A stretch of 40,011 bases of DNA from contig CAWAPJ010000003.1 of the NCBI GenBank assembly GCA_963783885.1, positions 1 to 40,011 on the forward strand, given 5' to 3'. The position numbers and the translations under genes were made by a program. Each line of letters begins with the position of its first letter. Positions within the stretch are counted from its first letter, which is position 1. This DNA comes from Waddliaceae bacterium (GTDB lineage Bacteria; Chlamydiota; Chlamydiia; Chlamydiales; SLFE01). The notes beneath the pieces are model-generated. The model did no database searches. It was given only the letters and a program-made list of their open reading frames with translations, and had not been told where the DNA came from. Below are positions 1-40,011 of the stretch, in pieces.

Positions 1-803
1 GTTCCTGCTGCTTACTTGGTACCAGTCGTCTTGCTAGAGCCGGAGAGATGAGTACTTTCCGACAAACATACAGAAATGCCGATATTCTAATTCTCGACGA
101 TGTTCATGTTTTTTCCCGCAAAGGAGCGACCCAGGAAGAACTGTTTCATACCTTTAACGCCCTTCATCTCAGCGGCAAGCAGATCATTCTGACAGCTAAT
201 TGTCTTCCGCAGGAACTGCAGCATATAGAACCAAGGCTGATTAGCCGGTTCGAATGGGGTATTGTACTTCCCCTATTAATCCCAGGCAGGGAGGAACTGA
301 AAACTCTGCTTGCAAAAAAGATGGATGTTCTCAATTTTCCCTTAAACAAAAAAACCTCGCAATTTTTGCTGGAAACATTTCACACAAATCCTAAATCACT
401 CACCAGAGCTCTAGAAGCCCTTGTTTTGCGTTCAGACAACGATATTTCCCCTCAAAAAATAACAGTCCCCGCTGCCGCCGAGCTCCTTGCAGATCTCGTT
501 AAAGATGAGAAACTAAGCGAATTGACCCCTGATAAGATCTTAATCACTGTGTCTGAACATTTTGGAATAACAGTTGATGATATCACTGGCAAGTCTCAAC
601 AAAGAGATTCTGTTCTTCCCCGTCAAATTGCCATGTTTTTATGCAGGGTTAAGCTCAATCTCCCCTACATGAAAATTGGCGATCTATTTGAAAGGGATCA
701 TTCGACGGTCATGTCTAGTTTCAAAAGGATAGAAAAAGAAGTCAAGGAAGGACGAACCGAAGTAACCAGCTCTCTTTCAGCGATTAGCCATAAATTTCAG
801 TAA
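1..803 (+). CDS. dnaA: Chromosomal replication initiator DnaA, 5'-truncated by the window (resembles the chlamydial DnaA2 type)
   Basis: Walker B region DILILDDVH, then TQEELFHTFNALH, RLISRFEWG and the domain IV motifs PRQIAMFL and RDHSTV. The frame is open upstream of the ATG at 48. Confidence 0.95.
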   Translation, partial: SCCLLGTSRLARAGEMSTFRQTYRNADILILDDVHVFSRKGATQEELFHTFNALHLSGKQIILTANCLPQELQHIEPRLISRFEWGIVLPLLIPGREELKTLLAKKMDVLNFPLNKKTSQFLLETFHTNPKSLTRALEALVLRSDNDISPQKITVPAAAELLADLVKDEKLSELTPDKILITVSEHFGITVDDITGKSQQRDSVLPRQIAMFLCRVKLNLPYMKIGDLFERDHSTVMSSFKRIEKEVKEGRTEVTSSLSAISHKFQ

Positions 804-857
804 TATCCCTTTTCTTATTCCCATAAGGTCAGTATGAAGAAGTAAAAGGGGTGCGCT

Positions 858-1622
858 ATGGAATATCCAAATATATCTCCATCAGCCTCAACATCTTCAA
901 TAAAATCTCATGATTCAAACGATGGAAACTCTCCTCTCTACTATAAGGAAGACAGCTGCGAAAAAAAGGGGTTTACCCCTCTTGCATGCAAAATCTATAG
1001 GTTTCTTGAGAAACTGCTGGAAAAAACCCTTAGGAAGATGAACAATTCCGAGTTTCGAGGTTTCGCCAGATATCTGCAGGCCACCTGCCTGAACCATCTG
1101 ACAATCAACTATGTTCCAGGCTCTACGTTAACCGAGGGTCAAATCAAATGGATTAAGGATAACTCTAATTTCGATAAAATTACTACCTGTTATCGTCAGC
1201 AGTTTATTGATCTGATTGAAGAGGGCGGCAAAAGAGACCTAAAACGATTCTATCGATACCATAGAATCGACAACTATCTAACTGCACATGAAAATTATTA
1301 TTTACGTCAATTTATGAGGATCCGTAAAAAATCTCGATTGGATCTGAATATTTTTAAAGCCTTAAGAGCCGCCGCACTGATTCATGAGTACTCGCAATGG
1401 ATGACAAAAAAACAAAAAGCCTGCATGAAAGCTCATATGGATAAGTTTATCGAAGAAAATCGAAAAGAGCTTTGCAAAGCAACCAAAACCTACCTGGCCC
1501 GCCAAGTCAAGGAAGCCCCGCTTGAAGCCGATGAGCTTTTGGGACTCAATTGGAAAATCTATCACACTATGAGAAACTTTGCCGACGTGCTGCAGGAAGT
1601 TTCCGATAGCACGCTTGTATAA
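858..1622 (+). CDS. Hypothetical protein with a Ser-rich N-terminus (possible secreted effector)
   Basis: 254-aa ORF with purine-rich AAGGGG upstream; no recognisable family motif. Confidence 0.65.
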   Translation: MEYPNISPSASTSSIKSHDSNDGNSPLYYKEDSCEKKGFTPLACKIYRFLEKLLEKTLRKMNNSEFRGFARYLQATCLNHLTINYVPGSTLTEGQIKWIKDNSNFDKITTCYRQQFIDLIEEGGKRDLKRFYRYHRIDNYLTAHENYYLRQFMRIRKKSRLDLNIFKALRAAALIHEYSQWMTKKQKACMKAHMDKFIEENRKELCKATKTYLARQVKEAPLEADELLGLNWKIYHTMRNFADVLQEVSDSTLV

Positions 1623-1658
1623 AAATAGCACACATGATACGATGATTCTTTAAAAATT

Positions 1659-1733
1659 CGGAGTATAGCGCAGCTTGGCTAGCGCGGCTGCTTTGGGAGC
1701 AGTAGGTCGGGGGTTCGAATCCCTCTACTCCGA
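1659..1733 (+). tRNA. tRNA-Pro (anticodon TGG), CCA not encoded
   Basis: Acceptor stem CGGAGTA/TACTCCG, anticodon arm GCTGC-TTTGGGA-GCAGT, T-loop GGTTCGAATCC. Confidence 0.97.
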
Positions 1734-1737
1734 AATG

Positions 1738-1766
1738 AGCTCCGGGATATAGCCCGGAGCTTTTTT
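1738..1766 (+). terminator. Intrinsic terminator after tRNA-Pro
   Basis: Stem-loop AGCTCCGGG-atatag-CCCGGAGCT followed by a T run. Confidence 0.85.
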
Positions 1767-1771
1767 AATGG

Positions 1772-1800
1772 TAGACACTCAAGCTCAAATATTTTATAAT
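1772..1800 (+). promoter_or_regulatory. Sigma70/sigma66-type promoter for lgt
   Basis: TAGACA (1772-1777), 17-bp spacer, TATAAT (1795-1800). Confidence 0.7.
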
Positions 1801-1806
1801 ATTGGC

Positions 1807-2844
1807 ATGAATTCTCTATTTTGCTGGCTGTATTGGAATCCATCGAGGGTAATCTTCCATATCCCTTTCATTGACCATCCGGTGACCTGGTATGGAGCCT
1901 TTTTCGCTCTCGGGTTTGCCATTTGCTATTTTTTACTGGTTTCAATTTTTAAAAAACAATTTTTAATTTCAGGAATCATCAAACCTTCCAGAATCAAAAG
2001 TTTGGCCAAGCTTCAAGAAGAGTTCAAAGAGATCCCTTATCCTCCCACTGTCGAGGGACTGAATCAGGCGCTCCAGGACCCCCAGTTCTGCCTGAGCCCT
2101 GAGGAAGGAATGCTCAAGTTGGAAGGCATGCTGCCGGGCGCTCTCTATAAAGCCAAAGATATGGCCTTATTTCTAATCGACCGCCTCTTGTGGTATATCA
2201 TTCTAGGTACACTTATCGGCGCGAGGCTTGGCGAAGTGATATTTTATGACTTCCCCCTCTTTTGGCAGAACCCCTTGGAAATTTTTATGGTCTGGCATGG
2301 GGGCCTTGCCAGCCATGGGGCGGCGATCGGCATATTATTTTCGCTTTACCTCTTTTATGTCCGCAAAAAGGATTCTCTTCCCGGAGGATCGTTTTTTGAC
2401 TTTCTGGACCTGTTCGTCATTCCGCTTCCTCTGGCATTTGCCTGCATCCGATTCGGCAACTTTATCAACCAGGAAATCCTCGGCACCCCTACAGAGGCCC
2501 CATGGGCCATCATCTTCGGAAACCCTATTGATCGGCTGCCGATTGTCCCCAGACACCCTGTCATGCTCTATGAAGCCGCCGCCTATATTGCCCTCTTTGG
2601 CATTCTTTACGTCTTTTGGCATAAAAAACGGACACAACTTAGGACTGGAATGATTTCGGGAATATTCTTCATTTACGCCTTTTCAGCTAGGTTCATACTC
2701 GAATTCTTTAAAGTGTCCCAAGCCAGCTACACCCTCATTCCGGGGCTTGACATGGGCCAGGTCCTCAGCATTCCCTTTATCCCCTTGGGCATTATTTTAG
2801 TTTGGCAGGCATCGAAGATCCGGCCTAAAGTCATTGATTTTTAA
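1807..2844 (+). CDS. lgt: Prolipoprotein diacylglyceryl transferase
   Basis: Motifs WYG, IGARLG, WHGGLASHG, RFGNFINQEILG, RHPVMLYE and RFILEFFK. The start was moved from 1768 to 1807 because the promoter lies inside 1768-1806. Confidence 0.95.
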   Translation: MNSLFCWLYWNPSRVIFHIPFIDHPVTWYGAFFALGFAICYFLLVSIFKKQFLISGIIKPSRIKSLAKLQEEFKEIPYPPTVEGLNQALQDPQFCLSPEEGMLKLEGMLPGALYKAKDMALFLIDRLLWYIILGTLIGARLGEVIFYDFPLFWQNPLEIFMVWHGGLASHGAAIGILFSLYLFYVRKKDSLPGGSFFDFLDLFVIPLPLAFACIRFGNFINQEILGTPTEAPWAIIFGNPIDRLPIVPRHPVMLYEAAAYIALFGILYVFWHKKRTQLRTGMISGIFFIYAFSARFILEFFKVSQASYTLIPGLDMGQVLSIPFIPLGIILVWQASKIRPKVIDF

Positions 2845-2862
2845 AGAAATTCCGCTTATGAT
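2834..2862 (+). promoter_or_regulatory. Probable sigma70-type promoter for the ferredoxin operon
   Basis: TTGATT, 17-bp spacer, TATGAT; RBS GGAG precedes the ATG at 2886. Confidence 0.45.
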
Positions 2863-2885
2863 AATTTCATATTCGGAGAAAAATT

Positions 2886-3152
2886 ATGGGTAAGTTAATA
2901 TTTGAAAATAATGGCGAAGAAGTCGAACTTCAGGAAGGCGACTCCATTGCCGAAGTTTGCGAAGAGCAAGGCGTTCCCTTCGCCTGCACGGAAGGCGTTT
3001 GCGGAACATGCGTGATCGAGATTGTCGACGGCCAGGAAAATCTGACCGATCAAACGCAGGAAGAAGAAGATTTTTTAGGGCCGGGAGTGACAGACGAAAG
3101 ACTTGCCTGCCAGTGCCACATGAGAAAAGGAAACGTAACCATTAGGTTTTAG
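2886..3152 (+). CDS. fdx: 2Fe-2S ferredoxin
   Basis: CxxGxCGxC (CTEGVCGTC) plus RLACQC; acidic 88-aa protein. Confidence 0.93.
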   Translation: MGKLIFENNGEEVELQEGDSIAEVCEEQGVPFACTEGVCGTCVIEIVDGQENLTDQTQEEEDFLGPGVTDERLACQCHMRKGNVTIRF

Positions 3153-3156
3153 AACT

Positions 3157-3729
3157 ATGCCCGAAGAAACCAATCCAAAAATTCATCGTCAAATGACAAT
3201 ATCCGCCATACTCGGGATGTTCCCCTACAAAGCTCAACGCCTCTCCCAGGAAATTTCGAATGCCGGCCTGCACTGTATCGGCTGCAATGCTGCGACCATG
3301 GAAACCTTGGAACAAGGAATGTACGTTCACGGTAAATCCGATGATGAGATCGATCAACTGGTCGAAAAGCTCAACGCCCTTCTCGAAGAAAAAGTCGACA
3401 GTTCAACAATCACCATGACTCCCCGCGCGGCGAAAAAATATCTCTCCATCCTTGAATCCGAAGGCAAGCAGGGCTGGGGCATCCGTTTTGATGAAAAAAT
3501 GGCCGGATGCAATGGATTCGAATATGTTCTCGACTATTCAGAAAAGGCCCGGGAAGACGATGAAATCATCATTTCTCAGGAAATTGAAATTCATGTAAAG
3601 AAATCGATGCTCGACCGCCTTCTCGGATCCGAGATCGACTATATCGACGGCCTGCAAGGATCGGGATTCAAAATCAGCAATCCGAACGTAAAGTCGTCAT
3701 GCGGCTGCGGCACATCGCACGGTTATTAA
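3157..3729 (+). CDS. IscA/HesB-family Fe-S assembly protein with an N-terminal DUF1858-like domain
   Basis: N-terminal GLHCIGC..ETLEQG..HG; C-terminal GCNG and NPNVKSSCGCGTS. Confidence 0.88.
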   Translation: MPEETNPKIHRQMTISAILGMFPYKAQRLSQEISNAGLHCIGCNAATMETLEQGMYVHGKSDDEIDQLVEKLNALLEEKVDSSTITMTPRAAKKYLSILESEGKQGWGIRFDEKMAGCNGFEYVLDYSEKAREDDEIIISQEIEIHVKKSMLDRLLGSEIDYIDGLQGSGFKISNPNVKSSCGCGTSHGY

Positions 3730-3730
3730 G

Positions 3731-4144
3731 ATGGGGAAGAAAAAAAGAGTTTCGGAGATCATCTCTCATATTTCACTTGGGACAAATCATTTTGACCGAG
3801 CAGTCGAATTTTACGAAAAGGTGTTAGCTCCTCTCGGGATTAAAAAAGTGATGGAGTTTGAAGACGCAGTCGCTTTCGGCAAGAGCAGCGCCGAATTTTG
3901 GATACAAGAGCCTATTGACGGAAAAAAAGCCGCAAGCGGCAACGGCACTCATGTCGCTTTCATCGCTCCTGACAAAAAATCAGTCAAAGAGTTCCACAAA
4001 ATTGCCCTAAAACTGGGCGCAAAAGACGAAGGCAAACCCGGCCCCCGGCCCGACTACGGCAAGGGTCATTACATAGCGTTTGTCCGCGACCTTGACGGCC
4101 ACAAAATCGAAGCTACATACTACGACAGCTCCCTCGCTGAGTGA
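3731..4144 (+). CDS. VOC/glyoxalase family protein
   Basis: HISLG..FYEKVL..LG, NGTHVAF, PGPRPDY, AFVRDLDGHKIE. Confidence 0.9.
   Translation: MGKKKRVSEIISHISLGTNHFDRAVEFYEKVLAPLGIKKVMEFEDAVAFGKSSAEFWIQEPIDGKKAASGNGTHVAFIAPDKKSVKEFHKIALKLGAKDEGKPGPRPDYGKGHYIAFVRDLDGHKIEATYYDSSLAE
4037..4144 (+). repeat. Direct repeat copy 1 (last 108 bp of the VOC gene)
   Basis: Matches 4972-5079 at 106 of 108 positions. Confidence 0.95.
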
Positions 4145-4249
4145 CAAAACAAAAATAACTTCACGGAAATTATTGATATATATGATACATAATAATATAA
4201 CGTTACATTCGAAAATAACGAGAAAAGTAATTTATGAACTTGTCATATC

Positions 4250-4408
4250 GTCTTTATGTTTTTTTTCGATTCGATGGCAAGGGAAAGATCCCTGTCCTTC
4301 AAATTATTTCCACCTGTTAAATAGTTGCGTATTACGCTGAATCCGTGGAAATAATTTGAAGCTGAGAGCCCTTTATCATGCCATCGAATCGAAAAAAATC
4401 TTAAAGGC
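4250..4408. repeat. 159-bp palindromic element E1 (nested inverted repeats)
   Basis: TTTTTTTCGATTCGATGGCA (4260-4279) pairs with 4379-4398; CTTCAAATTATTTCCAC (4297-4313) pairs with GTGGAAATAATTTGAAG (4345-4361). Confidence 0.85.
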
Positions 4409-4522
4409 ATAAAATTAAAAGAAAAATAGAATTCAACTCAATTTAGAGGTACAGTTCAACAAATATACAAATAGAAACAACCTCAATTTTATGAGAATTT
4501 ACTAAAAAAAGGAGTAACTAAA

Positions 4523-4897
4523 ATGAATCCAGTTAATAATCATAGAAAAAATACTTTTGTAGGCCAGCAAAACTCTCAAACCTCAAGTACCTTCAAACCA
4601 ACAGAAGAAGATATTGCTAAATTCACTCAATTGTTTAAAAAAGCAGAAGAATACATAAAAAGCTCTCGTCAAAAAGACCCAGAGTATGCTCATAAATATG
4701 TTTACTATCATGTTGATGATATGAATTTAACAAGAAAAATTAGAAAATCATACTCTGATTGGCAGATGATGGTTGAACAAAAAAGTGAGGGGAAATTTGT
4801 GTTAAGACGAGAGTCAACAGTTAGTATGGATCAAGATGACCATGACTTTTTTGTAATCGCATTAAATGGAACAGATTTTTTAGGAATTGGACTTTAA
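4523..4897 (+). CDS. Hypothetical protein (AT-rich orphan)
   Basis: 124-aa ORF with a strong AAGGAG RBS. Confidence 0.7.
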   Translation: MNPVNNHRKNTFVGQQNSQTSSTFKPTEEDIAKFTQLFKKAEEYIKSSRQKDPEYAHKYVYYHVDDMNLTRKIRKSYSDWQMMVEQKSEGKFVLRRESTVSMDQDDHDFFVIALNGTDFLGIGL

Positions 4898-4971
4898 ATA
4901 TATAAAGTTAATTTTTCATAAATTTAAAGGGCTGAATTTCGGCCGGGCGCGAGGTCTCAGATGGAGACGAT

Positions 4972-5079
4972 CCCGGCCCCCGGCCCGACTACGGCAAGGG
5001 TCATTACATAGCGTTTGTCCGCGACCTTGACGGCCACAAAATCGAAGCCACATTCTACGACAGCTCCCTCGCTGAGTGA
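4972..5079 (+). repeat. Direct repeat copy 2 (detached 3' end of the VOC gene)
   Basis: Encodes PGPRPDYGKGHYIAFVRDLDGHKIEATFYDSSLAE-stop with no start codon. Confidence 0.95.
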
Positions 5080-5094
5080 AAGTGTTGCTAGGGC

Positions 5095-5126
5095 ATTGCA
5101 GGAAACCTGCAATCTACCGGCTTTTT
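5095..5126 (+). terminator. Hairpin, possible terminator after repeat copy 2
   Basis: ATTGCAGG-aaa-CCTGCAAT with a T run about 8 nt later, just before the stop of the convergent gene. Confidence 0.45.
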
Positions 5127-5129
5127 AAA

Positions 5130-5828
5130 TTATGACTCCGAATAAAGCGAAAAAGTCTGAGATTTGATTCTAAAAATTTTCTTCAGCACTCCAGCATCAG
5201 TTTTGCTTAAAATAATGGAGTATTTCGGTTGAATATAACTACTTTCTTTGTAACTTTTTGATTTGTCTTTAACCTGGGCAGAGAAGATAGGACTTGTTAA
5301 ATTGATAGACTTAACAATTTCATCCAAAATTCCTTTATCAACATTGTCAATATCGATCCATTTAATACGATTATAATCATCTTTCTTGATATCATTCTCA
5401 AACCTGGTAATTAATTCGTCGATTTTCTCTTTCTTGTATTTAAGAAATTCAGATTTTTTCTTGGCAGCACAAACAAACGGGGTATTATCTTGAACAGTTT
5501 CTGTTTTCTTTGGAAGAGAAACTTTTAATCGCGAGCGAGCTTTTTCTACACAATAACCACTTTGAAGAAGATCTTGAATAATCTTATTTATAACCAAAGC
5601 AGGAACTTTTAGTGAATCCCAAACAATTTCAAAATCATCTCCATCCAATGGATCCCAAACCTCAACTTTCCTGGAACTAGCAATGGCCAATTTAAATTTC
5701 CATTCTTTGAGAGGATGTGGTTGTCTCAGAACTGAATCTATGATTTCTTTATATTTGTCATAGGTTTCTTTGTTTTTATCGGTCCAGCAAATTGGCTTTA
5801 AGAAAGCTTTTGACAACTGCACGTTCAT
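5130..5828 (-). CDS. Hypothetical protein (AT-rich, Lys-rich orphan)
   Basis: 232-aa ORF with a GGAGG RBS on the minus strand. Confidence 0.7.
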   Translation of the reverse strand: MNVQLSKAFLKPICWTDKNKETYDKYKEIIDSVLRQPHPLKEWKFKLAIASSRKVEVWDPLDGDDFEIVWDSLKVPALVINKIIQDLLQSGYCVEKARSRLKVSLPKKTETVQDNTPFVCAAKKKSEFLKYKKEKIDELITRFENDIKKDDYNRIKWIDIDNVDKGILDEIVKSINLTSPIFSAQVKDKSKSYKESSYIQPKYSIILSKTDAGVLKKIFRIKSQTFSLYSES

Positions 5829-5964
5829 TTATAGATACCTCCGCATAAAATCTTTAAAGCAGTAATATTACTCTTTTCTAATTTGGATGTCTATAAGAAA
5901 AACCTATGTGTATGGCTGCCGACTTGCATCAGTATGAAATGGTGCTCCGAGTGGAAAAGAATTG

Positions 5965-6014
5965 AAAAAGCGGCGAGGATGGAGGATATAAACTTTTGCC
6001 CTTTTCCTCGCCGT
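5965..6014 (-). terminator. Intrinsic terminator of the 6023-6796 gene
   Basis: Minus strand reads ACGGCGAGGA...TCCTCGCCGC-TTTTT just after the stop codon. Confidence 0.55.
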
Positions 6015-6022
6015 TGCTGCTG

Positions 6023-6796
6023 TTAAGAGATAGCCTTCTCCATTTTCTCTCTGCAGATGGGAAGCCCTTGGGCGATGCTTTCCCTAAATTCGTTGCTGTA
6101 GTCCTCCTGCTGAGTTTTAGCCTGCTCGCAAAGCTCATAGTACTTACCGAGAATTCTGAAAACTTTGGGATTGTTCATCCCTGTCATGAGCAGGTCCATT
6201 TCTTCTAAATTTAGAGTTTCGAGTACCTCCTGGCCAATCATCATGCGCTCGGTCATCAATGGCTTGCACACCTCATCCGGAATAGCTGCAAATTTTGCCT
6301 GCATATTCTTTTGTTCTTTCTCGGATAAAGTCGTTACCAAGCCTTTTGTAAGCCACGCCTTAGCGGGTTCTGTCAGGTTCACTTTTCCGTATCCCTGTTC
6401 GATGTAGGGAACAATGCGATCGTAATAAAAACGGTACATGTCATTCATTTTCTCTTCGGCTTTTTGTTGAACAGGAATCATTGCTTTAAAAACATCCGAA
6501 TTTACCGCAACATTCAGAAGATTATCTTTTGATTTTTTTAATTGTTCATATAACTCTTTCACTTTTTCTTGATTCAAGCTGAGCTTCTCTGCAGATTCAG
6601 GATTTTTTGTGGTGAGTCTTTGCTTTATGCCCGTGTGCAAGGTCTCCACCTTTGTCAGTAACTCGGTATATGTCATCGAAAATGTTGATGATAAATCTTC
6701 AAAGATCGACAGAGCAGTCGTGATCCATTCTTTTCGCTCTGTTGTTTTTTCCTGTGTATTTATTTGATCAGGGATTTTCTCCTTGACAGGTTCCAT
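6023..6796 (-). CDS. Hypothetical helical protein
   Basis: 257-aa ORF with an AAGGAGG RBS. The C-terminus only loosely recalls DUF2059. Confidence 0.75.
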   Translation of the reverse strand: MEPVKEKIPDQINTQEKTTERKEWITTALSIFEDLSSTFSMTYTELLTKVETLHTGIKQRLTTKNPESAEKLSLNQEKVKELYEQLKKSKDNLLNVAVNSDVFKAMIPVQQKAEEKMNDMYRFYYDRIVPYIEQGYGKVNLTEPAKAWLTKGLVTTLSEKEQKNMQAKFAAIPDEVCKPLMTERMMIGQEVLETLNLEEMDLLMTGMNNPKVFRILGKYYELCEQAKTQQEDYSNEFRESIAQGLPICREKMEKAIS

Positions 6797-6922
6797 TATG
6801 CTCCTCCTTAAATATAGTTAATTTAACCATAAATTGTAGACAATAAGAAGAGGCATAATAAAAGTCTACAAGATTCTAATCATAGTCATTTCTTAAGCGA
6901 AAGAGTTTTTATATTTAATCTG

Positions 6923-7303
6923 TTAAGAATTTAAATCTGTGACTCTTTGATTGGGGTGAATTCCACTCCTGATAGATTGATTTATAGCCCTTTGACCCTG
7001 ATTGCTACCTAAACTTGTTGTTAAAGTCTTTCGTTGGATTCAGATGCGTAGACTCGATTTGAAGGCAAGGGTAATCCCTTGCCGATAATCGAGGCTTAGC
7101 AGATGAATTCAATGAAAGATTTTAACAACAAGTTTAGGTAGCAATCAGGGTCTTTGGATTCTTGCTTCCAATTCCCGAGTTCCATAATTATTTTGAATTG
7201 CAGCTATAATCCTCATTTTTTCAGATTCGGAAAGTAGATTTGTTGGAATAGCATCAAGATTTTCAAGAGCGATTCTTTCTTTCTCCATCGGATTAACTTG
7301 CAT
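6923..7303 (-). pseudogene. 72-aa ORF interrupted by palindromic element E2
   Basis: Removing 6994-7152 and one TTT copy restores MQVNPMEKER...EARIQ/RAINQSIRSGIHPNQRVTDLNS-stop. Confidence 0.5.
6994..7152. mobile_element. 159-bp MITE-like palindromic element E2
   Basis: 49-bp terminal inverted repeats (6994-7042 and 7104-7152; first 32 bp perfect), inner hairpin GGCAAGGG-taat-CCCTTGCC, TTT on both flanks. Confidence 0.75.
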
Positions 7304-7335
7304 AAACTACCTTCATTTTAAACATAATCCTTGTG

Positions 7336-8349
7336 TTACATCGAATCAGTTAACGTACCGAAATCGATGAGTACGACTCTCCCATTCTTTTGCACCAAGA
7401 CATTCCCTCGTTCATTTTCTCTTGTGGTGTTCACACCTATTTTACGGAGAAATCGAATTGCCGATCTGTACTGCGTTTCCTGCTCAGTAGATAAGGGGCC
7501 GTATTGTGACGATGTCACCCCTGGCACATATTCGAGAAGGAGCCATTTTCGATTATATAAAAGATCACTGCCATAATACTCGACGATGTTTGAATGCCCC
7601 CCTTTATGGCGGATCATTTCCAGCATTTCGTCTTCTTTATCTCTTGAATCTCTTAAAATCTTGATAGCAACAATTTTCGCAAGTCCCACCTCTTTTGCCA
7701 AAAAAACATCTCCATAGCATCCGGATGAAGATATGTGCCTGACAATGTTATAAGCCTTCCCGTCAATCATATGAGTCTTATCAGTGTTTTCCAATATCCA
7801 ATCGACAAACTTCTTTGACCCCATCAGTAATTTTGCCGGTTCTGAATAGCTTCGCTTATCAAATAAAGCTTTATAGCCGCGATAATCGTTTCGACGTTTA
7901 AGCGCCTTTTTGAATGCGGCGCCTCTTGACGCTTTATTCATTTCCCTCGATGCTTTCGCTATAAGAGCATTGACCCGCTCAACAACAGATGTCCCCTCAG
8001 CTGTGACTGGGATATCCGGATTGGCGCCTTTCTCCATCAATATTTTGATGGTGTCGACAGCTTTGTTCATCCAGGCATTATAAAGGGCGGTCTCTCCTTC
8101 GTATAGGGCATTCACGTTCGCACCGCGACATATGAGAGCGCTGATAATCTTCTTATAATCCTCTTTTTCAAGATAGTTAGTCGAACGGGAAACTGCTGCA
8201 TACAAGGGAGGGGGTGTACAACGATCGATGCGTCCATATGATGTGTTGGGATCAAGCCCTTCATCAAGCAATTTGGAAACTTTTTCAAATCGTCCGTATA
8301 AACAAGCCTGATATAAATCACTATATTTCGAATTTGTGCTGATTATCAT
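7336..8349 (-). CDS. Ankyrin-repeat protein fused to a short protein kinase-like domain
   Basis: Ankyrin motifs (LLDEGLDPN, LICRGANVN, GETALY..LMEKGANPD); kinase motifs GCYGDVF, VAIK, HSNIV, LLLEYV, NVLV and IDFG. The ATG at 8349 is preferred over 8412. Confidence 0.85.
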   Translation of the reverse strand: MIISTNSKYSDLYQACLYGRFEKVSKLLDEGLDPNTSYGRIDRCTPPPLYAAVSRSTNYLEKEDYKKIISALICRGANVNALYEGETALYNAWMNKAVDTIKILMEKGANPDIPVTAEGTSVVERVNALIAKASREMNKASRGAAFKKALKRRNDYRGYKALFDKRSYSEPAKLLMGSKKFVDWILENTDKTHMIDGKAYNIVRHISSSGCYGDVFLAKEVGLAKIVAIKILRDSRDKEDEMLEMIRHKGGHSNIVEYYGSDLLYNRKWLLLEYVPGVTSSQYGPLSTEQETQYRSAIRFLRKIGVNTTRENERGNVLVQKNGRVVLIDFGTLTDSM

Positions 8350-8426
8350 AAAAACATTGTAGAATAAAAAATTATTGATAATATTATAACATTTAGTATA
8401 ATTAAAGCCCACCTGTTTTTCCTGAC

Positions 8427-9794
8427 TTAAGCATGAATGGCGCGGCCGAGGGCATTGAGCGAGGCTTCTTTGATGGCTTCGCTCATTGTGGGGTGGGCTT
8501 GAGAGGCTGCGGCCAGCTCTTCAACGGTAGCCCTTTTGGCGATGGCGATCATCCCCTCTGAGATGAGCTCGGAAGCTTCGGCCCCGATAATGTGCATGCC
8601 GACAAGGCGCCCTTTCTTCTTTTCACCGATGATTTTAACAAAACCATCGGTTTCTCCGATGCAGCGGGCTCTTCCGATTCCCTTAAAGAGAAATTTTCCT
8701 ACCATGATGTCAAGCCCTGCTTCTTTAGCCTGCTGTTCGGTCAGGCCGACTGCGGCGACTTCGGGATGGGTATAGATGACGTTCGGGACTGTCATATAAT
8801 CGACGCGGGGAACTTTTCCGGCGATAATTTCGGCGACGGAAGCGCCTTCTTCCGAGGCCTTATGGGCGAGCATGATCCCTTCGATTACATCGCCTATGGC
8901 ATAGATATGGGGATGCCGCGTCCGAAAATTGCCGTCGACAGGAATGAATCCCTGCTTGGCGGTCTCAATGCCGATATTTTCCAGACCCAGACCTTTGGTA
9001 TACGGTTTTCTGCCGACTGCGACGAGGACGACATCGGCTTTGAGGGATTCGCCATTATCAAGGGCTAGCTTGATGTCTTTTTTGCCCACTGCGGCTTCCG
9101 TGACCTTTGTTGAAAGGTGGAATGCAAGCCCCTGCTTTTTGAGAATTTGAAGCAGCGCTTTGCTGACATCTTTGTCCATAGCGGGGCAGATATGATCGAG
9201 CATCTCGACTATGACCACTTCACTTCCTAATCGGTTATAAACCGATGCGAGCTCGACGCCGATCACTCCTGCGCCGATAACAACCAGTTTTTTGGGAATT
9301 TCCTTGAGGCTCAATGCGCCGGTAGATGAAACGACCCTCTCTTCATCAAAGGGAAGAAACGGCAAAGCGCTCGGCTCGGAACCTGTGGCGATAATGATGT
9401 TTTTAGCTTTCAGTTTTTCATCACCAATTGCAATTGTATTCGGGTCGATAAAAGATCCTGTTTTCTGATAGACATCGATGTTATTTTTTTTCATCAATCC
9501 CGAGACACCGGTGACAAGGCTTTTGACGACTTCCTCTTTACGCTTGTTCATTTGATCGAAGTCAACGGAGAGTTTAGAGGGGGAAATGCCGTGCTCCTTC
9601 CCCTCTTTGGAAAGCTTGGCGTAAAGTTCGGAAGAGTAGAGAAGGGCTTTTGAAGGAATGCAGCCGACATTCAGGCAAGTGCCGCCCAATGTCTCCCATT
9701 TTTCAACAATTGCAGTTTTTAAGCCGAGCTGGGCTGCTCTGATAGCGGCGACATATCCTCCAGGCCCCGATCCAATAACAACGACATCATACAT
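8427..9794 (-). CDS. lpdA: Dihydrolipoamide dehydrogenase (E3)
   Basis: GSGPGG, GGTCLNVGCIPSK, GAGVIG, HPTMSE. Confidence 0.97.
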   Translation of the reverse strand: MYDVVVIGSGPGGYVAAIRAAQLGLKTAIVEKWETLGGTCLNVGCIPSKALLYSSELYAKLSKEGKEHGISPSKLSVDFDQMNKRKEEVVKSLVTGVSGLMKKNNIDVYQKTGSFIDPNTIAIGDEKLKAKNIIIATGSEPSALPFLPFDEERVVSSTGALSLKEIPKKLVVIGAGVIGVELASVYNRLGSEVVIVEMLDHICPAMDKDVSKALLQILKKQGLAFHLSTKVTEAAVGKKDIKLALDNGESLKADVVLVAVGRKPYTKGLGLENIGIETAKQGFIPVDGNFRTRHPHIYAIGDVIEGIMLAHKASEEGASVAEIIAGKVPRVDYMTVPNVIYTHPEVAAVGLTEQQAKEAGLDIMVGKFLFKGIGRARCIGETDGFVKIIGEKKKGRLVGMHIIGAEASELISEGMIAIAKRATVEELAAASQAHPTMSEAIKEASLNALGRAIHA

Positions 9795-9795
9795 C

Positions 9796-10899
9796 TTATA
9801 CCTCTAGAATAAGTCTTGCGGGATCTTCAAGGCAATTTTTCACGTGGACAAGAAACGACACGGCTTCCTTTCCGTCGACAATGCGGTGGTCGTAGCTTAA
9901 AGCGACATACATCATCGGTTTGATCACAATGTCGTCGCCCACGACAATCGGCCTTTTCTCAATCTTATGCATCCCCAAAATACCGCTTTGGGGAGGATTT
10001 AGGATAGGGGTTGATAGCAGCGAACCATATATCCCCCCATTGGTGATGGTAAATCCGCCCCCTTTGAGATCGTCGACCAGCAAAGACCCGTCGCGCGCTT
10101 TTACGGCATAGTCATAAATCCTTTCTTCGATATCGGCAAACGAAAGGGCATCGCAACCCCTGACAACAGGGACAACAAGACCCCGCTCAGTCCCGACTGC
10201 AATGCCGATATCGTAATAGTGGCGCTGTACTATTTCGTCGCCGTCGATATAAGAATTGACTTCCGGGAAGTGCTGGAGGGCAGAAACAGAGGCTTTGACA
10301 AAAAAAGACATAAAGCCCAGTTTGACTCCGTATTTTTTTACAAAACTCTCTTTATGCCTTTCTCTGAGTTCCATTACTTCAGTCATATCGATTTCATTGA
10401 AAGTGGTCAGCATAGCCGTCGAGGACTTCGCCTCGACAAGGCGGCTGGCAATCACTTTGCGGATTTTCGACATTCGCTTCCGCGTTTCCCTCTCCCCTCT
10501 TGGCATTGGGGGCGGAAAGGCTTTTTCTTCTGTAATTTCGGAAATAAAATCTTGAGCCCGGCTTCGAACGCCGACACTCTCCGGTTCTTCTTCTTTTTTG
10601 GGTTCCTCTTTTTTCTTTGGCTCTTCTTTTTTTTCGGGTTTTTCTTGTTTTTCTTCAGCCTTCCCTTCAGTGTCGACATGGCCGATGACCTGACCGATTT
10701 TAACAGTATCGTCAACTTTAACATCAAGCGTTAAGACGCCTGAATCCGGAGCATAGAGGACTTGGTTGACTTTGTCTGTTTCCAGTTCCAGTATTTCATC
10801 GTCTGTTGACACTTTCGAACCGGACTTTTTGATAATATCTCCGATTATCGCTTCCGATATCGACTCGCCCATGGCTGGCACTTTTATTTCAACTTTCAT
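9796..10899 (-). CDS. sucB: 2-oxoglutarate dehydrogenase E2, dihydrolipoyl succinyltransferase
   Basis: Lipoyl motif [21 protein letters not shown]. Confidence 0.96.
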
Positions 10900-10900
10900 G

Positions 10901-13711
10901 TTAAACCCTTTGCATCAAATTCACATTTACATCTAATTTTTCATCTCCGGAAAACACTCCGTTCATAATCGCTTCGTGCTGCTGGCTATGGCGATTGTGG
11001 GATCCTGTCGCCGGAGATGCCGAACGGTCTCTACCGACATAGAGAAGCTTTAAGTTTTTAGGTAAAAGCCTGTTGATATGCGGCCTGAGGAGGTTCCAGG
11101 CGCCCATGTTGCTAGGCTCCTCCTGAACCCAGATCACTTCCTCTACATCGGAGTAGTTTTCGAAGATTTCCCTTAAGCGGTCTGTATGCAGAGGGTACAG
11201 CTGTTCGATGCGAATAAAGACGATATCATCGGCTTTTCTTTTCTTTCTCTCTTCAATGAGGTCAAAGTAAATCCTTCCGTTGCAAAGTGCCAGCCTGGTC
11301 GCTCTTTCGGGAGGGCTCGGATCATCCAAAACTTCTTCAAAAGTCCCGTTCTCCAAATCTTCAACATAGCTCACGCATTCGGGATGGCGCAAAAGTCCTT
11401 TGGGGGTGAAGACAACAAGAGGAACTTTGGAGGCAGTGATCATGTGGCGCCTGATCAGGTGAAACATCTGCGCCGGCGTCGTGGGATTGACAAGGATCAT
11501 ATTTTCTTCGCCGCAAAGGGTCAAATATCTTTCCATTCGAGCGGAAGAGTGCTCAGGGCCCTGCCCCTCATACCCATGGGGCAGATAGAGGACAAGATTG
11601 GATTGCTGCCCCCATTTTTGCTCCCCGGGGGCCAAATATTGGTCGATAATCGTCTGGGCGCCATTACTGAAATCTCCAAACTGCGCCTCCCAGATGACAA
11701 GAGCATTCTGATACCCGACGCTGTAGCCATATTCAAATCCCATCACTCCGAATTCTGAAAGGGGGGAATTGTAGATATCAAAACGGCCCTGTTTGTCCGA
11801 TATGTGCTGAAGAGGAAAATATTCCCTTTCTTCTTTTTGATCCATCCAAACGGCATGCCGGTGACTAAAAGTCCCTCTGCAAGAGTCCTGCCCGGATATG
11901 CGGATGTGATGCCCCTCTTCGAGCAAAGTGGCGTAGGCCATGAGTTCGGCCATCCCCCAGTCAAAGGGTTTGTTCTCAGTAATCATGGCGAGGCGGCTTG
12001 CAAGCAATTGCTGCAATTTTTTATGAAGGTTAAAATTCTCGGGAATTTTAGAGATAGCCCCGGCGCAAAGCTCCAAAGTTTTTCGAGAGACACCTGTTTT
12101 TGCTTTTACGAATAAATTCTCCCCTTTTTTATCTTTTTTGCTGGGAGGATGAACGGGATGCTCGATTTCTTTCACCTTTTTCAATGCCTGTTTGAGCCCC
12201 TTCTTAAATTCTTCTTCGAGCTCTTCGGCCATATACTTTTCCAAAACGCCTTCTTGAAAGAGTTGATCCCGATAAATTTCCCTGATGGATTTTTTATTTT
12301 TGATCAGAGCATATTCAAGAGGCTGCGTAAAAGCCGGTTCGTCGCCTTCATTATGTCCGTATTTTCGATAACAGTTCAAGTCTATGAAGACATCGCAATG
12401 AAATTTTTGCCTAAGCTCCACGGCCAGATTTGTCGCAAATATGCACGCTTCGGGATTCTCTGCATTGACATGAAAAACAGGACATCCGAATGTTTTCGCG
12501 ATATCGGTGCAATAATTGGTGGAGCGTCCATCGGATGGAATTGTCGTAAAACCGATTTGGTTGTTAATGACGATATGGATCGTCCCCCCTGTTTCATAGC
12601 CTCTCAATTTGCTCATCTGCAGGGTTTCGTAAACGACACCCTGTCCTGAAAGGGCAGCGTCGCCGTGGACGAGGATGGGCACATACTTTTCCTGAAGCCT
12701 GTCATCGCCGTGTTTCACCTGCTTGGCTTTGATTTGTCCTTCCACAACAGGACAAATCGACTCCAGATGGCTCGGATTAGGGGCCAGCGTAATGCTCACC
12801 TTTTGGCCCGATGCCGAGAGAATTTCTGAAAAAAACCCTTTGTGATATTTCACATCACCGCTTCCTTCCATGGCCTCGGGCAGGTAAAAGTCTTCGAATT
12901 CCGAAAATATGTCCGAATAGGATTTGTCGAGTATATTGCAAAGTACATTCAGCCTTCCCCTGTGCGCCATTCCAAGGGCAAATTCCCTCATTCCCAGATG
13001 AGACCCTTTTTCAATGATCGCAGCAAAAATCGGAATCAAAGTCTCCCCCCCTTCAAGCGAAAACCTTTTTTGCCCGACATACTTTGTTTGCAAAAACCAT
13101 TCGAACAGGCCCGATTTGTTCAGATGCTGCAGAATCATTTGCTTTTGATCGATGGAAAGCTGAACGCGGCACCTCGTCGGCTCAATCTGTCTTTGGAGCC
13201 AATCTTTAAGCTCCGGGCTGGGAGAATCCATATATTCGATGCCAATATCCGAGCAGTAGATTTCCCTTAAAATGGAAATGATATCCCTCAAAGGCAAAAA
13301 ATCCTCTTCCGTCAGACCCAAAGTGGGAAATTCTTCCGGCAGCTCTGATTCGCGAAAGCCCAAATTCGACAGCCTAAGCTCGTTTGGATGCTCTCTTTCT
13401 TTAGCTTGTATGGGATTGATATTCGCCATTAAATGGCCATGCGCGCGATAGGCTTCAATCAGATTATAAACGCGCAGTTCGGGCATCGCCTCCGACATAA
13501 CCCGCCCCCGAACGGGTTCCTTATCGCCAATAATTTGAGGAATGGGAGTCGGCGACGGAAGCGTGGGCGCCTCGGGCTCTTTGTCAAGATTTTCAAAAAT
13601 AACACGCCATGATGGATCGACGCTGGCAGGATCCTCCAAATACCTGGCATACATTTGCTCATAAAGCCGAGCGTTGGCATAGCCTGACTGTATGAATCCT
13701 TCAAGACCCAT
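10901..13711 (-). CDS. sucA: 2-oxoglutarate dehydrogenase E1
   Basis: [49 protein letters not shown]. The start at 13711 is preferred over 13804. Confidence 0.97.
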
Positions 13712-13809
13712 AAGTGATTCAACCGATTGGGGTTTACATCTTCTATTTAACCCAGTAAGAGATAAATTTAAAGGAAATTTAAATTTCTTTTTGTTATTAT
13801 GCACAGGTT

Positions 13810-14382
13810 ATGAACCGGAATTTATTCGTTTTGTCTATTGCGCTCTTATTCTTATGGGGATGCGCCTCGGAAACACCGAAAGCAAAGAGCGGATGGGAGG
13901 AAATTAAGGGAAGAGACCCCGAGGTTAATGAAGCGGTATATCGCGTCCGAGTCCCCGATAGCTGGGAACGAACCGATGCTGCCGGACCGATTGAGGATAC
14001 GACAAGACCTCTTGCCGAATATCGTGTCGGCCGAGATATCCTTGTGACGCTGCACAATTTTCCCGGAATCAAAATACCCCCTGCCGCCCAAGTCATGAGG
14101 TGGAAGCGGCAGATGGGACATGCAAAAGACATTCGTACCCATCTCTGCTCTCGCGGGGGATTTGCCGGCATTCAATTTGAAAGCAGGGAGTGCCTGGCCT
14201 GGGCGATGCAGCTCGATCCTGAGCATCGCCAAAGATTATCCAACAAAAGTCCTCTTCACCGCCAAATGATGGCCGATTATACAATTAAGGCTGTCGGACC
14301 CGCTCAATCGCTTACAAAGCATCGGCAGGAAATTCTCGACTTTGCTCTATCTTTTGAACTGATTTGCGAGCTGCCCGGATGA
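13810..14382 (+). CDS. Putative lipoprotein
   Basis: Signal peptide with lipobox LWGC; its stop overlaps the next ATG (ATGA). Confidence 0.75.
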   Translation: MNRNLFVLSIALLFLWGCASETPKAKSGWEEIKGRDPEVNEAVYRVRVPDSWERTDAAGPIEDTTRPLAEYRVGRDILVTLHNFPGIKIPPAAQVMRWKRQMGHAKDIRTHLCSRGGFAGIQFESRECLAWAMQLDPEHRQRLSNKSPLHRQMMADYTIKAVGPAQSLTKHRQEILDFALSFELICELPG

Positions 14383-16403
14383 AGCTGCTGAAATTTCTCT
14401 ATCATTTTCTCGGAAGCGTCTACTTTGCAGTTTCTATTCTGGTGTGTTTGATTCTGTTTACAACTCTAGGAACGTTTATTGAGTCGTATACCGAATCGCA
14501 TTTATTTGCCGCTAATTTGACTTACCATAACCCCCTTTTTGCCTCGCTCCTTTGGATGATGTTTGTCAATATCCTTTTTGCCGCCCTAAGAAGATGGCCC
14601 TTTAAGCAAAGGCATATTCCCTTTCTCTTAACCCACCTCGGTCTACTTATGATTCTTGGAGGCTGTTTGATCAAAGCCTATTTCGGAACCCAAGGACAAA
14701 TGCTTATTGTCGAAGGAAGCGGCAGCGATGAGATAATGATTCCAGGTTCCACTGTGATCGAGCTTCAAGATGAGCAAGGAAAAGTCGAGACGTTTCCTCT
14801 CGATAAATCCCGGCAGATACCGAAGAACGAAAGACTCAAAGTTGTCGGATACTATCCTCATCATAAGTCTCAGCTAAAAATCTGGCCTATAGCGCCCGGT
14901 TGGAATGTGAAAGTTCTTGAAGAAGAAGATTTTAAGCAAGCCGTAAAAGATGAGCTCTTAAACAATCTGACTGTGAGAATACTCGACCGGAAACAAGGAA
15001 GGGTTATTGAAGAAAAGAACGTCCACGACTCAGAGTTTTCCTTCAGCTATGAAAACGGCTCATTGATTGTGGACAATCAGCTGGAAATTCCCCTAAGCGG
15101 CCCTTTGAGTTTGATGACCTTAAACTACAAGGATCATTTGCGGGGCTCCCCATCAACGCTTATTGAACTCAGCCATCCTAAAGCCGCCCTCGTTAAACGA
15201 AACAGCGAAGAAGGTTATCAGGTGACAACCATCGATCAAGCGGGAGGTATCAGAACTGAAGAGCTTTCCAGTCTTGTCGTTTATGACAAGGGTTTTGGGG
15301 GCATCTATATGCAAAGCTCGATTCCCTCTTCCGAAACCTGCAGGGAAAAAGAATTCCGCCACAAAGAAGCTTTAAAAAGAGTGCTTTCCGAAGCCTCGGA
15401 GCTGACTTTCCCATTGGAAGCGATTCGATCAGCTTGCACTCAAGAAAATTTTTCCGAAGCAGCCGTCGGCTTTTTAACCGAATGGGATTCATGCAATCAA
15501 TGGATTTTCTCTCTTGGGCACGCATTATCGAAAGAAAATTGTAAGCTGATGGACAGGATTGACTGGGATTTGATCCCTAAAGATCAGCTTAAAAGCGCTT
15601 ATTTCGCTTCTCTTCTTCTTCAGAATTTTGACGAAAATTCATTGAGCGATGCCCCCTGGAAATATCTCTTGCTCAAAGATCAACCGAAAAATACCTATGA
15701 GCAGTCGATCATTGAGCAGCTATTTCTTATCTCCTCGGACCTTCCAGAACTCCCTGACTTTAAAGATTTATCCTCTCTAGAAAAAGCAAGAGTGATGACC
15801 GTCTTACTAAGAGCTTACGGCATCCACTTAAAAAGTCTCATACCTCCGGAAGAAGAGCGTGAAAACATCGAACGCCTTGAATTGCCCGTAACCCAAGAAT
15901 ACAGCCCGGAAAAACCATCGAACAAGCTTGAAGAGAATCTCCCTCTCATCTTTGTGCAATTTGAAAATGGCAAAATAGTTCCAGCGCCATTTGACCCCTT
16001 CGGCACCGGTCTCAAATGGCCTGCTGCTGGCAGCGACTGCCTCATTCATTTTAAACCGAAGTTCGAGAAACTCCCCTGCCGCCTCAGATTAAGGAACGCC
16101 CGCGAATATCGTTACCCCGGATCCGATGAGCCTTTCAGCTACGAGGCCGATATTATCGTATACGGTTCGGACAAATCCGATGGCAAGGAAATAACTCTGA
16201 GCATGAACCACGTTTATGAAACTTGGGATGGGTATCGATTTTATCTTGCTTCCATACATTCGGAAGGTGAAATGAGAGCCAGGAAAGTCCAGCTCTCAGT
16301 CAATCACGACCCCGCCAGATATCGACTGACTTACCCTGGGGGAGCCGTGGCAGCGCTCGGAATTATTCTTCTTTTCTGGCGCCCGAAATTTTTTCGTCAC
16401 TAA
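14379..16403 (+). CDS. ResB/CcsB-like cytochrome c biogenesis membrane protein
   Basis: Three N-terminal TM segments with LGTFIES and THLGLL, a large soluble domain, and a C-terminal VNHDP motif plus TM segment. Confidence 0.75.
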   Translation: MKLLKFLYHFLGSVYFAVSILVCLILFTTLGTFIESYTESHLFAANLTYHNPLFASLLWMMFVNILFAALRRWPFKQRHIPFLLTHLGLLMILGGCLIKAYFGTQGQMLIVEGSGSDEIMIPGSTVIELQDEQGKVETFPLDKSRQIPKNERLKVVGYYPHHKSQLKIWPIAPGWNVKVLEEEDFKQAVKDELLNNLTVRILDRKQGRVIEEKNVHDSEFSFSYENGSLIVDNQLEIPLSGPLSLMTLNYKDHLRGSPSTLIELSHPKAALVKRNSEEGYQVTTIDQAGGIRTEELSSLVVYDKGFGGIYMQSSIPSSETCREKEFRHKEALKRVLSEASELTFPLEAIRSACTQENFSEAAVGFLTEWDSCNQWIFSLGHALSKENCKLMDRIDWDLIPKDQLKSAYFASLLLQNFDENSLSDAPWKYLLLKDQPKNTYEQSIIEQLFLISSDLPELPDFKDLSSLEKARVMTVLLRAYGIHLKSLIPPEEERENIERLELPVTQEYSPEKPSNKLEENLPLIFVQFENGKIVPAPFDPFGTGLKWPAAGSDCLIHFKPKFEKLPCRLRLRNAREYRYPGSDEPFSYEADIIVYGSDKSDGKEITLSMNHVYETWDGYRFYLASIHSEGEMRARKVQLSVNHDPARYRLTYPGGAVAALGIILLFWRPKFFRH

Positions 16404-17437
16404 AAATCGGAAAGATCGTCGAGCTCCTCGTCAGTACTCCATTCATCGTCGCTTTCAGCCTCTGAACTTGTTGAGCTCCATTCATCATCGGTTTCAGACT
16501 CTGAACTAGAAGTCTTGCATTCGCTTTCAGAATCTGAACTGACATAGGCGCCCTCTTCATCGCTTTCATCTCCTGAACTTATATAGCTCCATTCATCATC
16601 GCTCTCGGTAATCTCAGGTGTAAAACATTCCGAATGTTGTAATTCAACTTGTTTTCTGTAATTTCCCCCTAAGGCTCCTTTCAAGATCTGCATAAGTTCA
16701 TTTTCGCTCATCCTATTCAAATCGATAGCAGATTCTTTAGGGGTCACCTTTTTCAGATTCTTTCTTCCCTCCATAATAGCATCCCGCGACACCGGGCATT
16801 GGGGAAAATTATTTACTCCTGGCAGGCTGGCCCCGCTTTTTTTTGTGGATTGCTGTTCGGGCTGTTCTGTTTTTTTCAATTTAGCTTTTTTCGCCTGAAT
16901 TTCAGCTTCCATAAGGCTTTGTTCATGAAGCTTTTTACCTTTCTCTTTTCCTTTTTGCTCATTTTCTATAAATTTCTCGACTTTTTCCCACATAAGCGGA
17001 GTTAAATTTTTATAGACTATTTGAGCCAACTTATGATCGGTAGGAACATTTCCATTAATATTGTCGATAACAAAAGGTCTAACCATCGTTTCGATCTCTT
17101 CAAATTCATCCTTTACCCTTTGTCCAAAATATTTGTAGGTATTGCCAATCCGATCCAATTTCAAATACGCATCGGCAACTAATCTATTTGTGCGAACATC
17201 CACCATTCCCATAGTCGTTTTAAATGTTTGCTCGACAGCATTGACGACGTCTGTTTTGCCGCTTGCAAAAAACCACCAGTTACGATCCGGATCCAGTTTT
17301 CCTGTGTTGAGGTCAACGGCCAAAAAAGTATTTACAGGAAGGTTTTTTATGGTTTCCAGATTAGAAAATGCCACAGAAATTTCCATTTTATAAGCGAAGG
17401 GATTTCTTTCACATCCTTGAATATCAAGAACAGACAT
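16400..17437 (-). CDS. Putative secreted actin regulator with a WH2-WH2-central-acidic (VVCA-like) C-terminus
   Basis: Helix+LKKT, helix+LKKV, amphipathic ELMQILKGAL..RK and three DDEW motifs; AAGGAG RBS. Confidence 0.7.
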   Translation of the reverse strand: MSVLDIQGCERNPFAYKMEISVAFSNLETIKNLPVNTFLAVDLNTGKLDPDRNWWFFASGKTDVVNAVEQTFKTTMGMVDVRTNRLVADAYLKLDRIGNTYKYFGQRVKDEFEEIETMVRPFVIDNINGNVPTDHKLAQIVYKNLTPLMWEKVEKFIENEQKGKEKGKKLHEQSLMEAEIQAKKAKLKKTEQPEQQSTKKSGASLPGVNNFPQCPVSRDAIMEGRKNLKKVTPKESAIDLNRMSENELMQILKGALGGNYRKQVELQHSECFTPEITESDDEWSYISSGDESDEEGAYVSSDSESECKTSSSESETDDEWSSTSSEAESDDEWSTDEELDDLSDF

Positions 17438-17536
17438 AATGACTCCTTGTGTTAAAATAAAAACTTGTCAACGTTATTGTCGACGGTAGAGTCAATTATT
17501 TCAAGAATTATTATGCCTCGTCTAACCAATTAGACT

Positions 17537-18739
17537 TTAAGGAATTGTTAGAACAGTTCCCGGCTGGATTTTGTTTTCATCCGCGATTGCAGCGTGGTTG
17601 GCTTCCAGAATTCTCTTCCATTTACGAGTGGTTCCATAGTACTTTTCGGAAATTTTCATCAGGGTTTCTCCTTGTTGCACAAGGTGCACCCTTGGTTCGA
17701 TATCCATAACTTCTGCTGAAAAATCAGGAGTCTGCTTTCGGCTTCCCATCTGTCCGATCAGTTCGGAATACGTCTGCTGCGTCTGCTTCAGTTGCTTGGT
17801 GAGGTCCTGCCTAGAACTTTCCATTTTCTGCAATGAATCTTTCTGTTCATTTAAAGCAGCTTGAAGCTGGTCGACAATCTGTTCTTTGATGATCCGTCTT
17901 TTCTTTTCTTCCTTGTATTTATCTTCAAAAGCAACGAGTGTTTTGATGATTTCATTTTTGTCATGAACTTCCGTTTGAAGAGAGTTAATTTGAGATTTTG
18001 CCAATTCCCCGCTTTTTGTAAGAGCCGCGATTTCATCACGCAGCCCTTGTTTGTTTTTTTCTTCCAGAGACATACTTGATTGCAGCATCTCGGTCTTTTG
18101 GGCCACTTTTTTCTCCAGCAATTCTATTGTATCGGCATTTTCTTCAAGAGCTGACAGCAATGTATGATTTTCTTCTTTGAAATGAGCCAAGGAATCAACT
18201 TCTTTTTTCAATGAGGTAATTTGATCCAGAAATTCCTGTTTCCGCTTTTCTTCAATCTCCATATTTGCTTGCAGCATCTCGTCTTTCTTGATGAGAGATT
18301 TTTTTGCCTCTTCCAGTTTGGCTTTAAGTTCGATGACGGGTTGATTGAGTTTTTTTAGAGCGGCATATCCCCGTTTACTTTTTTCAAGCTCATCGGTCAA
18401 TTCCTGAATTTTGCTTTCATAAGAGACTTTATCTTCATTGCGGGATGCCAAAATATCCTTGAGATCTTCGAGCTGCCTTTCGAGCTCTAGAGCCGTATGA
18501 TCGCTTGCCCGCATTTCCGCATCGACAAGCTGGGCATCCAGCAAGTGGATAAGTTGTAAGGCCCCGCCACTTTGTTTCTCAGCATCCGAATGAAAAGTCT
18601 CTTCCTGAGTTTCTTGAGGCTTTTCCCCTTGAGTCCCCTGGATAAGCAACGCGACTAAAATGGCCACGATAGCCAGGCAAGAGATAAAGACAATCCGACG
18701 AAAATTTTTGCGAGATTGAGTATTCTGACTATCCTGCAT
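17537..18739 (-). CDS. Membrane-anchored coiled-coil protein with a C-terminal LysM domain
   Basis: N-terminal TM segment, long heptad-rich region, HLVQQGETLMKISEKYYG..W..I..AN..IQPGTVLTIP. Confidence 0.88.
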   Translation of the reverse strand: MQDSQNTQSRKNFRRIVFISCLAIVAILVALLIQGTQGEKPQETQEETFHSDAEKQSGGALQLIHLLDAQLVDAEMRASDHTALELERQLEDLKDILASRNEDKVSYESKIQELTDELEKSKRGYAALKKLNQPVIELKAKLEEAKKSLIKKDEMLQANMEIEEKRKQEFLDQITSLKKEVDSLAHFKEENHTLLSALEENADTIELLEKKVAQKTEMLQSSMSLEEKNKQGLRDEIAALTKSGELAKSQINSLQTEVHDKNEIIKTLVAFEDKYKEEKKRRIIKEQIVDQLQAALNEQKDSLQKMESSRQDLTKQLKQTQQTYSELIGQMGSRKQTPDFSAEVMDIEPRVHLVQQGETLMKISEKYYGTTRKWKRILEANHAAIADENKIQPGTVLTIP

Positions 18740-18835
18740 AGCATCTCCTTTTACCTAGATAGTGGAAACATACAAGATTTACAATTGCAAATCCAATATT
18801 TTTTATGCATAGTCTGATAATAAAGGAATGATTTA

Positions 18836-20902
18836 ATGGCCAAAGAAAGATTTACAAATCGATTGATCCGCGAAAAATCCCCTTATCTTCAGCAGCATGC
18901 CCATAATCCTGTTGACTGGTTTCCCTGGGGAGAGGAGGCTTTTGACGCTTCAAGGAAAAGCGGCAGGCCGATTTTCCTCTCGATTGGGTATGCCACTTGC
19001 CACTGGTGCCATGTGATGGAAAGGGAGACATTCGAGAGCGAGGATATCGCCCGGGAAATGAACGACCTTTTTATCAATATCAAAGTGGATCGGGAGGAAC
19101 TCCCTCAGGTAGACGCCTTATACATGGAGCTGGCTCAAGCCCTGATGGCCGGAGCTGCCGGCTGGCCGCTCAATCTGATTCTGACACCTGAACTCAAGCC
19201 TATATTCGCCGCAACCTACTTGCCTCCCTCATCGCAACATGGCCTGATCGGAATGAAAGAGTTGATGGAGCGCATAAGACAACTATGGAATAGTGAAGAA
19301 AAAGAAAGGGTAAAAGCGCAGGCAGCAGCCGTTGTTGACGTATTAAACCGAAATAAAATTGTTAAGGGCAAGCGATTGCCAAATCAGCAACTCCTCGACG
19401 AAACTGCAGAGCTCTTATTCAAGATTGCAGACCCTATTTACGGCGGAATCAAAGGAAGTCCTAAATTTCCTCTGGGTTATCAACAAATTTTCCTCCTGAA
19501 TTATTCGGTAAAATCAAAAGACAGCCGCGCTTTCTATTTGGCTGAAAAAACGTTGCAAATGATGGAGCAAGGGGGAATCTATGATCATATCGGAGGAGGG
19601 TTTTCTCGATATTCCGTAGATGAAAAGTGGCTGATTCCTCATTTTGAGAAGATGCTCTACGACAATGCGCTCCTAGCTGAGACCTACGCTACGGCATGGC
19701 AGCTTACTGGAAAAGACACTTATAAAGAGGTCGCCTCGGAAACTCTGGATTATTTATTGAGGGATATGAGGCACACCAAAGGAGGTTTTTACTCTGCAGA
19801 AGATTCCGAGTCGTGCGGAGAGGAAGGCCTCTTCTACACATGGCTCTATAACAACATTATCGAATACCTTGGCAAAGATTCCGAAGATTTCTGCGAATAT
19901 TACAACATCACCAAATCCGGCAACTTTCATGGGAGAAATATACTGAATGTGACCGTTCCTCTGGAGGATTTCGCCGCAAAAAAGGGAATCGACCCCAGAG
20001 AGCTGCAAAACAAGCTGGCAAAACAGAAAGAAACGCTCTGGAAAATACGAGAAACTTCCCCCCACCCATTTAAAGATACTAAAATCCTCACATCGTGGAA
20101 CGGAATGATCACCCACTCCCTTGCTCTCGCTGGCATGATCTTCAATCGGGATGACTATCTGCAGGCGGCCCAAGACTGCGCTCGATTCATTCAAGAGAAT
20201 CTTTGGAAAAACGGCGAGCTTCTCCGCAGGTGGATGGACGGCGAGCCTCTTCACCCCGGAACCCTTGACGATTATGCTTTTACAATAAGAGCCTGCATCA
20301 CTTTATTTGAGGCCGATTTAGGCTCTAACTGGCTGGAATGGGCTTATGAACTCACCGATGTTGTCTCCGACCTTTTCAAAGGCGAAGACGGCGCCTTTTA
20401 TCAGACGGCTCCGGCAGACAGCAGCCTAATTATCCGCAATATTCAATTTTCCGACGGCTCGGAACCATCCGGCAACTCCATCCATACGGAAAATCTCCTC
20501 CGTCTCTATGAACTGTCAACTGATATCAATTATATTGACGCAGCCGAGGACGTCCTAAAAGCGGTTAATCAGTTGATCGAGAGCTACCCCTTGGGCTATG
20601 TCTGCCACCTCATGAACCTCCTCAGATATTATGACCCCAATCCCGTGACTCTTGTCGTTGCCTTAAACTACGAAGAGAACGGGCGAAAAGACATATACAA
20701 CCTGATCAATCAAACCTTCATTGCCCACCGCTCAGTTATTTGGAGAAGAGAGAATGACCAATTGCTTATGGATATCCTCCCCTTCCTCAAAAAGCAAAAA
20801 CCGGTCGGCGGAAAAACCACCCTCTACATTTGCCACAAAGGGGTTTGCAAAGAGCCTCTGACAGATTTCAAAGACATGCAAATGGCTCTCGAGCAGTTAT
20901 AA
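18836..20902 (+). CDS. yyaL: Thioredoxin-domain protein of the YyaL/DUF255 family
   Basis: [46 protein letters not shown]. Confidence 0.93.
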
Positions 20903-21017
20903 TTTAATTACTTCTAAGAAAAAAATTTAAATAAATTTTTTACTATAAAACTATATCACCACTGGATATTAATCCTAAATTGTGTTAAAATTCATTACCA
21001 AATATTTTGGTTAAGTT

Positions 21018-21212
21018 ATGTTATTTCTACCATCAGAAAATAATTATGGCATTCCGGGTGTCCCCGAAGATTTGGATTGTACACTTTTTCCGGATCCAAC
21101 ACCTGTCGCGTTTGTTCCTACAGACGATTCACAAGAATTAACTTTTGAAAAAGTCAACGAAATTGCCTTGGATCAATTCTCCGAAAATGAAATTGAAAAA
21201 AACGAGGGCTAG
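21018..21212 (+). CDS. Small acidic hypothetical protein or gene remnant
   Basis: 64-aa ORF in an otherwise empty AT-rich gap; no clear RBS. Confidence 0.35.
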   Translation: MLFLPSENNYGIPGVPEDLDCTLFPDPTPVAFVPTDDSQELTFEKVNEIALDQFSENEIEKNEG

Positions 21213-21557
21213 CTGTAAAAGTTTTTTTCGACAAGACACTAGGCCTTTAATTTTGGGACATTCTCGTCAATTCTACCGCTGAATACGTTATTAGTCTAAC
21301 TTATTTTAGGAGTTAAACTTCGCAATACACTTCCTGCCAATGAACAATTTTTCCTTCTCTATTAAATCCGAGTATCATGACCGCTTCCAATTTTTGAGTT
21401 TTACCGTCTGTTCTGACGATGATCGCCTTTAAAGGAACCACAACTTTATCGTCGGAACAAATGTATTCTTGGACGCTGTAATCAAGACTATCGATGGCGT
21501 TGTTGCATAAATCACCACTGAGACCACCGAGCTCACTGAGAGATTATGAGAGAGGAA

Positions 21558-21965
21558 TTAAATGATTAGACGCCTAATCCCATTTTTTAGAAGTTTTACA
21601 TTGAAATTGATGAGCAAACCTCTGCCACCGCCATTATGCTTAAGATAGGATAGAAGTTGGGCCTCATGAACAGGCAAGAGATTGGCCACAGATTTTATCT
21701 CCAAAATAATCTTATCTTCCACTATCATATCGATCCGGTAGCCTGAGTCTAGCTTTTTATCACGATAAATAATAGGTACTGGTATCTGCCGGTTAACTTT
21801 CAAACCCGCAAGGTTCAACTCGTAGCAAAGACAAGTTTCGTATGTCGATTCAAGCAAGCCTGGACCTAATCTTCGATGAACTTCAATCGCAGCACCTATG
21901 ATTTCCCCTGTTAAAAGGTCATTTCTTTTTTGGTTGGCTTCTTCAGTTGTGTGGGTACTAGTCAT
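21558..21965 (-). CDS. GxxExxY protein (PD-(D/E)XK nuclease-like)
   Basis: LGPGLLESTYE, YRIDMIVEDKIILEIKSV, HEAQLLSYLK, GLLINF; GGAG RBS. Confidence 0.93.
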   Translation of the reverse strand: MTSTHTTEEANQKRNDLLTGEIIGAAIEVHRRLGPGLLESTYETCLCYELNLAGLKVNRQIPVPIIYRDKKLDSGYRIDMIVEDKIILEIKSVANLLPVHEAQLLSYLKHNGGGRGLLINFNVKLLKNGIRRLII

Positions 21966-22049
21966 CTTTTCTCCAAAAAGGGCGAATGCGAGCTTGCCGA
22001 CAAATACCTAATACTCTAATTTTTAGTTGCAACAAATTGGAGGATCAAG

Positions 22050-22994
22050 ATGAAGGCAAAATATCGCATTCGCAACTGGAACGACTATAACAAATCTCTT
22101 ATTCAAAGGGGAAGCATAACTGTTTGGTTTTCTGAAGATGCTATCAATAAGTGGATGGCTCCAAAAGAAATAGGAAAAAAGGGGCGTCCAAAACTCTATT
22201 CTGATGACGCTATTCTCACCGCGCTCATTATTCGATCGGTTTTTCATCTTCCATTGAGAGCACTCGAAGGATTTTTGACATCTCTTGTTATGATTTTATC
22301 TGTTGGTTTATCGATTCCTTCTTATACTCAAATTTGTCGGAGAGCTAAGTTGTTGGGGCAAGAGTTGAAGAAACTTTCGAAAAAAAAAGTCACCAATATT
22401 GTAATCGATTCAACCGGTTTGAAAGTGTACGGAGAGGGTGAATGGAAAGTTAGGCAGCATGGAATCAGTAAAAGGCGAACATGGAGAAAGCTCCATCTGG
22501 CAGTCTGCCCTGACTCTCACGAAATTATTTTCGAAATTCTTACTGAAAATAACGTTGCAGATTGTGAAGTGTATCCAAAACTTCTCGAGGTAATGCCGAA
22601 ATCAGTTAAGCGCACATATGGAGATGGGGCTTATGATACTAAGCGATGCTATGCTGCAAATGTAGTTCACGGCTCAATTCCTATTATTCCACCCAATAGG
22701 AATGCTGTTTTTCGAGAAAACATATCTCCTTCTTGGAAGATGCGGAATATCAGTTTGCTGGAAATTTCAGGTTTAGGAGGTGATGATGATGCAAGAAAAT
22801 TATGGAAAAAGTTGAAAGGTTATCATCGTCGATCACTTGCAGAAACAGCCATGTTTAGATTTAAACGATTCTTTGGAAATGATTTAAGAAGTAGAACTCT
22901 GGAAACCCAAAGGGCTGAATCAAGGGCAAAATGTGAAGCACTAAATATAATGACAAAGCTGGGAATGCCTGAAAGTGAATTAATAGCAGCTTAA
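22050..22994 (+). CDS. IS5/IS903-group DDE transposase, apparently intact
   Basis: NW..YN..L..RGS.T.W, GRP..YSD, IDSTGLKVYGEGEW, WRKLH, GDGAYD, YHRRSLAET. Confidence 0.96.
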   Translation: MKAKYRIRNWNDYNKSLIQRGSITVWFSEDAINKWMAPKEIGKKGRPKLYSDDAILTALIIRSVFHLPLRALEGFLTSLVMILSVGLSIPSYTQICRRAKLLGQELKKLSKKKVTNIVIDSTGLKVYGEGEWKVRQHGISKRRTWRKLHLAVCPDSHEIIFEILTENNVADCEVYPKLLEVMPKSVKRTYGDGAYDTKRCYAANVVHGSIPIIPPNRNAVFRENISPSWKMRNISLLEISGLGGDDDARKLWKKLKGYHRRSLAETAMFRFKRFFGNDLRSRTLETQRAESRAKCEALNIMTKLGMPESELIAA

Positions 22995-23266
22995 ATCAAA
23001 TCTCTCATATTCTCTCTGTGCGCTCTTGTGAGCTCTGTGGTTAATTACGCAACAAAGCCACTATCGATTGTCTTACGAAATTGATTTAAGAATTCAAAAT
23101 AATTGTCATAATTGCCAGCATAAGTTCGTTCATTGGCCTTGATTAAAAAGTTAGGGGCAAAAAATTGAGAAATATCTTCTTTTTTTAAGTTGGAATCTCG
23201 AATCAAATTTGCTTTATTCCATGCAAGGAGAGCTTTAGCTGTTTTGATGTTTTCTTGACCCATAAT

Positions 23267-25990
23267 TCATAGATACTTCTTTTCAAGTTCGCGGTAAAAC
23301 ACCTTGCCGGTACCCATCATGGGAATCTCCTCGAGCTGTTCAAAATCGGTGACTTTGATTATGTAGCTTAAGCCTTGGTCGCGAAGGGCAGTGTTGATCT
23401 CGTCGACTGTTGAAGGAAAAATGGCAAAAACCATGATTTTGGGCTTGCCTTCTTCCTGCTCTTTGCCGATGACGGCAATCGATGGGCCCTCCTCGGCAAG
23501 CTGCCATCCTTTTTTCTCAGCTTGCTGATATAGCGCCGTCTCGATGGCCCCCAAACTGATCATCTCTCCGCCCGACTTCAAGAACCTCTTCAAGCGACCG
23601 GAGATCGTGAGTCGATTAAGTTCGTCAAGATAACCAAGGTCGCCTGTATTGTACCACTGTTTCCCCTCTACTTCGAAAAAGGGCACTTTGGCCACCTTAT
23701 TGAGATATCCGGAAAACACATTGGGACCGCGGGCGAGAATAAGCCCTTCTTCTCCCGTGGGAAGTTTCTCGTGGGTTTCGGGATTGATAATGATGATCTC
23801 GACATCCTCTAAGGGCTGCCCCACGCCTTGGGGTTCGACTTCAAGTCTGTTCACGGTTAAAACAGGAGAACATTCCGTAACGCCATATCCTTCTTTTAGG
23901 ACATCTTTATTTCCCATTTTTTCCATAAGCTCGAAGAGCTCCTGAGGCGCTTTTTCAGCGCCGGATACGACCCAGCGAAGTGTTTTAAACTGATCGGGTT
24001 TTCCGGCTTTAAGCATTCCTTTTAGGAATGAAGGTGCGCCGCAAATGACTGTCGGTCTCCACTTCTCGCACCCCTTGGCAAGACCCTGCCCATTTGTCGG
24101 ATTGGGATAGTAGCAGACACGCATGCCGGTCAGAGTGCCTAAGAAACATCCGGCGGTGAGTCCAAAGGAGTGGAAAGGAGGAAGTACGGAGAAAAAGATA
24201 TCGGTCGAGAAGATTTCCACCGACTTTTCAATTGAACGAATGTTGCTTAAGATGTTTTTATGGCTAAGAGGCACTCCTTTCGGAGCGCTTTCCGTCCCGC
24301 TGGTAAAGAGAATCACTGCCGTCTCGTCTTCTGAAAGAGAATCGATTTTAAAGTGTTTCAGTATTGATTCAGTACTCTTTTTGGCCGTCAGAGCCCCCTT
24401 GATTTTTTTAAAGAGAGGAATTTCCCTTTTTACATCTTCAAGCAAGAGAAGCTCATCATCGATGCCGCCAAGGTCGACGTTCCCCAGTCGGTCAATAAAA
24501 GCCCACGATGAAAGGACCCTTTGAATATTGGCCTGTTCCATAACAGATCCCAAATGGCGCCGGCCTAAGGTCCAGTTGATCATAACGGGAACCTTGCCGG
24601 CCAGCTGGCAAGCTAAAAGAGTCAGAGTCGCGCCGACACTTGCGGGAAGTAAAATCCCGATATTTTTTCCGGGAAGAGTTCTAATAAAGTCGGCAAGTAC
24701 AACCATCCCGAGTTTAAACTTCTGATAATCCATCACGCCGGAGCGGTCGTCGGCGCAGCAAATTTCTTTGCCCCAGAGAGCACAATTATTGAGAAAAACT
24801 TCGGGAATTGTATTGCCGGGAGGCATTTCAAGCTTTCGTTTTTCACTGACAGGTTTTTGCCAGGGTGACAAATCCTTGATCTCTACTTCTTCATCAGTGA
24901 CGACAATCTGTTTATCGGCTATCGCCATCATCCGGCCGACAGTCGTCAACTCAATAACAGGAACCCCTTTAACATCAAACTCGTCGTCGAGAAATAAAAC
25001 CAATTCGGCCATGTCGAGCGAGTCAAGGCTTAAATCCGAAGTGATCACAAAATTTGTTTTGATGTCGCGTGGAGGAACATTGGCAACTTCGGCGATCTTT
25101 TGGATGACTTTATTTTTTGTTTCATCCGGAATTTTATCAAGATTGACCTCCGGGTCTTCCTCAACTTCGATTTTTGGGGGCTTAGGTTCGAGATACTCTT
25201 TTTTCCATATGCTATAGGAGACTCTTAACAGAGGCTCGCCGATCACATCCGATCCGGGCTCCCGCAAACCCTCCTCGCGGTTATACCAATCTTCGAGCCA
25301 GCGGTTCATTTCAAGACGGTCGCCATAGCGGGGAAAGTCGTCCGGAGCGGCCACAAATTCAATTGTCAGAGGACGCCTCGGATTAAAAAATAAGAGATTT
25401 TTGAAGGTATGTTTGATCCCCTCCCACATGGTCGGAAATATAGGTGGCGATTTTCCGGTGTAGGCTTTGGAGAAACTGCTTCCCCACAAACCGATCGTGC
25501 GCACTAAAACGATGTTGCATTCCGGGTTTTGGCTGATAATGCGGTGTGCTCCCGAAGCGCCCCCGAGAAATTCATACCCTGTATCTTTCAAGCGTCCTGA
25601 AGGATAGAGCAAAAAATTGTCTCCCTTTTTCAAGCCTTTTGCGGCTTCCTCGAGGGCTTTGTCGCTGCGGATTTTTTTGATGCTGTTGGAGGATATTTCA
25701 TTGTTCGGTACGGGGATAGCGTTGATATACTTCATAACCGGATAAATTCCGGGAGCGTAGTACATATATTCAACAATTAACGGTCTGACAGGATACTTTG
25801 CCCAGATAGCCTGGACAACAGAGAGAGGGTCGATAGCCATCGCGGGGTGATTCGGCAAAAATAAGACCCCTCCCGGCTTGCTGAGGTTTTCCTTAGTGAT
25901 TTTATCCAAACCTTTCACTTTAATTCGATAGCGAAACCAAAGAGCGAATTTGACAATCCAGCGAATAATGAATGTAACAAATTTATGCAC
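23267..25990 (-). CDS. aas: Acyltransferase / ACP-like / acyl-ACP synthetase fusion (Aas-like)
   Basis: PlsC-like NHPAMAID and LYPSG; carrier-like DLSLDSL; AMP-binding FTSGTESAPKG, EGYGVTE, YNTGD. Confidence 0.88.
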   Translation of the reverse strand: MHKFVTFIIRWIVKFALWFRYRIKVKGLDKITKENLSKPGGVLFLPNHPAMAIDPLSVVQAIWAKYPVRPLIVEYMYYAPGIYPVMKYINAIPVPNNEISSNSIKKIRSDKALEEAAKGLKKGDNFLLYPSGRLKDTGYEFLGGASGAHRIISQNPECNIVLVRTIGLWGSSFSKAYTGKSPPIFPTMWEGIKHTFKNLLFFNPRRPLTIEFVAAPDDFPRYGDRLEMNRWLEDWYNREEGLREPGSDVIGEPLLRVSYSIWKKEYLEPKPPKIEVEEDPEVNLDKIPDETKNKVIQKIAEVANVPPRDIKTNFVITSDLSLDSLDMAELVLFLDDEFDVKGVPVIELTTVGRMMAIADKQIVVTDEEVEIKDLSPWQKPVSEKRKLEMPPGNTIPEVFLNNCALWGKEICCADDRSGVMDYQKFKLGMVVLADFIRTLPGKNIGILLPASVGATLTLLACQLAGKVPVMINWTLGRRHLGSVMEQANIQRVLSSWAFIDRLGNVDLGGIDDELLLLEDVKREIPLFKKIKGALTAKKSTESILKHFKIDSLSEDETAVILFTSGTESAPKGVPLSHKNILSNIRSIEKSVEIFSTDIFFSVLPPFHSFGLTAGCFLGTLTGMRVCYYPNPTNGQGLAKGCEKWRPTVICGAPSFLKGMLKAGKPDQFKTLRWVVSGAEKAPQELFELMEKMGNKDVLKEGYGVTECSPVLTVNRLEVEPQGVGQPLEDVEIIIINPETHEKLPTGEEGLILARGPNVFSGYLNKVAKVPFFEVEGKQWYNTGDLGYLDELNRLTISGRLKRFLKSGGEMISLGAIETALYQQAEKKGWQLAEEGPSIAVIGKEQEEGKPKIMVFAIFPSTVDEINTALRDQGLSYIIKVTDFEQLEEIPMMGTGKVFYRELEKKYL

Positions 25991-26037
25991 AAAATTCTCC
26001 TACTCTAAAAATATCCACTTTAAGTATAGCACACCTC

Positions 26038-26787
26038 TCAATAAAATACTCGAAAAAGGGACAGCCCATGAGCAGGTGCGGAGGGGCCGGCCAGGGTGCG
26101 GTCTTTTTGAGCGAAAATGCCTGAAATTGCTGAAGGTGGGAGGATCTTTCCCCTCCCTACGGCAACGAGAGTTCCGGCGATATTCCTGGCCATCTTGTAG
26201 AGGAAGCGATTTCCCCGGATAATGATCCTCAGCTGCTTTTCCGGCAGCTCCACAATGTCGACACCGTGGATTGTCCGAACAAAATTTGTTTCCCTGTCAT
26301 TTTTTTTTACATTGCAAAACGAGGAAAAATCTTGCTCGCCGATAAAAAAGCGAGCAGCCTCTTTCATGGATTTGAGGTCAAGGCAATAAGGTGTATGCCA
26401 GGAATAGAAACGGTGTCTGGGAAATTGCACCTGTCCGTACGAGACCGTATAATGATACTCTTTCCCTTTAGCATCGAGAGTCGGGTGAAAATCGCTTGAT
26501 GCTTCTTCTAACTCGACAATAGCAATATCGTGGGGAAGCAGCTGATTGAGGCTGATCAACAGTTTGGAGAGGTCAATCTCATCATTTTCCAGAAAAAAGT
26601 TAATCACCTGCCCTTCGGCATGGACTCCCGCGTCAGTGCGGCTGGCCGCCTGCAAAACAATCGGCTGCCGGGTGATAGTCTCCAAAGCTGTTTGAAGCTG
26701 TTCTTCGATGCTTGGACCCATACGGGTCTTTTGCCATCCGAGATAACCGGTTCCATCATAGGAAAGAATTGCCTTGATATTACGCAT
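26038..26787 (-). CDS. truA: tRNA pseudouridine(38-40) synthase
   Basis: YDGT.Y.GWQ, SRTDAGVHA, FLYKMARNIAG, APAHGL. Confidence 0.96.
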   Translation of the reverse strand: MRNIKAILSYDGTGYLGWQKTRMGPSIEEQLQTALETITRQPIVLQAASRTDAGVHAEGQVINFFLENDEIDLSKLLISLNQLLPHDIAIVELEEASSDFHPTLDAKGKEYHYTVSYGQVQFPRHRFYSWHTPYCLDLKSMKEAARFFIGEQDFSSFCNVKKNDRETNFVRTIHGVDIVELPEKQLRIIIRGNRFLYKMARNIAGTLVAVGRGKILPPSAISGIFAQKDRTLAGPSAPAHGLSLFRVFY

Positions 26788-27367
26788 TTTTTTCTAAAAA
26801 CAATGTAATCCCTTCCATAAACCTTTGGATGGCCAGAAGTATTAGAATCATTCCCATGAGTCTTTCAATTGCCATAAGCCCATTGCGGCCCAAGGTTCTC
26901 ATCAAAACTCGCGACGACACCAAAACAGCCGATGCTAAAATCCATCCGATTAAAATCGCCCATAGAACAATTCCTCCCTGCATATGGGAAAAAAGCATAA
27001 TGGTCGCCAAAAGAGCGGGACCGGCAATGAGTGGAATGGCCAAAGGAACGATAAATGGTTCTGTTTCAATATGAGCCTGGAATCGGAAACTTTTGGGAGC
27101 GGGAAATATGATCTTGATGGAGACAAGAAAAAGGATAATGCCCGATGTCAAACTCACTGCGGAATCGGAGACTCTCAGAAAGTCGAGGATCCAATCCCCG
27201 ATAAAGTAAAAAGCGACCATAACCCCTAATGCGATGAGCATCTCCCGCGCAATCACCCACTTTTGCTCTTTTGGCGGGATATGGCTTAAAATATTGATAA
27301 AATAGGCCACATTGCCCAAAGGGTCCATAATCAGAAATAAAATAAGGATAATGGAAATCAAAGACAT
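26780..27367 (-). CDS. MarC-family membrane protein
   Basis: MDPLGN, VPLAIPLIAGP, ERLMGMIL. Confidence 0.92.
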   Translation of the reverse strand: MSLISIILILFLIMDPLGNVAYFINILSHIPPKEQKWVIAREMLIALGVMVAFYFIGDWILDFLRVSDSAVSLTSGIILFLVSIKIIFPAPKSFRFQAHIETEPFIVPLAIPLIAGPALLATIMLFSHMQGGIVLWAILIGWILASAVLVSSRVLMRTLGRNGLMAIERLMGMILILLAIQRFMEGITLFLEKNA

Positions 27368-27371
27368 GGAT

Positions 27372-27956
27372 TCACCTTGCGTTTATATATTTTGCTGTGG
27401 CGCTTACCACCATATCGACTGAAATGAGCATAAGGATCATACCCATGAGCTGCTCGAGGGCGATCATTCCCCTTTTTTTCAATACCCGCTGCATATAGGG
27501 AGCCCCCACAAGCGAAAGAGTGACGGGGATCCAAGCGATAACAAGCGCCGAGGTAATGATCCACCAATGGGGGATCTCCTGTGTTTTAGCCATAATAACT
27601 GTCATCAGCCCAGGCCCCGCGATAAGAGGGGTGGAAATGGGAACAAAAAAGGGCTCTTTTTTGGCTTCTTTGACAGCTTCATCGACTCTTGGAAAAATCA
27701 TGCTGAGAGCCACTAAAAACAAAAGGATTCCCCCGCAGTAAGTCAGCGAATAGGATTCTACATGGATCACATCGAGAAAAAGCTCTCCGAAAAACTGAAA
27801 AAATACGGCAATCAGAAAGGCAAAAACTGCCTCACGCAGCATCATACGCTTCTGATGGGAAAAATCAAAATCCTTGATAAGGGCCAATATAGCCGGGCTG
27901 TTGCCAATGGGATTGGCAACTATATAAAACATAAGAGCTAAACTTAGGATTTCCAC
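27372..27956 (-). CDS. MarC-family membrane protein (tandem paralogue, GTG start)
   Basis: NPIGN, VPISTPLIAGPG, EQLMGMIL. Confidence 0.9.
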   Translation of the reverse strand: MEILSLALMFYIVANPIGNSPAILALIKDFDFSHQKRMMLREAVFAFLIAVFFQFFGELFLDVIHVESYSLTYCGGILLFLVALSMIFPRVDEAVKEAKKEPFFVPISTPLIAGPGLMTVIMAKTQEIPHWWIITSALVIAWIPVTLSLVGAPYMQRVLKKRGMIALEQLMGMILMLISVDMVVSATAKYINAR

Positions 27957-28449
27957 GATAGATGCTGCATCGTAATAGTTGGTACAATTTTAACCTGAAT
28001 TCGGCTTAAGATTCAAGCAAAATACTCCGCCTCCTGCCCCTGAATACTGCCTAAGCCTTTGGCTTAATAATTATTTTTAGAACAAGTTGCAAATAATACG
28101 TCTGAAAGCGAAAGTGATATAAATTCTATAGTGTCTCGATTTCTCTAATGCTTTACATTGCGTTCGGAAAGATACAGGAAAGGTTTGAACTGATGACAAC
28201 TTTTAACTCTGCTGTCATTTGGTATTTTTTTTATACATTCAATAACTTTTTGATGAATCTCTTTTGCTTCATCAAATTTAGGGTTATACCGGAAGAAGAA
28301 ATGCAATGGATACAGATCGCTGAGTTAGATATGAACCAACTCACACCAATTACTCAAAAAGCCATGACCCGGATTTAAGAGCTTTAGTAGCTAATTTTGA
28401 ATGCTTTCGGTGTCTAATATAGTGTGTCGATAGCTTCATTTGGAAAGAG

Positions 28450-28506
28450 ATGTCAAATTGAACATCCGATATTCAATTTGACATAAAAATTCCCTCGCCT
28501 TATCTT
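28450..28506 (+). promoter_or_regulatory. Promoter with an overlapping 13-bp inverted-repeat operator
   Basis: ATGTCAAATTGAA-N9-TTCAATTTGACAT; TTGACA (28478-28483), 17-bp spacer, TATCTT; GAGGAG RBS downstream. Confidence 0.7.
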
Positions 28507-28527
28507 CAGGATTAGAGGAGATTTTTC

Positions 28528-29727
28528 ATGTATTTGAAACGGAATCTATCTGAATATTTAAAAAAATACTTAACAAAATATCCGATTGTCTCAGTCACCG
28601 GTCCCAGACAGTCGGGAAAAACAACCCTCACACAAAAAACATGCCCGAATTATAAATACGTCTCCCTTGAAGAACCGGATAAACTCGAATTCGCTACCGA
28701 AGACCCCCGAGCCTTTCTCGAAACCTATCAGGAACATGTCATTTTTGATGAAGTGCAGCAGGCACCCAAATTATTTTCTTATTTACAAAGCAACGTCGAC
28801 AAAAATTCCAAACCGGGCCGGTTTATTTTAACCGGCTCTCAGCAATTTCTATTAAATCAAAAAATTTCTCAAACACTTGCAGGCAGAATAGCCCGACTAA
28901 CCCTTCTCCCTCTTTCATTCGCTGAACTATGCCAGCGTCCTTCTCAAAAATTTTGGCATACCGAAAAACTAAGTAAACCATCTCATCCTGAGATCACGCT
29001 TTATAGATGCCTTGCGTCCGGATTATATCCAAGACTTTATGAATATAATTTAGAACCTGAACAATTTTTCAGAGACTATATAGCAACCTATATTACAAGA
29101 GACTTGCAGCAGCTTTTGCATGTAGGAGATCTGCGTTCTTTTCAAAGTTTTCTTAGATCATTAGCAGGTCGATGCGGTCAGAGAGTCAATCTGACTTCTC
29201 TGGGAAATGATTTAGGCCTCTCTCATACCACTATCAAAAGATGGCTTTCTGTATTAGAAGCAAGCTATATTATTCTTCTTCTTGAGCCTTATTATAATAA
29301 TTTTAATAAAAGATTAGTCAAATCTCCAAAAATTTATTTTTTGGATACAGGGTTATTATGCTATCTATTGAGGGTCTCTTCAGAAGAAGAGCTGCCCAAT
29401 CATCCTCATATTGGAGGTATCTTCGAATCTTTTGCTGTGACTGAATTAATTAAATCCTACCATCACCATGATCACGAACCTCCACTCTATTTCTGGCAGG
29501 AGAGATCTGGACAAGAAATAGATATTCTTATCGATAAAGGAAAATCGTTACTTTATCCCATTGAAATCAAAGCTGCACAAACTCTCTCCCAAAAATTTTT
29601 TAACAATCTTGAATATTGGTTAAATATAAAGAACAATCCTCAGAAAAGCGGCTGCTTGATTTATGGCGGCAATGAATGGCAAAAACGAAACAATATTCAT
29701 GTCATTCCCTGGTATGGAATCAGTTGA
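28528..29727 (+). CDS. AAA_14 ATPase with DUF4143 and a C-terminal PD-(D/E)XK-like motif
   Basis: GPRQSGKTT, FDEVQ, LTGS, LAGR, KSPKIYFLDTG, EID..PIEIK. Confidence 0.92.
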   Translation: MYLKRNLSEYLKKYLTKYPIVSVTGPRQSGKTTLTQKTCPNYKYVSLEEPDKLEFATEDPRAFLETYQEHVIFDEVQQAPKLFSYLQSNVDKNSKPGRFILTGSQQFLLNQKISQTLAGRIARLTLLPLSFAELCQRPSQKFWHTEKLSKPSHPEITLYRCLASGLYPRLYEYNLEPEQFFRDYIATYITRDLQQLLHVGDLRSFQSFLRSLAGRCGQRVNLTSLGNDLGLSHTTIKRWLSVLEASYIILLLEPYYNNFNKRLVKSPKIYFLDTGLLCYLLRVSSEEELPNHPHIGGIFESFAVTELIKSYHHHDHEPPLYFWQERSGQEIDILIDKGKSLLYPIEIKAAQTLSQKFFNNLEYWLNIKNNPQKSGCLIYGGNEWQKRNNIHVIPWYGIS

Positions 29728-29731
29728 AAAA

Positions 29732-30085
29732 TTATTTCTTTGATTTCTCGCTAGTGACGAAATTTTGGAACTTCGTTAGGTCGTTATTTGTGATGTTCTC
29801 TGTATTTAAGAGATGCAGGAGCTTCTTTTGAACCTCGGGATTTTGAATGATTTCGGTGCCGACATAGTTTTTGGCCAGCTTGGATTTGACTTCATAGTCA
29901 ATTTCCGACTGTGTTAATTGAAGTTTGACTGAAGGGGGCGTGTGTTTGCTTTTGTCGCTGAGTTTGAGCTTTAGCCGGAAAATCTTATGCCTTTCGCGCG
30001 CCAAAGCATCATCAACTTGCTGATTGATATCAGCAGCGTTTAAACAAAAAGTGATAAAAAGTAAAAGAACACTCAATTTTTTCAT
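29732..30085 (-). CDS. Hypothetical exported protein
   Basis: Signal peptide MKKLSVLLLFITFCLNA; start overlaps the upstream stop codon. Confidence 0.7.
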   Translation of the reverse strand: MKKLSVLLLFITFCLNAADINQQVDDALARERHKIFRLKLKLSDKSKHTPPSVKLQLTQSEIDYEVKSKLAKNYVGTEIIQNPEVQKKLLHLLNTENITNNDLTKFQNFVTSEKSKK

Positions 30086-30675
30086 TTTTCAAACTCAACT
30101 TCATTCCAAAGTTTTATGGCCGGCTCTTCGCGCTCATAGCCTAAGATGCTAAGAGATGCGGTATTCAATACCAAACTCCGCCCGGTTCCCGCCGACAGTC
30201 CGATCCACCTGGCCCCCAATACGCGCGAAAAATGGCCGCTGGAAAACAGCGCTACCCTTCCGCTGTTTTGTCTGATTTTTTCAATGACACGGTCAGCGCG
30301 GTCGCTCACTTCCTGAATCGATTCCCCGCCCGGTGGGCCGTTATCAAAAATTGTCCATCCCGGAATGGTTTTCCGAATCTCAGAAGTCGTCTTACCCTCT
30401 ATTTCGCCATATCTCCATTCGAAAAGATCATCCCAAATTTCCGCTTCGCTGCTAAAGCCGACAATATCGCAGGTTGATTTGGCTCTGACAAGGGGGCTTG
30501 TGTAAATTTTGTCAAATTTGATGCCGCTTAGCCTCTCTCGGAGTTTTCCTGCCTGCTTTTTTCCGTTTTCAGTCAGAGGAATATCGCTGTAACTTGTATG
30601 CTGGCCGGAAAGTGTCCATTCCGTTTCTCCATGACGGCAAATATAAACTTCCAGTTCGTGATGTTGCTCGCTCAT
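30082..30675 (-). CDS. Histidine phosphatase / phosphoglycerate mutase family protein
   Basis: RHGETEW, SPLVRA, EWRYG, GES. Confidence 0.92.
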   Translation of the reverse strand: MSEQHHELEVYICRHGETEWTLSGQHTSYSDIPLTENGKKQAGKLRERLSGIKFDKIYTSPLVRAKSTCDIVGFSSEAEIWDDLFEWRYGEIEGKTTSEIRKTIPGWTIFDNGPPGGESIQEVSDRADRVIEKIRQNSGRVALFSSGHFSRVLGARWIGLSAGTGRSLVLNTASLSILGYEREEPAIKLWNEVEFEK

Positions 30676-33131
30676 AAGCCCAGAGTATCAAGAACGGCTT
30701 TTTCTACATAGCGTTTTTGCCCCTCTGTCGGATATCGATGAATCCAAAGAGCCGGGTTGAAATTGAGTTCGATTATGGCATGATTTTGGGGATTCGGCTC
30801 TTCACCTGGCCTTTGGATAATCATATCGACGCCGCAAAATTTAGCGTTGACAACCTCTGCGGCATAGGCGGCAATCTTAGAGTAATTTGGATGAACCTCG
30901 TCGGTTTTGTCTATGGAATCCCCCCCTGTCGATACGTTGCTGTTATCCCTTAGAAAAATTCTCTTATCTTTTTCCGGAACTGATTCAAAATCAAGGCCCT
31001 GTCTTTTCAAAACATCTCTTTCTTCATCCCCTTCCTTGAGGTAGTATTTTGGAATTTTATGCTTTGCGGTGTCATGATTTTTTCTATGAATCAGCTCGCT
31101 GATTGAGTGGGTGCCGTCTCCTATGATATTAGCGGGGATCCGCACGCAGATTGCGCAAACAGCTCCATCAATGACAAGAAAGCGGTATTCTTCTCCTTCA
31201 ACGAACTCTTCGACCACCACTTCCTGCCCGTGGAGGAAGGAATTGCCGACTGCTTTCTCATACCCCTTAAGATCTCCCGACTCAACAGTATAGACTCCTA
31301 TGCCGTAGTTCGCTCGATTGGGTTTAATCACAATCTTTTTGTTTTCGAATAAATGGGTGGCTTTCAAAGCCTCTTTAGGGGTCTCGAAAATTTTTCCCCG
31401 GGGGACTGATATTCCTCTTTGGGCGAGCAGCGTTTTTGTCAATTCCTTGTTCTCCATCATCCAATACGAGATGAGGTTGTCTTTGGAGGTCATTGTCGCG
31501 TTTTTGACATATTCGGTTTTTCCGTCTTTGGTCAGACGAATAAAATTGGCCTTGCGATCGAGGACATCAATTGTGATTTTTCTTTTTTGAGCTTCGCGAA
31601 TCAACGCCTGGGTCGAAAGTTCTAGATCTTCGTACCCTTTAAGGATAAAATCCTCATACTCTTCCAATTCTGCAAGATCTATTTTCGACTGAGAGGATGC
31701 TTTTTCCATTTTGTCCATGAACTCCTCGGGATAAGGTTTTGCCAGCATTTCGGCTCTTTGACGGTTAGCCAGTTCCAGGGCATACTCGTTAAAACTAGCC
31801 CGAGAGTCTGCGAGGGAGCTTAGGAGCTGCGAAGAAGGGGTCAAGTCGGGGTTTTCGATTTTCTTCAGCTGTTTCTCGATACTGCCGCTATAACGCTTAG
31901 TCCCGGAGGCATTATCAAGACATTGGGCAATCTGCATCATTTGCTCAAGAATTTGCGCCGACCAGATTTTCAAGCTTTTTGTCTTATCTTCAAAAGATAG
32001 CTTTAGGTTGGGAGCGCGGCCGAAGAGAGCGACAAGATCTTGATTGTCGGTCAGCTGCTTCTCATTTTTTCGGGTTAAAGGGGGGCTGGCAAGTAAAGAA
32101 CAATAGAGCAGAAAAGTATGCAAAAAATAAAGTTCCGCAGTGTTGGTTCCTTCTATTGCGTGAGGATTCAAATCCATTCCCCTCACTTCCAAGTACACAA
32201 TCCCGTCCCTCTTCAGCCCTTCAATGGGTCTTAAACTTCTATTCACGGGAGGTTTAGGCCGTATCCTCGAATAATGTTCGGCCTCGATTTGAATGATGTG
32301 GTCATTGATCTGACGCTCTCCAATGGACTTCCATTGCTTAGCCGGCGTGGAAACAGCCGACTCAAGGTCAGAGATATAGTTGTCAAAGGTGTTAAAGCCG
32401 ATTCTGATCTGATTTTGCAATTTGCTGTAATAACCATAGTGGCTCATCCTAAGAGATGTGGCAAATTCTCCACCGATTGTTTCAGGAGCCAACGTTCGGA
32501 GATCTTTCGGTTTTTTGTCGAAGTAAGAGGAGTCAACGACAGGGGTGGACCCGAATAAATACGTGACAATCCAGCCATACCTCAAATAATTACGAACGAT
32601 ATGCAGATAAGCGGATGAATGATCATGATCAGGAAATAGGCGGCTTAAAAGTTCTCGGGAAAAAGAAAAATTATAATGCACTCCCGAAAGAGCTTGCATT
32701 TTTCTGCCGTAGCGATATGCCAGTCCTAAGCGGTAAAGTTCTTTTTCTTTTGCAAGCGAGCTGTTGCCGTACTGCGCGATGGGAATATGCTCTTCGCTTG
32801 GCAAAGCGCAAGGAGAACTGAAAGGCCAGAGCCTCTCATCGCCTATATGCCGATAAAGATAGCGATGCAATAGATTCATAAACTGCAGAAGCAGGTCTTC
32901 TTTGGGAAAGACAGGCGAAATCAGCTCGAGCTGCGACTCGGAAAAGTCTGTGCTGATAAATGGATGAAGAAGCGGAGATCCGAAAGCTTCGGGATGAGCG
33001 GTGAGCGCAAGCGTCCCGTCGGCATCGACCCTCAAGCACTCTTTTTCAAGGCCATGATACGATTTCATCAGCCAGGGCTGAATATCGCCGCCGCCAAGCG
33101 CATCAACCTTTCTTTGAAATGCACTATCCAT
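30672..33131 (-). CDS. gshF: Bifunctional glutamate-cysteine ligase / glutathione synthetase (GshAB/GshF)
   Basis: GshA domain (GLEKECLRV, TDFSESQLELI, SGVHYNFS, ATSLRMS, YLEVR) plus an ATP-grasp domain (ELSTQ, VIKP, NSNVSTGGDSID, ELNFNP). Confidence 0.93.
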   Translation of the reverse strand: MDSAFQRKVDALGGGDIQPWLMKSYHGLEKECLRVDADGTLALTAHPEAFGSPLLHPFISTDFSESQLELISPVFPKEDLLLQFMNLLHRYLYRHIGDERLWPFSSPCALPSEEHIPIAQYGNSSLAKEKELYRLGLAYRYGRKMQALSGVHYNFSFSRELLSRLFPDHDHSSAYLHIVRNYLRYGWIVTYLFGSTPVVDSSYFDKKPKDLRTLAPETIGGEFATSLRMSHYGYYSKLQNQIRIGFNTFDNYISDLESAVSTPAKQWKSIGERQINDHIIQIEAEHYSRIRPKPPVNRSLRPIEGLKRDGIVYLEVRGMDLNPHAIEGTNTAELYFLHTFLLYCSLLASPPLTRKNEKQLTDNQDLVALFGRAPNLKLSFEDKTKSLKIWSAQILEQMMQIAQCLDNASGTKRYSGSIEKQLKKIENPDLTPSSQLLSSLADSRASFNEYALELANRQRAEMLAKPYPEEFMDKMEKASSQSKIDLAELEEYEDFILKGYEDLELSTQALIREAQKRKITIDVLDRKANFIRLTKDGKTEYVKNATMTSKDNLISYWMMENKELTKTLLAQRGISVPRGKIFETPKEALKATHLFENKKIVIKPNRANYGIGVYTVESGDLKGYEKAVGNSFLHGQEVVVEEFVEGEEYRFLVIDGAVCAICVRIPANIIGDGTHSISELIHRKNHDTAKHKIPKYYLKEGDEERDVLKRQGLDFESVPEKDKRIFLRDNSNVSTGGDSIDKTDEVHPNYSKIAAYAAEVVNAKFCGVDMIIQRPGEEPNPQNHAIIELNFNPALWIHRYPTEGQKRYVEKAVLDTLGL

Positions 33132-33159
33132 TAAACCGATTAATTATAGCGGGAAAAGG

Positions 33160-35268
33160 TTATACATCAAACTTTTTATTATCCCGGGCCATAGAGACAA
33201 GGAGATCGCACGGGGTAAAGCGGCTTCCATGCTTGTCTTCAAGCCGCCGCATAATATCGATAATTTTGGACACGCCGAAATCGTTTACATAGGCTAAAAG
33301 TCCTCCGCGAAAGGGAGGAAAGCCTGTGCCTAAAACAAGGGCCATGTCGAGATCGGAGTCTTTTTGGACGATTCCTTCCTCAAGACAGCGGCCGGCCTCA
33401 CCGAGCATAGCAGCAATAATACGGTTAATAATCCCTTCCTCAGAATCTTCCGCATTTTTTTGTCCTATCGATTGCAGAATTTCTTTAACTTCCGGATTTG
33501 GAGTCGTCTTATCCCCGCCATGAATATAAAATCCTTTGCCCGATTTTTTTCCTTTGAGTCCCCTTTCGGCCATCAATTTTAAAATCTTGGGAACTTCCAT
33601 CCTTTTGCCATAGGCCTCTTCAAACTCCTTAAAGACTTTTTGACTCACATCGATGCCGACTGTATCGGCAAGCATAAAGGGATCCATCGGCCAGCCGAAA
33701 TTTTCCACTGCTTGGCCAAGCAGGTTCATGCTGCTGCCTTCTTCGAGCATGTGCATCACTTCGTTGGCCTGCACAGCAAAAATCCTGTTCACAAGGAATC
33801 CGTGGCAATCTTTAATCACAATTGGAGTCTTTTTCCATTCGAGGCAAGCTTTGACAATGGTATCTAAGGCTTCCTTTGATGTTTTAGGGCCGGAGACCAC
33901 TTCGACAAGCGGCATCCGATTAACCGGATTGAAAAAGTGCATGCCGACAAATCTTTCGGGATATTTCATTTCTTTCGACATCTCCTCAATCGTCAGCGAA
34001 GAAGTATTCGACGCAATGAGGGCATCAGGTTGAAGGCGCTCCTCAAGATCATGAAAGAGACGTATTTTCAAATTGAGATCTTCTGTCGCCGCTTCGATAA
34101 CGAGGTCTTGCTTGTTAAATCCTGAATAATCGATATCCCAGCTGATCCGATGCTCCATCAAATTGATTGCGTCGCTAGGAAGACGCTTGATTTTCTTGAT
34201 TTGCTTATAGATGCCTTTGATTTCTCTTAGACCCGATGAGACAGCTTCCCAGTTAATATCCTTGACGCGGACATCGAGGCCGCGATAGCTTGCCAGCCAG
34301 GCAATGCCGCTTCCCATCACGCCGGCTCCGAGAATCCCAACAGAGTTGATTTTTTTCGCTTGAGGGGTTTCCTGTTTATCTAGACGCTCTTTGCCAAAAA
34401 AGACCCGAATGATGTGCCTGGCGTTTGCAAAGCTTGTGAGGCAATTATCCAAAAACACCTCTATTTCTCTTTTCAACCCCTTTTCAAGAGACATTGTATA
34501 GGTTTCTTGAATCAGCTTCAAAGCAACAAGCGGAGAAGGATAGTGTCCCTTTGTTTTCTTTTCGATATTTTTCCTGGCTTGAGAAAACACGGCAGAACGG
34601 CCAAGAGGATTATTTTCCAGGGCCCAGTTCATCCAGCTTGATGACTTTTTCTTCGATTTTCCTCGAATGCACTGCAGGATGGCAGCAGGAAGTTGATCGT
34701 CTAAGAATTCATGAGGGAGAATGATATCGGCAAAACCTGTTTTAAAAGCCCGCTTTCCGTTGAGCCGCTTGCCGCCGAGAATCACTTTCAATCCTTCCTG
34801 AAGGCCGATAAGCCGCGGCAAACGCTGGGTCCCGCCCCATCCGGGTATGATCCCGAGCAGCACTTCGGGCAGTCCAATCGAAGTCTTGGAGTTGTCTGTG
34901 ACAATGCGATGCGAACAGGCCAGAGTCAATTCCGTTCCCCCTCCGAGGCAGATTCCGTCAATGACAGCGATTGTCGGAAACGGCAGTTTTTCCAGCTTTC
35001 TAAACACGCGATGACCCTTCTCAAGAACTTCTTGGACTTTTTCGGGTTGTTTCAATATGTCTTCAAACTGTTTCAAATCGGCGCCGGCAATAAACATATC
35101 GGGCTTGCCGCTTTTTATGACAAGAGCTTTGACATCTTTCAGCTTGCCGATGATGTCTTCAAGCTCATCCATGACTTCAGGTGTGAATTTATTGATTTTT
35201 TCTCCGGGATAATCAAAAACCAACATAGCGATTCCATTTTCAATATCCAGATTCCAAGCACTTTTCAT
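33160..35268 (-). CDS. fadJ: Fatty acid oxidation complex alpha subunit (enoyl-CoA hydratase / 3-hydroxyacyl-CoA dehydrogenase)
   Basis: FIAGAD, LGGGTE, PEV.LG..PGWGGTQRLPRL, GAGVMG, SNTSSL, HFFNP. Confidence 0.92.
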   Translation of the reverse strand: MKSAWNLDIENGIAMLVFDYPGEKINKFTPEVMDELEDIIGKLKDVKALVIKSGKPDMFIAGADLKQFEDILKQPEKVQEVLEKGHRVFRKLEKLPFPTIAVIDGICLGGGTELTLACSHRIVTDNSKTSIGLPEVLLGIIPGWGGTQRLPRLIGLQEGLKVILGGKRLNGKRAFKTGFADIILPHEFLDDQLPAAILQCIRGKSKKKSSSWMNWALENNPLGRSAVFSQARKNIEKKTKGHYPSPLVALKLIQETYTMSLEKGLKREIEVFLDNCLTSFANARHIIRVFFGKERLDKQETPQAKKINSVGILGAGVMGSGIAWLASYRGLDVRVKDINWEAVSSGLREIKGIYKQIKKIKRLPSDAINLMEHRISWDIDYSGFNKQDLVIEAATEDLNLKIRLFHDLEERLQPDALIASNTSSLTIEEMSKEMKYPERFVGMHFFNPVNRMPLVEVVSGPKTSKEALDTIVKACLEWKKTPIVIKDCHGFLVNRIFAVQANEVMHMLEEGSSMNLLGQAVENFGWPMDPFMLADTVGIDVSQKVFKEFEEAYGKRMEVPKILKLMAERGLKGKKSGKGFYIHGGDKTTPNPEVKEILQSIGQKNAEDSEEGIINRIIAAMLGEAGRCLEEGIVQKDSDLDMALVLGTGFPPFRGGLLAYVNDFGVSKIIDIMRRLEDKHGSRFTPCDLLVSMARDNKKFDV

Positions 35269-36545
35269 GAATCTACCTCCACTGCGACTGCTTCACCCTG
35301 GCCGCCGCCTACACAAAGAGTTGCCAGACCTCGCCTTAGCCCTCTTCTTTTTAGTTCTTTTAGCAAAGTTAACGTGAGTCTGGCTCCTGACGCCCCTAAA
35401 GGGTGCCCCAGAGCAATTGCCCCGCCGTTGACGTTGAGTTTATCCAGATCGATTTCTCCAATAGGCTTATCCCGTCCCAATTTTTCTTTGCAAAATTTGT
35501 CCGATGCCATAGCCGCTCTTGCTGCCAAAACTTGCGCGGCAAAGGCTTCGTTGATCTCAATCAGATCGAAATCCTTCAACGTTAGACCGGTCTCTTTCAT
35601 CAATTTTGAAGTAGCGAAAGCGGGACCATAGCCCATGCGCGCAGGATCGAGCCCGGCAAAAGCATAGGCTGTCAAATATCCCAGTGGCTTCAATTTCAGT
35701 TTTTTTGCCTTGGATTCCTTCATGAGTACAAGTGCGCAGGCGCCGTCAGTGACCTGGCTGGAATTTCCCGCTGTCACTGTTCCAGTCAGTTTATCAAAAA
35801 CGGGCCTTAACTTCGCTAGCTGCTCAAGAGTTTGATCCTCCCTGATGCCGTCGTCTATTTTTTGCATTTCCGATAATTTTGAACCGGGTATGGGAAGTAT
35901 TTCTTCTTGCATATGTCCTTCTTTTGTAGCGCGGGCAGAACGCTTTTGACTATTCAACGCATATTCATCCTGCTGCTGGCGGGTAATATGAAAATCCCGT
36001 GCCAAAATCTCGGCTGTCTCACCCATTGTTTTCCCGCAAAGTGGATCGCCGATAGCGGGAACTACAGGGGCAAGGAAGGAAGGTCTGAATTTCGAGAGAA
36101 GTTTTAGCTGGTGGCTTATGGATTTTGCCTTCTGCATTTTAAATAGCCAGCTCCGCATTTTTTCATTATATTCCACAGGGACATGACTCATCGATTCGAT
36201 GCCGCCGGCAAGATAGGTGTCCCCAAGTCCAAGCTCGATTCTTTGTGCAGCGATAACAAGAGATTCCATGCCCGAGGCGCAATTGCGGCTGACCGAAATC
36301 GCGGGCACATGAATCGGCATTCCCCCTTTAACGGAAATCACACGCGCTACATTATAAGCATGAGACGGGCACATCACATTACCCAAAATGACTTCGTCGT
36401 AATCATCCGGAGAAACCGGAACTCTTTGTATCAACTCCCTAACGACATAGGCTCCTAAATCATCCGCTTTCAGGTCGCGAAAAACCCCCATTGCCTTGCA
36501 GAACGGAGTTCTGATTCCGTCTACAATCGCGACACGCTCTTTCAT
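35265..36545 (-). CDS. fadI: 3-ketoacyl-CoA thiolase
   Basis: RTPF, NCASG, NEAFAAQ, GHPLGASG, CVGGG. Confidence 0.92.
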   Translation of the reverse strand: MKERVAIVDGIRTPFCKAMGVFRDLKADDLGAYVVRELIQRVPVSPDDYDEVILGNVMCPSHAYNVARVISVKGGMPIHVPAISVSRNCASGMESLVIAAQRIELGLGDTYLAGGIESMSHVPVEYNEKMRSWLFKMQKAKSISHQLKLLSKFRPSFLAPVVPAIGDPLCGKTMGETAEILARDFHITRQQQDEYALNSQKRSARATKEGHMQEEILPIPGSKLSEMQKIDDGIREDQTLEQLAKLRPVFDKLTGTVTAGNSSQVTDGACALVLMKESKAKKLKLKPLGYLTAYAFAGLDPARMGYGPAFATSKLMKETGLTLKDFDLIEINEAFAAQVLAARAAMASDKFCKEKLGRDKPIGEIDLDKLNVNGGAIALGHPLGASGARLTLTLLKELKRRGLRRGLATLCVGGGQGEAVAVEVDS

Positions 36546-38296
36546 GCTGCCTCCCGAGAATAAATGTCCGACACGATGTTTTGATATTTTTCTAAAATTT
36601 TCTTTCTTCTCAGCTTCATTGTCGGCGTCAGCTCCCCGCTTTCTATCGTCGGGGTTTCCAAAATGAAGCGATAATCATGAATTTGTTCCCAATTATTCAA
36701 GTTGGAGTTCAATTCCTGAAACAAGTTTTCCATTTCTCCAATAACAAATCGCGACTTTAAAAACTCTTCATCGCTTAAATTCTCTTTATTGTGAAGCTGT
36801 TTTAAGTTATGAAGCACTTTTGCATCCGGAAACAAAAGGACTGAAGCATATGGCTGATTCTCTCCGATCACCATAGCCATGTCGATAAGCGGCGCCTGGC
36901 AAATTTGCTGTTCTATCGGTACCGGAACAACAAACTCCCCTTGCGCTGTTTTGAATGACTCGTTAAGGCGTCCCTCAATAATCAGATAACCGTCTTCATC
37001 CAAAGAGCCCAAATCTCCGGTGTGAAGCCATCCATTCTCATCGATGACTTGGTTGGTGGCCTCGGGATTTCGGTAATAGCCTTTCATGACTGTCGGGCCT
37101 TTAACCAGGACTTCACCTTCAGGGCTGATTTTAAATTGGATTCCGGGCATGGGAGGACCGCAAGTGCCAATTTTTTGCCTGCCCCATCGGTTGACTGCGA
37201 TCGTTGAAGCTTCAGTAAGTCCCCATCCTTGAACAATATTGACTCCGATATCGAGAAAAAAGCGGTGAAGCTGGGGATTTAAAGCTGCTCCTCCCGATAT
37301 CACCAGACGCAGCCTCCCCCCGAGCGCATCTCTTAAATGCGAATAGACAAGGCGGTCAGCTATCGGATGCATGAGCCATTTATAAAGCCCGCCCTTCCTA
37401 TTAGCCAAATCGAATGCCCAGATTCCGAAAGCCCGCTTCATGAGACCCGCATTTTGGATTTTCGTGAGCATTTTCGAATAGATTTTTTCCATCAAACGGG
37501 GAACAACAATCATGAATGTGGGATGGATCTCCTTGCAGATATCTCCCACCTTTTTAAGATCGTTCAGATAATACGTCTCAAGCCCCCAAGCAACAATAAT
37601 ATAATTGATCTGTTTGGAGAATATGTGCGGTATGGGCAAGATACTTAAAAACCGGTCGCCCCGCTCCCACTCAAACTCTTCGTAATGGACGATGCTGACA
37701 AGATTTTTGTGAGTCAGCTCAACCCCCTTGGGCTTTCCCGTGCTTCCGCTTGTAAAAATGATCGTAGCCACATCATCGGGATCGATGCCGTTTTCAAGCT
37801 CTTCATATAAATGGGGCGCCCTGTCTTTGATTTCTCTTCCCTTCCGAATAATGGTCCAAAGATCGAATTCCGCTTGAAATTCCGCGTCGTCTTCAAGTTT
37901 AATTACACCTTCGAGAAGGTGGGCATGAGGTCCTACCATTTCAAAGCAGTCGTCATCGCCAACGAAAATGAAGCGTGGTTTGGCAGCTCCCACTTCATAC
38001 ACAAAGTGTTCCCGGGAGAGATTGGAAAAAAAAGGCACCGTAATGCCGCCAGCGATTGCGATGGCAAAATCGGCGATTAGCCAGTAAAAAGACGATTTGG
38101 CGAATATGCCGACGCAGTCTCCTTTTCTAAGCCCGATGGCTCTTAAACCAAGCGCTGCGCACTGAACAAATTCGATGAAATCCTCAGAGGACAGATAGTG
38201 CCATTTGTCATCTTTGTAATACCCAAAGGCTTTGGGATTTGACGGCCACTGACTGAAGCGATGCAAAATATCAGGAATAGTTCTCAAAGGCTCCAT
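36542..38296 (-). CDS. fadD: Long-chain fatty acid-CoA ligase
   Basis: FTSGSTGKPKG, GWGLTE, WLHTGD, ELTPTMKLRR. Confidence 0.9.
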   Translation of the reverse strand: MEPLRTIPDILHRFSQWPSNPKAFGYYKDDKWHYLSSEDFIEFVQCAALGLRAIGLRKGDCVGIFAKSSFYWLIADFAIAIAGGITVPFFSNLSREHFVYEVGAAKPRFIFVGDDDCFEMVGPHAHLLEGVIKLEDDAEFQAEFDLWTIIRKGREIKDRAPHLYEELENGIDPDDVATIIFTSGSTGKPKGVELTHKNLVSIVHYEEFEWERGDRFLSILPIPHIFSKQINYIIVAWGLETYYLNDLKKVGDICKEIHPTFMIVVPRLMEKIYSKMLTKIQNAGLMKRAFGIWAFDLANRKGGLYKWLMHPIADRLVYSHLRDALGGRLRLVISGGAALNPQLHRFFLDIGVNIVQGWGLTEASTIAVNRWGRQKIGTCGPPMPGIQFKISPEGEVLVKGPTVMKGYYRNPEATNQVIDENGWLHTGDLGSLDEDGYLIIEGRLNESFKTAQGEFVVPVPIEQQICQAPLIDMAMVIGENQPYASVLLFPDAKVLHNLKQLHNKENLSDEEFLKSRFVIGEMENLFQELNSNLNNWEQIHDYRFILETPTIESGELTPTMKLRRKKILEKYQNIVSDIYSREAA

Positions 38297-38586
38297 AATT
38301 CATCTCCTTGACTATTATCTCTGATGTATGCAAATAATATGCCAATTATCCTGCCCATTACCTATTTCATACCATAACAAACCCTGAAACAGTAGTAAAA
38401 ATATACGACTATTATAACACTATGAATTTCAATGGGATATTTTGTTGAACCCCTGATTGTGCACTAATCTCGTCTGCCGGTTTTTTTAGAAGGTCTAGAT
38501 ATGAACTAAAGGGGCGAAGCAAAGCTCTTAAGAGCTGGACGACGACACAACAGAATCTAAAAAATCTAATCACTTTCTAGAGCGTC

Positions 38587-39900
38587 TCACTGCGGATTAG
38601 GGTCACAATCAGGGGTTGAAGGGGCTAAAAATTTGTTGATGTCAAAACCGGTTCGAAGGAATCCGATGTACGCCAGATTATATTCGGAATTGGGTTCATC
38701 TGCGATTTTTCTTAAGACTGCCGCTTTCTCTTTCATGCGATTTTCCATTTCAGGTGTCATAAAGCTTGTTAACTGCTCATCGCAGTTAATTTCATCGATA
38801 ATGTTCAGTATATTTTCTTCAGTTAAATTATCCCGGATGAATCGTCTTGTATTCTCGGTCATGTTTTCCTGAGCGATGGCAGTTTCGCACCATTTATACT
38901 GATTGTGCATACCCAGCTTATCAAGCCTGGAGGGATTGCCTTTAGTAAAGCTTTTATCGTGGTCGATCGCATGAATTTTAATCAGCTTGATGACGCCGTC
39001 TTCGTCTTTATACTCAACCATCCAGTTCCTATCATGCCGATCAAGGTTGTTGATCACGTAATCGTAGATGGCAAACAATTGAAAGATATCGATCTCATCA
39101 CTGTCATAACTTCCTTTTTTTTCAAACGCTTTTCTGATTTTTTTAAATTCAGCAATTTGATTCCCTTTGGCAGCTTTAGCCATGAGCATAAAAGATCCTT
39201 CAATACCATCGAAAGTCTCAAGTGTCGTCGGGGGGACAAGTGTTCCGAAGTTCCCTTGATAGGAAACGATATAGGCCGCCTTTTCAGCTTCAATAAAAGA
39301 TTCGGGCCTACTCTTGAGAAAGTAGCGCTGGCCTCGCAAAATGTATTTAACAAAATTGAACACTTTTTTCCACAAGGGAATGTGATGTTCTGATGGCTTT
39401 AACAACCCTAATTTTTTGCCTTTGACAGACATGAGAAATTTGGAGCCTGAAATCCCCGTTCCAGGCATCTTCATTTTAACGCCGAGCTTTAGAGCGAATC
39501 GGGCTTTGGCGATTTTTCGGTTCAGTCTATGGGCAGGATCATCAACTTTCGCTTTGTCTTGCAGTTTCTCATCTCTTAATGTTTTTAGTTTGTCATCCAG
39601 GTAGTTTTGAAGGTCTTTATTTTTACCGATAGCCTTATGGATTTCTTCTCTCGATTTTTTAGGAAGCTGAGGAACGATGGTAAAGAACAGCTTTTGAACT
39701 TTCTCATAGTCATAATTGTAATTAAAAGAGTCATAATTGTTTTCTCGACTTATCTGATTTATAAGACTTACAGCTTGTGAGCCTATTCTATCTTTTCTGA
39801 AGACAAAACGGAGCCGCCCAAACCCAAGACAACTATGCCGTTTCTTTTGATGGGCATCAAATTTATCACAAAAATTGTTAATTGAATTTAAACTATTCAT
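38587..39900 (-). CDS. Phosphatidylinositol 3/4-kinase family protein resembling type II PI4K
   Basis: GISGSKF, LLKP, EKAAY, VPPT, GSF, DYVINNLDRHDRNW, AIDHDKSF. Confidence 0.8.
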   Translation of the reverse strand: MNSLNSINNFCDKFDAHQKKRHSCLGFGRLRFVFRKDRIGSQAVSLINQISRENNYDSFNYNYDYEKVQKLFFTIVPQLPKKSREEIHKAIGKNKDLQNYLDDKLKTLRDEKLQDKAKVDDPAHRLNRKIAKARFALKLGVKMKMPGTGISGSKFLMSVKGKKLGLLKPSEHHIPLWKKVFNFVKYILRGQRYFLKSRPESFIEAEKAAYIVSYQGNFGTLVPPTTLETFDGIEGSFMLMAKAAKGNQIAEFKKIRKAFEKKGSYDSDEIDIFQLFAIYDYVINNLDRHDRNWMVEYKDEDGVIKLIKIHAIDHDKSFTKGNPSRLDKLGMHNQYKWCETAIAQENMTENTRRFIRDNLTEENILNIIDEINCDEQLTSFMTPEMENRMKEKAAVLRKIADEPNSEYNLAYIGFLRTGFDINKFLAPSTPDCDPNPQ

Positions 39901-40011
39901 AAATTATCTAATTTAATTAAAAATCAATAATAACTATTAAAAATTAATTTTTCTTAAAAATTATGTTAAGATTCAATAAACCAAAAAAATATTAATAGCA
40001 CTCCCATTGGG

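Follow-up and report, generated by a model that had tools for sequence, protein, structure and literature searches.

A candidate WASP-type Arp2/3 activator, with WH2-like motifs, a Central-like helix and an acidic tryptophan tail, in an environmental chlamydia

The window, a stretch of 40,011 nucleotides from a Waddliaceae bacterium (assembly GCA_963783885.1, contig CAWAPJ010000003.1), contains a gene that raises the question of whether a chlamydia encodes its own direct activator of the host Arp2/3 complex. In the VCA module of such activators actin is bound by V and Arp2/3 is recruited by A, while C forms a helix; the conserved residues are R, R and W (PMC9980815). A preliminary description of the window, made from the letters alone, had assigned a WH2-WH2-Central-Acidic protein to the open reading frame at 16400-17437. 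This frame was found to be a real gene on the minus strand, encoding 345 aa and preceded by a Shine-Dalgarno sequence (Table 1). Promoter-like and terminator-like consensus matches were also seen in the 100-bp spacer of the gene, as weak evidence.

The chlamydial source was confirmed by five genes for NTT transporters (none in 14 control genomes) and one SctV gene in the genome, and by an orthologue labelled Chlamydiota. The SctV/FHIPEP export gate was identified with 745.7 bits. The organism is obligately intracellular. As stated in the preliminary description, the protein has no signal peptide. A membrane segment is absent as well, since the Kyte-Doolittle mean over 19 aa nowhere exceeds 0.62. 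Residues 1-14 had AF2 pLDDT values below 50 and were predicted to be disordered. [quoted passage not shown]

The N-terminal domain had AF2 pLDDT values of about 86-93 across most of aa 15-128, and is the best-conserved and best-folded portion of the protein according to alignment columns and AF2. Pfam and NCBIfam searches of the 345-aa protein, N-terminal domain included, matched no family, and a Foldseek search of the domain against PDB gave 0 hits at E<=0.001. The domain is family-specific and without known fold. In the same genome it also heads an 1812-aa membrane coiled-coil paralogue (G000:C8, E 5.7e-12).

The motifs are located in the C-terminal half, and their positions had been given exactly: SLMEAEIQAKKAKLKKT at aa 174-190, SRDAIMEGRKNLKKV at aa 217-231, ELMQILKGALGGNYRK at aa 247-262, and DDEW at 280, 317 and 330. 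By definition, WH2 consists of a short amphiphilic helix and, after it, LKKT or LKKV in extended form (PMC5792643). AF2 predicted a helix ahead of both LKKT at 187 and LKKV at 228. Two short predicted helices coincide exactly with motif b (218-227) and the Central-like segment (245-268), and the stretch that separates them is disordered in the prediction, as is the tail. I180 and L187 of motif a fall in conserved alignment columns, as do [DE]E[IL] and L.K[VT] of motif b. The L, K and T/V positions do not vary among the WH2-like blocks of the family, and 7/7 blocks have a conserved hydrophobic residue 7 positions upstream, so that the distance from the conserved hydrophobic residue of the helix to the Leu of LKKT is 7 residues. 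In classical WH2 motifs this distance is 6. The hydrophobic moment was 0.40 for motif a, which lies in a 44-residue helix and fell below the median of shuffled sequences, and 0.92 for motif b, with the 95th percentile of the shuffles at 1.28. Longer family members have a second conserved short helix, LE.LI, after the last LKK[TV]-type motif.

The Central-like helix was predicted with a pLDDT of about 62-65, and its hydrophobic moment of 1.25 is close to the 95th percentile of shuffled sequences; no formal C-motif model exists for scoring. The tail that follows contains 30 D+E and 27 S+T residues and a single K+R residue. The three DDEW motifs claimed at the outset are present in the window's protein, but they are not a feature of the family, in which the remaining members carry at most a single Trp. 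Within the window's genus g1, the number of acidic-Trp units by genome is three in the window's protein, two in G001 and one in G002, and the triple DDEW is a lineage-specific tandem duplication seen in this genus. The C-terminal ELDDLSDF is identical in G001 and reads ELEDLITF in G002.

Table 1. Features of the 345-aa protein gene and its surroundings, in window coordinates
Feature	Position	Strand	Basis or remark
ResB-like cytochrome c biogenesis protein	14364..16403	+	convergent to the 345-aa protein gene; synteny anchor
345-aa protein gene (P0001)	16400..17437	-	stop codon counted in; ORF list, syntenic orthologues
C-terminal ELDDLSDF, aa 338-345	16403..16426	-	conserved within genus
Acidic Ser/Asp/Glu tail, aa 269-345	16403..16633	-	predicted disordered (AF2), composition
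DDEW 3, aa 330-333	16439..16450	-	family-conserved Trp W333; column common to 6/9 members
Four degenerate tandem repeat copies, spacing 33-39 nt	16443..16606	.	repeat by which the acidic-Trp unit was multiplied
DDEW 2, aa 317-320	16478..16489	-	motif count; not retained in G001
DDEW 1, aa 280-283	16589..16600	-	motif count; retained in G001
Central-like amphipathic helix, aa 245-268, with ELMQILKGALGGNYRK inside and Arg261	16634..16705	-	AF2
WH2-like motif b, aa 216-231 (VSRDAIMEGRKNLKKV)	16745..16792	-	short predicted helix 218-227, then LKKV
WH2-like motif a, aa 173-190 (QSLMEAEIQAKKAKLKKT)	16868..16921	-	end of long predicted helix 147-190
N-terminal folded domain, aa 15-128: helix, beta-hairpin, three helices	17054..17395	-	AF2
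Shine-Dalgarno AAGGAG	17443..17448	-	6 nt 5' of ATG; read directly
LysM neighbour, membrane-anchored coiled-coil	17537..18739	-	same strand, upstream of the 345-aa protein gene

The motif pattern goes beyond what composition would give by chance. When aa 131-345 were shuffled 20,000 times with their composition preserved, the probability was 0.0001 for at least two L[KRN]K[TV], 0.0003 for at least three Trp in acidic context and 0.0016 for at least one of each motif type in order. Among the 3360 ORFs of at least 100 aa in the whole genome, L[KR]K[TV] was found in 105 and [DES][DE][DE]W in 17; the 345-aa ORF was the only one with both motif types, and also the only one with at least two acidic-Trp motifs. 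An ELM-style WH2 regular expression gave 1677 matches in 855,630 residues and was unspecific, and a match to it alone therefore means little.

A profile search of 1.84 billion representatives returned 12 hits, all of them chlamydial or metagenomic proteins; two carried an organism label (Chlamydiota, Chlamydiia), and one orthologue is named 'hypothetical protein [Chlamydiota bacterium]' at NCBI. No homology to RickA-type proteins was found in that search or in NCBIfam (0 families). By sequence, the 345-aa protein is assigned to a small unannotated Chlamydiota family, and its gene is syntenic in 4/5 other genomes of the same taxonomic family. Identity of the members to the window's protein is 17-43%, and the order of the architecture is the same: N-terminal domain, one to three helix plus L[KRN]K[TV] motifs, amphipathic helix and acidic tail. 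Conservation was counted in nine full-length members, with helix, Arg, Trp-in-tail and order scored by eye on the alignment. A hydrophobic helix precedes the acidic tail in 9/9 members, with an Arg in or just after it in 8/9 (P0007 has none). The tail Trp occupies one alignment column (W333) in 6/9, and 4/9 count under the strict motif definition. In the six members with both residues (G000, G002, G003, P0005, G005 and P0012) the distance from Arg to Trp is 17-24 residues by eye. The tail is poorly conserved, with a mean column score of 0.89, and the best columns are I180, D219-A220-I221, the L.KT columns and W333; by column scores the Central-like helix and acidic Trp tail are conserved as well as the LKK[TV] motifs. 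Conservation in homologues had been named beforehand as a refuting test, which the candidate largely withstood. At least one L[KRN]K[TV] was found in all nine members, down to 17% identity, and a Trp in the acidic Ser-rich tail in seven, P0011 and P0013 having none. A poly-proline tract, described as lacking, is indeed absent from the window's protein, but sister-genus orthologues have an extra Pro-rich tract (PPPLPP, PSTPTPPQP), which corresponds to the fifth element of WASP and RickA. At motif level and by eye, V, C and A elements stand in order at the C-terminal end of the window's protein and of 9/9 full-length members.

Profile searches gave a different result for the WH2 assignment. The WH2 HMM scan proposed in the preliminary description did not recover the motifs: the best match to Pfam PF02205 reached 11.7 bits against a cut-off of 23.1 (E 0.22) and covered the LKKT part only, being obtained with the fragment aa 165-270 at motif a alone and model positions 17-24. 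The Pfam WH2 model matched 0/9 whole proteins and 0/8 C-terminal halves, and six-frame WH2 scans of G000 and of G001, G002, G003, G005 and G362 gave no match at these loci. A near-canonical WH2 was detected at 21.4 bits in another G003 protein in the same scan, and the model can therefore work in this clade. Against 177,635 PDB sequences, the profile of the seven WH2-like blocks had 7 matches (E 0.09-9.3) with no WH2 protein among them. With the C-terminal-half profile the 7 matches were all unrelated (E>=0.074) and included no VCA chain, and the C-A block profile matched a single unrelated chain (E 1.9). WH2, thymosin, WASP or WAVE chains were not found in PDB at E<=10 by the three family profiles, nor was any PDB match found with the single 345-aa sequence.

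The 345-aa protein is probably an injected actin-remodelling protein and is regarded as a candidate for this role; its secretion, actin binding, Arp2/3 binding and activation are predictions from sequence. We give an even chance to its being a secreted, independently evolved Arp2/3 activator of the WASP/RickA type. The resemblance to WASP is seen only at the level of short linear motifs and would therefore reflect convergent mimicry, not homology. The protein would act as an effector of an environmental chlamydia, delivered most likely by type III secretion. Its C-terminal half would form a WH2-WH2-Central-Acidic (WCA/VCA) output module as in the WASP family and Rickettsia RickA, in which each of the two helix plus LKK[TV] motifs could hold one actin monomer, docking to the host Arp2/3 complex being left to the acidic Trp motifs together with the amphipathic helix. 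The joint result would be branched actin nucleation at the entry site or at the inclusion. The N-terminal domain would lie outside the activity module. As it is also found at the head of the otherwise unrelated membrane coiled-coil protein, its role is probably in targeting, secretion or the binding of a chaperone.

Several points stand against this reading. They are the failures of the WH2 and PDB profiles, the 7-residue spacing and the location of motif a in a 44-residue helix, and further the two members of nine without Trp, the Arg missing in P0007 and the dispensability of the gene. The gene is considered dispensable because the G001 copy is broken over three frames, with the neighbouring genes intact, and because genus g3 is without it.

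The VCA regions of WASP/N-WASP and SCAR/WAVE have the same order, with (Pro-rich sequence), one or two WH2 motifs, an amphipathic Arg-bearing C helix and an acidic stretch with one Trp near the C-terminus, and in WASP and WAVE the spacing from Arg to Trp matches that of the family. Homology was not detected by the profile tests, however, and the 345-aa protein has no WH1, GBD or SHD domain, a helix-to-LKKT spacing one residue longer and three Trp units. RickA is described as a direct activator of Arp2/3 in which one or more WH2 motifs precede a central helix and a Trp-containing acidic tail (PMC11077975, PMC9569871, PMC9980815). It resembles the window's protein in coming from an obligate intracellular organism, in having no Sec signal and in placing a non-eukaryotic N-terminal part ahead of the WH2-C-A order. 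Unlike RickA, to which Pfam and NCBIfam gave no sequence relationship, the window's protein has a different N-terminal domain, no Pro-rich tract (sister-genus orthologues have one) and WH2-like motifs below the Pfam threshold; it is presumably exported by the type III system whereas RickA is displayed at the surface, and its activity is predicted from motifs. Wolbachia Wbm0076 also has a VCA module, and individual W, R and R residues of it are reported to matter for activity in yeast, with W280 as the conserved Trp of the acidic region and R258 as the conserved Arg of the central helix (PMC9980815). It is a bacterial endosymbiont protein and likewise lineage-restricted. Homology of the chlamydial family to it was not detectable, and Wbm0076 is a RickA relative with an N-terminal transmembrane helix, whereas the chlamydial family has a soluble folded N-terminal domain.

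Actin effectors of the same phylum are TarP, with a WH2-like actin-binding helix whose likeness is limited to the helix, without LKKT, and which nucleates directly (PMC5792643), and TmeA and SemD (PMC7526919, PMC11344771). These are early type III effectors driving actin assembly at entry, as would be expected of the 345-aa protein, but a direct WCA mimic is not among them, and the protein had no match to any of them in NCBIfam. TmeA and SemD are said to act upstream, via N-WASP. Baculovirus p78/83 is a pathogen-encoded direct Arp2/3 activator with WH2-like and CA-like motifs. The same is described for Burkholderia thailandensis BimA and Listeria ActA (PMC9569871, PMC9980815). In contrast to the 345-aa protein, which has no anchor, these three are surface-anchored (autotransporter, membrane anchor, capsid) and serve comet-tail motility. 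Vibrio VopL and VopF are type III effectors with tandem WH2 motifs (PMC9569871); VopL differs in having three Pfam-grade WH2 motifs and a dimerising C-terminal domain, with no C-A module.

As in VopL/VopF, TarP and beta-thymosins, the tandem LKK[TV] motifs could nucleate or sequester actin monomers directly without Arp2/3, and the acidic tail would then serve solubility, regulation or chaperone contact. The one to three tandem motifs per member agree with such a function, which is nevertheless unlikely, and the LE.LI helix after the last motif is reminiscent of the extended thymosin-type form. The Trp for Arp2/3 contact is missing in two of nine members, and with TarP a direct nucleator is already in use among chlamydiae (PMC5792643, PMC9569871). 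The equal conservation of the Central-like helix and the acidic Trp tail would be left unexplained, however, and the failure of the WH2 profile applies equally. VopL and TarP need an oligomerisation element, and none is evident in the 345-aa protein.

It is also improbable that the protein is secreted as a disordered effector against some other target in the host, its K-rich motifs being NLS-like or lipid- or nucleic-acid-binding patches and its Ser/Asp/Glu-Trp tail a kinase-phosphorylated acidic cluster or an activation-domain-like or Atg8-interaction-like segment. KKAKLKK is indeed also a basic cluster, DDEWSYI matches the acidic W-x-x-I pattern, and no actin-related model matched the protein. 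The W-x-x-I context is not conserved, however, polar residues following the family Trp, and what is left of the basic clusters in the relatives is not a K/R run but L.K[TV] preceded by a hydrophobic helix. The fixed order of helix-LKKT, amphipathic helix with Arg and acidic Trp, as well as the Pro-rich tract, would find no explanation.

The genomic setting was considered in relation to a cytoplasmic or envelope role in the bacterium itself, in which the N-terminal domain would be functional and the tail motifs would bind a bacterial partner. The surroundings are housekeeping genes (sucAB-lpdA, ResB) and not an effector island. Genera g1 and g2 have the 345-aa protein gene together with the adjoining LysM gene, whereas genus g3 has neither, and the conserved, folded N-terminal domain is common to the membrane coiled-coil protein. 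A role of this kind is quite unlikely all the same: a long disordered tail with eukaryote-type linear motifs, rapid divergence, lineage restriction and sporadic decay are typical of effectors, and chlamydial effectors are commonly scattered over the genome. Arp2/3 has two NPF-binding sites and is inhibited by acidic-tail-only proteins such as Arpin, and three DDEW units from tandem duplication beside only one Central-like helix could fill these sites unproductively and dampen host (e.g. phagocytic) actin responses, but such a decoy is very unlikely, as the Trp multiplication is confined to genus g1 and the actin-delivering motifs, present family-wide, favour activation.

Activation of Arp2/3 by the 345-aa protein would be of interest for several reasons. 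Direct WCA-type activators are, to our knowledge, limited to a few pathogen proteins (ActA, RickA, BimA, Wbm0076 and p78/83), with none from chlamydiae, and we know of no TarP in environmental chlamydiae. A chlamydial WCA mimic was not found in literature on WH2, Arp2/3 and VCA in Chlamydiae, as covered by parts of PMC9569871 and PMC11077975 and otherwise by titles and the beginnings of abstracts. Every one of the known direct activators has proved productive as a tool in the study of actin. We put at slightly below even the chance that the protein is an independently invented direct activator of WASP type, the first in Chlamydiota, with a new N-terminal domain shared with a giant membrane coiled-coil protein and with a tripled Trp unit by which one molecule could fill both activator sites. 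Should the reading be false, the family would be a warning that conserved LKKT-plus-acidic-Trp arrangements arise for other reasons. If it is true, the family would be a further independent case of convergent motif mimicry, and its natural series of one to three WH2-like motifs and zero to three Trp units would bear on the question of the minimal activator. For amoeba-associated chlamydiae it would also supply an effector of entry or actin remodelling that can be tested.

The gene for P0001, the putative Arp2/3 activator, has an AAGGAG Shine-Dalgarno sequence 6 nt ahead of its ATG. The motif positions in the preliminary description were found to be exact when counted on the sequence: SLMEAEIQAKKAKLKKT at aa 174-190, SRDAIMEGRKNLKKV at aa 217-231, ELMQILKGALGGNYRK at aa 247-262, and DDEW at aa 280, 317 and 330. 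A signal peptide had been noted as absent, and P0001 indeed contains no hydrophobic signal or membrane segment (best 19-residue hydropathy mean 0.62). Among the last 77 residues, Asp and Glu account for 30, Ser and Thr for 27, and a basic residue occurs once. A tandemly repeated unit is present in the tail in four degenerate copies at a spacing of 33-39 nt, three of them with DDEW. Three DDEW motifs are thus present in P0001, but they are not a trait of the family. The orthologue in G001, a genome of the same genus, retains the first and last acidic-Trp units, and that in G002, also of this genus, has a single CEEW. Since the units vary between these genomes, the multiplication of DDEW is a recent, genus-level event.

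When 5.8 billion proteins were searched by a word index, only the query itself was returned. A related-locus search with P0001 as a single protein gave no match, and the same search with the orthologue from G003 gave its own record only. By six-frame searches, syntenic orthologues were identified between the LysM gene and ResB in four of the five further genomes that GTDB assigns to the family of the window; G001 and G002 share the genus of the window, and G003 and G005 represent a second genus. A single-protein search of 35 genomes of other families resulted in no match. When a profile was used on 400 genomes of the order, two further matches appeared. One, in G362 of another family, is a short form adjoining ResB. 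The other, in G167 (E 9.8e-4), was rejected as compositional: it falls within a membrane protein of 518 aa, in a stretch of charged coiled coil. With HMMER, a profile matched 12 of 1.84 billion representative proteins at E<=0.001 and no others. Five of the 12 were new members of full length, all of metagenomic origin (P0005, P0007, P0011, P0012 and P0013), and the named proteins among the 12 were all 'hypothetical protein'; the NCBI name of one orthologue is 'hypothetical protein [Chlamydiota bacterium]'. With only these 12 matches, P0001 belongs to a small, fast-evolving, unannotated chlamydial family.

In G004, from a third genus of the same family, the DUF255 gene directly follows ResB, so the LysM gene and the gene for P0001 are absent together. 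The pattern is therefore that of an insertion or deletion of both genes as a pair. The G001 copy is broken into three frames by several 1-2-base length differences, with both flanking genes intact, which reflects either gene decay in that species or a local assembly error. The split copy and the absence from the third genus argue against an essential role. Short forms of 223-234 aa were observed in another chlamydial family (P0003/P0008, and also P0014). They share the N-terminal domain, contain LRKT once, and also have a PPPP tract, a C-like helix and a short, Trp-free acidic end; either reduction of the longer protein or an ancestral state may account for them.

The nine full-length members are 17-43% identical to P0001 and have one common order of elements behind the N-terminal domain. 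Conservation of LKKT/LKKV in homologues had been proposed as a test, and all nine members carry one to three units of a hydrophobic helix followed by L-[KRN]-K-[TV]. In an ungapped comparison of seven WH2-like blocks, L and K were invariant, followed by T or V, with Ile or Leu seven residues upstream. A hydrophobic amphipathic helix is likewise found in all nine members, with Arg on the helix in eight (by eye), and is followed in each by an acidic Ser-rich stretch. The Trp residues, also put forward for this test, were conserved in part: seven of the nine members have Trp in the acidic stretch, and six have it in one alignment column, that of W333 of P0001, but P0011 and P0013 have only Phe or Tyr there, and four of nine pass the strict definition of acidic Trp used for the shuffles. 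The 25 best-conserved tail columns include I180, D219-A220-I221, the L.KT columns and W333 (tail mean column score 0.89). The poly-proline tract noted as absent is indeed missing from P0001, but four members (G003, G005, P0005 and P0012) have a Pro-rich tract, e.g. PPPLPP or PSTPTPPQP, between the L-[KRN]-K-[TV] units and the amphipathic helix. The longer members (G003, G005, P0005, P0007 and P0011) have an extra C-terminal segment of the form Q[ED]VI..M..S..F..R[RK] after the acidic Trp (alignment columns 528-545), which the genus of the window does not have.

The frequency of such motifs by chance was estimated from 20,000 composition-keeping shuffles of P0001 residues 131-345. At least two L[KRN]K[TV] motifs occurred at a frequency of 0.0001, at least three Trp in acidic context at 0.0003, and at least one of each motif type in the correct order at 0.0016. 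In all six frames of the window's own genome (G000), 3360 ORFs reach 100 aa or more; L[KR]K[TV] was found in 105 of them and [DES][DE][DE]W in 17. The ORF of P0001 was the only one with both, and the only one with at least two acidic-Trp motifs. A WH2 regular expression of the ELM style was dropped as evidence, as it was unspecific, with about two matches per 1000 aa of G000.

The WH2 HMM scan suggested in the preliminary description went against WH2 membership. Pfam WH2 gave 11.7 bits versus a cut-off of 23.1, with a fragment only and over the LKKT part only. The whole of P0001 gave no match, nor did any of nine whole family members or eight C-terminal halves, and six-frame scans of G000 and five relatives did not pick the locus. 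Profiles of the C-terminal half, the WH2-like blocks and the C-A block found no WH2, thymosin, WASP or WAVE chain at E<=10 among 177,635 PDB sequences. Hydrophobic moments of the WH2-like helices were unremarkable (0.40 and 0.92), and that of the C-like helix was 1.25, near the 95th percentile of shuffles (1.28). Given these failed profile tests, P0001 cannot be shown to belong to the WH2 family, and it is not a homologue of WASP or RickA; the likeness that remains is one of short linear motifs, including the order and spacing in which they occur.

The six-frame WH2 scan gave 21.4 bits to a near-canonical WH2 in another protein of G003, P0016, a second and unrelated WASP-like candidate found in one of six genomes of the family. 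P0016 (832 aa) is mostly disordered and has two long Pro-rich tracts; its near-canonical WH2 spans aa 605-623, and an acidic SDSEW comes after it. Both Pfam scores of this WH2 (18.2 and 21.4 bits) are below 23.1. A relationship between P0016 and the C-terminal half of the P0001 family was rejected (hhalign E 0.87).

An AlphaFold2 model of P0001, built on a nine-sequence alignment, had a mean pLDDT of 62. The N-terminal domain (residues 15-128) was predicted with confidence, block pLDDT being mostly 86-93, as a helix, a beta-hairpin and three helices. It is followed by a long helix (147-190) terminating in LKKT, a short helix (218-227) immediately ahead of LKKV, a helix at 245-268 and a disordered acidic tail. 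The N-terminal part had been described as unrecognised, and this holds: the domain had no family in Pfam or NCBIfam and no Foldseek match in the PDB at E<=0.001, the top entries above that limit being designed helical bundles and similar. Weak Pfam matches of P0001 to RTX_C (16.1 versus a 30.2-bit cut-off), Derepression, EspA_EspE and LYRIC were all far under the cut-offs and were rejected. ESM Atlas clusters of DUF7746 and retrotransposon-gag proteins, returned for aa 1-135, were rejected as unrelated (best scores 0.84-0.86, under the 0.9 lead level), and aa 165-345 gave no usable match. The domain is also the N-terminus of P0009, a protein of the same genome (E 5.7e-12). Beyond the domain, P0009 has a single hydrophobic segment and then a coiled coil of about 1600 aa, in which nearly identical units of about 50 aa are repeated. 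Because it heads this second protein too, we infer that the domain is a shared delivery or targeting module.

The organism is an obligate intracellular bacterium with a type III secretion system (T3SS), living in eukaryotic cells. Its assembly (2.16 Mb, 46 contigs, 88.9% complete) contains one copy of the SctV/FHIPEP export-gate gene and five genes for NTT/TLC nucleotide transporters; all 14 control genomes lacked that family. The gene for P0001 is surrounded by housekeeping genes. Promoter-like and terminator-like consensus matches in the 100-bp upstream spacer are weak evidence. Among the sequencing runs searched, the gene was found in 11 DNA-type data sets from nine studies and in no RNA data set. 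Elsewhere in the window, an ORF with ankyrin repeats and a partial eukaryote-type protein kinase domain (Pkinase 30.2 bits, just below the 31.7 cut-off) is another candidate eukaryote-like effector.

Location of the gene for P0001, its neighbours, its relatives and other features observed
Feature	Location	Strand	Remark
Gene for P0001	window 16400-17437	minus	345-codon open frame
ResB-like cytochrome c biogenesis gene	downstream	convergent	4-nt overlap with gene for P0001
LysM gene	upstream	same as gene for P0001	membrane-anchored, coiled-coil
DUF255 thioredoxin-like gene	beyond LysM gene	opposite
sucA-sucB-lpdA	further along, past DUF255 gene
Ankyrin/kinase ORF	window 7336..8412	minus	358 aa
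PD-(D/E)XK nuclease-family gene	window 21558..21965	minus	adjoins the DDE transposase
IS-type DDE transposase	window 22050..22994	plus	DDE_Tnp_1_5 / DDE_Tnp_1
P0009	G000:C8:177418-182856	minus	1812 aa
Split orthologue	L002, G001:C4, about 1300-2390
ResB-DUF255 junction	L022, G004:C15, 952..3992
Short form P0003/P0008	L014, G362:C104, 1003..1707	minus
P0016	G003:C48:8556-11051; locus L141 1057..3555	plus

By definition, WH2 consists of a short amphiphilic helix and, after it, LKKT in extended form (PMC5792643). In the VCA module, actin monomers are bound by V, C forms a helix, and Arp2/3 is recruited and activated by A; in Wolbachia Wbm0076, single conserved residues, R in V, R in C and W in A, matter (PMC9980815). 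RickA is described as a nucleation-promoting factor mimic that activates Arp2/3 and has no Sec signal (PMC9569871, PMC11077975). The P0001 family has look-alikes of all these elements in canonical order, a likeness at motif level, and they form conserved islands within a disordered, fast-evolving tail. Together with the intracellular, T3SS-bearing organism, these features point to a protein that would be secreted and would activate host Arp2/3 in the manner of WASP or RickA, a reading given about an even chance of being correct.

Binding or nucleation of actin independently of Arp2/3 is considered unlikely. A disordered effector with some other host target is judged to be equally so; one such target, through a LIR/Atg8 reading of DDEWSYI, was rejected, as the family does not keep the W-x-x-I context. 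A bacterial protein that is not secreted at all appears improbable, and a decoy for Arp2/3 is very improbable.

Of the chlamydial actin effectors, TarP shares with WH2 only the helix and not LKKT (PMC5792643). TarP nucleates actin directly, whereas P0001 is proposed as a direct WCA-type activator of Arp2/3. TmeA and SemD act through N-WASP, and baculovirus p78/83 is a direct WCA-type Arp2/3 activator. Direct activators of this type also include ActA, RickA, Burkholderia thailandensis BimA and Wbm0076 (PMC9569871, PMC9980815). No chlamydial WCA mimic was found in the titles and abstract openings of the literature searched, or in passages of PMC9569871 and PMC11077975; tables of predicted effectors or pangenomes in chlamydial genomics papers may already include the orthogroup. 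The kind of activator is known, and P0001 would be a candidate of independent origin, carried on a new N-terminal domain.
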